DNA of 64,000 bases. It comes from an uncultured Alphaproteobacteria bacterium. Lineage in GTDB: Bacteria > Pseudomonadota > Alphaproteobacteria > Rhizobiales > Aestuariivirgaceae. The stretch lies in contig CALMZX010000144.1 of NCBI GenBank assembly GCA_937870685.1, forward strand, positions 859 through 64,858. Reading direction: 5' to 3'. Shown one piece after another: positions 1 to 64,000 of this stretch (positions within the stretch are counted from its first letter, which is position 1; every line of letters begins with the position of its first letter). The position numbers and the translations under genes were made by a program. The notes under the pieces are model-generated. The model was not told where the DNA came from. It saw only the letters and a list, made by a program, of their open reading frames with translations, and made no database searches.

Positions 1-1
1 C

Positions 2-928
2 CTCCTGGCGCTGGCGTGCGGCCTCAACTGCAAGGGCGCGGCTGCGGGCCAGGTCCAATGCCATGTCGGCAAATTGCCAGCGGATGCCCTGCCGGGCAGA
101 AAGCGGTTCACCTCCAATCACGCGTTCGGCCGCATAGGCCGTTGCGGCGTCAAAGGCGGCCTGGGCAATGCCAAGGCACATGGCAGCGACTTCGATGCGG
201 CCATTGTCGAGCACGCGCATGGCAGTCTTGAAGCCCTGGCCTTCGCTGCCGAGCAGGCTGTCGGCTGGCAGCAGGCAATCGAAGGCCAGCGGGAAGACAT
301 GGCCGCCTTTCAGTCCCATTGTGCGTTCCGGCTTTCCGGCGCTGAAGCCCGGTGTGCCGCGCGGCAAGATGAAGGCGGACATGCCGCGGTGGCCGGCTTG
401 CGGGTTGGTCACGGCATAGACGATGATGAAGTCCGCTTCGCCGCCATTGGAGATGAAGCATTTGCTGCCGGTGAGCCGCCAGCCATCGCCCTCACGGGTG
501 GCGCGGGTCTTCATGTCGGCGGGATCGGAGCCTGCGGTTGGCTCGGTGAGGGCGAAGGCCCCCAGTGTTTCACCTGCTGCGGCACGCGGCAACCATGTGG
601 CGCGCTGCGCTTCCGTTCCACCCAACAGAATCGAGTCGGTTGCGAGATAGTGTGCCGTGAGAGCCGAAACGGTGGAGCCGCAGGCCCCGGCCACCGTTTC
701 AACAATGGCAAGCAGAGCCTTGGCGGTTATGCCCGGTCCGCCGCAGGACTCCGGCAGGTTGGCGCCCAGCACGCCAAGGCTGGCAAGACCCTGCAGTTGC
801 TCGCGCACGAAGGTTGCCTGTTCGTCCACGGCGGCGGCCTTTGGCGCGATGTAGTCACCACAAAAGCGCTGCAACGCCTCAATGAAGGCGGCCTCGCCGC
901 TGTCCAGTCCGGGCCATTTCTCAATCAT
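2..928 (-). CDS. Acyl-CoA dehydrogenase family protein (3' end runs off the window)
   Basis: Not in the ORF track because it is truncated. Manual translation from ATG at 928: MIEKWPGLDSGEAAFIEALQRF...AFALTEPTAGSD...GSKCFISNGGEAD...RQGIRWQFADM (ACAD signatures). Start overlaps the CoA-transferase stop by 8 nt. Confidence 0.9.
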   Translation of the reverse strand, partial: MIEKWPGLDSGEAAFIEALQRFCGDYIAPKAAAVDEQATFVREQLQGLASLGVLGANLPESCGGPGITAKALLAIVETVAGACGSTVSALTAHYLATDSILLGGTEAQRATWLPRAAAGETLGAFALTEPTAGSDPADMKTRATREGDGWRLTGSKCFISNGGEADFIIVYAVTNPQAGHRGMSAFILPRGTPGFSAGKPERTMGLKGGHVFPLAFDCLLPADSLLGSEGQGFKTAMRVLDNGRIEVAAMCLGIAQAAFDAATAYAAERVIGGEPLSARQGIRWQFADMALDLARSRALAVEAARQRQE

Positions 929-2066
929 GTCGGTCTCCCGCCGGACGGAGTGCATCCAGAATTTCCTGCGTGTGTTCACCCAGTGCCGGGGCGGGCGCGC
1001 CGGCTTGTGGCTTTGTTCCGTCGAACCACACGGGCTGCGGCACCACGGCGGTGCCGCCCAGCACGGAAATGACTTCGCGGGCCCGCACCTGCTCGCTGTT
1101 TGCCGCCTCCCTGAAAGACTGGATGGGGGCGACGGGAATGCCCGCGCCTTCCAGCGCTTCAACGATGGCCGCGACGGTGCGTTCCGCGCTCCATGCCTCG
1201 ATCATTGCCTTGAGAGCGGGTTCATTCCGGGTGCGGGCTTCATCACTGGCAAAGCGCGTGTCCTGATCCAATCCGGGCCTGCCGATCAGCGCGGCAAAGA
1301 GGGTGAAGTGCTTTTCATTGAGAACGGCCACGGCAAACATGCCGTCGCAGGCACGGTAACAGCCGAAGGGGGTGGAGAGCGGATGGCGGTTGCCGACGCG
1401 GCGCGGTTCGCGCTTGCCATAGAACAACTGGGCATGGGCGGTAGGCAGCAGGGCGAAGAGCGCGTCATGCATGGCGACATCCAGTGTCGCGCCCTCACCG
1501 GTGCGTTCACGCTTGAGCAGGGCCGCAAGAATGGCCCAACTGGCAAACAGGCCTCCGGCAAGATCAGCGATGCTTTCACCGACCTTGAGCGGAACTGCGT
1601 CTTCATCGCCATTGACGGACATCATGCCTGAGAGCGCCTGCACGACCAGATCATAGGCGGGCTTTGCCGTCCATGGCCCGGTCTGGCCGAAGCCCGAGAT
1701 GGAGGCGTAGACAAGTGACGGTTTGCGGGCACGAAGTGTTGCGGCGTCCAGCCCGAGTTTCGCCGCCACGCCCGGCCGGAAGTTCTCGACGACCGCATCG
1801 CAGGTCAGTGCCAGTTCCTGCGCGGTGGCAATTCCTGCCTCCGTCTTCAGGTCCAGCACGATGGAGCGCTTGCCCCGGTTGGTGAGCTGGAAGAGGGCAC
1901 TCTTGTCATCGAGGAATGGTCCGATGTGGCGGTATTCATCTCCGCCGGGCGGTTCGAGCTTGATCACCTCGGCACCGAGATCGGCGAGCAGTGCCGTGCA
2001 GTAGGGGCCCGCCAGCACGCGGGTCAGATCGAAAATGCGAAAGCCCGAGAGCGGTCCGTCAGCCAT
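921..2066 (-). CDS. Family III CoA-transferase (CaiB/BaiF)
   Basis: DLTRVLAGPYCTALLADLGAEVIKLE, ENFRPG and IADLAGG (catalytic Asp position) motifs. Confidence 0.92.
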   Translation of the reverse strand: MADGPLSGFRIFDLTRVLAGPYCTALLADLGAEVIKLEPPGGDEYRHIGPFLDDKSALFQLTNRGKRSIVLDLKTEAGIATAQELALTCDAVVENFRPGVAAKLGLDAATLRARKPSLVYASISGFGQTGPWTAKPAYDLVVQALSGMMSVNGDEDAVPLKVGESIADLAGGLFASWAILAALLKRERTGEGATLDVAMHDALFALLPTAHAQLFYGKREPRRVGNRHPLSTPFGCYRACDGMFAVAVLNEKHFTLFAALIGRPGLDQDTRFASDEARTRNEPALKAMIEAWSAERTVAAIVEALEGAGIPVAPIQSFREAANSEQVRAREVISVLGGTAVVPQPVWFDGTKPQAGAPAPALGEHTQEILDALRPAGDRHD

Positions 2067-2865
2067 GGGGCTTCATCTCCAGGACAAGTTGGTGCAGGGC
2101 CGTCAGCACATCCGCAAGCACGCCGCGCAGCCGTGTGGCCTTTGTCTGGCTGAGCGTCCATGGTGGCGCTTCCGTCTCCAGATAGGTGGATTGCGCCAGT
2201 TCCATCTGGACGGCATGGACGTTGTGGTCCGGTCTGCCATAGTGACGCGTGGTCCAGCCGCCCTTGAAGCGGCCATTGCGCACGGAAGTGTAGCCCAACG
2301 CCGCCACACAGTGTCGCGCCATGCTGTCTTCGATTTCGGCTGCGCAGGTGCGGCCTGTGTCGGTGCCGATGTTGAAGTCGGGCAGGCGGCCTTCGAACAG
2401 GAAGGGAATGTGCGAGCGGATGGAGTGGCAGTCGTAAAGGATGGCGATGCCATGCAGGGCTTTGACACGCGCGATTTCGGCAGAGAGCGCCGCGTGATAG
2501 GGCGCGTGAAACAAGGCAAGGCGCTGGCGGATGTCCTCTGCCGATGGTGCCTCGCTCTCCCGCCAGATTGCCCTGCCATCAAAATCCGTTGTTGGCACAA
2601 GGCCGGTGGTGTTCTGGCCGGGATAGAGGCTTGTGCCGGCAGGATCGCGGTTGGCGTCGATTACATAGCGGTGGAACGTCGCCTGCACCGTGGTCGCCTC
2701 TGGCAGAAGGCCGTCATAGAGCCTGTCGATGTGCCAGTCGGTGTCGGCAAGGAGGTGGCCATTGTCGTTCAGACCCCGGGCAATGTCTTCGGGCACATCC
2801 GTTCCCGTGTGCGGGAAGGCGAGGATGACGGGTGACTGTCCCTGCCGCACGCGCACCGTTTCCAC
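2059..2865 (-). CDS. hutG: N-formylglutamate deformylase/amidohydrolase
   Basis: FPHTGTDVP, DTDWHIDRLY, YDCHSIRS, RFKGGWTTRHYG, AVQMELAQ motifs. Likely GTG start at 2865, just after the hutH stop. Confidence 0.92.
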   Translation of the reverse strand: METVRVRQGQSPVILAFPHTGTDVPEDIARGLNDNGHLLADTDWHIDRLYDGLLPEATTVQATFHRYVIDANRDPAGTSLYPGQNTTGLVPTTDFDGRAIWRESEAPSAEDIRQRLALFHAPYHAALSAEIARVKALHGIAILYDCHSIRSHIPFLFEGRLPDFNIGTDTGRTCAAEIEDSMARHCVAALGYTSVRNGRFKGGWTTRHYGRPDHNVHAVQMELAQSTYLETEAPPWTLSQTKATRLRGVLADVLTALHQLVLEMKPHG

Positions 2866-2866
2866 C

Positions 2867-4402
2867 TCATCCCTCCAGCGCGGGGAGAATGGCGGCGGCA
2901 ACCGTTAAAGTGATCCCGCCGGAGGAGACCAAGTCGCGTGCGGTGGCAAGATCCTTCGCCATGTAGCGGTCGTCTTCCAGTGTCGGCACAGCGGCACGGA
3001 TTGTCCTGATCACAGCCTCAAGCTGCGGACTGGTCTTGAGCGGGCCCCTGAGTTCCACGCCCTGTACGGCGCACAGTGCCTCGATGCCGAGAATGGTGAA
3101 GAGGTTCTCTGTCATCGGCAGCAGGCGGCGCGCTCCATGGCAGGCCATGGAGACGTGGTCTTCCTGGTTGGCGGAGGTGGGTGTTGAATCAACAGAGGCG
3201 GGATGCGCCATCTGCTTGTTCTCGGACATCAGGGCGGCCGAGGTGACTTCCGCAATCATCAGGCCGGAGTTGAGGCCGGGATGGCGCGAAAGGAACGGCG
3301 GCAGGCCGTAGGAGAGCGCCGGATCGACAAGGAGCGCGATGCGGCGCTGGGCGATGGCGCCAATCTCGCAGACGGCAAGCGCGATCTGGTCGGCGGCAAA
3401 GGCCACGGGTTCGGCATGGAAGTTTCCGCCGGAGACAACACTGTTGTCGGCCAGCACCAGCGGGTTGTCGGTAACAGCATTGGCCTCGATTTCCAGTGTG
3501 CGGGCCACCATGCGCAGGAGATCGAGACAGGCGCCATCCACCTGCGGCTGGCAGCGGATGCAATAGGGGTCCTGCACGCGCTCGTCGCCTTCGATGTGAC
3601 TCTCGCGGATCACCGAGCCGTCCAGCAGGTGACGGAGTGCGGCACCGGCATCAATCTGGCCCCTGTGGCCGCGCAGGGAGTGGATGTCCGGATGGAAAGG
3701 GGCTGATGATCCCATCGCCGCATCGGTGGACATGGCGCCTGTGATGAGTGCTGCCTTCAAGGCGCGATGGGCGCGGAACAGGCCCGCCAAGGCAAGGGCT
3801 GTCGAAACCTGCGTGCCATTGATCAGGGCAAGGCCTTCCTTGGCCGCGAGAACGACAGGCGTCAATCCGGCCCTGCCCAGCGCCGCGCGGCCCGGCAGCC
3901 GTTCGCCCTGATAGAAGGCTTCGCCTTCGCCGATCATCACGGCGGTCATGTGCGCCAGCGGTGCGAGGTCACCGGAGGCCCCGACGGAACCTTTTTCGGG
4001 AATGAGCGGTGTCACGCCCTTGTGCAGCATTGCCTCGATGAGGCGCACCAGTTCGAGGCGTACACCCGAGGCACCCCGGCCCAGAGACACGAGCTTCAGG
4101 GCCATGATGAGGCGCACGACATTTTCCGGCAGCGCGTCACCCACGCCGCAGCAGTGGGAGAGAATGAGGTTGCGCTGCAGTGTTGCCACGTCGGCGGCGT
4201 CGATCTTGATCGAGGCGAGTTTGCCGAAACCGGTGTTGACGCCATAGACAGGCGCGTTGCCGCGGGCGATCTCGTCGATGCGCTTCGCCGCCCGGGCAAT
4301 GCCGACGTCGAAGGAGCGGTCGAGGCTGGCGGCAGCGCCCTCCCAATAGATGCGGCGCAACTGGTCCAGCGTCACGTGGCCGGGATGCAGGGTGATGGTC
4401 AT
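2867..4402 (-). CDS. hutH: Histidine ammonia-lyase
   Basis: [13 protein letters not shown] (His-specific SH pair), [11 protein letters not shown] (MIO-forming ASG), [20 protein letters not shown]. Start MTITLHPG at 4402 in a TGATG overlap with hutI. Confidence 0.96.
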
Positions 4403-5619
4403 CAGCGTGTCCTTTGTCCCTTGAAGTAGCAGCTGTGCAGCGGGTTGAAGCCGATGCGGTAGACAAGCTCCGCCAGCGTATCGACATTCCAGATGGCGAG
4501 GTCGGCAGATTTGCCGGCTTCCAGTGTTCCTGCCTCGGCGCCAATGCCAAGGGCGCATGCGGCCTCACGCGTGCTGCCTGCGATGCACTCCTCGACCGTG
4601 AGGCCGAAGAGCGTCGCCGACATGTTCATGGTGAGCAGCAGGGAGGTGAGCGGCGATGTGCCGGGATTGCAGTCTGTCGAGATGGCGATTTTCACGCCTG
4701 CGTCGCGCAGCAGCTGCACGGGCGGCTTGCGCGTTTCATGGATGGCGTAGAAGGCCCCCGGCAGCAACACCGCAACGCTGCCCGCCTCCGCCATGGCAGA
4801 GGCACCTGCTGCATCGAGATATTCAAGATGATCTGCCGAAAGGGCATTGTAGCGCGCCGCCAGTTTCGCGCCGCCCATGTCGGACAATTGCTCGGCATGC
4901 AGCTTGACGGGCAGGCCAAGCGCCTTTGCCCTGTCGAAGACACGGGCCATCTCGTCCGTGGTGAAGGCAATGCGCTCGCAGAAACCATCGACGGCATCAA
5001 CGAGGCCTTCCGCCTGGGCGAGGTCGAGGCCCGGCAGCACCACGTCCGTGACATAGTCGCCGTTGCGGCCCTTGTAGGCAGCGGGTGTTGCGTGGGCGGC
5101 GAGATAGCTTGTCTTGACGCGGACAGGGCGCAGTCCGGCCACCTTCCGGGCGGCTCGCAGCATGCGCAATTCGCCATCGATCGAAAGGCCATAGCCGGAC
5201 TTGATCTCAAGCGTCGTCACACCTTCGGCCAACAAGGTGTCAATGCGTGGCAGGCTTGCGGCCGCCAGTTCATCCACGCCGAGTGCGTTGGTGGCCTGCA
5301 CCGAGGAGACAATGCCGCCGCCAGCACGGGCGATTTCTTCATAGCTGGCGCCAGCAAGCCGCATTTCAAATTCGCGGGCGCGGTGGCCGCCGTGCACGAT
5401 GTGGGTGTGGCAATCGACAAGGCCAGGCGTCACCCAGCGGCCTTCGAGGTTGATGGGTTCGGCGCTGTTCCGCGGCAGGTCAGCCTCGGGACCGGCATAG
5501 GCGATCCTGCCGTTCTCGATCAGGACGGCACCGCGCTCAATGAGGCCAAGGCCCGGAGTGCCGGGCGCAAGGCAGGCAAGGCGGGCGTTGCCGAGGCAGA
5601 TGCTTGGGGGAGGTGACAT
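4402..5619 (-). CDS. hutI: Imidazolonepropionase
   Basis: [43 protein letters not shown] motifs. Confidence 0.95.
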
Positions 5620-5652
5620 GAAACAATCCCGGTGAGCGTGCTGTTGCTCTTT

Positions 5653-5666
5653 TATGTATAGACATA
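5653..5666. promoter_or_regulatory. Putative HutC operator in the divergent hutI/hutF spacer
   Basis: Near-palindrome TATGTATAGACATA resembles the known HutC-type box (TGTATATACA core); hutC is adjacent. Confidence 0.7.
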
Positions 5667-5731
5667 TTACGACCCATGCAATAGGATTCTGTCATCGCAC
5701 CTGAACACCCGTTGCCGTAGCGAGGACCGCC

Positions 5732-7081
5732 ATGACATTTCTCTTTGCCGAGTCTGCCCTGCTGCCCACCGGTTGGCACAGCATGGTCCGCATCCGCGTG
5801 CAGGATGGCCTCATTGCTTCCGTTGAATCAGGTGCAGCACCGCAGCCCGAAGATGAAAGGCATGCGGTGCTGGTGCCGGGTCTCGGTAATCTGCATTCCC
5901 ATGCCTTCCAGCGCGGCATGGCCGGGCTGGCGGAGGTGCGCGGCCCCGGCGACGACAGCTTCTGGAGCTGGCGCAAGATCATGTATGGCTTTGCCCTTGC
6001 CATCGCGCCGGACCAGCTGGAGGCCGTTGCAGCACAGCTTTATGTGGAAATGCTGGAGGCCGGTTACACGCGCGTCGGCGAGTTCCACTACCTGCATCAC
6101 GATGTGGATGGCCGCCCCTATGCACGCCTCGCCGAACTGGCGGAACGGATCGCGGCGGCCTCTGCTGAAACCGGACTGGCGCTGACACTGCTTCCGGTCT
6201 TCTATGCCCATGCAGGATTTGGCGGCAGGGAACCGCAGCCCGCGCAACGGCGATTCATCACCTCGCCTGATCTCTATGCGCGCCTCGTTTCGGACTGCCG
6301 GGGCATCACGCAAGCCCTGCCGGGTGGAAAGACCGGCGTGGCGCCGCACAGCCTGCGCGCCGTGACGCCGGATGAATTGAAAGCCATCCTGCCGCTGTCG
6401 GAACAGGGGCCTATTCACATTCACATCGCCGAACAGGTGCAGGAGGTGGAGGATTGCGTGGCCTGGTCCGGCCAGCGTCCGGTGGACTGGCTGCTGGGTC
6501 ACATGCCGGTCAATGACAGGTGGACCCTCATCCACGCCACGCACATGACGGAGAAGGAAACCGCTGGCATGGCCGCCGCCAAGGCCGTGGCGGGTCTCTG
6601 CCCGGTGACGGAAGCCAATCTGGGCGATGGTGTGTTTCCAGCCAACCGCTTTCTGGGGGCAGGTGGCCGCTTTGGCGTGGGTTCGGATTCAAACGTGTTC
6701 GTTTCCCTCCCCGAAGAGCTGCGGCAGCTTGAGTATTCACAGCGCCTCTTTCACCGCTCGCGCAATGTGATTGCCGCTCCCGGCCAATCCACGGGCGAAA
6801 GGCTGTTCAGGGAAGCGGTGGCCGGTGGCGCGCAGTCGTTGCAGGGTGGCGGCCCCATTGCCATGGGCAACGACGCCGACCTTGTCTCCCTTGATCTGTC
6901 GGCCTGTGATCATCTCCCGGCCTCAGCCAGTCTCGACCAGTGGATCTTCGCACGTGGCGTCAGTGTCGACTGTGTCTGGGCGCGCGGCGTGAAGCGCGTG
7001 AAACAGGGGCGGCATGCGGCGCGCGACGCAATCGCCTCGCGCTTCAGGGCCGTCATGCGCAGCCTTGCGGAGAAGATGTGA
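5732..7081 (+). CDS. hutF: Formimidoylglutamate deiminase
   Basis: NLHSHAFQRGMAG, VGEFHYLHH, APHSLRAV, HIHIAEQ, CPVTEANLGDG, GSDSN motifs. Confidence 0.95.
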   Translation: MTFLFAESALLPTGWHSMVRIRVQDGLIASVESGAAPQPEDERHAVLVPGLGNLHSHAFQRGMAGLAEVRGPGDDSFWSWRKIMYGFALAIAPDQLEAVAAQLYVEMLEAGYTRVGEFHYLHHDVDGRPYARLAELAERIAAASAETGLALTLLPVFYAHAGFGGREPQPAQRRFITSPDLYARLVSDCRGITQALPGGKTGVAPHSLRAVTPDELKAILPLSEQGPIHIHIAEQVQEVEDCVAWSGQRPVDWLLGHMPVNDRWTLIHATHMTEKETAGMAAAKAVAGLCPVTEANLGDGVFPANRFLGAGGRFGVGSDSNVFVSLPEELRQLEYSQRLFHRSRNVIAAPGQSTGERLFREAVAGGAQSLQGGGPIAMGNDADLVSLDLSACDHLPASASLDQWIFARGVSVDCVWARGVKRVKQGRHAARDAIASRFRAVMRSLAEKM

Positions 7082-7112
7082 TGAAACATCGCAGGCTCCG
7101 GGGCAGTCGGCC

Positions 7113-7850
7113 ATGATCCGGAACGCAAAGCGCGCTCCCGCCGCGAGCCTGCACCAGCGCATCCTCTCTGACCTTGAGCACAGAATCGTCTCGGGCCAAT
7201 GGCCGCCGGGGCACCGCCTGCCGTTCGAGGTCGATCTGGCGGAGTCCTACAAGGTCTCGCGCATGACCGTGAACAAGGTGCTGACGCAGATGGCAGGCGC
7301 CGGCCTCATCGAGCGCCGCCGGAAGCTCGGCAGTTTCGTGGCGCAGCCGCAGGCGCAGTCCGCCATTCTTGAAATCCATGACATCGAAACGGAAGTGCGG
7401 TCACTCAATCTCGCCTATGACTACCGCCTTCTGGAACAGGCAAAGCGAATGGCGTCGGCGGATGACATCGCGAACTTCGGCCTTGCCCGCAAAGCTGGCG
7501 TTCTCGCCAGCAGGAGCCTGCATCTCGCGGGCGGGGTGCCCTTCTGCCTGGAAGACCGACTCATCAATCTCGCGGTGGTGCCGCAAGCAGCCGATGCAGA
7601 TTTCAGCCAGACGCCACCGGGCACATGGCTCACCCGTCAGGTGCCGTGGAGCACGGCGGAGCACACCATCCGCGCCATCGCGGCCGATCCCGCGCTGGCC
7701 CGCGCCCTGTCGATTCCGAAACATGCGCCATGCCTCGTGGTGCAGCGCCGCACCTGGAACGGCGAGGGGCCCGTCACCTTCGCGCGCTTCTCCTATCCGG
7801 CGGACAAACATGTGGTGGTGGCGCGCTTCACACCTGCGTCCTCCACCTGA
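7113..7850 (+). CDS. hutC: Histidine utilisation repressor (GntR/UTRA)
   Basis: wHTH (IVSGQWPPGHRLPFE...VSRMTVNK) plus UTRA domain (VPWSTAEHTI); located in the hut cluster. Confidence 0.9.
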   Translation: MIRNAKRAPAASLHQRILSDLEHRIVSGQWPPGHRLPFEVDLAESYKVSRMTVNKVLTQMAGAGLIERRRKLGSFVAQPQAQSAILEIHDIETEVRSLNLAYDYRLLEQAKRMASADDIANFGLARKAGVLASRSLHLAGGVPFCLEDRLINLAVVPQAADADFSQTPPGTWLTRQVPWSTAEHTIRAIAADPALARALSIPKHAPCLVVQRRTWNGEGPVTFARFSYPADKHVVVARFTPASST

Positions 7851-7932
7851 AGGCGCTCATGAAATGGGGTCGGCATGGTGATGACGGTAGCTCCATACTT
7901 TCTGTTGCGCTGCGGTACGGCTGGGCAGGCCT

Positions 7933-7946
7933 TTGATCTTCATCAA
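7933..7946. promoter_or_regulatory. FNR/FixK-type binding site
   Basis: Perfect TTGAT-N4-ATCAA (TTGATCTTCATCAA), 100 bp upstream of the oxidoreductase gamma-subunit start. Confidence 0.8.
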
Positions 7947-8045
7947 AGTCAACGCCGCCGATCAGGGCCATAGGAAACGGTCACACGCAGCCGCAGGCGA
8001 TTGGGCGGCCCGTGGCATGGTCCTTGGCTCCTCTCGGGGGTGTTG

Positions 8046-8648
8046 ATGTTTCAGGTGCGAATACATGGCCGTGGCGGCCAGGGCGTCGTCACCGCAGCGG
8101 AAATGCTCTCCGTTGCGGCCTTCATCGAGGGGCGGCACGCCCAGGCCTTTCCCAGTTTCGGCTCGGAACGCATGGGGGCACCTGTCGTTGCCTTCTGCCG
8201 CATTTCCGACCGCGAGATACGGCTGCGCGAACCGATCCAGACGCCCGATGCGCTGATCGTGCAGGACGTCACACTGTTCCGGGCCATGGATGTGCTGGAA
8301 GGCCTCTCGCCGTCGGGCTACCTGCTGGTCAACACCGGCAAGGGCTTCGCGGACATCCATCAGGAAGCTGCGGCGGCGCGCCTGCCGCCCGGCCACGCCC
8401 AGACCATTGGTGCCACGGAGCTGGCGCTCGCGCATGTGGGGCGCCCTGCTCCCAACACGTCATTGCTCGGGGCCTTCACGGCGCTCTCCGGTCTCGTCTC
8501 GCTCGAATCCGTCCTGGAAGCCATCCGCCGCACCTTTCCCGGAAAGGTGGGCGAGGCCAATGTGATCGCGGCGCGCGCCGCCCATGATCTGGTGGCAGCG
8601 CGCATGGCACCGGACATGCAAACCCGAAAGGATGCAGCCCATGCTTGA
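8046..8648 (+). CDS. porC: 2-oxoacid:acceptor oxidoreductase, gamma subunit
   Basis: RIHGRGGQGVVTAAE, FPSFGSERMGAPV, PNTSLLGA motifs. Confidence 0.9.
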   Translation: MFQVRIHGRGGQGVVTAAEMLSVAAFIEGRHAQAFPSFGSERMGAPVVAFCRISDREIRLREPIQTPDALIVQDVTLFRAMDVLEGLSPSGYLLVNTGKGFADIHQEAAAARLPPGHAQTIGATELALAHVGRPAPNTSLLGAFTALSGLVSLESVLEAIRRTFPGKVGEANVIAARAAHDLVAARMAPDMQTRKDAAHA

Positions 8649-9924
8649 ACAGCTGGAAGGCTCAAAGGCCATGGCCAAGGTGATCGGCCTGTGCCGTCCG
8701 CAGGTGGTCTGCGCCTATCCGATCACGCCGCAGACCCATATCGTTGAAGGCCTGGGTGAACTGGTCCGCACAGGCGACGTGCAGAACTGCGAGTTCATCA
8801 ATGTGGAAAGCGAGTTCGCGGCGCTCTCCGTTGCCATCGGGGCCTCCGCCGCCGGGGCGCGGGCCTACACGGCGACGGCGAGCCAGGGCCTGCTCTTCAT
8901 GGCGGAGGCGGTTTACAATGCGGCGGGCCTCGGCCTTCCCATCGTCATGACGCTGGGCAACCGCGCCATCGGTGCTCCCATCAACATCTGGAACGACCAC
9001 TCTGATGCCATGGCGCTGCGCGAGGCGGGCTGGTTCCAGCTCTTTGCCGAGAACAACCAGGAAGCCGCCGATCTGCACATCATCGCCTTCAGGCTGGCGG
9101 AAGAGCTGTCGGTGCCCACGATGGTCTGTGTTGACGGCTTCATCCTCACCCATGCCATGGAGCGGATTGACATTCCCGAGCAGGCGCAGGTCGATACCTA
9201 TCTGCCGCCCTATGAGCCGGTGCAGGTGCTGGACCCGGAAGACCCCATCTCCATCGGTGCCATGGTCGGGCCGGATGCCTTCACCGAGGTGCGCTACCTG
9301 CAATTCTACAAGCAGCAGACCGCCTTCCGTCTCATCGAAAAACTGGCGCATGACTTCAAGAAGCAGTTTGGCCGTGCGGCAGGCGGTCTCCTGCGGACCT
9401 ACAGCATGGATGAAGCCGAGACGGTTGTCGTGGCCATGGGTTCGGTCAATGGCACCATCAAGGACGTGATCGACGAGATGCGCGCCGACGGCATCCTGAT
9501 CGGCCTCGTCTGCCTCATCACCTTCCGGCCCTTCCCCACGCGGGCGCTGCAGGAAGCGCTGTCCCATGCCAAGGATGTGATCGTCATCGACAAGGCACTG
9601 GATGCGGGCATGGGCGGGCCGCTGGCCAGCAACATTGCCATTGCACTGCGCAACCTCGCGCAGACACCCAACATGCATTCGGTGGTGGCAGGGCTGGGCG
9701 GCCGCCCGGTCACCAAGGCAGCACTGCACCGCGTCTTCCGCCAGGCCGTCATCCAGCCATGGGATGGACCGCATTTCCTTGATCTCAACGAACGGGTGAT
9801 CGCGCGCGAAATCCACCGCAAGGGCAAAGCGCGGCGCTCCGGGCCATCGGCGGAAAACGTGCTCAAGCTGCTGGAACGTGAACGGGCCGAAAAGATCGCA
9901 GCGGCAGAGGGAACCGGCCGATGA
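8641..9924 (+). CDS. porA: Pyruvate-type 2-oxoacid oxidoreductase, alpha subunit
   Basis: AYPITPQT, VESEFAA, TATASQGL, NRAIGAP motifs. Confidence 0.9.
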   Translation: MLEQLEGSKAMAKVIGLCRPQVVCAYPITPQTHIVEGLGELVRTGDVQNCEFINVESEFAALSVAIGASAAGARAYTATASQGLLFMAEAVYNAAGLGLPIVMTLGNRAIGAPINIWNDHSDAMALREAGWFQLFAENNQEAADLHIIAFRLAEELSVPTMVCVDGFILTHAMERIDIPEQAQVDTYLPPYEPVQVLDPEDPISIGAMVGPDAFTEVRYLQFYKQQTAFRLIEKLAHDFKKQFGRAAGGLLRTYSMDEAETVVVAMGSVNGTIKDVIDEMRADGILIGLVCLITFRPFPTRALQEALSHAKDVIVIDKALDAGMGGPLASNIAIALRNLAQTPNMHSVVAGLGGRPVTKAALHRVFRQAVIQPWDGPHFLDLNERVIAREIHRKGKARRSGPSAENVLKLLERERAEKIAAAEGTGR

Positions 9925-10931
9925 ACGAGATCCAGAAACTGAAATTCTACCAGAAGGGCACGCTCACGGTTGGCAACCGGTTGGTGGATGAAGCCCAGCG
10001 CAATGTGCAGGCCAGCCTGTCGCGCTCGAATTCACTCACCTGCGGACACCGCGCCTGCCAGGGTTGCGGCGAGGCTCTGGGCGCGCGTTATGCCATCGAT
10101 GCCGCCATGCGGGCGAGCGGCAACAATCTCATCGCCGTCAACGCCACCGGCTGTCTGGAAGTCTTCACCACGCCCTATCCCGAAACGTCCTGGCAGATGC
10201 CATGGATGCACTCGCTTTTCGGAAACGCGGCGGCGGTGGCAACAGGTGTGGCGGCGGCCATGCGCGTCACCAACAGGGCGGGCACACGCGTTGTCGCGCA
10301 GGGCGGCGATGGCGGCACCACGGATATCGGCTTCGGCTGCCTCTCTGGCATGTTCGAACGCAACGATGACGTGCTCTACATCTGCTACGACAACGAAGGT
10401 TACATGAACACGGGCGTGCAGCGCTCCTCGGCAACACCGCCCGCGGCACGCACCGCCACCACGCCGGTTCTGGGGGATGAGCCCGGCAATGTCTTCGGCA
10501 CCGGCAAGTTCGTGCCCAAGATCGCCGTGGCCCACGACATTCCCTATGTGGCGACGGCCAGTGTCGCCGACCTGCACGATCTCGAAATGAAGGTGACCAA
10601 GGCCATGGGTTTCCGGGGTGCGCGCTACATCCAGATCAATGTGCCGTGTCCGCTCGGCTGGGGGGCTGCCTCCCATGACACGATCCGCCTGGCGCGGCTC
10701 GCCATCGAAACCGGCCTGTTCCCCATTTTCGAGGCCGAAAATGGCCGCTTCACACATGTGCGCAAGATCAGGCAGCGCAAGTCCGTCGCCGAATATCTCA
10801 AGCTGCAGCGGCGCTTTGCCCACCTCTTCAAGGGCGGCAAGGAGGACCCCCGCGTGGCGCGCATCCAGGCCATCGCCGACCGTCACATCGCGGACTTCGG
10901 CCTTCTCGAGACACCGGCAGGAGCGGCCTGA
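9921..10931 (+). CDS. porB: 2-oxoacid oxidoreductase, beta (TPP-binding) subunit
   Basis: HRACQGCG, ATGCLEV, GGDGG...YDNEGYMNTG (TPP motif), VPCPLGW. Confidence 0.92.
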   Translation: MNEIQKLKFYQKGTLTVGNRLVDEAQRNVQASLSRSNSLTCGHRACQGCGEALGARYAIDAAMRASGNNLIAVNATGCLEVFTTPYPETSWQMPWMHSLFGNAAAVATGVAAAMRVTNRAGTRVVAQGGDGGTTDIGFGCLSGMFERNDDVLYICYDNEGYMNTGVQRSSATPPAARTATTPVLGDEPGNVFGTGKFVPKIAVAHDIPYVATASVADLHDLEMKVTKAMGFRGARYIQINVPCPLGWGAASHDTIRLARLAIETGLFPIFEAENGRFTHVRKIRQRKSVAEYLKLQRRFAHLFKGGKEDPRVARIQAIADRHIADFGLLETPAGAA

Positions 10932-12556
10932 TGAAACACCCCTATGCCATTGCACTCGACGTGGGCACCAGCCGCCGCAACCTCACGGGATCATGGCGCA
11001 CCCTGCGGCCCGAATATGTTGACCGCCTGCCGCCGTGCAACAATGCCTGCCCGGCAGGCGAGGATATCCAGGGCTGGCTGTTCCATGCGGAGTCGGGCGA
11101 CTACGAGGCGGCATGGCGGGCACTGACGCTCAACAATCCGCTGCCCGCGATCATGGGGCGCGTGTGCTATCATCCGTGTGAAAATGCCTGCAACCGGGCC
11201 AGCATCGATGTGGCCGTCGGGATCAATTCGGTTGAGCGTTTCCTCGGCGACCTGGCAATCGAAAAGGGCTGGGCCTTCGCGCCGCCACCATCTGAAAGTG
11301 GCAAGAAAGTGCTTGTGGTGGGGGCTGGCCCCGCGGGGCTTTCGGCTGCCTATCACCTGCGCCGCCTCGGCCATCAGGTGACCCTGCGTGAGGCCGGGCC
11401 ACTGGCGGGTGGCATGATGCGGTTTGGCATCCCGAAATACCGCCTGCCGCGCCAGATCATCGATGCCGAAGTGAAGCGTATCACTGCCATGGGCGTTGAG
11501 CTTGTTCTCGACAGCAAGGTCGATGACATTGAGCAGGCAATGAAGGACGGCGGTTTTGACGCGGCGTTCCTTGCCGTCGGGGCTCATATCGCGAAGCGCG
11601 CTTATGTCCCGGCGGCAGGTGCTGCCAAGGTGCTGGATGCGGTACAGTTCCTGCGCTCCATGGAGGGCGAGGCACCGCCGCTCCTGGGCCGCAAGGTTGT
11701 TGTCTATGGTGGTGGCAACACGGCCATTGACGTGGCCCGCACGGCGCGCCGTCTCGGCGCGGAAGAAGCAATCATCGTTTACCGCCGCACCCGCGAGAAA
11801 ATGCCTGCCCATGACTTCGAGGTCGAGGAGGCACTGGAAGAGGGCGTGTCGATGAAATGGCTTTCCACCATCAAAACGGTGGATGGTGGCACCCTGCAGA
11901 TCGAGAAGATGGCGCTGGACGACAAGGGCTTTCCCCAGCCCACCGGCGAGTTCGAAACGCTGGAGGCAGACAGTCTCGTTCTGGCGCTGGGGCAAGACGT
12001 GGATCTCTCGCTGCTCGACAACGCGCCCGGCATCGTCATCCAGGACGGCGTGGTGAAAGTCGGGCCGGACATGATGACGGGGCGCGCGGGCGTCTTTGCC
12101 GGTGGCGACATGGCACCCTCGGAGCGCACCGTCACGGTGGCGGTCGGCCATGGCAAGAAGGCGGCGCGCTACATTGACGGCTACCTGCGCGGTGAACCCT
12201 ACGCGGCTGCGCCCAAACATGGCCTTGCTTCGGCCGACCGCCTGAACAGCTGGTATTATGAGGATGCGCCCGCCACGGTTCGGCCCATGCTCAACGCGGC
12301 GCGGCGCATCAACAGCTTCGAGGAAGTGCAGGGCGGACTTGACGAGACCAATGCCCTCTACGAGGCCCGGCGCTGCCTGTCCTGCGGCAACTGCTTCGAG
12401 TGTGACAACTGTTATGGAGTCTGCCCGGACAATGCCGTCATCAAGCTTGGCGCGGGAAACCGATTCCGCATCGACTATGACTACTGCAAGGGCTGTGGCC
12501 TGTGCGCTGCCGAATGTCCCTGCGGTGCCATCGACATGGTACCAGAGACCATCTGA
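10931..12556 (+). CDS. PorD-like 4Fe-4S protein fused with a GltD/SudA-like FAD/NADPH oxidoreductase
   Basis: N-terminal TGSWRTLRP (PorD-like); PPCNNACP...GRVCYHPCENAC Fe-S domain; GAGPAG FAD site; GGGNTAID...YRR NADPH site; C-terminal ferredoxin motifs CFECDNCYGVCP and CKGCGLCAAECP. Confidence 0.85.
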   Translation: MKHPYAIALDVGTSRRNLTGSWRTLRPEYVDRLPPCNNACPAGEDIQGWLFHAESGDYEAAWRALTLNNPLPAIMGRVCYHPCENACNRASIDVAVGINSVERFLGDLAIEKGWAFAPPPSESGKKVLVVGAGPAGLSAAYHLRRLGHQVTLREAGPLAGGMMRFGIPKYRLPRQIIDAEVKRITAMGVELVLDSKVDDIEQAMKDGGFDAAFLAVGAHIAKRAYVPAAGAAKVLDAVQFLRSMEGEAPPLLGRKVVVYGGGNTAIDVARTARRLGAEEAIIVYRRTREKMPAHDFEVEEALEEGVSMKWLSTIKTVDGGTLQIEKMALDDKGFPQPTGEFETLEADSLVLALGQDVDLSLLDNAPGIVIQDGVVKVGPDMMTGRAGVFAGGDMAPSERTVTVAVGHGKKAARYIDGYLRGEPYAAAPKHGLASADRLNSWYYEDAPATVRPMLNAARRINSFEEVQGGLDETNALYEARRCLSCGNCFECDNCYGVCPDNAVIKLGAGNRFRIDYDYCKGCGLCAAECPCGAIDMVPETI

Positions 12557-12559
12557 TCC

Positions 12560-13795
12560 TCAGCGCACCAGACGCACCAGTTCGTTGCTGATCTGGCCCG
12601 CGATCTCGGAGAAGACGAGGCTGATGGATTTTCCGTCCGCATCAGGCTCGTAGTATTTGCCCGGCGCGCAGTCCTTCAGCAGGTTGGTCACCTGCTTGTC
12701 GGTCACGTCATAGGCGATCGAGAACACGTTGATGCCCTTGCCCCGCATGCCGCTGCACAGGGATACCAGGTTCTGCTGTCCGTGCTGGATGTTACGGCTC
12801 TTGCCAGGACCCCATTGTTTTGAGGTCTGCACGCCGTCGGTGAGGAGAATGAGGTACTTGCGCGTCACGCCGTCTGTGTAGGATGCGGTGCCGGAGAATG
12901 GTGCCGCATCATCCAGCAGGTTCCAGCCGAACTCCGCGCCCAGTGCAATGTTGGTGTTGCCCAGCGGGCGCATGGCGTCCAGCTGCGCCTTGACCCTGGT
13001 GAAATCATCCGTGAGCGGAAGAATGTTCAATTGCCGCGTGGCATAGGCGCTGCAGTCGTAGTTGTCGGAGTTTTCCGAGGTCTTGTCGTAGTAGCCCCAC
13101 TTGCTGGTCGCATCGGAGGTTGGCGTGGTGACACCGGTGTTCAGGGGGTGATAGCGATCCTGGGTGCAGCCGGTCCAGATGGCGCCTCCTGTGGCCTGTG
13201 TCACATATTGGACGGGCATGGTGGTGCGGACCATGGCCGAGAAGGGCACCAGCCCGACCTTGAAGCTGCCGTCCTCGGAAGCGGCATCGAGTTTCGCCAC
13301 CATGTCTTTGGCGGCGGCGGCCATGCGCACGTATTTGCCGGATTCACCCATGGAACCGGAGTAGTCGAGCACCAGCACCACTTCAGCCTTGCCGCTTCCC
13401 GGCAGCATCACCTCGGTGCGGGCCTTGGCCTTCATCCTGTCAACGCCGCCCAGTTTCATGAGCAGGCTGGGCATGTCTTCGCTGATGGTGGCGATGACGG
13501 AATTTCCGGTCAGCTTGATGCTGACCTCCGGCGGCGTGGAGTCGATCTTGGTGAGGTTCTTGTCCACATAGGATTTGGCGATGCTGGCACGTTCGGCTTC
13601 GCTGGCGTTCTTGGCTGTCGCGGCCGCAAGTGCTGCACCGTCGAGCACGGCGCTGAGTTCCGTCTGCCGGTCAGAGAGGCGGATGAAATCCACCGCAACG
13701 CCTGCAGCGAGCAGCGCCGGAATGGCCAGAAGTCCGAAGAGGGGCCCGGTGCTGCCGGACGTTGACCGGAGGAATGCCGCGCAGGTGCGGATCAT
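12560..13795 (-). CDS. TadE/TadG-like pilin-motif protein with VWA domain
   Basis: N-terminal G-x3-PLFGLLAIPALL hydrophobic segment; VLVLDYSGSM MIDAS; GNTN; ILLTDG. Confidence 0.8.
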   Translation of the reverse strand: MIRTCAAFLRSTSGSTGPLFGLLAIPALLAAGVAVDFIRLSDRQTELSAVLDGAALAAATAKNASEAERASIAKSYVDKNLTKIDSTPPEVSIKLTGNSVIATISEDMPSLLMKLGGVDRMKAKARTEVMLPGSGKAEVVLVLDYSGSMGESGKYVRMAAAAKDMVAKLDAASEDGSFKVGLVPFSAMVRTTMPVQYVTQATGGAIWTGCTQDRYHPLNTGVTTPTSDATSKWGYYDKTSENSDNYDCSAYATRQLNILPLTDDFTRVKAQLDAMRPLGNTNIALGAEFGWNLLDDAAPFSGTASYTDGVTRKYLILLTDGVQTSKQWGPGKSRNIQHGQQNLVSLCSGMRGKGINVFSIAYDVTDKQVTNLLKDCAPGKYYEPDADGKSISLVFSEIAGQISNELVRLVR

Positions 13796-13906
13796 GATCT
13801 GCCATCCTTGAACGCCCCGGTAATGTCCGTATTAGTTCAAAGACGGCAAAAAAAGCTGAACAGATTGCCTCAAATTTGAGGCATCTGCCGGTTTCCTCTC
13901 AGATTG

Positions 13907-14599
13907 TCAGTCCTTGCGCGGCCGGGCCACGTCGTTGGAACCCTCGGGCTCCGGGCCGTGGCCATAGCTCATGCGCTTCATCTGGGCGATGACGCGCTCC
14001 ATTTCGTCATCCGGCAGGATCGGCGGTTCGCCAAGCGTGAGGGCCTGAACATAGAGGCGCGAAATGGTCTCGACTTCCACTGCAAGCCAAAGGGCCTTGT
14101 CGAGGGATTTGCCCAGCGAGATCTGGCCATGCTGTCCGAGCAGGCAGGCGAGGCGTCCTTCGAGGGCTTCAATGGCCGCATCCGAAAGCGCCTGCGTGCC
14201 GAAGGTGGCATAGCGGGCGCAACGGATCGTGGTGCCGCCGGCGACACCAGTCATGTAGTGGAAGGAGGGAATGGTCTTGTGGTGCACGGCGAGCGTCGTC
14301 GCATAGACCGAGTGACAGTGCAGCACCACGTCAATGTCCGTGCGGTGCCTGAGGATGTCGCGGTGGAAGCGCCATTCGGAGGAGGGACGGCGGCCCACAT
14401 AGGTGCCGTCGAAAGCCATCTCGACGATGTCCTCGGGCTGCATGATGTCATAGGGCAGCGATGAGGGGGTGATCAGGAAGCTATTGCCCACGCGCAGCGA
14501 GAGGTTGCCTGCCGTTCCCTGGTTGATGCCGCTGGCATTCATCTTGCGGCAGATGTCAACCATGGCGCGGCGTTCGGCGAGGTGGGAAATCTCAGGCAT
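13907..14599 (-). CDS. Class II aldolase/adducin family (fuculose-phosphate aldolase-like)
   Basis: GTAGNLS, PSSEWRFH, HCHS, GQHG metal-binding motifs. Confidence 0.88.
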   Translation of the reverse strand: MPEISHLAERRAMVDICRKMNASGINQGTAGNLSLRVGNSFLITPSSLPYDIMQPEDIVEMAFDGTYVGRRPSSEWRFHRDILRHRTDIDVVLHCHSVYATTLAVHHKTIPSFHYMTGVAGGTTIRCARYATFGTQALSDAAIEALEGRLACLLGQHGQISLGKSLDKALWLAVEVETISRLYVQALTLGEPPILPDDEMERVIAQMKRMSYGHGPEPEGSNDVARPRKD

Positions 14600-14711
14600 G
14601 TCTCGGCTTCCTTTTTCTTGCTGGCGGCTTCATTCCACCACCGCCCGGCGAGAGCAAGCGGAGATGTGGCGGACATGCCATGCGGCTGGAACAAGCCTCA
14701 CGACACAGGTT

Positions 14712-15500
14712 TCAGGTGAGCGAAACTGACACTTTTCCGAGCGATCCGAAGTCGCCCTCCACGTGGTCGCCGGCGGCAATGGCCATGGGAACAAGGCAGG
14801 TGCCGGTGGTCACCACTTCCCCCGCCCTGGCGGTGATGCCGTGGGCGGAGAGTTCATTCACCAGCCAGGTCATGGCAATGCGCGGTGAGCCCAGCACATT
14901 GGCACCCTTTCCGTGGACGTCGGGCTTGTCGGCCACACGGCCCACGGGCGCGAAGGCCGCAAGGTCCATCTCCCGCCAGGTGTCAGGCATGGCCTCTCCG
15001 ATGCAGAGCCAGTGGGCGCAGGCATTGTCGGCGATCAGGGCAGGGGCGCCAACGGTCTCGAAGCGGTCATAGCGGCTGTCGGGAATCTCGATCGAGGGAT
15101 GCAGGCCCGCAACAGCGCCGAAGACCTCGTCCTCCGCGTAGGCCGTGCGCCGGGGCGGCAGGTCCCGTCCGAGGCGGAAGGCAAATTCCACCTCTGCCAC
15201 TTTCATGTGGTTGTTGCCGAAGGGAATGCGCCCCCCCGAGGGCACCACGCGCTCGGCGATGTAGCGGCCAGCCAAGGGCCCATCGACACCGATGTGTTTC
15301 TGCCCGGCGATGCTGGTGGCGGCGATCTTCCATCCGGCCAGCGGTTTGGCTGACAGAGCCTGCCAGTGGCTCTGCACCACATAGGCGACGGCGCGGCTTG
15401 CCGGCGCACAGGAGGCGGGGAGTGCGGCGAGGCGTGTCTGGGCTTGCCAGTGGCCGATCAGGATGCGTGCGGCTTCCGCAGCGGTCGTGTCATCAAACAT
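14712..15500 (-). CDS. 2-keto-4-pentenoate hydratase / FAA-hydrolase superfamily protein
   Basis: GWKIAATS, EVEFAF, IEIPDSR, IADNA, AGEVVTTGT motifs. Confidence 0.85.
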   Translation of the reverse strand: MFDDTTAAEAARILIGHWQAQTRLAALPASCAPASRAVAYVVQSHWQALSAKPLAGWKIAATSIAGQKHIGVDGPLAGRYIAERVVPSGGRIPFGNNHMKVAEVEFAFRLGRDLPPRRTAYAEDEVFGAVAGLHPSIEIPDSRYDRFETVGAPALIADNACAHWLCIGEAMPDTWREMDLAAFAPVGRVADKPDVHGKGANVLGSPRIAMTWLVNELSAHGITARAGEVVTTGTCLVPMAIAAGDHVEGDFGSLGKVSVSLT

Positions 15501-15542
15501 GTCCCCAGCATGCGATGGCCACATCCCTTGTGCAAGCCCGTG

Positions 15543-16001
15543 TCAGGCCTGCAATTCATCGGGGCAGGTGGAGGCCAAGCCCTGTACGGAACCCCGGGCC
15601 GTGTAGTCCGAGCGCCTGCCGGTTTCCAGCGCCTCGCGCTCCGTGTCGGCTGCGGCGTAGAAGTCAAAGCAGTTGGCGCTCACCTGCACGATGCGGAAAC
15701 AGCCGCCGTTCATGGCGGTGTAGAAGGTGCAGAAAAGGTTGTTGATGACAGACCATTGGCCTGTGCTCACGGTGCGCGGGTCCCAGTAGTCGATGGCGCC
15801 CCCTGCATGATAGCTCTCGCGGAAGGCCAGTCCGTCGCGATAGGCCCCGGCCACGGTCTTGCCTTCGAAGGCGGTGATGATCTCTGGCCCTTGCAGCAGC
15901 CTTGCCTCCGGCGGTCTTGTCTTGCCCTCCGCCAGCACCAGAAGCAGCAGTGGCAGCGCCAGTGACAATGCCGTCCGGCTCAGGCTTCGATGATCTTCCA
16001 T
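15543..16001 (-). CDS. Hypothetical exported protein
   Basis: Hydrophobic signal-like segment, then a beta-rich domain with three Cys (GQWSVINNLFCTFY..GGCF..NCFDFY). Start uncertain. Confidence 0.6.
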   Translation of the reverse strand: MEDHRSLSRTALSLALPLLLLVLAEGKTRPPEARLLQGPEIITAFEGKTVAGAYRDGLAFRESYHAGGAIDYWDPRTVSTGQWSVINNLFCTFYTAMNGGCFRIVQVSANCFDFYAAADTEREALETGRRSDYTARGSVQGLASTCPDELQA

Positions 16002-16396
16002 TCGTGGGCAATCTCCGCCGTCTTTTCAAACATCTTGGAAGCTGAACAATATTTTTCCGCCGAAAGTTTGACGGCGCGCTCGACCACTGCCGGTTTCAGG
16101 CCGTGGCCCTTGAAGGTGTAGATGAGCTTCACCTTGGTGAAGACCTTGGGGTCTTCGGCGGCGCGTTCGCCATCCAGTTCGATCTCGCAACCCGTCACCT
16201 TCTCGCGGGCCTTTTCGAGGATCATGACAACGTCGAAGGCGGTGCAGCCGCCAAGGCCGAGAAGCAGCATTTCCATGGGGCGCACGCCGATGTTGCGGCC
16301 ACCCGCTTCCGGTGCCCCGTCCATGACGACGGCATGGCCCGACCCGGACTCACCCAGAAAGGCACGGCCGTTGATCCAGGTGACTTTGGCTTTCAT
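15980..16396 (-). CDS. OsmC/YhfA family protein
   Basis: MKAKVTW...SGSGHAVVMDG...RPMEMLLLGLGGCTAFDV...SAEKYCSAS. Confidence 0.9.
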   Translation of the reverse strand: MKAKVTWINGRAFLGESGSGHAVVMDGAPEAGGRNIGVRPMEMLLLGLGGCTAFDVVMILEKAREKVTGCEIELDGERAAEDPKVFTKVKLIYTFKGHGLKPAVVERAVKLSAEKYCSASKMFEKTAEIAHEWKIIEA

Positions 16397-16486
16397 GTGG
16401 GTTGCTCCCGCCTCGCATTGGTCCGCGCCCAGATAGTCGGGCGCGCGGCGTTGGTCAAAGCCATTTCCCGTGATAGCCTGCCTGCC

Positions 16487-16756
16487 ATGGCTACAGTGCA
16501 CTTCACCTCCAACCTGAGGCGGCATGTGGATTGCCCGCGCGTCGAAAGCACCGGTGGCACGGTGAAAGCCGTGCTCGACGGGGCCTTCGCGAGCAATCCG
16601 CAACTGCGCCACTACATCCTTGATGACCAGGGTGCGTTGCGCAAGCACATGCGCATCCTGATCGACGGCCAGGCCATCATTGCCCGTCACCACCTGTCAG
16701 ACATCGTTACCCCCACGTCTCAGATCTGGGTCATGCAGGCCCTCTCGGGAGGATAG
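16487..16756 (+). CDS. MoaD/ThiS ubiquitin-like (beta-grasp) protein
   Basis: 89 aa; GGTVKAVLD, ILDDQGALRKHMRILIDG, C-terminal ALSGG. Confidence 0.88.
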   Translation: MATVHFTSNLRRHVDCPRVESTGGTVKAVLDGAFASNPQLRHYILDDQGALRKHMRILIDGQAIIARHHLSDIVTPTSQIWVMQALSGG

Positions 16757-16759
16757 GAA

Positions 16760-17863
16760 ATGGCACGCAGCGTCATGGTTTCCACCCGCAAGGGCCTGTT
16801 CGAAGTGAGCAAGGGAAGCCGTGGCTGGGGCGTGCGGGAGGCGCATTTCATCGGTGACAACGTCACTCTTTCGCTCCACGACCCGCGGGACGGCACGGAC
16901 TATGCTGCCCTCAACCACGGCCACTTCGGCATCAAGCTGCACCGGCGCGACAAGGGCAAGAAGCGCTGGAAGGAAATCACCACGCCGGCCTATCCGAAGA
17001 AGCCCGAGACGCTGGTGGACCTCGATGGCTGGGGCAAGCCGGTGAACTGGAGCACGCAACTGATCTGGTCCATGGAAACGGGCGGGCCGGACCAGAAGGG
17101 CACGATCTGGGTCGGCACCATGCCGGGCGGGTTGTTCCGCTCCACCGACCGTGGCCAGTCCTGGGAGCTGATGGAAAGCCTGTGGCGGCATCCCAACCGC
17201 AACAAGTGGCTGGGCGGCGGGGCCGACATTCCCGGCATTCATTCCATCTGCGTTGATCCGCGCGATCCTGACACCGTTCGCGTCGCCATTTCCTGCGGCG
17301 GTGTCTGGGTGACGAAGGATGCGGGTGAAAGCTGGGTGCAGTCGGCACACGGCATGCGCTTTGGCGATGGCCCGGAAGAGGGGCTCACTGATCCCGAAAC
17401 GCAGGACCCGCACATGATGGTGCAATGCGCCGCTGACCCGTCAACGTTCTGGGTGCAGCACCACTACAGCATCTTCAAGTCGGTGAACGACGGTGTCAGC
17501 TGGAAGGAAGTGAAGGCCAAGCCGTCATCGTTCGGCTTCGCTGTTGTCGTGCACCCGAAGGACCCGGACACAGCGTGGTTCGTGCCCGGTATCAAGGATG
17601 AAAAGCGCATCCCCGTTGGGGGAGCACTGGTGGTGACGCGCACCAGTGATGGTGGCAAGACGTTCAAGAGCCTGACCAAGGGCCTGCCGCAGAAGCACGC
17701 CTATGACGTGATCTTCCGACACGGCCTCGCCATCGACGACACGGGCAAGCGCCTCGCCATGGGCTCGACCACCGGCAACCTGTGGATCAGCGAGAACGGC
17801 GGGGATTCGTGGAAACTGGTGAGTTCCACCCTGCCTCAGGTCTATGCGGTGCGCTGGGTGTAG
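16760..17863 (+). CDS. BNR/Asp-box repeat beta-propeller protein (no signal peptide evident)
   Basis: Repeated Asp-boxes: STDRGQSW, TKDAGESW, SVNDGVSW, TSDGGKTF, SENGGDSW. Confidence 0.88.
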   Translation: MARSVMVSTRKGLFEVSKGSRGWGVREAHFIGDNVTLSLHDPRDGTDYAALNHGHFGIKLHRRDKGKKRWKEITTPAYPKKPETLVDLDGWGKPVNWSTQLIWSMETGGPDQKGTIWVGTMPGGLFRSTDRGQSWELMESLWRHPNRNKWLGGGADIPGIHSICVDPRDPDTVRVAISCGGVWVTKDAGESWVQSAHGMRFGDGPEEGLTDPETQDPHMMVQCAADPSTFWVQHHYSIFKSVNDGVSWKEVKAKPSSFGFAVVVHPKDPDTAWFVPGIKDEKRIPVGGALVVTRTSDGGKTFKSLTKGLPQKHAYDVIFRHGLAIDDTGKRLAMGSTTGNLWISENGGDSWKLVSSTLPQVYAVRWV

Positions 17864-17870
17864 GGCACTT

Positions 17871-17898
17871 TCTCCCTCCCCCTTGCGGGGGGATGGGC
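17871..17898. repeat. Short GC-rich palindrome (REP-like, CCCTCCCCC-TTGC-GGGGGGATGGG)
   Basis: Hairpin immediately after the propeller stop; similar to the hairpin at 30021-30044. Confidence 0.55.
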
Positions 17899-17948
17899 CG
17901 TCGTTCAGGATGTTTTGCAGGCCACATGTGAGTCCGGGAGTCACGTCC

Positions 17949-18422
17949 ATGAACAAGAACACCATCTGTCTCTGGTACGACCATGATGCCGAGGCAGCGG
18001 CCCGCTTCTATGCCGCCACGTTTCCCGACAGCAGTCTGGACCGCGTCGTCCACGCCCCGGCGGACTATCCTGACGGCCAGCAGGGTGCGGTTCTCTTTGT
18101 GGAGTTCACGGTCTGTGGCGTGGCCTGCTCCGGCATCAATGGCGGCCCGCATTTCAAGCAGAGCGAAGCCTTCTCATTCCTGATCCAGACCGAAGACCAG
18201 GCCGAAACCGACCGCTACTGGAACGCCATCGTGGGCAATGGCGGGCAGGAAAGCCAGTGCGGCTGGTGCAAGGACAGGTGGGGCGTCTCGTGGCAGATCA
18301 CGCCGCGCATCCTCATGGAGACCATGGCGAAAGGCGGCGACCCCGCCCGCCGCGTCTTCGAGGTGATGATGCCCATGCGGAAGATTGATATAGCCACGAT
18401 CGAGAAAGCGGCGCGGGGGTGA
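17949..18422 (+). CDS. VOC/PhnB-like family protein
   Basis: NTICLWYD, INGGPHF..SEAFSF, DQAETDRYW, CGWCKDRWGVSWQITP. Confidence 0.9.
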   Translation: MNKNTICLWYDHDAEAAARFYAATFPDSSLDRVVHAPADYPDGQQGAVLFVEFTVCGVACSGINGGPHFKQSEAFSFLIQTEDQAETDRYWNAIVGNGGQESQCGWCKDRWGVSWQITPRILMETMAKGGDPARRVFEVMMPMRKIDIATIEKAARG

Positions 18423-18427
18423 ACGTC

Positions 18428-18530
18428 CTCCAGCTGCGCACGCACAGGATCAGATCACCCCGGCGACATCTTCGTGAACTTGCAAGATTTGCCGGGTGAT
18501 CAGATGTTCGTGTGAACGCAGTGGCGGAGT
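18428..18530 (-). ncRNA. Candidate rod-shaped small RNA (unassigned)
   Basis: The whole 103-nt stretch folds into one long imperfect hairpin. Its end coincides with the predicted +1 of a minus-strand TTGACA-N17-TAGAAG promoter. Strand is uncertain because G-U pairs favour the plus strand. Confidence 0.45.
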
Positions 18531-18537
18531 GTGCCTG

Positions 18538-18566
18538 CTTCTAGCGGAAGGCCTGCGCAGTGTCAA
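18538..18566 (-). promoter_or_regulatory. Sigma70-type promoter pointing into the VOC/kinase intergenic hairpin
   Basis: Minus strand: TTGACA (18566-18561), 17-nt spacer, TAGAAG (18543-18538), with an A-rich tract upstream. Confidence 0.55.
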
Positions 18567-18591
18567 GTATTTTTTCCTAGTTCGGAAATTT

Positions 18592-19494
18592 TCACACCGC
18601 CGCCAGGTGCCGGGCGAAGTCATTCGTTGCCATCAGGGTCTTGCAGCGGGTGAAGCGGTTCAAGGCATAGGCGGCGAAATCATCCGCCGGATTCCTGTTG
18701 GCGTGCTGGATCAGGCCCCAGAGGGTCCAGAGCAGGTCGCACATGGCCTTGTAGATCACCATGCGGCCATGGTCGGCGGCGGAAGGCTTCACGCCAAAAT
18801 AGGCGTGCAGCATCTCCATGTCCTGCACTTCGTCAAAGCCGCCTTCCACCGAAAGGTCACCGAGGTCCCACATGGGATCGTTCATGCCGGAGTATTCCCA
18901 GTCCACCACCCACATGCGTTCGCCCGTGTCGATGAAGTTTTCGCAGAGGGGATCGCAGTGGCAGGGCACCAGAGGGGCGGGATTGCGGGCCAGTGCCGCA
19001 CGGATGGTCTCCGCTTCCCGCACCACATCGTGGTAGCCATCCGGCAGGTCTACATCCTTGGTGGAGAGCACCCTCAGGTAGTCGTCGATCATGGCGAAGA
19101 GTTCGAAGCGGAAGGGAAACGAGCCGCCGGAGGTGTGCAGCTTGCACAGCACCTGTCCGGCGCGGGCGGGAGAACCCGTCCGTGTACGGAAGTTATCCGG
19201 TGACATGGTGACGGCTCCGGGGACGAGAACGGTCACCATCACTCCTGTTCTGGCGTCGGCGAAAATCACCTCCGGGCTCACCCCGGCGTCGGCGGCCACG
19301 CGGGCGGAGGCCGCCTCATTGTCGCGGTTGATGTATTCCTCCGTGCCTTCGCCCGGAATGCGCAGCACGTGGTTCCCCACCCGGTAAACCTTGTTGGTGA
19401 GGCCCCCCAGCCGTTCCACGGGGCCTCCATATGCGGAAAGTGCGGGGATGGTGCGCAGAACCGCGCGGGCGTGTTTTTCTTCTTCGGGCGTCAT
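18592..19494 (-). CDS. Choline/ethanolamine kinase-like phosphotransferase
   Basis: RLGGLTNKVY, VLRIPG, HCDPLCENF (Brenner-like motif), VDWEYSGMNDPMWDLG. Confidence 0.88.
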   Translation of the reverse strand: MTPEEEKHARAVLRTIPALSAYGGPVERLGGLTNKVYRVGNHVLRIPGEGTEEYINRDNEAASARVAADAGVSPEVIFADARTGVMVTVLVPGAVTMSPDNFRTRTGSPARAGQVLCKLHTSGGSFPFRFELFAMIDDYLRVLSTKDVDLPDGYHDVVREAETIRAALARNPAPLVPCHCDPLCENFIDTGERMWVVDWEYSGMNDPMWDLGDLSVEGGFDEVQDMEMLHAYFGVKPSAADHGRMVIYKAMCDLLWTLWGLIQHANRNPADDFAAYALNRFTRCKTLMATNDFARHLAAV

Positions 19495-19534
19495 GGGCAA
19501 AACGCTATCATGACAGAAACAAGTTTGGGAAGAG

Positions 19535-20179
19535 ATGATGACACAGGGTGATGGCGACAAGCACGACGGCTTCCTGGGGGCCGTTTACGACTCCAAGAGC
19601 ACAGACGATGTGGCGGCGCTTTATGACAAGTGGGCCGAAACCTATGATGCCGAGATGGCGCAGGCGGGCTACCGCCATCCCACCATCTGCCTCGCGCTCC
19701 TGTCGCGTCATCTGCCCCAGGGTAGCGCGCCGCTGCTGGATGCGGGGGCGGGCACGGGGCTCATCGGGGAGTGGCTGCAGATCATGGGGTATCCGCAGGT
19801 GGAGGCCCTCGACATTTCGGCAGGCATGCTGAAGGTGGCAGAGAAGAAGGGCTGCTACTCGGCCCTTCACGTACTGGCGCTGGGCGGGACCTTGCCTTTT
19901 GCCGGGAACAGTTTTGGCGGAGTCATCTCGGCGGGGGTGTTCACCTCCGGCCACGTGGGGGCGGAAGGTCTGGATGAACTGATCCGAATCACGCGTCCTG
20001 GCGGCGTCATCGTGCTGACGGTCAAGAACACCCTGTGGGAGGCGGGCTTTGCGGCGCGCATCGCCGAATTGGAATCGCAGGGCCTCGTCGCCCGCGCGGA
20101 AGAAACCGCTCCCTATGTGTCGATGCCGGGCGAAACCGGCACGACGCCAAGCCGCGGGCTTGTCCTGCGGGTTTGCTAG
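19535..20179 (+). CDS. Class I SAM-dependent methyltransferase
   Basis: YDKWAETYD, LLDAGAGTGL, ALDISAGML, SAGVFT motifs. Confidence 0.9.
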   Translation: MMTQGDGDKHDGFLGAVYDSKSTDDVAALYDKWAETYDAEMAQAGYRHPTICLALLSRHLPQGSAPLLDAGAGTGLIGEWLQIMGYPQVEALDISAGMLKVAEKKGCYSALHVLALGGTLPFAGNSFGGVISAGVFTSGHVGAEGLDELIRITRPGGVIVLTVKNTLWEAGFAARIAELESQGLVARAEETAPYVSMPGETGTTPSRGLVLRVC

Positions 20180-20862
20180 ACGAGGTCTGCCAGTCCGGCG
20201 AGGCTGTCGATCACGCGCGCCGGTTTTCCGGGGATGTTGTCGTCGATCGTGGGTGTGCGGGCAATGCGCACCACCTGAAAACCGAACTGCGCGGCCGCCT
20301 GTGCATCCCAGGTGTTGGCGGAGACGAAGCAGACCGAGGGCGCGTCCTGTATCGTGAGCTTCTGCATGGCGAGGCGGTACACCCGGCGGCTCGGCTTGTA
20401 GATGCCCACTTCCTCGACCGAGAGCACATGGTCGAAGAGTTTCTCCAGTCCGGCATGGCGCACGATCGAATCGAGCATCGAGGGAGAGCCGTTGGAGAGG
20501 ATGGCGGTGCGTTTGCCCTTCTTCTTCACGGCCGTGACGCCCTCCAGCGCATCGGGATAGGCGTCGAGCTTGAGATGGAGCGTCATCAGCTCATCGGCAA
20601 GGCCAGCTTCGTTGATCTCCAGCTGCTTGAGGGCATAGTCGAGGGCGTCCCGGGTCACGTGCCAGAAGTCGGCATGCACGCCCATGAGGCTGCGGAGCCA
20701 GGTGTATTCCAGCTGCTTGCGACGCCAAAGGGGGGCGAGGTCCTTGGCCTTGTCACCGATTTCGCCCGCGAGCTTTTCCACCGGCGAGGCCACGTTGAAC
20801 AGCGTGCCATAGGCGTCAAAGACGCAGGCCTGGATGCCTTCGAGTTTTCCTGCCGCTGCCAT
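20176..20862 (-). CDS. Haloacid dehalogenase type II-like hydrolase
   Basis: VFDAYGTLF, WRRKQLEYTW, ILSNG, YKP..VY, FVSANTWD. Confidence 0.9.
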   Translation of the reverse strand: MAAAGKLEGIQACVFDAYGTLFNVASPVEKLAGEIGDKAKDLAPLWRRKQLEYTWLRSLMGVHADFWHVTRDALDYALKQLEINEAGLADELMTLHLKLDAYPDALEGVTAVKKKGKRTAILSNGSPSMLDSIVRHAGLEKLFDHVLSVEEVGIYKPSRRVYRLAMQKLTIQDAPSVCFVSANTWDAQAAAQFGFQVVRIARTPTIDDNIPGKPARVIDSLAGLADLV

Positions 20863-20893
20863 GTGGTCTGTCCTCGCGCCGGACACTACGCCA

Positions 20894-21637
20894 TCAGCCG
20901 ATGGATGCAAGACCGGGGAACCATTCGATCAACCAGTAGGAGAGGGTTTGCATCGAGCCGGTCAGGAACATGACACCGGTGATGACCAGCAGAAGTCCCA
21001 TGATGCGCTCGACCATGGGCATGTGGCGGCGGAACTTGCGGAAGAAGCCGAGGAAGGCATCAAGGCTGAAGGCCGCGAGGAGGAACGGAATGCCGAGGCC
21101 CAGCGAATAGAGCGCCAGCAGGCTCATGCCCTTGCTCACGCTTTCCGATGAACCGGCAATCGAGAGGATGGCGGCCAGCACCGGTCCGATGCAGGGCGTC
21201 CAGCCGAACGCGAAGGCGAGGCCGATGCCATAGGCGCCGATCAGCGTCACGCCTTCGGCCTGGTGGTGATAGCGCTTTTCCTGCGCGAGGAAGCGCAGGC
21301 GGAAGAGGCCGAGAAAGTTCAGCCCCATGACGATGATGGCGATGCCGGCAACCTGGGTGAGGATGGGCATGTACTGGCGCAGCATCTGGCCTGCGGCAGA
21401 GGCGGTGGCGCCGAGCAGCACGAAGACGGTGGTAAAGCCGAGCACGAAGCACAGGGCCGCCAGCATGACGCGCATGCGGTGGTGGGTCTCGACCTTCACC
21501 TCCTCGCCCGCGAGGTCGTCGAGCGACAGGCCGCTGATGTAGCAGAGATAGGGTGGGACCAGCGGCAGCACGCAGGGGCTCAGGAAACTGAGCGCGCCCG
21601 CGAAAATCGCCGCACCGACCGAAACATCCAATTCCAT
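20894..21637 (-). CDS. ccdA: Cytochrome c biogenesis thiol-disulfide transporter
   Basis: SFLSPCVLPLVP and FGWTPCIGPVL cysteine motifs; polytopic membrane protein. Confidence 0.93.
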   Translation of the reverse strand: MELDVSVGAAIFAGALSFLSPCVLPLVPPYLCYISGLSLDDLAGEEVKVETHHRMRVMLAALCFVLGFTTVFVLLGATASAAGQMLRQYMPILTQVAGIAIIVMGLNFLGLFRLRFLAQEKRYHHQAEGVTLIGAYGIGLAFAFGWTPCIGPVLAAILSIAGSSESVSKGMSLLALYSLGLGIPFLLAAFSLDAFLGFFRKFRRHMPMVERIMGLLLVITGVMFLTGSMQTLSYWLIEWFPGLASIG

Positions 21638-21734
21638 GGCCGCTCTCTGGCAGGGCTGGCGCGGTTACGCAACAGATGGGCGCGTCGCAGGCATCACGTT
21701 TGGGTGTGCGTGGTGGTTGACGTCAACGTCAATA

Positions 21735-21751
21735 ATGTTATGTTATAACAT
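21735..21751. promoter_or_regulatory. Zur box
   Basis: Perfect ATGTTAT-N3-ATAACAT palindrome, 19 bp upstream of znuA. Confidence 0.85.
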
Positions 21752-21770
21752 ATCTGAATGGAGATCGCCG

Positions 21771-22706
21771 ATGCATCTGCCGTCCCTTGCCCTGTCCGCA
21801 AGCCTTCTGGCCCTTTCCGTTGTGCCCGCACTGGCCGCGCCAAAGGTGGTGGCGTCCATTGTGCCCGTGCACGCATTGGTGGCTGCAGTTATGGAAGGCG
21901 TCGGCACGCCCGTGTTGCTCCTGTCCGGCCAGACCAGCGAACATCAGGCCAGCTACTCGCTGCAACAGATCGAAGACCTCGGCAGGGCCGATGCCGTGTT
22001 CATTGTGGGGCAGGGGCTGGAACTGAAACTGGGGGAATTGAGCGGGAGCGAGACGGTTGAGGGTAAACGCTTTGTGGCGCTGGCCGATGTGGAGGGCCTG
22101 CGCAGGCTGCCGATACGTGAAGGCGGCCGTTTCACGGCGCATGCACACGGCGAAGAGGAAGCCGGTCATGACCATGAGGCGGGCACTGCGGCTTTTGATC
22201 CGCATCTCTGGCTTGATCCCGCCAATGCCAAGGTCATGGCCCTGGCCATTGCAGCGGAACTGTCGAAGACAGATCCCGGCGAGGCAGCGCGCTATCAGGC
22301 CAATGCCGTGGCGCTGACCGGAGAGCTTGATAGCCTCACGGCCGAGATTGCCTCCGCGCTTTCAGGCGTGAAGGACAAACCCTTCGTCGTCACCCATGAT
22401 GCCTTCCAGTATTTCGAGCATGCCTTCGGGCTCCGCGCGGCGGGCAGTATCTCGGATTTTTCGGGAACGCCACCATCGGCGCAACGGCTGAAGGAGGTGC
22501 GTGACACGCTCAAGGCGACAGGGGCCGTGTGCGTATTCCGCGAACCGCAGTTCTCCGGCAAGGCAGCCAGCATCGTGACCGAGGGAACCTCTGCCCGTGA
22601 AGGCGTGCTGGACCCCATCGGCGCAACACTTCCCCCCGGCAAGGGGGCCTATGCCACGCTGCTGCGCACTCTTGCCCGCGACCTCAAGGCCTGTCTGGAG
22701 GGATGA
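21771..22706 (+). CDS. znuA: Zinc ABC transporter substrate-binding protein
   Basis: Signal peptide; VVASIVPV, His-rich loop, DPHLWLDP, VTHDAFQYF, CVFREPQF. Confidence 0.9.
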   Translation: MHLPSLALSASLLALSVVPALAAPKVVASIVPVHALVAAVMEGVGTPVLLLSGQTSEHQASYSLQQIEDLGRADAVFIVGQGLELKLGELSGSETVEGKRFVALADVEGLRRLPIREGGRFTAHAHGEEEAGHDHEAGTAAFDPHLWLDPANAKVMALAIAAELSKTDPGEAARYQANAVALTGELDSLTAEIASALSGVKDKPFVVTHDAFQYFEHAFGLRAAGSISDFSGTPPSAQRLKEVRDTLKATGAVCVFREPQFSGKAASIVTEGTSAREGVLDPIGATLPPGKGAYATLLRTLARDLKACLEG

Positions 22707-22781
22707 TCTCGCGGGCTGAATGGCCTTCACTTTCTTGCCGCATTCCCCGATCATTGCGTGAGAGATTCGGGAAGGCAGTTC

Positions 22782-23438
22782 ATGATCCGGCGTTGGCTTT
22801 TGGCAGTTGCGTGTCTGGCAGGTTCGGCGGGAGCCGTTATGGCGCATCCGCACGTCTGGACCGACATGCGCTCGAGCCTGATGGTGGACGGGCAGGGGAT
22901 GATCACCGGCATCCGCGTGGAATGGACCTTTGATGAAGGCTACGCCACCTTTGCGCTCGAAGGCCTCGATACCAATGGCGACGGTTCCTACGGGCCTGAC
23001 GAAATCAGGCCGCTCACCGACGAGAACATCAAGAGCCTCGCCGAATCCGACTATTTCGGTTTCATGCGCCAGGGTGGAAAGCGGCTGCCACATGGCGCGG
23101 TGACGGATTATGCCCAGACCTATGACGGCAGCAGGCTGACGCTGTTCTTCGTCCTGCCGCTGGCAACGCCGGTGGACCCGCGCAAGGGAGTGTTTGACTA
23201 CAAGGTCTATGATCCGGACTTCTTCATCTCCTTCGATTACATGAAGGATGCGCCGGTTGAACTTGAAGGCACACTGCCGCAGGGCTGCACGTGGGAACTG
23301 AAGCCGGTGCTCACCGACGAGGAACTTGAGGCCAAGCGCAACTTCCTCTCCGAAAAGAGCAAGGACTGGGTCAATGAAACGGGCGAGGATTTCGGCTCGC
23401 TGTTTGCCCGGCCGGTCGTGGTGACATGCGGGTCGTGA
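22782..23438 (+). CDS. DUF1007-family (ZevA-like) periplasmic protein
   Basis: Signal peptide followed by AHPHVW; WTFDE; YDPDFF. Confidence 0.85.
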   Translation: MIRRWLLAVACLAGSAGAVMAHPHVWTDMRSSLMVDGQGMITGIRVEWTFDEGYATFALEGLDTNGDGSYGPDEIRPLTDENIKSLAESDYFGFMRQGGKRLPHGAVTDYAQTYDGSRLTLFFVLPLATPVDPRKGVFDYKVYDPDFFISFDYMKDAPVELEGTLPQGCTWELKPVLTDEELEAKRNFLSEKSKDWVNETGEDFGSLFARPVVVTCGS

Positions 23439-24523
23439 TCCGCATTCTCCTGCTGCTGGCGCTGCTGCTGCCTGTGTCGGCGCTGCCGGTTGTGGCGCAG
23501 GAGGGCGTTGCGGAGCCTCCGCCCAAGGTGGTGATCGACAAGCGCAAGCTGCTGGTGCCGCCGCGCAATCCTGATGGTTCTTTCGTCGTGACGCCGTTCA
23601 GCGAAGACCCGGTGCGCTGGGCGCGTGACAAGCAGCAGAACTTCTACCGCAGCCTTTCGGGTGCGATCCGAGGGCTCGCGTCCGACTCGCCGCTGAAAGC
23701 GGGGTGGACGCTGGTGTTCATCAGCTTCCTCTATGGCGTGTTCCATGCGGCGGGGCCGGGGCACGGCAAGGCGGTGATTTCCGGCTGGGTGCTGGCGACA
23801 GAAAATGATCTCAGGCGCGGCATCATCATCTCGGCGTTGAGCGCTCTCTTCCAGGCCTTGACGGCCATCGTGATCGTGAGCGGACTGCTTTTGTTTGTGA
23901 GCAGTGCCTCTGCCATGGCGCGGGATGTGGCGGGCTTTCTGGAAAGCGCCAGCTACCTGATGATCGCGGGCCTGGGGCTCTATCTGGTGTGGAGCGGCAT
24001 ACGGCCTGCCCATGCGCCTGCGGTTGCAGTGGCTGTGCCGGGTGATGCGGCGCGGCGCGCAACGGAAGGCGTGTCCTTCGAGATCGTCACGCCCCTGCCA
24101 GACGCATTGCCTGCCGATCATGTGCACGGGCCGGAGTGCGGTTGTGGCCATGCGCATCTGCCACAGGCCACGCAGGTACGCGGCGACTGGTCGTGGAGCC
24201 GGGCCGTGGCGCTGGCCTTTGCCGTGGGCCTGCGGCCCTGCACGGGCGCGCTGCTGGTGCTGATCTTTTCCTGGGGCATGGGGCTTTACTGGGCGGGCAT
24301 TGTTTCGACGCTGGCGATGGGGCTTGGGGTGTTCATCACCATTTCGCTGATCGCGTCGCTCGCCGTCTTCGCCAAGTCGGCGGCGCTGCGTTATGCGGGG
24401 CTGGGAAACCGGATGCTGGATCGGGCCGTAAGTGGATTGCGGCTGGTGGCGGGGCTGGGAATCGCAGGCCTCGGCGGGCTCATGTTCTGGGCCTCGCTTG
24501 GAACCGTGAATGCAATGATGTGA
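23435..24523 (+). CDS. NicO/RcnA-like (ZevB-like) metal transporter membrane protein
   Basis: SFLYGVFHAAGPGHGKAV, His/Cys loop HVHGPECGCGHAH, GLRPCTGA. GTGA overlap with the DUF1007 stop. Confidence 0.87.
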   Translation: MIRILLLLALLLPVSALPVVAQEGVAEPPPKVVIDKRKLLVPPRNPDGSFVVTPFSEDPVRWARDKQQNFYRSLSGAIRGLASDSPLKAGWTLVFISFLYGVFHAAGPGHGKAVISGWVLATENDLRRGIIISALSALFQALTAIVIVSGLLLFVSSASAMARDVAGFLESASYLMIAGLGLYLVWSGIRPAHAPAVAVAVPGDAARRATEGVSFEIVTPLPDALPADHVHGPECGCGHAHLPQATQVRGDWSWSRAVALAFAVGLRPCTGALLVLIFSWGMGLYWAGIVSTLAMGLGVFITISLIASLAVFAKSAALRYAGLGNRMLDRAVSGLRLVAGLGIAGLGGLMFWASLGTVNAMM

Positions 24524-24534
24524 GAGGTGTTGTG

Positions 24535-24993
24535 ATGCGGAACGGATTGGCGCTGGCGGGATTTGTGGTGCTCTGCCTTGCGGTGGGGGGGCTGGGAGGC
24601 TGGGCCACGGCGCAATCGGTGGCGGAGTGGTACCCCACGCTGGCAAAGCCATCATGGACGCCGCCGCCGTGGCTGTTCGCGCCGGTGTGGACGGTGCTTT
24701 ACATTCTCATGGGCGTGGCCGCGTGGCTGGTGTGGAAGAAGGGCACGGCGCAAGGTCCGATGGTCCTGTTCGGAGCGCAGTTGCTGCTGAACCTGGCCTG
24801 GTCTTTCCTGTTCTTCGGGGCGCGCTCGCCGGGGCTGGCGCTGATCGATATCGCGGTGCTTTGGATTGCCATCGCGGCGATGATCTTCGCCTATGCCTTC
24901 AGGAGTCGCCTGGCGGCCTATCTCATGGTGCCCTATCTGGCCTGGGTGAGCTTCGCCATGGCGCTGAACGCGGCGGTCTTCATGCTGAACTGA
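24535..24993 (+). CDS. tspO: Tryptophan-rich sensory protein
   Basis: WYPTLAKPSWTPPPWLFAPVW, LNLAWSFLFF, PYLAWVSFA. Confidence 0.93.
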   Translation: MRNGLALAGFVVLCLAVGGLGGWATAQSVAEWYPTLAKPSWTPPPWLFAPVWTVLYILMGVAAWLVWKKGTAQGPMVLFGAQLLLNLAWSFLFFGARSPGLALIDIAVLWIAIAAMIFAYAFRSRLAAYLMVPYLAWVSFAMALNAAVFMLN

Positions 24994-25059
24994 GGCTGTC
25001 ATTCCCGTATTAAGAATTAAGGCACACTACGCTCTTGACTCTGGGCAGGGTTCGTGACA

Positions 25060-25074
25060 GAACAAATGTAGAAC
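25060..25074 (+). promoter_or_regulatory. Alphaproteobacterial LexA (SOS) box
   Basis: GAAC-AAATGTA-GAAC (GAAC-N7-GAAC), 17 bp upstream of the imuA ATG. Confidence 0.88.
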
Positions 25075-25091
25075 ATTCTGGACATCCTGTC

Positions 25092-26072
25092 ATGCGTACC
25101 AACCCGATGCCCCTTCGGGCGGCGGTCGCGGCTTCGCGCCCGCCTGCCCCTTCGCCATCTGATCCTGCCGCGCCGACCACCCGGCCAGCACTTGCCAAAC
25201 CTGCCCTTGCCCGTGCCGTGCCGGAGCGGGAGGAGGCGCGGGCGCTCATTGCCCGGCTGCGGGAGCATCTGGCGCGTTCTGGTCCGGAGGAGAGGGGGAG
25301 GCAGCCTGTCCCGTCGCGCGCCCAGCGCCGGGAGGTCACCCCTTGGACCTTGGGGCTTGCGGACCTCGACAGGCACCTGCCGGAGGAGGGGCTGGCGGTT
25401 GCGGGCCTGCATGACATCTCGCCTGCGGCCTATGGCGACTTTCCGGCGGCCTGCGGTTTTGCCCTGGCGCTGGCCGTGCGGCGGCTGGCGGACAGCCGGG
25501 AGCGCCGCCCCGTTTTGTGGTGTCGTCTCGAAACTGAACAGCGGGAGTATGGCCATTGCTATGGCCATGGCGTGGCCGCTCTGGGGGTGCCACGGTCGCG
25601 CTTCCTGACCCTCAGCCTGAAGCGCCCGGTGGCCCTGCTCTGGACGGTGGAAGAGGCTTTGAAATCTGGCTGTTTATCAGTGGTTATCGGTGATGTTGCA
25701 ACGCAACATGCCGATCTCACGGCGACCCGGCGGCTGGCTCTTGCCGGACAGGCGGGAAGGGCATCCGGCATTATTGTATTGACTCGAAACTATATAGATT
25801 CAACGACCAGTTTCAGTCGATGGTGCGTTGCAACATCGCGCTCCCCACCCGCAGCATCGGACCCACGCGCTCCCGGCTCTCCGGTCTGGCAGGTCGGGCT
25901 CACCCGCATCCGGGGAGGCCGCCCCGGGGAGTGGTTTCTCAACTGGCAGAAAGATCATGCGCCGTCTCGTTTCACTCTGGTTCCCGGCTTTTCCGGTGGA
26001 GCGCTTCATCCGGGCGCGGCGGAAGGCCCGCGCTCCCGTGCCGCCACCGAGCCTGCCCTTCGCGCTGGTTGA
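25092..26072 (+). CDS. imuA: ImuA (RecA/SulA-like) mutagenesis protein
   Basis: LGLADLDRHLP..GL...LH, LWTVEEALKSG, TATRRLALA; first gene of the imu cassette. Confidence 0.85.
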   Translation: MRTNPMPLRAAVAASRPPAPSPSDPAAPTTRPALAKPALARAVPEREEARALIARLREHLARSGPEERGRQPVPSRAQRREVTPWTLGLADLDRHLPEEGLAVAGLHDISPAAYGDFPAACGFALALAVRRLADSRERRPVLWCRLETEQREYGHCYGHGVAALGVPRSRFLTLSLKRPVALLWTVEEALKSGCLSVVIGDVATQHADLTATRRLALAGQAGRASGIIVLTRNYIDSTTSFSRWCVATSRSPPAASDPRAPGSPVWQVGLTRIRGGRPGEWFLNWQKDHAPSRFTLVPGFSGGALHPGAAEGPRSRAATEPALRAG

Positions 26073-27462
26073 GCGCGGGGCCAAGGGCCTGCGCCTGGCG
26101 GCGGTCAATGCCGCGGCGCGGGAATTCGGCCTGATGCGCGGGCAGCGGCTGGCGGATGCCCGTGCCGCCGTGCCCGACCTTCTGAGCGAGGCGCATGAGC
26201 CGGAGCAGGATACGGCGAGTCTCCTCGGCCTGTGCCGCTGGATGGAGCGCTACAGCCCGTGGGTGGCGCCCGACCCGCCGGACGGCCTTCTCATGGAGGT
26301 GACCGGCATTCCCCATCTTTTCGGCGGCGAGGCGGCCATGCTGGCGGGCCTGAAGGCGCGGCTGACCGGTTATGGCTTCACGGCGCGCAGCGCCTGCGCC
26401 GGAACCATCGGCGCCGCCTGGGCACTGGCGCGCTACGGGCAGGACGGTGACGACAGCCTCAACGCTCTGCCGGTGGAGGCCTTGCGCATTGATGATGCCG
26501 CCGCCCGCACCCTGCGGCGACTCGGGCTCAAGAGCATCGGCGCGCTCACCAGCCTGCCACGGGCGAGCCTCGCCCGGCGCTTCCGGGGTGAAAGCATCCA
26601 CGAGAATGTGCTGTTGCGCCTCGACGAGCTGCTGGGCACGCGGGCCGAGCCGCTCAATGCCATCAACCCGCCGGGGTCGGTGATGGCACACCGGGCCTTC
26701 ATGGAACCGGTGATCACCCATGAGGGGCTGGTGAGCGTGCTGCGCGGGCTTTCGGGCGAGGTGGCCCGGGCGCTGGAGGCGCGTGGCGAAGGGGCGCTGC
26801 GTCTCATCCTCAAGCTGTTCCGCAGCGACGGGGGGCGGGTGCAGGTGCCGGTGGGCCTGACCGCGCCATCACATGAGGGCGGGCATCTCTTCCGCCTGCT
26901 CTCGCCCCGGCTTGAGACGCTTGATGCGGGCTTCGGCATTGATGCCATGACGCTGGAGGTGCGCGAGGCGGGGGCCGCCGTGGCGCGGCAGTATGGTTTC
27001 ATGGAAGAGAGTGCCGACACCAGCCTCTCCCAGCTCAATGACCGGGTGATGAACCGGCAGGGGCAGGAGATCACGCAGCTTGCCCCGGTTGAAAGCCACA
27101 TTCCGGAACGCTCGGAAGAGGCCCGTGCCATCGGCGCGGTCCTGCCTGCGACTGTGGGCGGCCTGCCGGAGCGGCCGCTGATGATCTTTGCCCCGCCGCA
27201 GCCGGCGCGCGTCATTGCCGCTGTTCCCGATGGCCCGCCGATGTCGCTCACCTGGCGGCGGGTGACGCGGCGCATTCTCCGTCATGCCGGGCCGGAGCGC
27301 ATCGCGCCGGAGTGGTGGCGCGGCGAAACGGGTGAGCGGCCGCGCGACTACTACATGGTGGAGGACGAGCAGGGCCGCCGCTACTGGCTGTTCCGCGAGG
27401 GGCTCTACGGCGAGGAGGCAGGCCCGCCGCCAAAATGGTTCGTGCACGGATTATCGGCGTGA
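25957..27462 (+). CDS. imuB: ImuB (inactive Y-family polymerase)
   Basis: RYSPWVAPDPPDGL, LFGGE, LPVEALRI, GPERIAPEWW, RDYY.VEDEQGRRYWLFR. Confidence 0.93.
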   Translation: MRRLVSLWFPAFPVERFIRARRKARAPVPPPSLPFALVERGAKGLRLAAVNAAAREFGLMRGQRLADARAAVPDLLSEAHEPEQDTASLLGLCRWMERYSPWVAPDPPDGLLMEVTGIPHLFGGEAAMLAGLKARLTGYGFTARSACAGTIGAAWALARYGQDGDDSLNALPVEALRIDDAAARTLRRLGLKSIGALTSLPRASLARRFRGESIHENVLLRLDELLGTRAEPLNAINPPGSVMAHRAFMEPVITHEGLVSVLRGLSGEVARALEARGEGALRLILKLFRSDGGRVQVPVGLTAPSHEGGHLFRLLSPRLETLDAGFGIDAMTLEVREAGAAVARQYGFMEESADTSLSQLNDRVMNRQGQEITQLAPVESHIPERSEEARAIGAVLPATVGGLPERPLMIFAPPQPARVIAAVPDGPPMSLTWRRVTRRILRHAGPERIAPEWWRGETGERPRDYYMVEDEQGRRYWLFREGLYGEEAGPPPKWFVHGLSA

Positions 27463-27469
27463 GACTGCC

Positions 27470-30400
27470 ATGAGCCGCTATGCCGAACTCGCCACAGCCA
27501 CGAACTTCTCCTTCCTGCATGGCGGTTCCCATGCCGAGGAACTGGTGTTGCAGGCCAAACACTTGGGGATCGCGGCGCTGGCCGTGACTGACCGCAACAG
27601 CTTTGCCGGAATCGTCCGGGCCCACGGGGCGGCGAAGGATGCGGACTTGCGCTTCGTGGTTGGCGTGCGGCTGGTGCTCGAGGACGGATGCGAACTGCTC
27701 GCCTGGCCCACGGACCGGCAGGCCTATGGCCGCTTGTGCCGCCTGCTCTCGCTGGGGCAACGGCGGGCGGAAAAGGGCGGCTGCATCCTCGCGCTGGCGG
27801 ATGTCTGTGAACATGCTGAGGGCACGCTCTTCGCCCTGCCACAGGCGCATGTGGCGCAGCTGGGGGACGTGCGGCGGCTGCTTCCGGCGCCACTCTATCT
27901 GGCGCTCTCCTGCCGCTTCGATGGCCGCGACCGCACCCGGCTGGCGGAGGCGGCCGCCGTGGCGCGGGCACAGGGCGCAGGCCTTCTGGCCGTGAATGAC
28001 GTGCTCTATCACCATCCGGACCGCCGCCCCTTGCAGGACGTGCTCACCTGCATCCGCGAGAAGGTGACGATTGCCGAGGCGGGCTACAGGCTGCAGGCCA
28101 ATGCCGAGCGGCATCTCAAGACGCCGGATGAAATGGCGCGGCTGTTCCGGGATTATCCCGAAGCGCTCGCCAACACGCTTGTGATCACGGAGGCCTGCCG
28201 CTTCTCGCTCGATGAACTGCGCTACGAATATCCGGAAGAGCCGGTGCCACAGGGCCAGGATCCGCAAGGCTATCTGGAACATCTGGCGCGGGAAGGTGCC
28301 ATGGAGCGCTATCCGCAAGGTGTTCCCGCCAAGGTGCGCCAGAACATCGCCAAGGAACTGGCGCTGATCCGCAAGCTCAACTACGCGCCCTACTTCCTCA
28401 CCGTTTATGACATCGTGCGCTTTGCCCGCAGCCTTGATCCGCCGATCCTCTGCCAGGGGCGGGGTTCGGCGGCCAATTCCACGGTCTGCTATGTGATCGG
28501 CATCACGGCGGTTGATCCCAACCAGATCGATCTCCTGTTCGAGCGCTTCATCTCGGAGGAGCGCAAGGAACCGCCGGACATTGATGTCGATTTCGAGCAC
28601 GAGCGGCGCGAGGAGGTGATCCAGTATCTCTACCGCCGCTATGGCCGGGAGCGGGCAGGCCTCGCCGCCACGGTGATCACCTATCGCGGGCGCTCGGCAC
28701 TGCGCGAGGTGGGGAAAGTGATGGGACTTTCGGAAGACGTGACCGGGGCACTCGCCGGCTCGGTCTGGGGCATGATGCCGGAGGAGATGCAGGAGAAGCG
28801 GCTGAAGGAGATCGGGCTTGATCCGGATGATCCGCTGCTCGCCCGCGTGCTGGAACTGACGGGCGAGATTGCCGGCTTCCCGCGCCATCTCTCGCAGCAT
28901 GTGGGCGGCTTCATCCTGACACGCGAGCGGCTGGACGAGACGGTGCCCATCGGCAATGCGGCCATGGAAGACCGCACCTTCATCGAATGGGACAAGGACG
29001 ACATTGACACGCTGGGCATGCTCAAGGTGGATGTGCTGGCCTTGGGCATGCTCACTTGCATCCGCAAGAGTTTCGAGCTGATCGAGGCCTGGCACGGGCA
29101 GCGCTACATGCTCGCCACCGTGCCGCGCGAGGACCGGACTGTGTATGACATGCTGTGCAAGGCCGACTCGGTCGGTGTCTTCCAGGTGGAATCGCGGGCC
29201 CAGATGAACATGCTGCCGCGCCTCAAACCGCGTTGCTTCTATGATCTGGTGATCGAGGTGGCGATCGTGCGGCCCGGCCCGATCCAGGGTGACATGGTGC
29301 ATCCCTATCTCAGGCGGCGCGATGGCATTGAGGCGGAGGATTATCCGGCACCGCATCCGGACTTCGGGCCGCCGGATGAATTGCGGCAGGTGCTGGGCCG
29401 CACCAAGGGTGTGCCCTTGTTCCAGGAGCAGGCGATGAAGCTCGCCATGGTGGCGGCGGAGTTCACACCTGGCGAACTGAACGAGTTGCGCAAGGCCATG
29501 GCCACCTTCCGGCGGCGCGGCACCATTGGGCGGCTGGAACAGAAAATGGTGAGCCGCATGGTGGAACGCGGCTACGATGCCGGCTTCGCGGCGCGCTGCT
29601 TCAACCAGATCAAGGGCTTCGGCGAATACGGCTTCCCGGAAAGCCACGCCGCGAGCTTCGCGCATCTGGTCTATGTCTCGGCCTGGCTGAAGCGCCACCA
29701 CCCGGCAGTGTTCGCCTGTGCGCTGCTGAATTCACAACCCATGGGCTTCTATGCCCCGGCGCAGATCGTGCGGGACGCGCGCGAGCATGGGGTTGAGGTG
29801 CTGCCGGTGGATGTGAGTCATTCGCAGTGGGATTCGGTGCTGGAGGAAAGGCCCCCCTCAGTCCTTCGGACAGCTCCCCCAACAAGTTGGGGGAGCGTGA
29901 TGAAACGCCCTCCCCCAGCTTTGCTGGGGGAGGTGCCCAACGGGCGGAGGGGGTCCCTTTGCCTGCGCCTCGGCTTTCGTGAGGTGGATGGGGTGCGGGA
30001 GGGGGATGTCGTGTCCATTCTCCCCTCCCCGCAAGGGCGAGGGAGGACAACAACACTGGCCGAAATGGCGGCGCTTCTCCCCCACTCCGCCCTCGAAAAA
30101 CTCGCTGCTGCCGATTGCTTCCGGTCGCTGGGTCTCGACCGCAGGCAGGCGTTGTGGGAGGTGACGGCGCTGGCCAAGGCGCGGACTCCCTTGCCGCTCT
30201 TCGCCCATGCTGATGCGAAGGAGCAGGGCATGGAAGCAGCGGTGCAACTGCCGGAGATGCCGCTCGCCGAGCATGTGGTCAACGACTACCAGACGGTGAA
30301 GCTGTCGCTGAAGGCGCATCCCATGTCCTTCCTGCGGGGGCGTTGTGCGGCTGAAAAGGTGACGGACAACGGCGTGCTCAAGTCGCTGCGCAATGGCCGC

Positions 30401-30799
30401 GCCGTGACTGTGGCGGGCGTGGTGCTGGTGCGGCAGCGGCCGGGCTCGGCCAAGGGAGTTGTCTTCCTCACGCTGGAAGACGAGTTCTCCGTCTGCAACG
30501 CGGTGATCTGGCCGGATGTGCTGGAGGCGCACCGCGCCACGGTGATGGGCGCGCGGCTGATGCTGATCCGCGGCCGGGTGCAACGCTCGGGCGACATCAT
30601 CCATGTGGTCGCCAGCCGCATCGAGGACAAGACCTTCTGGCTCACGTCACTCACGGAAGACGGCCTCACCCTGCGTGGCACCGTGGCGCGCGCCGATGAG
30701 GTGAAGAAGCCGGGGCCGGACCCGGCGCAGTACCAGCAAAGCTCAACCCGGCACCCCCGCAATGTGCGGGTGTTGCCGAAGAGCCGGGATTTTCATTGA
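27470..30799 (+). CDS. dnaE2: Error-prone DNA polymerase III alpha (contains in-frame palindromic repeat insertion)
   Basis: NFSFLHGGSH PHP domain, GRGSAANS, PPDIDVDFE, LSQHVGG, YGFPESHAASF, OB fold, C-terminal SRDFH. Confidence 0.96.
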   Translation: MSRYAELATATNFSFLHGGSHAEELVLQAKHLGIAALAVTDRNSFAGIVRAHGAAKDADLRFVVGVRLVLEDGCELLAWPTDRQAYGRLCRLLSLGQRRAEKGGCILALADVCEHAEGTLFALPQAHVAQLGDVRRLLPAPLYLALSCRFDGRDRTRLAEAAAVARAQGAGLLAVNDVLYHHPDRRPLQDVLTCIREKVTIAEAGYRLQANAERHLKTPDEMARLFRDYPEALANTLVITEACRFSLDELRYEYPEEPVPQGQDPQGYLEHLAREGAMERYPQGVPAKVRQNIAKELALIRKLNYAPYFLTVYDIVRFARSLDPPILCQGRGSAANSTVCYVIGITAVDPNQIDLLFERFISEERKEPPDIDVDFEHERREEVIQYLYRRYGRERAGLAATVITYRGRSALREVGKVMGLSEDVTGALAGSVWGMMPEEMQEKRLKEIGLDPDDPLLARVLELTGEIAGFPRHLSQHVGGFILTRERLDETVPIGNAAMEDRTFIEWDKDDIDTLGMLKVDVLALGMLTCIRKSFELIEAWHGQRYMLATVPREDRTVYDMLCKADSVGVFQVESRAQMNMLPRLKPRCFYDLVIEVAIVRPGPIQGDMVHPYLRRRDGIEAEDYPAPHPDFGPPDELRQVLGRTKGVPLFQEQAMKLAMVAAEFTPGELNELRKAMATFRRRGTIGRLEQKMVSRMVERGYDAGFAARCFNQIKGFGEYGFPESHAASFAHLVYVSAWLKRHHPAVFACALLNSQPMGFYAPAQIVRDAREHGVEVLPVDVSHSQWDSVLEERPPSVLRTAPPTSWGSVMKRPPPALLGEVPNGRRGSLCLRLGFREVDGVREGDVVSILPSPQGRGRTTTLAEMAALLPHSALEKLAAADCFRSLGLDRRQALWEVTALAKARTPLPLFAHADAKEQGMEAAVQLPEMPLAEHVVNDYQTVKLSLKAHPMSFLRGRCAAEKVTDNGVLKSLRNGRAVTVAGVVLVRQRPGSAKGVVFLTLEDEFSVCNAVIWPDVLEAHRATVMGARLMLIRGRVQRSGDIIHVVASRIEDKTFWLTSLTEDGLTLRGTVARADEVKKPGPDPAQYQQSSTRHPRNVRVLPKSRDFH
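29847..29960. repeat. Bipartite palindromic repeat copy 1 (A + inverted B), inside dnaE2
   Basis: 29851-29897 is the exact 47-nt reverse complement of 46395-46441; the B half matches 46337-46382 and 37600-37645. Confidence 0.9.
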
Positions 30800-30802
30800 A
30801 GT

Positions 30803-31588
30803 CTACGCTACCCGGCCGACGAAATGGGTTTCGCCGCGGGCGCGTGCGTGGGCGCGCACGGCATCGCCGAAGGTGGTGAAGAGTTTCACCGAATCCGGAT
30901 TGTTTGCGGCCTTGAACTCCGGGTGCCATTGCGTGCCGAAGGCGAAGGCCTTGGCGTTCTTCACGGAGACGGCCTCGACGATGCCATCCGGTGCCGTGGC
31001 TTCAATGTTCAGGCCGTCGCCCAGGCGCTTGATGCCCTGGCGGTGGATGGTGTTGACCATCGTTTCGCTCTTGCCAAGGATGCGGTGCAGGAAACCGTTG
31101 GGCGTGACCGAGATGGCGTGGCGGGGGGCATAGCGGACGTCCACATCATCGGATTTCGGCGCGCGATGGTCGAGGCGGCCCTCGCCGCGCTGCAACTCCG
31201 TTTCCAGCGTGCCACCCATGGCAACGTTCAGTTCCTGGAAGCCGCGGCAGATGCAGAACAGCGGCATGCCACGGGCGATCACGGCCTTGATCAGTTGCAA
31301 GGTGGTGGCGTCGCGGCGGTGGTCATAGGGCTCGTGGTCGGCGGTGGCCTCCTCGCCATAGTGCGGGGGATGCACGTTGGAGACGGCACCCGTCATCAGG
31401 ATGCCGTCGAAATGGGCGAGCATGCCGTCGAGGTTGTCGTGATCAAGCTGCGAGGGGATCATCACGGCGTCGACATTGGCGACATCCGTCAGTGCACGGA
31501 CATATTTGTCGCCAAGCGAATGGAAGAGGAAACCGTCTTTTTCATAGGTATCGGCGGGAAGGCCGACGAGGGGGCGGGACTTGGACAT
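30803..31588 (-). CDS. Gamma-glutamyl-gamma-aminobutyrate hydrolase family (peptidase C26, PuuD-like)
   Basis: ILMTGAVSNVHP, ICRGFQELNVA (Cys nucleophile), QWHPE. Confidence 0.9.
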   Translation of the reverse strand: MSKSRPLVGLPADTYEKDGFLFHSLGDKYVRALTDVANVDAVMIPSQLDHDNLDGMLAHFDGILMTGAVSNVHPPHYGEEATADHEPYDHRRDATTLQLIKAVIARGMPLFCICRGFQELNVAMGGTLETELQRGEGRLDHRAPKSDDVDVRYAPRHAISVTPNGFLHRILGKSETMVNTIHRQGIKRLGDGLNIEATAPDGIVEAVSVKNAKAFAFGTQWHPEFKAANNPDSVKLFTTFGDAVRAHARARGETHFVGRVA

Positions 31589-31601
31589 GATCTCCGGCGC
31601 G

Positions 31602-32861
31602 TCAGTTGAGAACAAGCCGCCATATTAGCCCTGCCAAGGCAGACAAGGCCAGCGTTTTGGGAATGCCCAGCTTCGCCCCAAGCAGGGCAAGGGCGGCGGC
31701 ACAGGCCAGCACCAGCGCTGCCGGATCGAAGCCCTGGATATCCGGCCACCAGACGGGCACGGTGCCGGGCAGGCGTTTCACCCCGGCAAAAACCACATGC
31801 AGGCCAAACCACAGGCTGAGATTGAGGATGACGCCGACCACGGCAGCGGTGATGCGGGCCAGCGCCGCGGCCAGCCGGGGCCGGGATTGCAGGTAGTCGA
31901 TCCAGGGTGCGCCTGCAAAAATCCAGAGGAAGCAGGGCGTGAAGGTCATCCAGAGAAAGACGAGGCTTGCTGCGAGGCCCGCCCAGAGCGAGCCGTCCTG
32001 TTTCGCGGCGGCGAGGAAGGCCACGAACTGACCCACGAGAATGAGCGGCCCGGGCGTGGTTTCGGCCAGCGCCAGTGCGTCGATCATCTCGCGCGCCGTG
32101 AGCCAGCCGGTCTGTTCCACCATGGTCTGGCCGAGCGACACGAGAACCGCATAGGCACCGCCAAAGGTGACGACCGCCAGCACGGAGAACATGCGGCCGA
32201 GTCTGGCGAGGATGTGTTCGGTGCCGGGGACCAGATGCAGCGCCGCAAGGGGAATGAGCCAGATGGCGGCCCATTGCAGAGTGGTCAGTACAGTGGCGCG
32301 CCAGGAAGGGCGAATGATGGCGCTTTCTCCATCGCCCGTGACCGGAGGCATGAGCATGCCTGAGAGTGCTGCCACCAGAATGACCAGCGGAAAGGGCAGG
32401 GCAAACACGAAGAGGGCCAGAAACGCCAAAGACGCCGTGATCCAGTCTGCCGTCGTGCGCAGCGCGCGCCGCGCCACCTTGAACAATGCTTCAAGAACAA
32501 TGGCAAGCACGGCTGCCTTGAGACCCCAGAAGACTGCGGTGAGGGCAGGAAGGTTTCCAAAACTGGCGTAGAGCAATGAAAGTGCGAGGATGAGCAACGC
32601 GCCTGGAAGGACAAAGAGCACCCCGGCCATCAGACCACCTGTCATGCCGTGGCGTTTCCATCCCGCATAGGTGGCGAGTTGCATCGCTTCCGGCCCCGGC
32701 AGCAGCATGCAGAAATTCAATGCCGAGAGGAACTCCTTCTCGCTGAGCCACTGGCGTTGTTCCACCAGTTCCCGGTGCAGCAGCGCGATCTGCCCTGCTG
32801 GCCCGCCGAAGGAGAGAAGTCCGATGCGCAGGAAGACGGAGAAGGTTTCGCGTAGACTCAC
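31602..32861 (-). CDS. chrA: Chromate ion transporter (CHR) family
   Basis: SFGGPAGQIA, LPGPEAMQL, TFGGAYAVL, ETTPGPLI repeats. Confidence 0.92.
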   Translation of the reverse strand: MSLRETFSVFLRIGLLSFGGPAGQIALLHRELVEQRQWLSEKEFLSALNFCMLLPGPEAMQLATYAGWKRHGMTGGLMAGVLFVLPGALLILALSLLYASFGNLPALTAVFWGLKAAVLAIVLEALFKVARRALRTTADWITASLAFLALFVFALPFPLVILVAALSGMLMPPVTGDGESAIIRPSWRATVLTTLQWAAIWLIPLAALHLVPGTEHILARLGRMFSVLAVVTFGGAYAVLVSLGQTMVEQTGWLTAREMIDALALAETTPGPLILVGQFVAFLAAAKQDGSLWAGLAASLVFLWMTFTPCFLWIFAGAPWIDYLQSRPRLAAALARITAAVVGVILNLSLWFGLHVVFAGVKRLPGTVPVWWPDIQGFDPAALVLACAAALALLGAKLGIPKTLALSALAGLIWRLVLN

Positions 32862-33838
32862 GCCTTCACCGCTTGCCGTGCCACATGGTGCAGCACATGC
32901 ATGGCGATGCGGCCTGCTGTCATGGCGGCGGTGCCGTCACGGTCCTTCTTCGGCACGAACTCCACCATGGCCAGTCCGCCGATGCGGGCCTTGGCGGCGA
33001 TGTCGCCGATCAGACGGGTGATCTGCAGGAAGTCCAGACCGCCGGGCGAGGGGTAGGCGACGGCGGGCATGACGGAGGAATCCAGCACGTCCAGATCAAG
33101 GCAGATGACGCAGGTCGACTCGGGCTCGATGTGTTGCAGAACACTTGCCGTGCCGTCCCGGTGGAAGGTGTTGCCGGGTACAAGGCGTGCGCCCCATTGC
33201 AGGGCGGCTTCCACCTCGCCTTGCCGGGCGCTGCCGATGCCGCGCGCGCCGACCTGAACGATGCGCCAGACGTGGGACATTTCGGAGGCGCGGCGCATGG
33301 TCGAGGAGAAGCCCATGGGTTCGCCTTCACGCTCCTCGCGCCAGTCAATGTGGGCGTCGATCTGCACCACCGTGATGGGCGGGCCACCGGCGAAACCGGC
33401 GAGGAAGGGAATGGGCACGCTGTCGTCACCGCCGAACATGATGGGCACGGCACCCGCATCGAGGATGGATTTCGTCTGTGCTTCGATCTTGCGGCGGTTG
33501 CCCTTGCCGTCTTTGGGTTTGGTGGCGAGGTCACCGAGGTCCACGGCGGCAAAGCCTTCGTCCGGCAGAAGCCTGCTGCCGAAATCAAAATCCCAATGGT
33601 CGATCCATTCCGCGTCCCAGGACAGCGCCTTGCGGAAGGCCTTGGCTGCGTCGGCATGAATGTGGTTGTCGATGGTCTTGTAGGGTGTGCCGTGTGGCGC
33701 ACCGAAGAAAGCGGCCTGCGCGCCCTTGGGCGTGGCGGCGTGGCTGGCGCCCATGATGGCCGGTCCGCGGCGGCGCGGGGGTACCGTTTTTGCACGGGGT
33801 CTGGAGCGGGGTTTGGGGCGCTTTGCTGTCTTGGCCAT
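32858..33838 (-). CDS. Ureohydrolase (arginase/agmatinase family) with atypical active-site motifs
   Basis: GGDDS (canonical GGDH), DAHID, DLDVLD...PSPGGL. A basic N-terminal extension makes the start uncertain. Confidence 0.85.
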   Translation of the reverse strand: MAKTAKRPKPRSRPRAKTVPPRRRGPAIMGASHAATPKGAQAAFFGAPHGTPYKTIDNHIHADAAKAFRKALSWDAEWIDHWDFDFGSRLLPDEGFAAVDLGDLATKPKDGKGNRRKIEAQTKSILDAGAVPIMFGGDDSVPIPFLAGFAGGPPITVVQIDAHIDWREEREGEPMGFSSTMRRASEMSHVWRIVQVGARGIGSARQGEVEAALQWGARLVPGNTFHRDGTASVLQHIEPESTCVICLDLDVLDSSVMPAVAYPSPGGLDFLQITRLIGDIAAKARIGGLAMVEFVPKKDRDGTAAMTAGRIAMHVLHHVARQAVKA

Positions 33839-33865
33839 GCGCAGACTGTGGCGCAGAACAGCCTG

Positions 33866-34879
33866 TCAGGCAACGTGCGCGGCAGCAACAGTGGGCGAAT
33901 ATTCGTGCGCCGCCTGCCAGTTCACACGTGCGGACGGGAACGTGAGGCGTACCTCGGTTCCGCTGCCCGGTGCAGTGGCAAGTGTCACATCCCCGTCATG
34001 CAGGCGCAGGATGCCCCGGGCGATGTAAAGGCCAAGGCCGAGACCGGCGTGGTGGCGGGCCGCCCCTTCGTCCAACTGGCGGAAGGGTTCAAAGGCCCGT
34101 TCGGCATTTTCGCTGGTGATGCCAGGACCTGCGTCCGTCACGGTCACGACAAGGTCACCAGAGGCGCCACGCAGCATGTTGATGTTGACGATGCCGTCGG
34201 GCGGCGAGAAGGCGACGGCATTGTCGACCACGCAGGCCAGCGCCTGACGCATGCGGTTGGCGTCACCAAGGCAGGTGATGCCGCCAGCGATGCGGGCGAC
34301 AATGGAGACGTTGCGCGCGGCGGCGGCATCGTGGCGGTCCCGGCTCACGACCTCAATGATTTCAGCGATGTCGACCGGGTAGCCCGCGACCTTCAAGGAC
34401 CCGCTGGCGATACGGTTGGCATCCAGCACATCGTCGAGCCGCTGCTTGAGGTGATGGGCATTCTCAAGGATGGCGGTGGCAAATTCCTCGCGTTGCTTGC
34501 GGGCGGTGCCCGTTTTCTCGGCATCGCGCAGCAGTTCCGAGAAGCCGATGATGGCATTGAGGGGGGTGCGCAATTCATGGGTGGTTGCCGCAAGGATCAC
34601 CTGCGGGGGCGGAACGGGAGCCGCCGCCACGGGCCTCACGTCCCGGTCCGCTGCTGTTTCCACGAGTGTTGCTGCGGCGGGTGGCCGTGCGGCAAGGGCG
34701 AGGCTTGCCAGTGCGACGAGCGCCAGCCAGAGCCAGTCCGGCAGTGTCACCGCGTGGAACCATGCGACGGTGGCGAACAGAGTTCCGGTCAAGAACAGCA
34801 GCGCAGCCGCCAGCATGTGATGCCAGCGGTGCCGCGCAGTTCCTTCCTGCCGTGCCCCGTGAACCGTCCCGTCCGTCAT
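33866..34879 (-). CDS. Membrane-anchored sensor histidine kinase (orphan)
   Basis: Two TM segments; HELRTPLNAIIGFSE H-box; DNA, DAGPG, FEPF and GLGLGL boxes. Start uncertain (34879 or 34984). Confidence 0.85.
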   Translation of the reverse strand: MTDGTVHGARQEGTARHRWHHMLAAALLFLTGTLFATVAWFHAVTLPDWLWLALVALASLALAARPPAAATLVETAADRDVRPVAAAPVPPPQVILAATTHELRTPLNAIIGFSELLRDAEKTGTARKQREEFATAILENAHHLKQRLDDVLDANRIASGSLKVAGYPVDIAEIIEVVSRDRHDAAAARNVSIVARIAGGITCLGDANRMRQALACVVDNAVAFSPPDGIVNINMLRGASGDLVVTVTDAGPGITSENAERAFEPFRQLDEGAARHHAGLGLGLYIARGILRLHDGDVTLATAPGSGTEVRLTFPSARVNWQAAHEYSPTVAAAHVA

Positions 34880-35040
34880 TGTCCCTGCCTGCGCGCCGGC
34901 CCCGGAGCGGCGCGAATCAAAGGCAGTGTACTCTTCCAGCGTGGGCTTTGCGCTGGTTTGATGACGGGGTTTCCTCTGTGGCACGGCTGCATTATGGGAA
35001 TGGGCAATCCGGCCATGCGCCCGGGCCGTTTCAAGCGATC

Positions 35041-36090
35041 ATGACAGACACAGCCAATCCCCACCTGCCGCCCGGCCATCCGCCCATCCCCACCGCCAAG
35101 ACCGGGCTGCTGCTTCTCAACCTCGGCACGCCGGAGGCGACCGACTACTGGTCCATGCGGCGGTACCTGAAGGAATTCCTCTCCGACCGGCGGGTCATCG
35201 AGGTGAACCGTGCCCTGTGGTGGGTGATCCTCAACGGCATCATCCTCACGACGCGGCCGAAACGGTCCGGCCACGCTTATGAACAGATCTGGAATCGTGA
35301 CAGGAACGAATCACCGCTCAAGACCTTCACGCGCTCGCAATCCGAGAAACTGGCGGTGGCGCTGGGGCGCACTGTGGGCCGGACGGGCAAGCTGCTTGTG
35401 GACTGGGCCATGCGCTACGGCCTGCCGCCCGTCGCCGAGAGACTTCAGGCGCTCAAGGACCAAGGCTGTGACCGGATCGTGCTGTTTCCACTCTATCCGC
35501 AATATTCCGCCGCGACCACGGCGACGGCGCTGGACAAGGCCTATGAAAAACTCCTGACCATGCGCTGGCAGCCGATGATCCGTGTGGTGCCCCCCTATTT
35601 CGCCCATCCTGCACACATTGCCGCCATCGCCGACAGCCTGAAGGAGCACATGGGGCAGCTCACCTGGAAGCCGGACCGCATCCTCGTCGCCTTCCACGGC
35701 CTGCCGAAGGAGTATCTCGACAAGGGCGACCCCTATCACTGCCAGTGCCAGAAGACAGCGCGCCTGCTGCGTGAGCGGCTGGGCATGGACCGGGACTATC
35801 TGCAGGTCGTGTTCCAGTCGCGCTTCGGCAAGGCGGAATGGCTGAAGCCCTATGCCCAGGATACGGTGGAGGAACTGCCGTCACAGGGGGTGAAGAAGCT
35901 GCTGATCATCTCGCCCGGCTTTGCCTCGGACTGCGTGGAGACGCTGGAGGAACTGGCCATCGGCCTCAAGGAGACGTTCCTTGAGAAGGGTGGCGAGCAG
36001 TTTTCCGTGGTGCCCTGCCTGAACGATTCCCCGCGCTCCATTCAGATGCTGCAAACCATCGCCGAAGAGGAACTCGCCGGCTGGGTCTGA
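35041..36090 (+). CDS. hemH: Ferrochelatase
   Basis: LNLGTP, FLSDRRVIE, LYPQYS, AFHG, FQSRFG, DCVETLEE. Confidence 0.96.
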   Translation: MTDTANPHLPPGHPPIPTAKTGLLLLNLGTPEATDYWSMRRYLKEFLSDRRVIEVNRALWWVILNGIILTTRPKRSGHAYEQIWNRDRNESPLKTFTRSQSEKLAVALGRTVGRTGKLLVDWAMRYGLPPVAERLQALKDQGCDRIVLFPLYPQYSAATTATALDKAYEKLLTMRWQPMIRVVPPYFAHPAHIAAIADSLKEHMGQLTWKPDRILVAFHGLPKEYLDKGDPYHCQCQKTARLLRERLGMDRDYLQVVFQSRFGKAEWLKPYAQDTVEELPSQGVKKLLIISPGFASDCVETLEELAIGLKETFLEKGGEQFSVVPCLNDSPRSIQMLQTIAEEELAGWV

Positions 36091-36150
36091 CGCGCTTGTG
36101 CGATTCACCGTGAAGCCCCATATTGTCAGGGATTTTGAGCGGAGACTCCC

Positions 36151-37110
<960 letters not shown>

Positions 37111-37135
37111 CGAAATGCCATGAGAGGGCCTAGGG

Positions 37136-37588
37136 ATGGGTGACATTTTTCCGATCTTCGGTGATGTGTGGTTCTGGTACATCATCGGACTTGTGCTGCT
37201 GATCGGCGAGTTGCTGGCGCCGGGCATTTTCCTGCTGTGGCTGGCGCTCGCGGCGGGACTCACCGGTGGCATCAATTCCATTTTCGGATTGGGCTGGCAG
37301 GCCGAGCTTGCGGTCTTCGCCGTACTCTCGGTGCTTCTGGTGCTGGCCTCATGGAACTATGTGATGAAGCAGCGCCGCCCGAAGAGCGACCAGCCCGACC
37401 TGAACCAGCGCCAGACCGGCTATGTGGGCCGCCGCACCACGCTGCTGCAGGCGATCAGCAATGGCCGCGGCAAGGTGAAGATCGACGACACGGTGTGGGA
37501 TGTCTCCGGACCCGACATGGCGCAGGGCACGGCAGTTGTGGTCACGGGTGTGACAGGCGCCACGCTTGAGGTGAAGGCGGCGGGTTGA
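37136..37588 (+). CDS. NfeD/YbbJ-family protein
   Basis: TM segments plus OB-fold LNQR..YVGR..GRGKVKIDDTVW. Confidence 0.9.
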   Translation: MGDIFPIFGDVWFWYIIGLVLLIGELLAPGIFLLWLALAAGLTGGINSIFGLGWQAELAVFAVLSVLLVLASWNYVMKQRRPKSDQPDLNQRQTGYVGRRTTLLQAISNGRGKVKIDDTVWDVSGPDMAQGTAVVVTGVTGATLEVKAAG

Positions 37589-37599
37589 GGGGGAAGAAA

Positions 37600-37737
37600 C
37601 CCCCTCCGGCCTGTCGGCCACCTCCCCCAACGAGTTGGGGGAGGGCATTTGACCAGCACCACGCTATGGCAATGAGACAACGCATACAATCACGCTCCCT
37701 CAACTTGTTGGAGGAGCTGTCCGAAGGACTGAGGGGG
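37600..37737. repeat. Bipartite palindromic repeat copy 2 (between convergent genes, longer spacer)
   Basis: B half at 37600-37645; inverted A half at 37693-37737 (43/45 identical to copy 3). Confidence 0.88.
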
Positions 37738-37742
37738 TTCCT

Positions 37743-38978
37743 CTACCCCACCCATTCGCCCTTGCGCATGAGGGCTTCGGCTTTTCCGTCCTTTGCGATG
37801 CCATCCACATCCAGTTCACCCGAGCCGATCATCCAGTCCACGTGGATGAGGGAGGTGTTCATGCCGGCCGCGAGCTTCTGTTCGGCTGACAGGGTGGCCG
37901 TGCCTTCCATGTTCTGGGCATAGGCCTGGCCCACGGCGATGTGGCTTGCGGCGTTCTCGTCGTAGAGGGTTTCGCTGAAGATGATGCCGGAGGCCGAGAT
38001 GGGCGAGGAGTGCGGCACGAGGGCCACTTCGCCGAGGCGGGCGGCGCCGTCGTCGGTCTCGATCATCTTGCGGAACACGTCGCCGCCTTTCTCCGCCGTG
38101 CCCTCGACGATGCGGCCCTTCTCGAAGCGCACGGAGATGCCGTCGATCAGCGAGCCCTGATAGGACAGCGGTTTTGTTGAACGCACGATGCCATCCACCC
38201 GCTCGCGGTGCGGCATGGTGAAGACCTCTTCCGAGGGGATGTTGGGATTGCAGAGGATGCCGTTGCGCGCCGTCGAAGCGCCGCCGGCCCAGACGTGGTT
38301 GTCCACGAGGCCGAGGGTGAAGTCGGTGCCGGGGCCTTTGTACTTCAACGCGGCATAGCGTTTTTCATTCAGCATCTTCACGCGGGCATGCAGCGTGGCG
38401 TTGTGGTGCTTCCATGCCGCCACCGGATCGGGTTGGTCGGCACGGGTGCATTTGAAGATGGCGGCCCAGAGGGCGGCGAGTGCCTGTTCCGGTGGCAGGT
38501 TCGGGAAGACCGACCTGGCATGGGAGGGGGTTGCAGCCGAGACCACGCACCAGTTGGTGGCAAATGCGGTGATCTGCTCGATCACCGGCTTGTAGGCCCT
38601 GGAGCGGGCGCGATTGGCACGGGAGACGTGTTCCGGGTTTTCGTTGGAGAGCAGCGAGGGGTCTTCGCCGATGATGGCAAGGCGCGCCGTCGAACCATCG
38701 CGGAAGGCTTCGGCCATGCCGTTGAAGAGCCATGCGGGTGCTGCATCAAAGGCTGCCTCGTGGCCGAGGCGGTAGCGCATGAGCGCGGTCTGCTCGTCGC
38801 TGTAGAGCGTGGTGACGAGAGAGGCTCCGGCGGCATAGGCGTGGTGGGTGACGCGGCGCACGAGGTCAACAGCTTCCAGCGGCGCCGTCACCAGAACCTG
38901 TTGCCCGGCACGGATGTTGAGGCCGGAGCGGATGATGAGTTCGGCGTAGCGGTCGAGAAGCTGATCGTGGGATGTCAT
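37743..38978 (-). CDS. Aminopeptidase, M29 family (AmpS/PepS-like)
   Basis: NIPSEEVFT, LGEVALVP, LYDENAASHIAVG, NTSLIHVDWMIG. Confidence 0.93.
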   Translation of the reverse strand: MTSHDQLLDRYAELIIRSGLNIRAGQQVLVTAPLEAVDLVRRVTHHAYAAGASLVTTLYSDEQTALMRYRLGHEAAFDAAPAWLFNGMAEAFRDGSTARLAIIGEDPSLLSNENPEHVSRANRARSRAYKPVIEQITAFATNWCVVSAATPSHARSVFPNLPPEQALAALWAAIFKCTRADQPDPVAAWKHHNATLHARVKMLNEKRYAALKYKGPGTDFTLGLVDNHVWAGGASTARNGILCNPNIPSEEVFTMPHRERVDGIVRSTKPLSYQGSLIDGISVRFEKGRIVEGTAEKGGDVFRKMIETDDGAARLGEVALVPHSSPISASGIIFSETLYDENAASHIAVGQAYAQNMEGTATLSAEQKLAAGMNTSLIHVDWMIGSGELDVDGIAKDGKAEALMRKGEWVG

Positions 38979-39081
38979 GGTGTGCTTTCAATGCAATGCA
39001 GGTCTTCGCCTGATTTATCGCCGCTGTTGCCGTGTCGCGCAATGACTGTGTTAGGGTGGACCCATCTCAGGAGAGTCAGTC

Positions 39082-40092
39082 ATGCGCGCAGTCGGATATT
39101 TCTCATCGCGTCCCGTCACGGATGCAAGGGCACTTGAGGATGTGACACTGCCCGAGCCAGAGGCGCTGGGGCATGACATCGTGGTTGATGTGAAGGCCGT
39201 TTCGGTGAACCCGGTGGACACCAAGGTGCGCAGGCGCTCGGGGCCGGAGGGGGACGGCCCCAAGGTCGTCGGCTTTGATGCGGCCGGCATCGTGCGTGCG
39301 GTAGGGCCGCTGGTGCAAGGGCGTTTCAAGCCAGGTGACGAGGTGTTCTATTCGGGGGCCATCAACCGGCCGGGCACAAATGCCGAGCGCCATGCAGTCG
39401 ATGCGCGGATTGTGGGCCACAAGCCCAAAACGCTGGACTGGTCGGAAGCCGCAGCCTTGCCGCTCACCAGCATCACGGCGTGGGAAATGCTTTTTGACCG
39501 GCTTCAGGTGGGGCGGCCGGTGGCGGGTGCGGGCAACAGCATCCTGATCATCGGCGGGGCAGGGGGTGTCGGTTCCATCGCCATCCAGCTGGCGCGGCAA
39601 TTGACGGGGCTCACGGTGATCGCCACGGCGTCGCGGCCCGAAACGGTGGCCTGGTGCAGGGAGTTGGGTGCGCATCATGTTGTCGACCACGGCAAGCCTC
39701 TGGCGCCGCAGGTCGAGGCGCTGAACACGGGCAAACCGGGATTTGTCTTCTGCACCAGCAACGCCCAGCCCTATGGGCAGGACATTGCCTCACTGATCGC
39801 GCCACAGGGGCGCCTGGGGCTCATTGCCGACGCCATGGACATGACGCCGTTCAAGACCAAGAGCATTTCCATCCACTGGGAGTTCATGTTCACGCGGCCC
39901 GTGGAGCAGACAGCTGACATTGCCGAGCAGGCCAGACTTCTCAACGAAGTGGCGCGTCTTGTTGATGCAGGCACGCTGCGCACCACGCTGACCCGGCGGA
40001 TCGGCAGGATCAACGCGCCGAACCTCCTCGCCGCCCACAAGCTGCTGGAAGAGGGCCGGATGATCGGCAAGCTGGCGCTGGAGGGCTGGTGA
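39082..40092 (+). CDS. MDR-family NADPH:quinone oxidoreductase-like protein
   Basis: SVNPVDTKVR, GFDAAG, ALPLTSITAWE, IGGAGGVGS. Confidence 0.9.
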   Translation: MRAVGYFSSRPVTDARALEDVTLPEPEALGHDIVVDVKAVSVNPVDTKVRRRSGPEGDGPKVVGFDAAGIVRAVGPLVQGRFKPGDEVFYSGAINRPGTNAERHAVDARIVGHKPKTLDWSEAAALPLTSITAWEMLFDRLQVGRPVAGAGNSILIIGGAGGVGSIAIQLARQLTGLTVIATASRPETVAWCRELGAHHVVDHGKPLAPQVEALNTGKPGFVFCTSNAQPYGQDIASLIAPQGRLGLIADAMDMTPFKTKSISIHWEFMFTRPVEQTADIAEQARLLNEVARLVDAGTLRTTLTRRIGRINAPNLLAAHKLLEEGRMIGKLALEGW

Positions 40093-40893
40093 TCAGCCCT
40101 TCGCCAGATCTTCCGGGCGCGGCATGGAGATGATGTTGTAGCCCGAATCCACGTAGTGGATTTCGCCTGTGACGCCGCCTGACAGGGGCGAGAGCAGATA
40201 GACGGCGGCACCGCCCACTTCGTCCAGCGTTACGGTGCGGCGGAGCGGCGCGTGAGCCTGCTGGTAGTTGAACATGGCGCGGGCATCGCCGACACCCGCA
40301 CCTGCCAGCGTGCGCATGGGGCCTGCCGAAATGGCGTTCACCCGCACCCCTTGCGGGCCAAAGTCGGCGGCGAGGTAGCGCACGCTTGCTTCCAGCGCTG
40401 CCTTGGCCACGCCCATGACATTGTAGTTGGGCATGACGCGCTGCGAGCCGCCATAGGTGAGGGTAAGGATGGAGCCGCCATTGGGCATGAGCTCTGCGGC
40501 GCGCTTGGTGATTTCGGTGAAGGAGAAGGCCGAGATCACCATGGTGCGCGAGAAGTTGGCGCGGCTTGTGTCGGCGTATTTGCCCTTCAACTCGTTCTTG
40601 TCGGAAAAGCCGATGGAATGGACGAGGAAGTCGATGGTGCCCCATTTCGCCTTCAGTTCGGCGAAGGTGGCATCCACCGAAGCGATGTCCTCTACGTCAC
40701 AGTTGATGAGGATGTTCGATCCGACGCTTTCCGCCAGCGGTGCGAGCCGCTTGCCGAAGGCCTCACCCTGATAGGTGAAGGCGAGTTCGGCGCCATGCTT
40801 CGCGAGGTTCGAAGCAATGCCCCAGGCAATCGAATGATCGTTGGCCACACCCATCACGAGGCCGCGGCGGCCCTTCATCAATCCATCGGTCAT
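40093..40893 (-). CDS. fabI: Enoyl-ACP reductase
   Basis: GVANDHSIAWG, YNVMGVAKAALE, ISAGPMRTLA. Confidence 0.96.
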   Translation of the reverse strand: MTDGLMKGRRGLVMGVANDHSIAWGIASNLAKHGAELAFTYQGEAFGKRLAPLAESVGSNILINCDVEDIASVDATFAELKAKWGTIDFLVHSIGFSDKNELKGKYADTSRANFSRTMVISAFSFTEITKRAAELMPNGGSILTLTYGGSQRVMPNYNVMGVAKAALEASVRYLAADFGPQGVRVNAISAGPMRTLAGAGVGDARAMFNYQQAHAPLRRTVTLDEVGGAAVYLLSPLSGGVTGEIHYVDSGYNIISMPRPEDLAKG

Positions 40894-40901
40894 GGTTTTG
40901 C

Positions 40902-42116
40902 TTATCCGTTGTGGCGTTGGAAGACGAGGGTGGCGTTGGTGCCGCCGAAGCCGAAGGAGTTCGACATCACGGTATCAACCTTGGCATTGTCCACACGCTT
41001 GCGCAGGATGGGCACGCCTTCAAAGGCGGGATCGAGTTCCTCGATGTTGGCGCTTTCGCAGAGGAAGCCGTTCTTCATCATGAGAAGGGAATAGATCGCC
41101 TCCTGCACGCCGGTGGCGCCCAGGGAATGGCCGGTCAGGGATTTGGTCGAGGAGATGGGCGGGATCTTGTCGCCGAAGACCTCGCGGATCGCTTCGATCT
41201 CCTTGGCATCGCCCACGGGCGTCGAGGTGCCATGCGGGTTGATGTAGTCGATGGCGCCCTTCACGTCCTTCATGGCCATGCGCATGCAGCGCACCGCACC
41301 CTCGCCCGAGGGGGCGACCATGTCATAGCCATCGCTGGTGGCACCATAGCCCACGAGTTCGCCGTAGATCCTGGCGCCGCGCGCCTTGGCGTGTTGCAGT
41401 TCTTCCAGCACGACGACACCGGCGCCGCCGGCGATGACGAAGCCGTCGCGGTTCTTGTCATAGGCACGCGACGCCGTGGCGGGGCGGTCATTGTATTTGG
41501 AGGACATGGCGCCCATGGCGTCGAAGAGCACCGAGAGCGTCCAGTCCAGTTCCTCGCCGCCGCCGGCGAAGACGATGTCCTGCTTGCCCCACTGGATCAG
41601 TTCCGCGCCATTGCCGATGCAATGGGCGGAGGTGGCGCAGGCCGACGAGATGGAATAGTTGACGCCGCGGATGCCGAAGGGTGTCGCCAGCGTCGCGGAG
41701 TTGGTGGACGACATGGTGGCGGGGACGGCAAAGGGGCCGACGCGCTTGGGGCCCTTTTCGCGGGTGGTGTCGGCAGCGGCCACGAGGGTGCGGGTCGACG
41801 GCCCGCCCGAGCCCATGATGATGCCGGTGCGGTCGTTCTTCTGGTCCTTTTCCTCAAGGCCGGAGTCGGCAATGGCCTGCTGCATGGCCACGTAGTTCCA
41901 GGCGGCGCCATCGCCCATGAAGCGGCGCACGCGGCGGTCCACGGTGTCGAGGTCGTAGGTCGGCGCGCCATGGACCTGGCAGCGGAAGCCCAGTTCCCTG
42001 TACTTGTCGGCTGATACGATGCCGGATTTGGCCTCGCGCAGGGAGGCGGTCACCTCCTGCACATTGTTGCCGATGGAGGAGACAATCCCCATGCCTGTGA
42101 CGACGACTCGCCGCAT
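40902..42116 (-). CDS. fabB: Beta-ketoacyl-ACP synthase I
   Basis: [44 protein letters not shown]. Confidence 0.95.
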
Positions 42117-42199
42117 TCTCTCGATACTCCGTGGAACGTTGGTCCGGTCTCTTAGCAGGTGCGGGCGGGCCGTTCCATGCGTCAAAAACCGGGTGGGGA

Positions 42200-42715
42200 C
42201 TACTTGGCTTCCGGCTGGAACAGGCCGACCTTCATGTCGGTGACCTGATAGATCGGCTCGCCATCGGCCTTCATCACGCCGTTGGCGACGGCGAGTTTCA
42301 GCTTGCGCAGGATGAGGCGCGTCACATCCACCTCATAGGTCACGGTCTTGACCTTGGGGGTGACCATGCCGGTGAATTTCACCTCGCCCACGCCCAGCGC
42401 ACGGCCCTTGCCGGGTTCGCCCAGCCAGCCGAGGAAGAAGCCGGTGAGCTGCCAGAGGGCGTCAAGGCCGAGGCAGCCGGGCATCACGGGGTCGCCGTGG
42501 AAATGGCAGGGGAAGAACCAGAGGTCCGGCTTGATGTCGAATTCGGCGACGACAGAACCAAGCCCCGCCGAACCGCCATCCTTGCTGATCTGGGTGATGC
42601 GGTCGAACATCAGCATGGGGGGCAGCGGCAGCTGGGCGTTGCCCGGCCCAAACAATTCGCCGCGCCCGCAGGCGAGAAGTTCTTCGTAGGAATAGGATGG
42701 TTGTCCGATCGGCAT
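42200..42715 (-). CDS. fabA: 3-hydroxydecanoyl-ACP dehydratase/isomerase
   Basis: [33 protein letters not shown]. Confidence 0.97.
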
Positions 42716-42798
42716 GGTCTGTGTGAGCCCCTGTTTTTTCCTTGGTTAGCATGCCGCCGCCCGGAAAGGCAAAGCAACAGCGTTGACAGTCTGGCGGA

Positions 42799-43761
42799 CT
42801 ACAACCTTCTCAAGAACACACTCCGCACCTTGTGGTCTGTGCCCTTTCTCAGCACCAGGTCGGCGCGGGGGCGGGTGGGGAGGATGTTTTCGCGCAAGTT
42901 CACCAGGTTGATGGTGTTCCAGATGCGGGTAGCGGTTTCACTGGCCTCGGCGTCGGTGAGCGAGGCGTAGCGGTGGAAGTAGGATTGCGGGTTTTGGAAG
43001 GCACCGTTACGGAGCGAGAAGAAGCGCTCAATGTACCAGGTCTTGAGGTCGGTTTCCTCGGCATCAATGAAGATGGAGAAGTCGAAGAAGTCGGAGGTGT
43101 TTGGAATGCCGCGGCCATCACGCGGCGGGCGGCCGGTCTGCAACACGTTGATGCCCTCGACGATCAGGATGTCGGGCTGGTCCACGACCTGGGTCTGGCC
43201 GGGGATCACGTCATAGGTGAGGTGCGAATAGACCGGCGCTTCCACGTCGCGCTCGCCCGACTTGATGTCGGACATGAAGCGGAGGATGCGCTGCAGGTCG
43301 TAGGATTCGGGGAAGCCCTTGCGCTGCATCAGGCCTTCGCGTTCCAGCACGGCGTTGGGCAGGAGGAAGCCGTCGGTGGTGACGAGATCGACCTTCGGGT
43401 GCGAGGGCCAGCGCGAGAGCAGGCGGCGCAGGATGCGCGCCGTGGTGCTCTTGCCGCTCGATACGCTGCCGCCGATGCCGATGACATAGGGCACCTTTAG
43501 GTCGGTGATGTGGAGGAACTGGTTGGAAGCGTGGAAGAGCTTCTGGCTTGCCTGCACATAGAGGTTCAGCAGGCGCGACATGGGCAGGTAGATCGCCTCC
43601 ACTTCTGCGAGGTCGATGCGGTCGTTGAGCGAGCGTACCTCGTCGAGGTCGGCATCGGTCAGCGTCATCGCTGTGTCGGCGCGCAGATCAGCCCATTCAT
43701 TGCGGGAGAAACGGCGGAAGGGAGAGACTTCGCGGGCGAAGTCCTCGGCAAGGTCAATCAT
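42799..43761 (-). CDS. coaA: Type I pantothenate kinase
   Basis: [31 protein letters not shown]. Confidence 0.96.
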
Positions 43762-44083
43762 GCGGGCGGCCCGCTTTTTCCACGAGGCCGGAGGTGCCTT
43801 CGCGGCGCCTGAGTTCCTCCATCACGGCAGTGGGCGAAACGCCTGCGGCCTGCAACAGCACGAGCAGGTGATACAGCACGTCGGCGGCTTCCTTCGTGAC
43901 TTCGGTTTTGTTCTTTTCGACAGCGGCGATGACGAGTTCAACCGCTTCTTCACCCAGCTTCTTGGCGCATTTGTCCACGCCCTTTGCGAGGAGCTTCGCG
44001 GTGTAGGAGGAGTCAGGCGAGGCGGAGGCCCTGGCTTCGATGTCCTTGGCGAGTGTTTCCAGTTGGCTGAACATGGCTGTCAC
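43754..44083 (-). CDS. hisE: Phosphoribosyl-ATP pyrophosphatase
   Basis: [16 protein letters not shown]...EAADVLYH. Confidence 0.95.
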
Positions 44084-44850
44084 GTCCCCTTCGTCATACG
44101 CACCGGTATCCCCGCCTTTGCCATGGCGTCCTTGGCCTGCGCGATCGTAAAGGTTCCGAAGTGGAAAATCGAGGCGGCGAGCACCGCTGTGGCGTGGCCG
44201 TCCCTGATACCTTCGGCCAAGTGGTCGAGCGTGCCGACACCGCCCGAGGCGATGACGGGGATGTTCACGGCGTCGGCGATGGCGCGGGTGAGGGCGATAT
44301 TGAAGCCCTTGCCCGTACCATCACGATCCATTGACGTGAGCAGGATTTCGCCTGCGCCCAGGGCTTCCACCGCGCGGGCAAACTGCACGGCGTCGATACC
44401 GGTTTCCTTGCGCCCGCCGTGGGTGAAGATTTCATACTTGCCCGGTGCCACTTCCTTTGCGTCGATGGCGACGACGATGCACTGGCTACCGAATTTCTCC
44501 GCCGCCTCCCTGACGAACTGGCGGTTGGCGACGGCAGCGGAATTGATCGAAACCTTGTCGGCACCGGCGAGAAGAAGGGCGCGGATATCGTCCAGCGTGC
44601 GCACGCCGCCACCGACGGTCAGCGGCATGAAGCAGGCCTCCGCCGTGCGGCGCACCACATCCAGCATGGTGCCGCGACCTTCGTGGGTGGCGGTGATGTC
44701 GAGGAAGCAAAGTTCATCGGCGCCGGCCTTGTCATAGGCCTTGGCGGCTTCCACAGGATCGCCCGCATCCACGAGGTTCACGAAGTTGACGCCCTTGACG
44801 ACGCGGCCGTCCTTGACGTCGAGGCAGGGAATGACGCGCATCTTCAGCAT
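44080..44850 (-). CDS. hisF: Imidazole glycerol phosphate synthase cyclase subunit
   Basis: [38 protein letters not shown]. Confidence 0.97.
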
Positions 44851-45599
44851 CAGCGGCCTCCGGCGACACGCAAGGTCGTGCCCGTGATGTAGCTTGCGGC
44901 ATCGCTCGCCATGAAGAGAATGGCCTCGGCGATTTCCTCCGGCTCGCCGATCCTCTGCATGGGGATGGTCGGGCGGATGCGTTCCACGCGCGCCACGTCT
45001 CCGGTGGAGCGTTCGTGGATGTCGGTCAGCGTCATGCCGGGGGTGACGGAGACGACACGGATGCCTTCCATGGCGACTTCCTTGGCAAGACCGGTGGTGA
45101 GGGAATCGATGGCGCCCTTGCTGGCGGCATACCAGACATATTCACCGGGACTGCCGAGCAGGGCGGCGGCAGAGGAAATGTTGACGATGACGCCGCCCTT
45201 GCCGCCGTTGCGGGTGGACATGTGCTTCACCGCCTCGCGGGCCACGTAGATGGCGCCCGTGGTGTTGATGGCAATGGTGTCGGCGATCACCTGCGGATCG
45301 GCTTCATCCAGGCGGCTGGACTTGCCAGTGATGCCAGCGTTGTTCACCACCACATCGATGCTTCCGAAACTCAAGGCGGTCTGGCGGAAGAGGCGCTCGA
45401 TGTCGTCGAGCTTCGCCATGTCGCCCTGGAAAGCCAGCGCCATGCCGCCATCCGTGCGGATGTCCTCGCAGAGACCTTCCGCTGCGGCGCGGTCAGCCAC
45501 ATAGTTCACGACCACCCTGTAGCCGCGCTGGGCGGCGAGGCGGGCAGCCGCGGCACCGATGCCGCGGCTGCCGCCAGTGATGAGCATGACCTTGTTCAT
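44850..45599 (-). CDS. Short-chain dehydrogenase/reductase
   Basis: [21 protein letters not shown]. Confidence 0.92.
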
Positions 45600-46327
45600 G
45601 CGGCCTCCGCGATCAGTTTCAGGGCTTCGCCTGCATCAACGCGGCCATCATAGAGGGCGCGGCCGGTGATGGCCCCCTCCAGCTTGCGCGCGTCGGGCTG
45701 CAACATGCGGCGGATATCGGCCAGCGAGGCCAGTCCGCCCGAGGCGATGACGGGAATGGACACGGCATCAGACAACGCGATGGTCGCATCCCAGTTGATG
45801 CCTGTCAGCACCCCGTCGCGGTCGATGTCGGTGTAGATGATGGCGGCAACACCGGCACCCTCAAACTTCTGCGCCATCTCGATGACGCCGAGAGACGAGG
45901 CTTCGGCCCAGCCTTCGACCGCAACCTTGCCGCCCTTGGCGTCAATGCCGACGGCGACCTTGCCGGGGAAGAGCCTGCAGGCCTCCTTCACGAGGCCCGG
46001 ATCGCGCACGGCGACTGTGCCGAGAATAACACGGGCGAGGCCCTTGGACAGCCAGCTTTCAATGTGGGCCAGGGTGCGGATGCCGCCGCCCAGTTGCACC
46101 GGATTTTTCGTCGCCTTGAGGATGGCCTCGACAGCGGCACCATTCACCGATTGTCCGGCGAAGGCGCCGTTCAGGTCAACGACATGCAGCCACGTGAAGC
46201 CCTGCTGCTCGAAGGCCAGCGCCTGTGCCGCAGGATCATCATTGTAAATAGTGGCCTCACGCATATCGCCCAGCTTGAGGCGCACGCACTTGCCGTCCTT
46301 CAGGTCGATGGCGGGGAAGAGGATCAT
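45596..46327 (-). CDS. hisA: ProFAR isomerase
   Basis: [34 protein letters not shown]. Confidence 0.96.
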
Positions 46328-46452
46328 GTGGAAGGGCCCCCTCCGGCCTTCGGCCACCTCCCCCAGCAAAGCTGAGGGAGGGTGAAACCCCGCGCGCTCC
46401 CCCAACTTGTTGGGGGAGCTGTCCGAAGGACTGAGGGGGGCAATTGGTTCAT
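46324..46452 (-). CDS. 42-aa repeat-derived mini-ORF overlapping the hisH stop and the hisA start (translation unproven)
   Basis: [42 protein letters not shown]; ATGA overlaps at both ends; below the ORF-track cut-off. Confidence 0.35.
46334..46441. repeat. Bipartite palindromic repeat copy 3 (between hisH and hisA)
   Basis: B half at 46337-46382, inverted A half at 46395-46441; inverted homologue of 29851-29957. Confidence 0.9.
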
Positions 46453-47102
46453 GGCTTCCACCTGAGGAAATTGGCGATGAGGCGCAGGCCCAGCTCCTGG
46501 CTCTTTTCGGGGTGAAATTGCGTGCCCACGAGGTTTTCATAGCCCACCATGGCGGTGACGGCGCCGCCGTAGTCGGTGGTGGCGATCAGGTCTTCGGGCA
46601 GGGTGGGTTCGAGGTGATAGGAGTGCACGAAATAAGCGTGCAGGCCGTTCTCGCCGGTGGGAATGTCCTGCAACACGGGATGGTCGGAATGGAGCTTCAG
46701 CGTGTTCCAGCCCATGTGCGGAATCTTGAGTGACGGATCATTTGGCGTGATGCGCACGACATCGCCCGCGACCCAGCCCAGGCCCTGGGTGGTTTCATGT
46801 TCAAGGCCGCGCGTCGCCATCAATTGCATGCCGACACAAATGCCGAGGAAGGGACGGCCGAGGCCGATCACCTGCTGCTGCAGGACCTCGCGCATGCCAT
46901 CAACGGCGTTGAGGCCGTCGCGGCAATCCCTGAAGGCACCGACGCCCGGCAGGACGATGCGGTCTGCCTTCGCCACCTCGTCGGCCTTGCTGGTGACGAT
47001 GATCTTGCCCTTGATGCCATGGTCTGCGGCGGCGCGTTCAAAAGCCTTGTGGGCGGAATGCAGGTTGCCGGAGCCGTAGTCGATGATGACGGTCTTCATC
47101 AT
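46449..47102 (-). CDS. hisH: Imidazole glycerol phosphate synthase glutaminase subunit
   Basis: [35 protein letters not shown]. Confidence 0.96.
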
Positions 47103-47692
47103 CCCTTCAGCGAACCTTTCGTCGAGGGAATGCGGTCCTTTTGGCGCGGGTCGATTTCCAGCGCGTCACGCAAGGACCGGGCCAGTGCCTTGAAGCTGCT
47201 CTCGGCGATGTGGTGGGCGTTGCCGCCGGCGGTGTTTTCCAGATGCAGGGTGATCCCGGCATTCATGGCGAAGGCCTGGAACCATTCGCGCACCAGTTCG
47301 GTGTCGAAGTTGCCGATCTTGTCGCGCGGGTATTCGCAGTTGAAGACCAGGAAGGGACGGCCCGAAACGTCGATGGCGACGCGGGTCAAGGTCTCGTCCA
47401 TGGGCAGGTCACAGGAGGCGTAGCGGCGGATGCCCTTGCGGTCGCCCAGTGCCTTGGCCACGGCCTGGCCGAGCGCAATGCCGCAATCCTCCACCGTGTG
47501 GTGGTCGTCGATGTGCAGGTCGCCCCTGGCGGCAAGGGTGATGTCCATCAGCGAATGCCGGGCCAGCTGTTCCATCATGTGGTCGAAGAAGCCGACGCCG
47601 GTCTTGACGTCGTAGCCTCCGGACCCATCGAGGTTCACCGTGCAGGTGACTTCGGTTTCGGTTGTCTTGCGGCTGATGGTGGCTGTGCGCAT
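47099..47692 (-). CDS. hisB: Imidazoleglycerol-phosphate dehydratase
   Basis: [25 protein letters not shown]. Confidence 0.97.
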
Positions 47693-47766
47693 GGGATGTC
47701 CCGCTGTTTTGCGGCTGCGAGATAGCAGAAGCCCCGGCCCCCGTCACCCCTTCCGAAGGACCCTCG

Positions 47767-48495
47767 TTAACGCTTCTTCCGGGGGGCGGGAGTGGCAGTG
47801 ATGACGTTGTCGGTATCCGTCAGAAGCGCCAGCATGGCGTCGCGGGCGGCCGGCCCGTCGGCCGTGGCGACGGCACGGACAATGTTCTGGTGCAGCTTGA
47901 GCGCCCGGGAATAATGCGGGTTCTTGTGGGTGGTGTAGTCGAAGAGGTTGGTGAGTGCCTGTTCGATGATGATGGAGAAGGGCACCAGCAATTCGTTGTT
48001 GGCGCAGGCGAGCAGGGCGTCGTGAAATTCGACATCGGACGCCACCATGTCCTTTGTCGCGGTGGCGCCGGCCATCGCATGATAGGCTGCGACCAAACGT
48101 TCCAGTTGGGCGGGTGAATGCTTGCGGGCGGCCAGTTCGGCGATTCCGGGTTCCACGAGGCGGCGGGCCTCCTGGGTCGAGGCAAGGAAGGCCTTGCGGT
48201 CCATGGCGGCGCGGTGCCACTCCAGCACATCGCGGTCCAGCATGTTCCAGCGCGCGCGCGGTTCAACCCGTGAGCCGATCTTCGGGCGCGACTGGATCAG
48301 GCCCTTGGCGGTGAGGCTCTTGATCGCCTCGCGCACGGCCGTGCGGCTGGCGCCATAGGTCTTGCCCCAGTCCGCTTCATTGGGGAGAAGGGCACCCGGC
48401 ACAAATTCGCCCGAGAGAATGCGCTCGCCGATGGCGCGCTCGATCTTGGCGTGGATGTTGCCTTTCGCCGATCTTGTCTTTCCGCGTCCGGTCAT
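47767..48495 (-). CDS. GntR/FadR-family transcriptional regulator
   Basis: LPNE..SRTAVREA..GLIQSRPKIG wHTH plus FCD domain. Start could be 48531. Confidence 0.9.
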   Translation of the reverse strand: MTGRGKTRSAKGNIHAKIERAIGERILSGEFVPGALLPNEADWGKTYGASRTAVREAIKSLTAKGLIQSRPKIGSRVEPRARWNMLDRDVLEWHRAAMDRKAFLASTQEARRLVEPGIAELAARKHSPAQLERLVAAYHAMAGATATKDMVASDVEFHDALLACANNELLVPFSIIIEQALTNLFDYTTHKNPHYSRALKLHQNIVRAVATADGPAARDAMLALLTDTDNVITATPAPRKKR

Positions 48496-48522
48496 GTTGC
48501 GCTGCCGCAAAGTTCGCTGGGC

Positions 48523-48558
48523 ATTTGTCATACAAGGCGGCGCCTATTTGTCATACAA
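48523..48558. promoter_or_regulatory. Tandem FadR-type operator
   Basis: ATTTGTCATACAA repeated exactly at 48523-48535 and 48546-48558; TTGT-N3-ACAA dyad typical of the FadR subfamily. Confidence 0.7.
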
Positions 48559-48661
48559 AATTCTTGATCACTTCCCGGCCCCACACTATGGTCCGCGGCC
48601 ATGACAGCGCAAGTCCGGCATGGGGCCGGAGGCGCAGTCTGGTTTTCAGGGAGGATACCTC

Positions 48662-49729
48662 GTGATCAATCGCAGAATTTTCATGGCATCCACGGTCGCC
48701 GCTGCCGTCGCCATCACCACGGGCATTGCACATGCCGAAGGCAAGGGCCTTGTCGGCCTCGCCATGCCGAACAAGTCGTCCACGCGCTGGATCTCGGACG
48801 GCGAATCCATGTCCAAGGAATTCTCGGCGCTCGGCTATGAAGTTGACCTGCAGTTCGCCGAAGACGACATCCCGACGCAGCTCTCGCAGATCGAAAACAT
48901 GCTGACCAAGGGTGCCAAGGTCCTGGTCATCGCCTCGATCGACGGCACCACGCTGACAGACGTGCTCAAGAAGGCCCACGAAGCTGGTGCCAAGGTCATC
49001 GCCTATGACCGCCTCATCCGCAACTCCGGCGACGTGGACTATTATGCCACGTTCGACAACTTCAAGGTTGGCGTGCTGCAGGCTGACAGTCTCGTGGCCG
49101 GCCTGAAGGAGCGCTTTGCCTCGGTGAAGCCGTGGAACGTTGAACTCTTCGGCGGTTCGCCGGACGACAACAACGCCTTCTTCTTCTATGATGGCGCCAT
49201 GTCGGTGCTGCAGCCGATGATCGATGCCGGCGAGATCGCCGTTGTCTCCGGCCAGATGGGCATGGACAAGGTCGGCACGCTGCGCTGGGACGGCGCCGTG
49301 GCCCAGGCCCGCATGGACAACCTGCTCTCCGCCAACTACACGGACAAGAAGGTGCACGGCGTGCTGTCGCCCTACGACGGCCTGTCGCGCGGCATCATCT
49401 CGTCGCTCAAGGGTGTTGGCTATGCGGCCGGCGCCGAAATGCCGATCGTCACCGGCCAGGACGCCGAAGTGGCTTCGGTCAAGGGCATGATGGCTGGCGA
49501 GCAGTACTCCACGGTGTTCAAGGACACCCGCGACCTCGCCAAGAAGACCGCCGCCATGGTCGATGCCGTGATGCAGGGCAAGGAACCCGAAGTCAACGAC
49601 ACCAAGACCTACGACAACGGCGTCAAGGTCGTGCCGTCCAACCTGCTCGTGCCGTATTCGGTGGGCAAGGGTGACATCGAAAAGCTGCTGATCGGTTCCG
49701 GCTACATCAAGGCCGAAGAACTGCAGTAA
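48662..49729 (+). CDS. chvE: Multiple monosaccharide ABC transporter substrate-binding protein
   Basis: [49 protein letters not shown]. Confidence 0.9.
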
Positions 49730-49745
49730 GCCACATCTGCCGACA

Positions 49746-49780
49746 GGGCCCCGCAGGGAGACTTGCGGGGCCCTTCTTTT
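49746..49780 (+). terminator. Intrinsic-terminator-like hairpin after chvE
   Basis: GGGCCCCGCA-N8-TGCGGGGCCC followed by TTCTTTT. Confidence 0.7.
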
Positions 49781-49826
49781 CAAGACATCATGACGAACGA
49801 GAGCGGGAGAACCCGCCGGAGACCTC

Positions 49827-51389
49827 ATGGGAGCAGTGCGGACGGCGATGCAGCAGGCAGTCGGGCCCATCCTCGAGATGAAGGGCATCACCAAGACGTT
49901 TCCGGGCGTCAAGGCGCTGACAGACGTGAACATTTCCGTCATGCCCGCCGAAATCCACGCCGTCGTGGGCGAGAATGGCGCCGGCAAATCCACCCTGATG
50001 AAGGTGCTGTCCGGCGTCTATCCGCACGGCAGCTATGACGGCACGATCCTCTATGAGGGCAAGGAACGGCAGTTCCGCAAGATTTCCGATTCCGAAGACA
50101 TCGGCATCATCATCATCCACCAGGAGCTGGCGCTGGTGCCGCTGCTCTCCATCGCCGAGAACATTTTTCTCGGCCACGAGACGGCAAGGAACGGCATCAT
50201 CAACTGGTTCGAGGCCTTCACGCGCACGCGCGAGCTTCTCAAGAAGGTCGGCCTCAGCGAGCATCCCAACACACTGATCACCAACATCGGCACCGGCAAG
50301 CAGCAGCTTGTGGAAATCGCCAAGGCGCTGAACAAGAAGGTGAAGCTGCTGATCCTCGACGAGCCGACCTCATCGCTCAACGAAAAGGATTCGAACGCGC
50401 TTCTCGAATTGCTGAAAGGCTTCAAGGCGCAGGGCATTGCCTCCATCCTGATCACCCACAAGCTGAACGAGGTGATGAAGGTCGCCGACCGCATCACCGT
50501 CATCCGGGATGGCAAGACGGTCGACACCATGGACGTTCACACCGGCGAGGTGAACGAGGACCGCATCATCAAGGCGATGGTGGGCCGCGACCTGTCGGAG
50601 CGCTACCCGCCGCGCATCCCGCACATCGGCGACACGCTGCTCGAGGTGAAGAACTGGAGTGTGCATCACCCGCAACATGCGGACCGGCAGGTGATCAAGG
50701 GCGTCAACCTCACGGTAAAAGCGGGCGAAGTCGTAGGCATCGCCGGACTGATGGGGGCGGGCCGCACGGAATTTGCCATGTCGCTGTTCGGCAAGGCCTA
50801 TGGCACGAAGATCAGCGGCGACGTGTTCATGCGCGGCAAGCCGGTTGACGTGTCGAGCATTCCAAAGGCGATGGAGGCGGGGCTGGCCTATGTCACTGAA
50901 GACCGCAAGACCTACGGCCTCGTGCTCATCGACCACATCAAGCACAACGTGACGCTGGCCAACCTGAAGGGCGTGTCGGAGCGCGGTGTCGTCAACGACG
51001 TGAGCGAGATCGGGGTTGCCACCAAGTACCGCAAGGACCTGGGCATCCGGTCATCCAGCATCTACCAGACCACGGTCAACCTGTCGGGCGGAAACCAGCA
51101 GAAGGTGGTGCTGTCGAAGTGGCTGTTCTCTGGCCCGGACGTGCTGATCCTTGACGAACCCACGCGCGGCATCGATGTGGGCGCCAAGTTCGAAATCTAC
51201 GGCATCATCAACCAGCTGGCGGGCGAGGGAAAGGCAGTGATCGTCATTTCATCCGAAATGCCGGAACTGCTCGGCATCTCGGACCGCATCTATGTGATGA
51301 ACGAAGGAAAATTCGTGGCTGAAATGCCAGCCAAAGAAGCGTCGCAGGAAAAGATCATGCGCGCCATCATGAAATCATGGGGTACCTGA
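49827..51389 (+). CDS. gguA: Monosaccharide ABC transporter ATPase (two NBDs)
   Basis: [31 protein letters not shown]. Confidence 0.92.
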
Positions 51390-51390
51390 C

Positions 51391-52608
51391 ATGACCGATA
51401 TCGCCGCCAAGGCCGAGCGCCCGTCCATCATGAGCTTCGTGAAGGCGAACATCCGCGATTACGCGCTGCTGCTGTCGCTGGCGGCCATCATGGTGTTCTT
51501 CCAGTTCACCACCAAGGGCATCCTGTTCACGCCGCTGAACATGACCAACATCATCCTGCAGAACAGCTACATCGTCATCATGGCGCTGGGCATGCTGCTG
51601 ATCATCGTGGCCGGGCACATTGACCTCTCCGTCGGCTTCCTGTCCGGCTTTGTCGGTGCCATCGCGGGCGTGCTGATGGTGACCAACCCGTTCTGGCCTG
51701 TGGAATGGAAGCTGGGCACGGTGCCGGCCATTGCCGTCTGCCTGTTGGCGGGAACGCTGATCGGGGCCCTGCAGGGATGGTTCGTGGCGCGCTTCCGCAT
51801 TCCCGCCTTCATCGTGACGCTGGCGGGGATGCTCATCTTCCGCGGCCTGATGATTGCCATGCTCTCCGGCCGCAACCTTGGACCCTTCCCGGAATCCTTC
51901 CAGGCGATTTCCAACGGCTATGTGCCGGACCTGCTGGCCTTCATGGCGCCCGCAGGCATCAACATGTTTGCCCTTGTCGTGGGCGCTGTGGTGACGCTGC
52001 TCATCCTGTGGTCCAACTGGAAGGCGCGCATGCTGGAGCAGGCGCATGGCATGGCGGAAGAGCCGATCGAGCTGTTCTATGGACGCAACGCGCTCATCGC
52101 CGCGGCCTTCCTTGCCTTCTCGTGGATCATGGCCAACCACAGGGGCCTGCCCAATGTGCTGATCACCATGTTCGCCCTGGTGGCGCTGTTCATGTTCATC
52201 ACCACGCGTACCACCTTTGGCCGCCGGGTCTATGCCATGGGCGGCAACGAGAAGGCGGCGCGTCTTTCCGGCCTCAACACCGAGAAGATCACCATTGCGA
52301 TCTTCGCTATCATGGGGGGGCTGTCGGCGCTGGCAGGCCTGGTCTATGCGGCCCGCCTCAATTCGGCCCAGCCCAAGGCCGGTGCCGGGCTTGAACTGGA
52401 CGTGATCGCCGCCTGTTTCATCGGCGGGGCGGCTGTGACCGGGGGCGTCGGCAAGATCACGGGGGTGGTGATCGGGGCCTTCATCATGGGCGTCATGAAC
52501 AACGGCATGGGCATCATGGGCATCGGCATCGACTGGCAGCAGGTGATCAAGGGGGCCGTGCTTCTGCTTGCCGTGTTCCTTGACGTCTATTTCAAGAACA
52601 AGTCGTAG
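51391..52608 (+). CDS. gguB: Monosaccharide ABC transporter permease
   Basis: GHIDLSVG, IPAFIVTLAG, YAMGGNEKAARLSG, ELDVIAACFIGG. Confidence 0.92.
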   Translation: MTDIAAKAERPSIMSFVKANIRDYALLLSLAAIMVFFQFTTKGILFTPLNMTNIILQNSYIVIMALGMLLIIVAGHIDLSVGFLSGFVGAIAGVLMVTNPFWPVEWKLGTVPAIAVCLLAGTLIGALQGWFVARFRIPAFIVTLAGMLIFRGLMIAMLSGRNLGPFPESFQAISNGYVPDLLAFMAPAGINMFALVVGAVVTLLILWSNWKARMLEQAHGMAEEPIELFYGRNALIAAAFLAFSWIMANHRGLPNVLITMFALVALFMFITTRTTFGRRVYAMGGNEKAARLSGLNTEKITIAIFAIMGGLSALAGLVYAARLNSAQPKAGAGLELDVIAACFIGGAAVTGGVGKITGVVIGAFIMGVMNNGMGIMGIGIDWQQVIKGAVLLLAVFLDVYFKNKS

Positions 52609-52849
52609 CTGGAACGCGTTTCACCTGCTGATTGCGCGGCCGGATTGGCTGATTTCGCCATGTTGCCCGAGGATTAGGCCTATTGGACCACCACCCATGG
52701 CTGGCTGGGGCCAGCCTGCAAGACCCCATTGCCGGACGGTCATATCCCCGTCATAGTGTATGTCCTAACTCAGCCAGAAGCCGGGCCAACCGGACTTTAT
52801 GGGAGTTTCGGGGAGGCATTGTGCCGGCCCCACTTTGGAGGAAATAAGA

Positions 52850-54010
52850 ATGAGCAAATCCAAATCGACGATGGACCTGCTGAAGGCCGCCCGCCTGTCT
52901 CGCCGCTCGGTGATGAAGGCCGCCGCCGCAACCGGTGCCGTCGGATTCACCGTGCCGCTGGTCACGCGCAATGCCCTGTCTTCGTCTGGCGAACTGAATC
53001 TCCTGATGTGGTCGGACGAATTCCCGGGCGACGTGATCCCGAACTTCGAAAAGGCCACCGGCATCAAGATCAACCAGACGCCGTTCTCGCAGAACGAAGA
53101 GCAGATCAACAAGCTGCAGGCGACCGGCGGCGAAGGCTTCGACCTGTGCCAGCCCACCGTGAGCCGCGCCCCGCAGTTCAAGGATCTCGCCGTCACGACG
53201 CCTTTCGATCTCGGCAAGCTCAAGAACCTCGGCAACGTGCTGCCCGCCATGATGTCCAGCTCAGAAGCCCTGTGGAAGTGGGAAGACGGCCTGCACCACC
53301 TGCCGCATTGCTGGGGTTCGGAAGCGCTCTCCTTCCGCACCGACCTGTACAAGGGTGACCTGAGCAAGCTGTCCTACGGCTCGCTCTGGCAGGAAGACGT
53401 CAAGGGCCACACCCAGGGCCGCGGCCACTCCTTCATTCTCGGCATCGGCCTGTGGTGGGACGCGGAAGGCAAGCAGCCGTCCAACCGCATGCTCGACAGC
53501 TACAAGGATGAAGACAACTTCAAGCGCCTGTGGGATCCGATCCTGAAGTTCGCCATCGACAACAAGGCCTGGGTGAAGCAGTTCTGGGATTCCGCCGACA
53601 ACACCAAGTCGGGCCTGATGGAAAACGACGTGTGGCTCGGCCAGACGTGGGACGGCCCGGCGCTGTCGCTCAAGAAGGAAGGCAAGCCCGTGGGCTACCA
53701 GGCCCCGAAGGAAGGCGCCATCGTCTGGATGGACGGCCTCACCATGCTGAAGGCCTCCAAGAACCAGGAACAGGTCTATGCCTTCATCGACTACCTGCAC
53801 ACGCCGGAAGTCTCGGGCATGGTTGCGGACGGTTCGGGCTACAACCCGATCATCACCGGCGCCGATGCCTTCACCTCGGAAGTCTTCAAGAAGAACTTCC
53901 AGGAAGCCTATCCGGGCGACGCGCTCAAGAACCTCTGGCCGTGGCCGGCGGAACCCTCCTGGTTCGCCGAACTGCGCAGCCAGTACGAAGCCAAGTTCAA
54001 GGCTGCCTGA
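52850..54010 (+). CDS. PotD/PotF-like ABC substrate-binding protein with Tat signal
   Basis: SRRSVMK twin-arginine motif; PHCWGSE; WDG; PKEGAIVWMDG. Confidence 0.85.
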   Translation: MSKSKSTMDLLKAARLSRRSVMKAAAATGAVGFTVPLVTRNALSSSGELNLLMWSDEFPGDVIPNFEKATGIKINQTPFSQNEEQINKLQATGGEGFDLCQPTVSRAPQFKDLAVTTPFDLGKLKNLGNVLPAMMSSSEALWKWEDGLHHLPHCWGSEALSFRTDLYKGDLSKLSYGSLWQEDVKGHTQGRGHSFILGIGLWWDAEGKQPSNRMLDSYKDEDNFKRLWDPILKFAIDNKAWVKQFWDSADNTKSGLMENDVWLGQTWDGPALSLKKEGKPVGYQAPKEGAIVWMDGLTMLKASKNQEQVYAFIDYLHTPEVSGMVADGSGYNPIITGADAFTSEVFKKNFQEAYPGDALKNLWPWPAEPSWFAELRSQYEAKFKAA

Positions 54011-54059
54011 TTGCGGGCAGAAGTTGCAGCGCGCTTCGGCAGGCTGCACGGAGAATGGA

Positions 54060-54088
54060 GCCAGCCCCTTTGGGGGCTGGCTTTTTTT
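54060..54088 (+). terminator. Intrinsic terminator after the substrate-binding gene
   Basis: GCCAGCCCC-TTTG-GGGGCTGGC followed by a T-run. Confidence 0.85.
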
Positions 54089-54190
54089 GACCCATTGACC
54101 GCCGCGAATTGGTTCTACTTGATCTTGGGGGCCAATCCGTAGAAAGTGCCCTGGCAAGAACGATAATAATTAATGCTCAGGGGAAATGTT

Positions 54191-55276
54191 ATGAGTGCAG
54201 GCGTTGAGCTTGACCACGTCACGGTGAAATTCGGAAATTTCACGGCCGTGAATGACGCCACGCTCGACATCAGGAGCGGCGAGTTCTTTTCCTTCCTCGG
54301 GCCATCCGGCTGCGGCAAGACGACGATCCTGCGGACCGTTTCCGGCTTCCTCGACCCCACGGCAGGCAGTGTGCGCATCGGCGGTCAGGACATGCAGGGC
54401 ATCGGGGCCAACAAGCGTCCGACGGCCCTGATCTTCCAGAACCTGGCGCTTTTCCCGCTGATGACGGTTGCGGAAAACATTGCCTATGGCCTGCGCGTGC
54501 GTGGCGTGGACAAGATGGCCCGACGCAAGAAGGCAGATGAACTGCTCGACCTGATCGCGCTGAAGGGCCAGGGCGACAAGCTGGTGAGCGAACTCTCCGG
54601 CGGCCAGAAGCAGCGCGTGGCCATTGCCCGAGCCCTCGCCGTGGAACCCAAGGTGCTGCTGCTTGATGAACCGCTCTCGGCGCTGGACCTGAAGCTGCGC
54701 CAGCACATGCGCAACGAATTGCGCGCCATCCAGCAGCGCGTCGGCATCACGTTCATCTACATCACCCACGACCAGGGCGAAGCCCTGACCATGTCGGACC
54801 GCATCGCGGTGATGAGCGATGGCGTCATTGAACAGGTGGCGGATGGCAAGATGGTCTATGACAAGCCGCAGACGCCCTTTGTTGCCTCCTTCGTGGGCGA
54901 GAACAATCCGTTCCCGGGCACGGTGAGCAAGGCCACCGCCACGGGCGCTGTCGTGGATACGGCCTTCGGCCCCCTCGCCGGCCTCAATCCCAATGGCCTG
55001 AAGGTTGGCGACAAGGCCATCCTGTTCGTGCGCCCCGAAACACTCAAGCTCGGCAAGGGTGCTGCCGCCACGAGCTTCACGACAGAGGTCGAAAGCGTGG
55101 CCTTCGAAGGCAACATGACCCATGTGTTCCTCAAAGGGGCAGCCAAGAAGAACATCACTGTCACGGTGGGCCGCCATGGCGGCGTGAAGATGCCTGCGCA
55201 GGGCGACAGGGCGAACGTGCACTATGACGAGGCCTATGGCCTCGTGCTGCCGGAAGGGAAGATGGCCCGTGAGTAG
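54191..55276 (+). CDS. PotA-like ABC ATPase
   Basis: GPSGCGKTT, FQNLALFP, LSGGQKQRVA, LLDEPLSALD, TOBE-like C-terminus. Confidence 0.92.
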   Translation: MSAGVELDHVTVKFGNFTAVNDATLDIRSGEFFSFLGPSGCGKTTILRTVSGFLDPTAGSVRIGGQDMQGIGANKRPTALIFQNLALFPLMTVAENIAYGLRVRGVDKMARRKKADELLDLIALKGQGDKLVSELSGGQKQRVAIARALAVEPKVLLLDEPLSALDLKLRQHMRNELRAIQQRVGITFIYITHDQGEALTMSDRIAVMSDGVIEQVADGKMVYDKPQTPFVASFVGENNPFPGTVSKATATGAVVDTAFGPLAGLNPNGLKVGDKAILFVRPETLKLGKGAAATSFTTEVESVAFEGNMTHVFLKGAAKKNITVTVGRHGGVKMPAQGDRANVHYDEAYGLVLPEGKMARE

Positions 55277-56273
55277 CCGCGCCCTCGTCCTGCTGGTGCC
55301 CTTTCTGGTCATCACCGCCTTCTGGCTGATGGCCCGCTATGAATCCAAACTGGGCCATGACCCCACCCACAAAAGCTACTGGGAACGCAACGGCACTGTG
55401 CTGGGCATTGCCTTCATCGCGCTGGTGGCGTTCTGGACGCTGTTCCTCGTCACGCTGCCCTATCTCTACATGGTGGTGGAGAGCTTCCACCCGCGGCTGC
55501 CGCCGGCACAACGCGGCGGCCCCAATGACTTCCTGACGATTGCCCAATACAAGTCGTTCATCGTGTCGCCGACGGATGGCGAGTGGAACTGGATCCACAT
55601 GGGCAATTTCACCTACACCATCGTGGTGTCGGCGGCGGTGACCTTCCTCAACCTCTGCATCTGCTATCCGCTGGCCTATTACATGGCGCAGTCCGGCTCG
55701 GCGCAGAAGGTGCGCCTGCTGATGCTGGCGCTGATCGTGCCCTACTGGATCAACGAGATCCTGCGCGCCTTCGCGGTGCGCCTGCTGATCGCCTCGAAAG
55801 GCCTGATCAACCAGGCCCTGATGGGCAGCGGCATCACCGATGTGCCGATCGACTTCCTTGGCAGCAATACCGGCATGTGGATCGGCCTCAGCTACGCCAA
55901 CCTGCTGATTATGATCTTCCCGCTCTACAATGCCATTGAAAGCCTCGACAAGAACCAGATCGAGGCGGCGCGCGACCTTGGCGCGCCATGGTGGAAGATC
56001 CACCGCGACGTGGTGATTCCCTATGCCAAGCCCGGCATCGCCTCGGGCTGCACCATGGTGTTCATGCTGGCGGCAGGTTCGCTGGCGGCGCCCCTGTTCC
56101 TCTCCGGGCCGCAGCAGCGCTGGTTCACCATGACGGTCTATGACTTCTTCTTCCAGGCCTTCAACTGGCCGCGTGGGTCGGCCTACGCCTTCATCCTGCT
56201 GGCGGCCTGCATCACCTTCGTCATGCTGGTGCTCAAACTCTTCAAGGTCAAACTCGGCGAGGCCATCCGATGA
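55269..56273 (+). CDS. PotB-like ABC permease
   Basis: CYPLAY, VPYWINEILR, EAARDLGA. Confidence 0.9.
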   Translation: MSSRALVLLVPFLVITAFWLMARYESKLGHDPTHKSYWERNGTVLGIAFIALVAFWTLFLVTLPYLYMVVESFHPRLPPAQRGGPNDFLTIAQYKSFIVSPTDGEWNWIHMGNFTYTIVVSAAVTFLNLCICYPLAYYMAQSGSAQKVRLLMLALIVPYWINEILRAFAVRLLIASKGLINQALMGSGITDVPIDFLGSNTGMWIGLSYANLLIMIFPLYNAIESLDKNQIEAARDLGAPWWKIHRDVVIPYAKPGIASGCTMVFMLAAGSLAAPLFLSGPQQRWFTMTVYDFFFQAFNWPRGSAYAFILLAACITFVMLVLKLFKVKLGEAIR

Positions 56274-57145
56274 AATCCAGCGCCGTCATGAAGGGAATGC
56301 TGGGGTTCTACATCGTCCTCTTCTTCCTCTATCTCTTTGGCCCGCTCATGGTGATGAGCGTCACGGCCTTCAACACGCCGTCCTATCCGCAGGCCTTGCC
56401 CTTTGAAGGCTTCACGCTGCAATGGTTTGAAAAGCTGTGGAACCACCGCCTGATGATGGAGGGCCTGTTGAACTCGATCATCATCGGGCTTGGCGTGGTG
56501 ACGATCTCCGTGCCCATCGGGCTCGCAGCCTCGATCATCATGAACCAGATCTATCACCGGGCTCGCAGCCTGTTCTATCTGGTGACGATTTCGCCGCTGC
56601 TCACGCCGGGCGTCATCATCGGCATTTCCACCGTGATCTTCTGGAAGGACGCCTTCGGTCTCACGGACTGGAGCAAGGCCACCTTCTACAAGGGGATTGT
56701 GCTGTCGATCCTTGGCCAGGCCAGCTTTGTTTCAGCCTACTGCCTGCTGATCATCATGGCACGCCTCACGCGCTTTGACCGGGCGCAGGAAGAGGCGGCA
56801 CTCGATCTTGGTGCGTCCTACCCGCAGGTGTTCTGGCATGTGCTGCTGCCGTTCCTGAAACCGGCGATGCTGTCTGCGTCCGTGATCGCCTTCCTCTCGT
56901 CTTTCGAGAACTTCAACACCACGACCTTCGCCATCCTTGCCGACAAGACGCTGGTGACTGTGCTCGCGGGCGAAACTCGGCAGGGCACGACACCGGCGCT
57001 TTCGGCACTGGCCGTGATCATCATCGCCATCTCGCTGGTGGGAGCCATCACCTATGAACTGCTCAAGCGCCGCGAAGAGGCGGCTGCCGAGCGGATGAAG
57101 GAACGGGCGCGGCTCGCCGAACGGGGCGAACTGGAGCAAGCCTAG
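56270..57145 (+). CDS. PotC-like ABC permease
   Basis: [30 protein letters not shown]. Confidence 0.9.
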
Positions 57146-59280
57146 TTCCTGGCCTTGACCTTCAGGCGTGCCGCGTGCAGCAGCGGTTCAGTGTAGCCGT
57201 TGGGCTGTTCGCGGCCCTTGAAGACGAGATCGCAGGCTGCCTGGAAAGCGGTTGAGAGTTCGAAGTCCGGGGCCATGGGCCTGTAGGCGGGATCGCCTGC
57301 ATTCTGCTTGTCCACAACCGCGGCCATGCGCTTCATCACCTCCATGACCTGGGCGCGGGTGCAGACCTTGTGATGCAGCCAGTTGGCGATGTGCTGCGAT
57401 GAGATGCGCAGCGTGGCACGGTCTTCCATCAGGCCAACGTTGTTGATGTCCGGCACCTTGGAGCAGCCGATGCCCTGATCAATCCAGCGGACGACATAGC
57501 CGAGGATGCCTTGCGCGTTGTTTTCGATCTCGCGGATGACCTGCGCTTCGCTCCATTTGCGGAAGGCGGCGACGGGAATGTCGAGCACGGCCTCCACATG
57601 GGCGCGGCGGCCGCCTGCAGCCAGCTTCTTCTGCGCGGCGAACACGTCGATGCGGTGATAGTGCAGGGCATGCAGCGTGGCGGCGGTGGGCGAGGGCACC
57701 CATGCGCAGTTGGCACCGGATTTCGGGTGATCGACCTTCTGTTCCAGCATGGCCGCCATCATGTCGGGGGCCGCCCACATGCCCTTGCCAATCTGTGCCT
57801 TGCCGGACAGGCCGCATTCGAGGCCGATGTCCACGTTCAGGTTCTCGTAGGCCGTGATCCAGCCCTTGCGCTTGATGAAATCCTTGCGGCTGAAGGGTCC
57901 TGCTTCCATCGAGGTGTGGATTTCGTCTCCGGTGCGGTCCAGGAACCCGGTGTTGATGAAAGCAACACGGTGTCTTGCGGCGCGGATGCATTCCTTCAGG
58001 TTCACCGTGGTGCGGCGCTCCTCGTCCATGATGCCGATCTTCACGGTGTTGGCGGGCAGGCCCAGCATTTTCTCGACGCGGGTGAAGACCGTGTCAGCGA
58101 AGGCCACTTCCTCCGGCCCGTGCATCTTGGGTTTCACCACATAGACTGATCCGTGCAGAGAATTGCGCGTGCCGTCCTTCTTTTTCAGGTCGTGGAGTGC
58201 ACACGTTGCTGTGACCACGGCGTCCATCAGTCCTTCGGGGATTTCGGCGCCCGACCGGTCAAGGATGGCAGGCGTCGTCATCAGGTGGCCGACATTGCGG
58301 ACCCAGAGAAGGGCCTGGCCTTTCAGCATGAACGGCTTGTTGTCGGGGCCGGTGAACTCCCGGTCGGCATTGAGATGGCGGGTGAAGGCCTTGCCGCCCT
58401 TTTCCATCTTCGCCTCAAGGTCGCCCTTCATCAGGCCGAGCCAGTTGGCATAGGCCTGCACCTTGTCTTCGGCATCAACGCAAGCGACCGAGTCCTCGCA
58501 GTCCATAATGGCAGAGAGGGCGCTTTCGATCACCACGTCGGCGAGCAGGGCCTGGTCGTGACGGCCGATGAAATGGGCGCGGTCGAAGACCAGTTCGACG
58601 TGCAGTCCGTTGTTGCGCAGGAGAACCGAATCCGGCGCTTTGGGGTTGCCCCGGTAGCCCACGAATTTCTCCGGCTGGAGCAATGGCAGGTCATCCACCA
58701 GCAGCGCGCCATCCTTCACGTGATAGCGGCGGACATCGGCGTGGCTGGTGCCCTGGATGGGAAAGGCCTCGTCGAGAAAGACGCGCACGCGCGCCACCAC
58801 GCGGGCCCCGCGGCCGCGTTCATAGCCACCGGCTGGTGGCGGGCTGCCCATGGCGTCAGTGCCATAGAGGCAATCATAGAGCGAACCCCAGCGGGCATTG
58901 GCGGCATTGAGGGCATAGCGGGCATTGGTCACGGGCACCACCAGCTGCGGCCCGGCGATGCTGGCGATCTCGGGATCGACATTGATGGTGTCGATCTTGA
59001 AGTCAGGGCCTTCCGGCAACAGGTAGCCGATCTTCTCCAGGAAGGCCTTCTGGGCCGGAATGCCTGCGCCCTGATTGCCGCGGTGCCAGTCATCGATCAG
59101 GGCCTGAAGCTCATCTCGTCTGGCGAGAAGAGCCCGGTTCTTCGGGGCGAGGTCGTGGACGAGCGATGAGAAATCCCGCCAGAACGCGTCGCTGGCAAGG
59201 CCCGTTCCGGGCAGTACCCGGGTGTCGATGAAGTCCGCAAGAAGTGCGTCAACCTTGAGACCGTGTTTGTCAGTGCGCAT
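57142..59280 (-). CDS. glcB: Malate synthase G
   Basis: [71 protein letters not shown]. Confidence 0.97.
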
Positions 59281-60583
59281 GCGCGTTCATTCCATCCAGT
59301 TTGGCAGGCCGGGGGCCGCCATAGGCCCAGTCCAGCAATTCTACGGTGTGTACTACAGGAACTCCCGTCCCAGGAAAACCTGTGCCGGAGCCAAGCTGGG
59401 TCATGCAACCGATGTTGCCTGTGGCAATCACGTCCGGGTTGGTTGTGGCGATGTTGGCCAGTTTGCGATCACGCAAGCGGCCCGAAAGTTCCGGTTGCAG
59501 GATGCTGTAGGTGCCTGCCGAGCCGCAGCAGAGATGGCCTTCGGGGATTTCGGCCACGTCAAATCCGGCATGGCGCAGCAGGGCTTGTGGCTCAGTCTTC
59601 AGTTTCTGGCCATGTTGCAGCGAGCAGGCGGAATGATAGGCCACGCGGAGTTTCATGTCTGCCTGGGGCAGGTCAAGCCGGGTGAGCAATTCGCTGATGT
59701 CACAGGCTTTGGCGCTGATGGCGGCGGCCTTCGCGGCATAGGCGGGGTCAAGGCGGAGCATGTGGCCGTAATCCTTGATGGTGGTACCGCAGCCGGATGT
59801 GGTGATGACGATGTGATCCGGATTCTCCTCCGTCCACTGATCAATTACCCGGCGGGCGCGGGCAAGCGCATCTGCTTCCTTCCCCATGTGGTGGGTGAGG
59901 GAGCCGCAGCAGCTTTCGCCGCCAGTGACGGTCACGTCGTAGCCGAAGCGGTTGAGCAGGCGGATGGTGGCCGCATTGATGGCGGGATCAAGCACCGGCT
60001 GTACGCAGCCGCGCAGCAGCGCCACCTTGCCCTTGCGGGTGGCCGATGCCGGGTAGAAACCGGGCGCACCTGTGTCTTCGCGCGGCAGTGAGGATGGCAA
60101 CAGGGCGAGACCCGCGGCCATGCGCGCCATTCCCAAACGCCGCAGGAGCGGAGCGAAGGGTTTCGCCAATCCTGCTGCTGCAAGCGCATGGCGGAACAGT
60201 CCGGGGCGCGGCATGACGAAGGCGAGCAGATTGCGGAGCAGCGTTTCGCCTGCGGGCCTGCGGAAAGTCTCTTCCACATGGATGCGCGCGGTATCCACGA
60301 GGTGCATATAGTTCACGCCGGAGGGGCAGGTGGTCATGCAGGAGAGGCAGGAGAGGCAGCGGTCGATGTGGCGGGCATCGCTGACGGTCGCAGGGCGGTC
60401 TTCCTCCAGCATCTGCTTGATCAGGTAGATGCGGCCGCGCGGGCTGTCGAGTTCATCGCCCAAGAGCACATAGGTCGGGCAGGTGGCGGTGCAGAAACCG
60501 CAATGCACGCAAGACCGCAGGATGCCATTGGCGTCGGCCAGCACCGGGTCTTGCAGTTGCGCGGTCGTGAAATGCGTCTGCAT
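59270..60583 (-). CDS. glcF: Glycolate oxidase Fe-S subunit
   Basis: [27 protein letters not shown] domains, HSACSLQHG. Confidence 0.95.
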
Positions 60584-60586
60584 GGC

Positions 60587-61735
60587 TCAGCCCTTCACCA
60601 TGATGCCGGGGTTGAAGAGATTGCGGGGATCGAAGGACTGCTTCACCCGCGTCGAAAGCGCGGCCAGAGCCGGCGGTTGCGGCATGAAGGCCGAGACCCT
60701 TGCCCGTACTGCTTCCGGCGCGCGCACCAGCGTGGCATGGCCTGTCGGCAGGGAGGAACGGATGACAGACTGACCGCCATCATCCGCACCTGCAACCGCC
60801 AGCCAGAGCAATCCGCCGGCCCAATCAAAGAAGTGTGACGCTTCGAGGTTCGCCGCAATCGCTGCCGCAACTTTCGCGCCGTCGGTCGGCGTGGTGCTGA
60901 CGCGCCAGACAGCGTGCTCCCTCAGGCCCCAGAAAGGTTTCACATCGCGCAGGCCCGCCCACAGCCGGGCTGAGTCCTTCTGGCCGAGAATGCCTGCATC
61001 GCGGCCCAGCAGCTTCACCAGCCGGTCGCGGCGGGCGACGACGGACGGGGCGATGCCTTCAAGGCGCAGCCATGTCGCTTCGCCGGGCACATGGGCGGCG
61101 GCGGAGACATCGGCGGGCGACTGCATGGCATCGGCCATGAGGCGAACGGCCGTTTCATCATCCAGATGGCGCAGCACGATCGTCTCTTCTGTCTCAGGCA
61201 GTGGCAGCACCTTGACGATGATCGAGGTCATGGCGGCGAGAGAGCCATATGAGCCGGTGGCCAGCTTGGCGAGATCATAGCCTGTCACGTTCTTCACCAC
61301 GCGGGCTCCGGCGCGGATGCGCTGGCCCGATCCGGTGACAGCGGAGAAGCCCAGCACGTGGTCGCGTGCCGCCCCGGCGCGAATGCGGCGCGGACCGGAC
61401 AGGCCGCAAGCCACGATGCCGCCAAGGCTGCCGGATGACGGGCTGCCGAGAAGACTGCTGAGGTCCGGCGGTTCAAAGGCCAGCATCTGGCCATGCTTGC
61501 GCAGGAGTTTTTCAATGTCGGCAAGTGGTGTTGTGGCACCGGCTTCGAGGATCAGCTCTTCCGGCTCATAGACGGCAATGCCAGCGAAATGTTTCAGCGA
61601 CAGCACAGTCGTGGTGTCGACCGGATTGCCCAGCGCCATCTTTGTACCGAGACCCTGAATGCGCAGCGGCGCTTGCGCCGCCGCCACCAGTTCTGCGAGT
61701 TCATCCTCGGTCCTTGGGGCCATGGTCCGGGTCAT
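60587..61735 (-). CDS. glcE: Glycolate oxidase FAD-binding subunit
   Basis: YEPEEL, LAFEPP, VVKNVTGYDL, KQSFDP. Confidence 0.93.
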   Translation of the reverse strand: MTRTMAPRTEDELAELVAAAQAPLRIQGLGTKMALGNPVDTTTVLSLKHFAGIAVYEPEELILEAGATTPLADIEKLLRKHGQMLAFEPPDLSSLLGSPSSGSLGGIVACGLSGPRRIRAGAARDHVLGFSAVTGSGQRIRAGARVVKNVTGYDLAKLATGSYGSLAAMTSIIVKVLPLPETEETIVLRHLDDETAVRLMADAMQSPADVSAAAHVPGEATWLRLEGIAPSVVARRDRLVKLLGRDAGILGQKDSARLWAGLRDVKPFWGLREHAVWRVSTTPTDGAKVAAAIAANLEASHFFDWAGGLLWLAVAGADDGGQSVIRSSLPTGHATLVRAPEAVRARVSAFMPQPPALAALSTRVKQSFDPRNLFNPGIMVKG

Positions 61736-63225
61736 CAGAAGCGCGGCAGGTCTGGGTGGGGCAGGTTGCCCTTGCTCACATGCATGCGGCCCAGTTCGGC
61801 ACAGCGGTGCAGCACGGGGAAGACCTTGCCGGGATTGAGCAGGCCTTTCTCGTCGAAGGCGCATTTCACCCGTTGCTGCTGGGCCAGGTCGGCATCAGAA
61901 AACATTTCGGGCATGAGGTCGCGCTTTTCGATGCCGACGCCATGTTCACCGGTGAGCACGCCGCCCACCTTCACGCAGAGGCGCAGGATGTCGGCGCCAA
62001 AGGCTTCGGCGCGGTCGAACTCGTTGTCGGTGTTGGCATCGAAGAGAATGAGCGGGTGCAGGTTGCCGTCCCCGGCGTGGAAGACGTTGGCGACTCGAAG
62101 GCCATGCTTGCGGGACAATTCCTCCATGCCGCGCAGCACCTGCGGCAGGGCCTTGCGGGGAATGGTGCCATCCATGCAGATGTAGTCGGGCGAAATGCGG
62201 CCCACCGCCGGGAAGGCGGATTTTCGCCCGGCCCAGAAGGCGAGGCGTTCGGCCTCGCTGGTCGAGACCTTCACGGTCTGCGCCTTGTTTTTCTCGGCAA
62301 TGGCCTTCACCCGGTCCATCAGATGGTCAACCTCAACCTGCGGCCCGTCCAGCTCAATGATGAGCAGCGCTTCGGCATCGCGGGGGTAGCCGCAATGGGC
62401 AAAGTCTTCTGCCGCGTGAATGGCCGGACGGTCCATCATTTCCATGCCGCCGGGAATGATCCCCGCCGCAATCACGTCCGCCACGCATTGCCCGCCGTCT
62501 TCGCTGGAGGCAAAGCCCACAAGCAAGGCGCGCGCCGTCTCCGGCTTCTGCAGGATGCGGACTGTCACTTCGGTGACAACGCCGAGCAGGCCCTCCGAGC
62601 CTGTCATCAGACCCAGCAAATCGTAGCCTTCGCTGTCGAGATGCTTGCCGCCCAGCCGGATCACTTCACCCGTGACCAGCACCATTTCGAGGCCGAGGAT
62701 GTTGTTGGTGGTGAGGCCGTACTTCAGGCAATGCACGCCACCGGAATTTTCCGCCACATTGCCGCCGATGGTGCAGGCGATCTGCGAGGAGGGATCGGGG
62801 GCATAATAGAAGCCCTTGTGCTCGACGGCCTTGGTGATGGCGAGGTTGGTGACACCGGGCTGCACCACGGCAGAGCGGTTGGCGAAGTCCACCTCCAGCA
62901 CGCGGTTGAATTTCGCCATGCCGAGCAGGATGCCGTCAGCGAGGGGCAGCGCGCCGCCCGAGAGCGATGTGCCGGCACCGCGCGGCACCACCTTGACGCC
63001 GTTGTCGTGGGCGTAGCGCAGCACCTGCGAGACCTGTTCGGTCGTCTCCGGCAAGGCCACGACGAGCGGCGGCTGGCGGTAGGCGGCAAGGCCATCGGAT
63101 TCATAGGCGCGGAGGGCCGGGGCGGCGTCAATCACATGCGATGCCAGCAGAATGCGGCGCAAGGCGGTGACGATCTCGCCACGGCGCGCCATCACTTCCG
63201 CATCCGGGATCGGCATCGCCACCAT
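61735..63225 (-). CDS. glcD: Glycolate oxidase FAD-linked subunit
   Basis: PRGAGTSLSGG, YAPDPSSQIACTIGGN, FHAGDGNLHP, GEHGVG, LNPGK. Confidence 0.95.
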   Translation of the reverse strand: MVAMPIPDAEVMARRGEIVTALRRILLASHVIDAAPALRAYESDGLAAYRQPPLVVALPETTEQVSQVLRYAHDNGVKVVPRGAGTSLSGGALPLADGILLGMAKFNRVLEVDFANRSAVVQPGVTNLAITKAVEHKGFYYAPDPSSQIACTIGGNVAENSGGVHCLKYGLTTNNILGLEMVLVTGEVIRLGGKHLDSEGYDLLGLMTGSEGLLGVVTEVTVRILQKPETARALLVGFASSEDGGQCVADVIAAGIIPGGMEMMDRPAIHAAEDFAHCGYPRDAEALLIIELDGPQVEVDHLMDRVKAIAEKNKAQTVKVSTSEAERLAFWAGRKSAFPAVGRISPDYICMDGTIPRKALPQVLRGMEELSRKHGLRVANVFHAGDGNLHPLILFDANTDNEFDRAEAFGADILRLCVKVGGVLTGEHGVGIEKRDLMPEMFSDADLAQQQRVKCAFDEKGLLNPGKVFPVLHRCAELGRMHVSKGNLPHPDLPRF

Positions 63226-63228
63226 GGT

Positions 63229-64000
63229 TCAGCCGTTCACTGCCAGATAAACCGAATAAAGCGAGGTGCAGCCGCAGATGAACAGGCGGTTGCGCTTCAG
63301 GCCGCCGAAGCAGACGTTGGCCACAAGTTCGGGGATGTGGATTTTGCCGATCAGCGTTCCGTCCGGCAGGTAGCAGTGCACGCCATCCCCGGCGCTGGTC
63401 CAGATGCGGCCGTCCGTATCCACGCGAAAACCATCGAACAGGCCCGCCGTGCAGTCGGCAAACACCCGGGAAGCGCCCAGCGTCTTGCCATCCGGTTTCA
63501 CCGTGAGGGCGCGGATGTGTTTGGGGCCATTTTCCTTATGGGAAATGCCGGTGTCCGCCACATAGAGAATGCTCTCGTCGCGGGAGAAGGCGAGGCCGTT
63601 GGGCTTCTCGAAGTCGTCGGCCACCAGCGCGACGTCGCCCGAGGGATCGATGCGATAGACATGACATGCGCCGATTTCGCTTTCGGCCCTGCCGCCCTCA
63701 TAGTCGGCGAGAATGCCGTAGCTGGGATCGGTGAACCAGATGGAGCCATCTGATTTCACCACGACGTCATTTGGCGAGTTGAAGCGCTTGCCCTTGTAGC
63801 GGTCAGCCAGCACGTTGACGGTGCCGTCATGCTCGGTGCGGGTGACACGGCGCGCACCGTGTTCGCAGGTGACGAGGCGGCCTTCGCGGTCAGTGGTGTT
63901 GCCGTTGGAATAGTTGGAGGGCGTGCGGAACACGGCCATGTGGCCGTCACATTCGTCGTAACGCAGCATGCAGTTGTTGGGGATGTCGGAGAAGACGAGA
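63229..64000 (-). CDS. SMP-30/gluconolactonase family protein (5' end outside the window)
   Basis: VFSDIPNN, NSPNDVVV..DGSIWFTDP, PNGLAFS, FDGFRVD, VANVCFGG. Confidence 0.9.
   Translation of the reverse strand, partial: LVFSDIPNNCMLRYDECDGHMAVFRTPSNYSNGNTTDREGRLVTCEHGARRVTRTEHDGTVNVLADRYKGKRFNSPNDVVVKSDGSIWFTDPSYGILADYEGGRAESEIGACHVYRIDPSGDVALVADDFEKPNGLAFSRDESILYVADTGISHKENGPKHIRALTVKPDGKTLGASRVFADCTAGLFDGFRVDTDGRIWTSAGDGVHCYLPDGTLIGKIHIPELVANVCFGGLKRNRLFICGCTSLYSVYLAVNG

Follow-up and report, generated by a model that had tools for sequence, protein, structure and literature searches.

The analysed window, a stretch of 64,000 nucleotides, belongs to a 3.3-Mb Aestuariivirga-like MAG, 92% complete and fragmented, and carries an imuA-imuB-dnaE2 cassette with the following features:

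25060..25074, + strand: candidate LexA (SOS) box GAACAAATGTAGAAC; the ATG of the cassette's first gene is 19 nt downstream
25093..26072, + strand: imuA-like gene, first of the cassette; an ORF named by its position
25828..27462, + strand: imuB-like gene, Y-family polymerase homologue (PF00817 IMS, 2.2e-7; PF11799, 1.6e-4)
27470..30799, + strand: dnaE2, error-prone DNA polymerase of 1109 aa counted from M63 of the longest ORF (27284-30799); last gene of the cassette

The candidate SOS box is the sole match within the window to GTTC-N7-GTTC (GAAC-N7-GAAC on the other strand), which we take to be the LexA motif of alphaproteobacteria. Since 1.65 matches are expected in the window by chance, the argument for this box is its position, with a TTGACT hexamer on one side and the ATG at 25093 on the other, and not its count. 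The ORF 25093..26072 gave no match in a Pfam search, and its identity and function as imuA would follow from its place upstream of imuB and dnaE2, the order imuA-imuB-dnaE2 being retained in the orthologous loci. The imuB-like gene has orthologues of 478-509 aa and its true start is probably downstream of 25828; its ORF ends at 27462 and dnaE2 starts 8 nt on. In the product of the latter all five Pfam domains (PHP, DNA_pol3_alpha, finger, HHH_6 and OB) were found, and it matched Pol III alpha structures at 2e-97; the representative of its database cluster, P0002, also has 1109 aa, and the orthologues are annotated as error-prone DNA polymerase. A separate replicative DnaE1 of 1140 aa, with ~33% identity to DnaE2, is encoded in the same genome (C121:9123-12542). 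The gene at 27470-30799 can be assigned with good reason to the DnaE2 (ImuC) of an imuA-imuB-dnaE2 cassette, for which SOS control is predicted from the candidate box.

The coding sequence bears the marks of a maintained gene. The catalytic motifs PDIDVDF and WDKDD are conserved, with intact catalytic Asp residues, and the coding sequence on either side of the insert described below has a dN/dS of 0.10-0.12: compared with the orthologue P0003, omega was 0.10 for the whole gene and 0.12 downstream of the insert, and compared with the orthologue P0122 it was 0.12. This indicates that dnaE2 is under purifying selection and still looks functional, and it speaks against decay to a pseudogene, a possibility that the sequence-only reading of this DNA had raised against its own interpretation.

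That reading had described, within dnaE2, a repeat element of 114 nt (38 codons) with imperfect inverted ends, translated in frame and without a stop up to the terminal SRDFH. The sequence is exactly as described: the insert has the left end AAAGGCCCCCCTC, its right end reverse-complemented is AAAGGGACCCCCTC, and in the ORF 27284-30799 no stop interrupts the insert and the frame runs on to ...SRDFH. The segment is predicted to fold with -88.8 kcal/mol (z = -5.0 against shuffles). Its parts, and the other copies of the same repeat family in the window, are the following:

29847..29960, + strand: repeat element in its originally proposed limits, 114 nt = 38 codons; core plus AAAGG/CCTTT flanks
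29853..29897, + strand: left ('A-type') unit, with CCCCCTC, a small hairpin GTCC-TTC-GGAC and a long hairpin GCTCCCCCAAC-AAG-TTGGGGGAGC
29898..29907, + strand: variable spacer between the units, 7-60 nt in other copies of the family alignment
29908..29953, + strand: right ('B-type') unit in inverted orientation, ending in GAGGGGG
37600..37737, - strand: a second copy of the family, with a long spacer; intergenic, shortly downstream of a gene that ends at 37743
46337..46439, - strand: a third copy of the family, flanked by the hisH-like stop (46449) and the hisA-like start

A 34-nt probe identified a second copy in the window, where 0 were expected, and a repeat search of the window brought the family copies to three. 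By nhmmer on the MAG we obtained 48 family hits, 30-33 of them full length and ~13 half copies, almost all located outside genes and with 79-89% identity between the dnaE2 insert DNA and intergenic copies elsewhere in the genome. Verified genes account for only two of the 48 hits, namely dnaE2 and the gene of an Rsm22-family methyltransferase; ten other long ORFs spanning family copies were discarded as spurious frames of a G+C-rich genome, without Pfam match. The structure of the A-type unit was defined by the family alignment together with a consensus fold, which comprises 36 pairs, 7 of them with compensatory double changes. All full copies have the terminal inverted repeats CCCCCTC/GAGGGGG, often lengthened by AAGG/CCTT. 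The family was found in 11 of 37 genomes of the genus and in none of 24 other genera of the order. Rfam gave no family at gathering score anywhere in the window, the three copies included, and the GTAG or CGTC tag is absent from the unit ends, the units starting with a C-run, often after AAGG. Regarding a possible link to a RAYT, the MAG, which is 92% complete, contains one Y1_Tnp-like gene (C2:3339-3653, PF01797, 33.8 bits) with no family motif within ~1.3 kb on either side, and 0 of the 48 family hits lie on the 6-kb contig bearing this Y1-transposase-like gene; no REPtron, that is, a RAYT flanked by repeats, is claimable for the family.

The core common to all family members spans 101 nt (29853-29953, CCCCCTC...GAGGGGG). 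The length of 38 codons holds for the element as it had been delimited, but the net gain relative to the closest insert-free orthologues is 34 codons (102 nt). The AAAGG/CCTTT flank is strongly enriched, with 44% of the A-type ends and 29% of the B-type ends having it as against 2% of control C-runs, and could be the terminus of the element or a preferred target. In three orthologues bearing different inserts AAGG falls on the GAG-GAA-(A)GG codons native to the gene; enrichment and overlap with native codons are compatible with both readings, target and element end. Clean insertion boundaries were also sought in the closest empty sites (G007 and G024) and in the filled and empty pair P0008/P0021, and were not obtained, the alleles of this pair differing by small replacements (9 and 21 nt). 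No duplication accompanies the replacements in this pair, and 27 of 30 full copies are without a direct repeat of at least 2 nt at their junctions.

That the repeat is an insertion, and that it lies in a variable loop beside the HhH motif, had been proposed from the letters of the window; both were confirmed. At the insert site the two nearest orthologues without an insert have LEE-EGRT-LRLG and LED-QGRA-LRLG, the turn there being of 4-6 residues in the nearest insert-free orthologues, while the insert DNA matches the intergenic copies. The same loop sequence was looked for in relatives without the family and was not found there, and among ~40 GTDB species representatives of the genus none had the window's insert. 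The site is inside Pfam HHH_6, between residues ~818 and ~835 of E. coli Pol III alpha. In the AlphaFold2 (AF2) model residues 796-827 (P0002 numbering) have pLDDT <50 and lie between the strands 790-793 and 830-833; the insert appears as a disordered protrusion from a beta-hairpin tip within the HhH domain (pLDDT ~30). The repeat-driven 'new protein sequence' would behave as a disordered loop free of constraint and not as a peptide with a function.

The same loop has been struck in other members of the genus. Palindromic inserts of at least 20 aa, belonging to several families, occupy the window's loop in 26 of 52 close orthologues; inserts at a loop of the PHP domain were found in 18 and at a third loop in 12 of the 52, and 20 are free of inserts at all three sites. 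Carriers are scattered patchily over the tree, and in two genes that are 96-98% identical the same element (98% identical) is located at different sites. No such inserts were found in DnaE1 in 41 genomes of the genus. In terms of sequence, the loop is clearly a recurrent hot spot in the genus, struck repeatedly by different repeats.

Two comparisons bear on the history of the insert. P0122, from an independent JGI lineage (5 contigs), has the same insert in a DnaE2 with 95% aa identity. The window and P0122 inserts have 1 difference in 108 nt at dS 0.23, where ~16 are expected at the third-position rate, and this single difference falls in a hairpin loop; their peptides differ by one substitution in 34 residues. 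In this comparison ~7% of the 108-nt windows in dnaE2 are as conserved as the insert. Between the two lineages the insert has changed less than neutral sequence would, which is not predicted for a purely passive passenger. A long recombination tract around it is argued against by differences between window and P0122 at -13 and +4 nt from the insert; a recombination tract of ~120 nt may surround it. The second comparison is with P0003, an orthologue with 93% identity and a different peptide at the same site, where the aligned insert codons gave a dN/dS of ~1.6, suggesting that the peptide is without constraint. The window and P0003 inserts have 73% identity, which fits neutral decay at dS 0.27. 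The order of the units, however, appears reversed between the two and the window copy is closer (79-89%) to copies of its own genome, which disfavours one ancestral insertion for both; an independent insertion or a replacement is favoured for the window lineage and P0003, short of proof.

We consider it likely that a REPIN- or MITE-like repeat inserted in this loop of DnaE2 and is translated there as a tolerated disordered loop, leaving the polymerase functional. According to this explanation, the repeat, made of two related ~45-nt units inverted around a short spacer and closed by CCCCCTC...GAGGGGG, entered the beta-hairpin turn at the start of the HhH domain. With a net gain divisible by three, and with no stop in this frame of the G+C-rich element, it would be read through as a disordered surface loop of ~34 residues; the case for translation is the open frame together with purifying selection downstream. 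The insert would persist because the loop tolerates added residues and because dnaE2 is presumably non-essential and SOS-repressed; the peptide itself would have no function. The same filter, possibly together with an insertion preference for AAGG, would make the three loops recurrent landing sites across the genus.

The persistence of the insert may be explained differently if the hairpin is kept as a nucleic-acid element in dnaE2, as an mRNA structure, a DNA cruciform or a protein-binding site, with the peptide as a by-product; in its mRNA form the hairpin could slow translation or set the mRNA half-life and in this way limit a mutagenic polymerase. We regard this as unlikely, even if several observations are in line with it, among which the very stable fold, the covariation of the stems within the family, the near-identity with P0122 whose single difference falls in a hairpin loop, the strong hairpins kept in all orthologues with different inserts (-79 to -107 kcal/mol) and the return of independent repeat families to the same loops. 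The hairpin is nonetheless dispensable, given that 20 of the 52 close orthologues do without an insert at all three sites; the conservation could also be due to gene conversion among family copies, to a recent short recombination tract or to selfish maintenance of the repeat, and 7% of the windows of the gene are equally conserved. A role of the peptide was weighed as well: the proline-rich sequence (...RPPPALLGE) adjoins the HhH DNA-binding motif, upstream of the clamp-binding region, and might have been co-opted as a mutasome surface, for instance for ImuB, the beta clamp or DNA, consistently with the one substitution in 34 residues relative to P0122. We find this very improbable, because P0003 has an unrelated peptide there despite 93% identity, with the insert-codon dN/dS reported above, AF2 gives the insert no structure, the other orthologues have many unrelated peptides or none and the intergenic copies yield the same frame peptide.

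Still fainter is the chance that dnaE2 is a decaying pseudogene or that the insertion arose as an artefact of assembly at a repeat. The MAG is fragmented, with repeat copies at contig ends, and dnaE2 is dispensable in many bacteria; against this, the ORF is intact over 1109 aa with all its domains, omega is low also downstream of the insert, both junctions are in frame with dnaE2 sequence and an insert of identical architecture is present on 5 contigs, the longest of 295 kb, that JGI assembled independently. A broader and rather unlikely reading is that dnaE2, and perhaps the whole mutasome operon, is a preferred sink or target for hairpin repeats and not a mere tolerant bystander. Insertion might be coupled to the state of the locus or to the activity of its product (ssDNA, template switching in SOS) or to AAGG in the LEE codons; alternatively, cells might benefit from hairpins that throttle the mutagenic polymerase, the element being then a nucleic-acid module. 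If true, it would explain the near-identity of the insert at dS 0.23, the hairpins that outlast sequence turnover and the reuse of three loops with DnaE1 clean.

Under the favoured explanation of a tolerated insertion, the case taken alone adds to the instances of selfish palindromic DNA translated as a harmless loop, of which Rickettsia and the surveys of REPs had already provided others. What gives it value is the setting: dozens of natural DnaE2 alleles in a single genus, with different inserts or none at three loops, among them nearly isogenic pairs in which one element occupies different sites, and the paralogue DnaE1, which is never struck. This offers a ready-made system for studying by what means such repeats are mobilised when no transposase is visible, where a Pol III-type polymerase can accommodate 30-60 additional residues and whether the surplus of intragenic repeats long noted in genes of SOS and repair reflects relaxed selection, targeting or regulation. 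It is also a warning for annotation, the length variation of DnaE2 and its 'low-complexity' patches rich in Pro, Gly and Arg being repeat-derived.

Among known systems, bacterial MITEs (for instance ERIC, Correia/NEMIS, BOX) resemble the family in that they measure ~100 nt, end in inverted repeats, fold strongly and at times fuse in frame with host ORFs, whereas no target-site duplication accompanies the family described here. With REPINs it shares two inverted units around a spacer, the possibility of one long hairpin, tens of mostly intergenic copies and a sequence conserved beyond neutral expectation; in contrast with REPINs mobilised by RAYT transposases, no RAYT could be linked to it, and its units are larger and more structured than those of typical REPs. 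The sequence-only reading had also drawn a parallel with the Rickettsia palindromic elements (RPE), and the parallel is apt: a palindromic repeat is found in frame in unrelated genes of an alphaproteobacterial host and would be translated where the fold tolerates it. As outlined in PMC10969869, nearly half of the RPE copies of the first report were in ORFs (Ogata et al., 2000, 2002) and each RPE family encodes a conserved peptide, whereas here 2 of ~48 copies are in genes and the peptide differs between orthologues. The family is confined to one non-rickettsial genus and homology with RPE-1 to RPE-10 is therefore unlikely.

The closest precedents are the REPs inside replication and repair genes, dnaE2 included, surveyed by Di Nocera, De Gregorio & Rocco (2013, BMC Genomics 14:522; PMC3733652). 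In that survey a REP dimer encodes residues 934-971 of the Opitutus terrae dnaE2 product (Oter_4053), REPs are located at residues 166-246 in Sphingomonas wittichii dnaE2 (Swit_1119) and at residues 853-861 in R. conorii dnaE, and the recB genes of two Xanthomonas species carry different REPs at about the same site. As in these cases, we observed short palindromes that are mostly intergenic, often form inverted dimers and occasionally enter genes in frame; the units described here differ in being longer (~45 nt, with two hairpins each) and in having, in place of the GTAG or CGTC tag that defines REP superfamilies, a frequent AAGG before the C-run. PMC3733652 contains no account of several families returning, across a genus, to three defined loops of DnaE2 while DnaE1 is spared. 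In-frame palindromic repeats in dnaE2 have thus already been published (Di Nocera et al., 2013), and it is the hot-spot setting within one genus that distinguishes the present case.

The 114 nt that the sequence-only reading had placed at 29847-29960 match the window exactly; the segment starts with AAAGGCCCCCCTC and ends with GAGGGGGTCCCTTT, the reverse complement of which is AAAGGGACCCCCTC. The longest ORF (27284-30799, forward strand) passes through it without a stop and terminates in PKSRDFH, and its translation bears out the claim of an open frame running through the element to the SRDFH end. The ORF was identified as DnaE2 by its PHP, Pol III alpha NTPase, finger, HHH_6 and OB domains (Pfam) and matched Pol III alpha structures at 2e-97; its database representative, P0002, begins at M63, which corresponds to position 27470 and a length of 1109 aa. 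The gene lies directly 3′ of an imuB-like gene (PF00817), and the gene upstream of the latter was taken as imuA by position. The motif GAACAAATGTAGAAC, which we take to fit the alphaproteobacterial LexA box, is located about 18-19 nt upstream of the first ATG of the cassette; in the stretch 25035-25093, TTGACT is followed 19 nt downstream by GAACAAATGTAGAAC and then by ATG, an arrangement resembling a promoter plus SOS box of imuA-imuB-dnaE2. The replicative paralogue DnaE1 is encoded separately on another contig of the metagenome-assembled genome (MAG).

The segment proved to be a genuine repeat. A 34-nt probe from the insert found a second copy in the window (46412-46445, reverse strand) where none was expected by chance, a repeat search found three family copies in the window, and iterated nhmmer on the assembly (3.29 Mb, 155 contigs, 62% G+C) gave 48 non-overlapping matches, about 33 of full length and about 13 single units; since four matches lie at contig ends, the true copy number is higher. 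In the family alignment, the shared core of the dnaE2 copy covers 101 nt (29853-29953) in three parts:

Left unit of the core: CCCCCTC-AGTCC-TTC-GGACA-GCTCCCCCAAC-AAG-TTGGGGGAGCG.
Spacer between the units: variable, 7 to about 60 nt.
Right unit of the core: related to the left unit, in inverted orientation, with GAGGGGG at its end.

The RNA fold of 151 nt around the insert reached -88.8 kcal/mol (z = -5.0 against dinucleotide shuffles), and RNAalifold on 14 short copies predicted four hairpins closed by a terminal CCCCCTC/GAGGGGG stem, with compensatory double changes in 7 of 36 pairs, mostly within the two small hairpins. AAGG stands 0-2 nt ahead of the C-run at 16 of 36 ends of the left (A-type) unit and 5 of 17 ends of the right (B-type) unit, compared with 2.2% of 872 control C-runs. 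No target-site duplication was found at the family copies, the family had no match in Rfam, and its units lack both tags of the published REP superfamilies, GTAG and CGTC. A single Y1-transposase-like gene is present in the MAG (PF01797, 33.8 bits); the family motif is absent from its surroundings (about 1.3 kb in each direction), and its 6-kb contig holds none of the 48 matches. The family is limited to one genus, with copies in 11 of 37 genomes from it and in none of 24 other genera of the order; the source names of close orthologues indicate Aestuariivirga, order Hyphomicrobiales/Rhizobiales. Loci of note outside dnaE2 are as follows:

Contig C2:3339-3653 (locus L025), reverse strand: sole Y1 (IS200/RAYT-like, COG1943-type) transposase homologue of the MAG; its open frame spans 229 aa and includes an HVHLI motif.
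Contig C121:2216-2266 (locus L041): single family unit in an Rsm22-family gene, in frame, directly after AAGGA.
Window 46337-46439, reverse strand: family copy in the short gap between a hisH-like stop (46449) and a hisA-like ATG; an open frame runs through the copy into hisA.

The Rsm22-family SAM methyltransferase gene (PF09243, 2e-72) is the only other verified genic host among the 48, and the corresponding loop is 11 residues shorter in seven genus relatives. Ten further long ORFs across family copies gave no Pfam match and look like spurious frames.

The proposed insertion into a variable loop of DnaE2 was confirmed by alignment and structure prediction. When 40 relatives were searched in six frames, nearly all DnaE2 matches were broken at query residues about 855 and 889, and the aligned relatives have a short turn in place of the window's 38 residues. 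In the two nearest orthologues without the insert (85% identity), this region reads LEE-EGRT-LRLG and LED-QGRA-LRLG, and removal of 102 nt from the window gives LEE-RSLC-LRLG, equal in length. Further genus genomes, several of them family-rich, lack the insert or dnaE2 entirely. Among the insert-free references, G007 (locus L004) has its PHP-domain loop filled by a palindromic insert of another kind (SPLAGEGAERQRSGRG... type, about 38 residues), and G024 (loci L005 and L023) shows a frame change about 25 codons upstream of the loop studied here, with GVEVLPA and PDVSYS in different frames, owing either to a sequencing error of 1 nt or to a true frameshift in the gene. The site falls within Pfam HHH_6 (121 residues against a 90-position profile), and its counterpart in E. 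coli Pol III alpha lies approximately between residues 818 and 835. In the AlphaFold2 model (52 orthologues in the alignment, mean pLDDT 76), the insert occupies a hairpin tip: residues 796-827 (P0002 numbering) are unstructured, with pLDDT around 30, between strands 790-793 and 830-833, and the flanking 10-residue blocks reach about 90.

This helix-hairpin-helix (HhH) loop is one of three that vary among 52 orthologues from a 5.8-billion-protein search, which were picked by words shared with the query region, so that percentages derived from them are not unbiased frequencies. Half of the sequences (26) have 20-63 residues here, and the remaining 26 have 3-12. Lengths of 41-53 residues occur in the PHP-domain loop (VVGxRL...LLAYPT) of 18 sequences, and lengths of 38-71 in 12 sequences at a third loop, which follows the HhH hairpin by about 20 residues; 32 of the 52 carry at least one insert. 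In a tree with these regions masked out, filled and empty loops are intermixed all the way to the tips. The clearest case is a pair of orthologues, P0008 (L055) and P0021 (L056), with dnaE2 genes 96-98% identical: one has the element in its HhH loop, and the other has the same element (98.3% identity over 115 nt) in its PHP loop; their empty sites hold 21 and 9 nt of replaced sequence, with no clean excision. The 21 nt of the empty HhH loop form a mini-palindrome, TCGCCCTCGCGCGAAGGTGAT, that looks like a scar. In the window, a small palindrome at the third loop (30020-30047, CTCCCCTCCCCGCAAGGGCGAGGGAGG, encoding ...LPSPQGRGR...) may have been left behind by an earlier insertion. As a control, all complete DnaE1 matches in 41 genus genomes were single and full-length (3384-3438 nt), with no insert of such size.

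The inserts turn over among orthologues. P0003 (93% identical) has a different 44-residue insert at the window's position, P0004 another, also found in GTDB genome G063, and P0005 yet another; all are G+C-rich palindromes of the same general plan (-79 to -107 kcal/mol). Judged from these sequences, conservation is not at the peptide level. The insert of P0003 shares 73% identity with that of the window, within the 70-76% seen with the other copies in the window's genome; the dnaE2 copy and its siblings there share 79-89%. Because the unit order of P0003 appears reversed (B-type first), we tentatively favour independent insertion or replacement over descent; a single inherited insert would also fit, 73% being the neutral-decay value at dS 0.27.

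In a second lineage, P0122 (95% identical; five contigs of JGI assemblies, up to 295 kb), the same insert sits in the same place, which excludes an assembly artefact. A pseudogene is likewise excluded, since dN/dS against P0003 is 0.10 for the whole gene and 0.12 downstream of the insert (dS 0.27), omega against P0122 outside the insert is 0.12 (dS 0.229), and the catalytic motifs PDIDVDF and WDKDD are kept. The insert differs from that of P0122 at one of 108 nt, in a hairpin loop, against predictions of about 16 differences from the third-position rate and about 7 from the gene average; 7% of 108-nt windows within the gene are equally conserved. Differences 13 nt upstream and 4 nt downstream of the insert argue against a long recombination tract. 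At the DNA level, then, conservation of the element exceeds that of a neutral passenger. A minority reading, in which the hairpin rather than the peptide would matter for dnaE2 expression, or the locus would be targeted, is kept alive by this unusual nucleotide conservation and by the recurrence at the loops. Most likely, a selfish hairpin repeat is tolerated as a disordered loop of DnaE2, a putatively non-essential, damage-induced polymerase, at one of three loops that serve as recurrent sinks in the genus. Overall, the view of an in-frame repeat creating new DnaE2 sequence is supported.

The main value of the case is a natural allele series of dnaE2. A review (PMC10969869) describes the in-frame joining of MITE-like repeats to host ORFs as not unusual and treats the Rickettsia palindromic elements as its most extreme form. 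A full-text literature search found no papers on repeats in dnaE2 later than Di Nocera et al. (2013, PMC3733652). These authors reported that intragenic REPs are concentrated in replication and repair genes; among the hosts they list are the dnaE2 genes of Opitutus terrae and Sphingomonas wittichii and, in R. conorii, dnaE.

Follow-up and report, generated by a model that had tools for sequence, protein, structure and literature searches.

The junction of hisH and hisA studied here belongs to the his operon of a 64,000-nucleotide stretch of DNA (the window), which corresponds to C144:859-64858 of an Aestuariivirga source genome of 3.29 Mb, 155 contigs and 62% GC. Both genes are encoded on the minus strand. 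The hisH gene (46449..47102, 217 aa, ending ...RWKP*), which encodes the glutaminase subunit of imidazole glycerol phosphate synthase, was identified from the list of open reading frames (ORFs) and by full-length alignment to the hisH of relatives. The product of hisA (45596..46327, 243 aa) has an N-terminus that aligns from residue 1 in about 30 relatives. The 3' end of hisH reads TGG AAG CCA TGA, and its stop codon overlaps the ATG (46452-46450) of a mini-ORF of 42 codons (46324..46452, minus strand), which starts at -1 relative to the hisH stop and stops at +1 relative to the hisA start. The TGA of the mini-ORF (46326-46324) in turn overlaps the hisA ATG (46327-46325), and the two overlaps lie within an upstream (46449..46453) and a downstream (46324..46328) copy of CATGA. 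The initial annotation had described both copies as well as the mini-ORF, and the sequence and the ORF list bear this out, with the copies read on the minus strand at 46453-46449 and 46328-46324. A Shine-Dalgarno-like AGGTGG is found in the 3' end of hisH (46458..46463, minus strand), 5 nt 5' of the ATG at 46452.

Between the two CATGA copies, and again read on the minus strand, lies a palindromic repeat with a conserved core of ~103 nt (46337-46439). The core begins with module L (CCCCCTCAGTCCTTCGGACAGCTCCCCCAACAAGTTGGGGGAGCG, 46395..46439), which is 100% identical to the consensus module of its family and contains two small hairpins, continues with a variable central loop (46382..46394, delimited by an alignment of 22 full copies) and ends with module R (46337..46381), an imperfect inverted copy of L with 96% identity to the consensus. 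The 3' end of module R is the Shine-Dalgarno-like motif GGAGGGGG (46344-46337), located 9-12 nt 5' of the hisA ATG, with GGAGG 12 nt and GGGGG 9 nt before this start codon. The CATGA copies do not abut the core and are separated from it by 8-9 nt of non-core sequence. On the hisH side this sequence is ACCAATTGC (46440..46448, 9 nt), a non-consensus flank found nowhere else in the genome. The hisA side has CCCTTCCA (46329..46336, 8 nt), which forms the outer flank of an extended palindrome; a few other copies have the same flank, which therefore belongs to the extended palindrome of a subfamily. An inverted repeat search and the predicted fold both find CCCTTCCA to be complementary to GGTGGAAG in the 3' end of hisH (46465-46455).

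The arms of the palindrome (46337-46369 and 46407-46439) are 33 nt long and 85% complementary, and they contain two perfect or near-perfect 11-bp hairpins. For the his region of 161 nt the predicted fold has a free energy of -81.5 kcal/mol (z = -3.1 against shuffles). It pairs GGAGGGGG with a 5' CCCCCCTC and also pairs the hisA leader CCCTTCCAC, while the hisA ATG itself is unpaired. A scan of the whole window with Rfam covariance models gave no match at the gathering score. The core at this junction has no stop codon in any of its three forward frames and all three reverse frames are closed. The open frame as such is thus uninformative, and what counts is the orientation (1/2) and the length phase (1/3), which gives a chance expectation of about 1 in 6 for the his arrangement alone. 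Upstream of its start, the hisA frame likewise runs without a stop across the entire repeat as far as an ATG within hisH (ORF 45596..46540, minus strand, 314 aa), and automated gene calling might give HisA a spurious N-terminal extension that overlaps hisH. We considered a HisH-HisA fusion or read-through as well, but rejected it: the hisH frame is open past its stop codon, yet it is not the hisA frame.

The repeat belongs to a family with ~42 loci and 77 modules in the source genome, comprising full doublets and single L modules. The 22 aligned full copies share one layout, in which an L module is followed by a variable loop of ~10-60 nt and an R module ending in GGAGGGGG, the modules being 45 nt each and inverted relative to one another. 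In some copies the palindrome is longer by (G)AAGG(G)...(C)CCTT(C), an extension that the his copy has solely towards hisA (CCCTTCC). Matches to an exact 27-mer of module L are restricted to Aestuariivirga and to unclassified Hyphomicrobiales and alphaproteobacterial MAGs. Two further family loci lie in the window. One of them is intergenic (37600..37737, minus strand) and consists of an L module with a degenerate partner. The other is a second full copy (29853..29953, plus strand) which is inserted in frame within dnaE2 (27284..30799, plus strand). The initial annotation had noted that the mini-ORF shares a peptide segment with the DnaE2 insertion, and both indeed read the same frame of the same module. 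It had also called this frame match merely suggestive by itself, a caution with which our estimate for the his copy agrees. In the second half of the repeat the frame that is read differs between copies.

With its terminal inverted repeats, small size and lack of own coding capacity, the element is REPIN- or MITE-like. Like REPs and REPINs, it forms dispersed imperfect palindromes, with inverted doublets that make a long hairpin, decaying singlets and a mostly extragenic location near gene ends. It differs from them in that the sole RAYT-like gene found in the assembly, which is 92% complete, is flanked by a different palindrome. This gene, at C2:3015-3695 (minus strand), is the single match to the Y1 transposase family (PF01797) and is not flanked by the studied repeat. 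The IS200/RAYT-like transposase has GTGACACGTCAC-type palindromes on both sides, and gene and palindromes together look like a REP/RAYT pair of their own that has no relation to the studied repeat. To our knowledge, classical REPs have not been described as translated bridges. The Rickettsia palindromic elements resemble the studied family in being palindromic repeats found in frame within coding genes, as is the dnaE2 copy. They belong, however, to another taxon and an unrelated sequence family, and they are in-frame insertions into coding sequences rather than bridges between a stop and a start codon.

Many copies in the source genome lie within 0-25 nt of stop codons at gene ends, convergent pairs included. 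Between convergent genes the copies fill the entire intergenic space, 2-13 nt from both stop codons, for example at C115:2632-2769, C6:16039-16175, C57:13303-13439 and C48:15810-15854, and these may be bidirectional terminators. In two further copies (C126:16409-16550 and C106:1304-1466) the PSVLRT frame of the repeat runs without a stop into the predicted gene that follows, and at C126 this frame starts on a GTGA overlapping the upstream stop codon. In these cases the repeat may encode an N-terminal extension, or the call of a short downstream gene may be spurious.

We examined about 40 relatives with HisA as the query. The hisH/hisA site is empty in 17 loci of the same genus, with a spacing of -4, and also in genome G044 (genomes of relatives are given by our own labels). 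The empty site reads ...TGG(A/C)(A/G)(G/A)CC(A/G)TGATCC..., with a 4-nt overlap of ATGA or GTGA, and (C)ATGA is doubled at the his junction in the source genome alone. From the empty overlaps in relatives we conclude that the tetranucleotide of stop and start codon was duplicated on insertion. The initial annotation had proposed an ancestral ATGA overlap and had named the junctions of relatives as the place where this could be refuted; the proposal holds in all 17 same-genus loci. It had further proposed a target duplication of 5 bp. The doubling of (C)ATGA relative to the empty sites stands, but its exact length is less certain, as 4 or 5 bp both fit at the his junction and elsewhere only ATG, or ATG and one base, is doubled. 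At a junction of an ABC ATPase and its permease ATGA is duplicated, and at proS/lolE TGA or A is the most that can be inferred. In the relatives' empty sites, (A/C)GGTGG...CC(A/G)TGA directly precedes hisA. At empty sites AGGTGG is found 5 nt upstream of the overlapped start codon, and in the source genome it precedes the mini-ORF. The mini-ORF has therefore taken over the old initiation region of hisA, and AGGTGG (46458..46463) would act as its Shine-Dalgarno sequence.

The source genome, for which we used our own codon-model gene calls, contains more bridges of this kind. The studied family has two more copies arranged in this way, at C121:6116-6216 (proS/lolE) and at C145:21422-21558 (ABC ATPase/permease), and repeats of other families form bridges, for example, between the genes of a Mo-oxidoreductase large subunit and its FeS subunit and between moxR and a VWA gene. 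We surveyed four ancestrally overlapped junctions across species, namely hisH/hisA, proS/lolE, ABC ATPase/permease and Mo-oxidoreductase/FeS subunit. The latter three were chosen because the source genome has bridges there, and for this reason our tests count the sites of other genomes only. At proS/lolE, where the ancestral state is TGATG or TAATG (-1), a full bridge is present in G000 and G019, the ORF of G044 stops 7 nt before the start codon and G024 has none. At the ABC junction (ancestrally TGATG or ATGA) all five filled sites are bridged (G000, G007, G011, G044 and G016), by visibly different inserts. At the Mo-oxidoreductase junction, with an ancestral ATGA in about 19 species, eight of nine sites have full bridges with spacers of 139-199 nt, all equal to 1 modulo 3. 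The inserts there also belong to visibly different repeat families, and the one exception is G044, in which the upstream stop codon is TAA.

Leaving the source genome aside, a full bridge from the upstream stop to the downstream start is thus found in 15 of 18 filled sites at the three junctions besides hisH/hisA (binomial p = 1.9e-5 against 1/3). When pairs of the same family at one junction are collapsed, 11 of 14 are bridged (p = 7e-4). Four pairs of same-family inserts, each pair at one junction, have length differences of 21, 0, 3 and 12 nt, and every one of these is a multiple of 3. As controls we used junctions that are not overlapped in the relevant clade, namely atpD/atpC (+5), fhs/folD (+1 to +4) and purC/purS (+0 to +8). 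None of their 30 filled sites has a bridge, and their spacer lengths modulo 3 are uniformly distributed (10/7/13). A spacer equal to 1 modulo 3 is found in 10 of 12 overlapped sites but in only 7 of 30 control sites (Fisher p = 0.001). GGAG, GAGG or AGGA occurs within 17 nt upstream of the start codon in 20 of the 30 control sites, mostly between the repeat and the ATG. The purC/purS junction seemed at first to speak against the pattern, as an overlapped junction with six filled sites and no bridge. We rejected this reading, as the filled sites are all in the clade with an empty spacing of +0 to +8. The three control junctions (loci L210-L297) are hot spots for repeats, which are found there in 6-13 species each. 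Closely related species carry visibly different insert families at these hot spots, which reflects either recurrent insertion or the replacement of one element by another.

Within the source genome alone the signal is weak. Full bridges are found there in 3 of 18 spacers with the studied repeat and in 26 of 865 others (p = 0.019), and of the 20 structured spacers flanked on both sides by start and stop contexts only 8 are in phase. The signal is thus weak for the genome-wide enrichment of doubly coupled frames that the initial annotation had suggested looking for. The out-of-phase structured spacers mostly have canonical Shine-Dalgarno sequences and their gene pairs are not obviously coupled. 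Between co-directional genes the forward, stop-free orientation is favoured (27 versus 11, p = 0.014). Other genomes contributed 80 loci of the family, and of the 16 forward co-directional copies among them only 1 forms a full bridge; bridging thus belongs to the class of site and not to the element.

Taken together with the empty sites, these comparisons lead us to think it probable that a mobile non-coding palindrome entered the ATGA of hisH/hisA, duplicated the tetranucleotide and persists as a translated bridge. The upstream copy would keep the old initiation region of hisA (AGGTGG-N5-ATG overlapping the hisH stop), so that ribosomes finishing hisH would start the 42-codon mini-ORF instead of hisA. 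Translation of the mini-ORF would unwind the palindrome, which otherwise may sequester GGAGGGGG and most of the hisA leader, and termination on the TGA of the hisA overlap would be followed by re-initiation at the hisA ATG, at a spacing of -4. The peptide of the mini-ORF would be a by-product. We infer each of these steps, the translation, the melting of the structure and the re-initiation, from sequence. The most likely route appears to be termination-reinitiation twice, from the hisH stop to the mini-ORF start and from the mini-ORF stop to the hisA start. The insertion could persist because its stop-free orientation and a spacer equal to 1 modulo 3 end the ORF on the hisA start; in the two other phases, translation from the retained start would extend the N-terminus of HisA or cross the hisA start out of frame. 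In a closely related variant, translation from the retained start would be unavoidable and would have to end on the hisA start, and the same data fit both. The 'coupling bridge' of the initial annotation thus finds comparative support in the chained ORFs at the hisH/hisA junction of other species and in the contrast between the 15 of 18 filled sites and the controls. This cross-species bias and its lack at control junctions make selection for translation through the insert well supported, as far as genome comparison can tell. Inserts appear to be tolerated in one of two ways: the downstream gene has a Shine-Dalgarno sequence of its own, whether retained or gained, or a bridge forms where the overlapped start codon has been duplicated.

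One alternative does without the mini-ORF. The repeat's terminal GGAGGGGG might act as a Shine-Dalgarno sequence from which hisA is initiated directly, and the mini-ORF might be a coincidence in a stop-poor, GC-rich element. The three open forward frames of the core would fit such a neutral accident, as would GGAGG and GGGGG at their distances from the hisA ATG, the weak phase test within the source genome and the dependence of most copies elsewhere on their own Shine-Dalgarno sequence. Several bridge sites also have an SD-like GGAGG 5-12 nt before the start codon that could be used, so direct initiation could contribute. Nevertheless, we consider an accident unlikely. It does not account for the phase bias, 15 of 18 at ancestrally overlapped junctions against 7 of 30 at controls, the SD-like motif is base-paired in the predicted structure, and the bridges at the ABC junction of G011, G044 and G007 are without any Shine-Dalgarno sequence.

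A different question is whether the phase arises from the insertion mechanism and not from selection. If the elements target start codons or ATGA with a duplication of 3-5 bp, the phase could follow from their length classes. The start codon (ATG, or ATG and one base) is indeed doubled at every filled overlapped site examined except two, which are proS/lolE in G000 and the Mo-oxidoreductase site with the TAA stop in G044, and MIRUs are described as inserting at start codons. On the other hand, inserts of several visibly different families, with spacers from 49 to 199 nt, are all equal to 1 modulo 3 at overlapped junctions, the same families are uniform in phase at the controls, and in-frame copies within coding sequence such as that in dnaE2 require a different length class. 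We therefore regard such a by-product of insertion as improbable.

We give marginally less credence to a role at the RNA level, in which the palindrome would be an attenuator, stabiliser or RNase III site within the operon that sets the ratio of hisH to hisA, with the ORF being irrelevant. The very stable predicted structure would suit this role, and so would the many copies close to stop codons, convergent gene ends included. REP elements near stop codons reportedly affect the translation of the upstream gene. Yet an RNA element of this kind leaves the phase bias and the exact placement of the stop on the start codon unexplained. That the 42-aa product is a functional small protein is highly improbable, as nothing except the open frame speaks for it, its sequence is dictated by a repeat whose second half is read in different frames across copies, bridge peptides elsewhere derive from different repeat families and are mutually dissimilar, and no cross-species amino-acid conservation under purifying selection was seen.

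The translated bridge, which we prefer over these alternatives, has precedents in other systems. MIRUs are direct, often tandem, units of 46-101 bp in Mycobacterium. As summarised in a 2025 article in J Bacteriol (PMC12548453), they are short intra-operon repeats oriented with the genes (Supply et al. 1997), and a MIRU small ORF is coupled, at a spacing of -4, to the gene whose start codon was the insertion site. The same article gives the interpretation that this coupling minimises the cost of insertion (PMC12548453). The his element is similar to a MIRU in that its ORF overlaps the stop and start codons of co-oriented flanking genes. It is different in being an imperfect palindrome of inverted 45-nt modules in an alphaproteobacterium, single at its site with no tandem array, and without sequence relation to MIRUs.

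A second precedent are the short ORFs of integron attC sites and ORF-11/ORF-18 of attI1 (Hanau-Bercot 2002, Jacquier 2009, reviewed in PMC8876359). In this review's account, a short ORF across the stem-loop-forming attC or attI1 is proposed to carry ribosomes by termination-reinitiation, which for ORF-11 was shown by mutagenesis, and the integron short ORFs relieve a structural barrier and drive a downstream gene without an initiation region of its own (PMC8876359). However, attC is the recombination site of a platform, whereas the his palindrome is a dispersed repeat in a chromosomal his operon with no apparent integrase or cassette context, and we regard attC as a mechanistic analogue only. 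Our literature search found no account of such bridges for REPIN- or MITE-like palindromes in alphaproteobacteria. The underlying principle is not new, since MIRUs and the attC short ORFs precede it; the advance is in the breadth and in the different type of element.

The most valuable part of our results is the replicated natural experiment and not the single his copy. The his copy illustrates that a selfish palindrome may settle at the point of an operon under the strongest constraint and leave the operon intact, and the replicated comparison provides evidence of selection on the ribosome hand-over at overlapping stop and start codons itself. We lean, if only narrowly, towards a general rule for Aestuariivirga, and possibly for compact genomes generally, that a structured repeat or a gene in a -4 or -1 overlap is retained only as a bridge ORF. 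If this is true, several repeat families are filtered by one rule, and such sites amount to a naturally replicated experiment on the strength of selection for termination-reinitiation coupling. The rule would further account for a group of small ORFs and N-terminal 'extensions' that are missing from annotations or wrongly annotated. Repeat-derived mini-ORFs deserve flagging, as gene callers miss or fuse them, and the spacer phase at filled overlap junctions offers a simple pan-genome statistic for the strength of translational coupling.

The hisH/hisA junction is also filled in other species, and in every such species RTGA overlaps link the ORFs into a chain whose last TGA is that of the hisA start. 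In G011 and G022 a different palindromic repeat is found, with spacers of 181 and 160 nt and bridges of 62 and 55 codons whose GTG start overlaps the hisH stop and whose TGA overlaps the hisA ATG. G016 has a VOC-family gene that is overlapped at both ends (GTGA ... TCATGA). In G006 a VOC gene is followed by a repeat ORF of 76 codons with ATGA at each end. In G054 a repeat ORF begins on the GTGA of the hisH stop and its TGA overlaps the ATG of a VOC gene, after which further repeat sequence ends at the TTG start of hisA. Other genes are found in G031 and G007, likewise ending on the TGA of the hisA ATGA. A VOC/glyoxalase-family gene has thus entered this junction in several Aestuariivirga species and is chained by GTGA and ATGA overlaps at three loci (L033, L040 and L359, in G006, G016 and G054), with repeat-derived mini-ORFs beside it in two of them (L033 and L359). 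In the window itself, hisA and hisF are separated by a short-chain dehydrogenase gene (44850..45599, minus strand), which shares 4 nt with hisA (45596-45599) and 1 nt with hisF (44850). This gene is a further insert in the his operon whose junctions have stayed overlapped.
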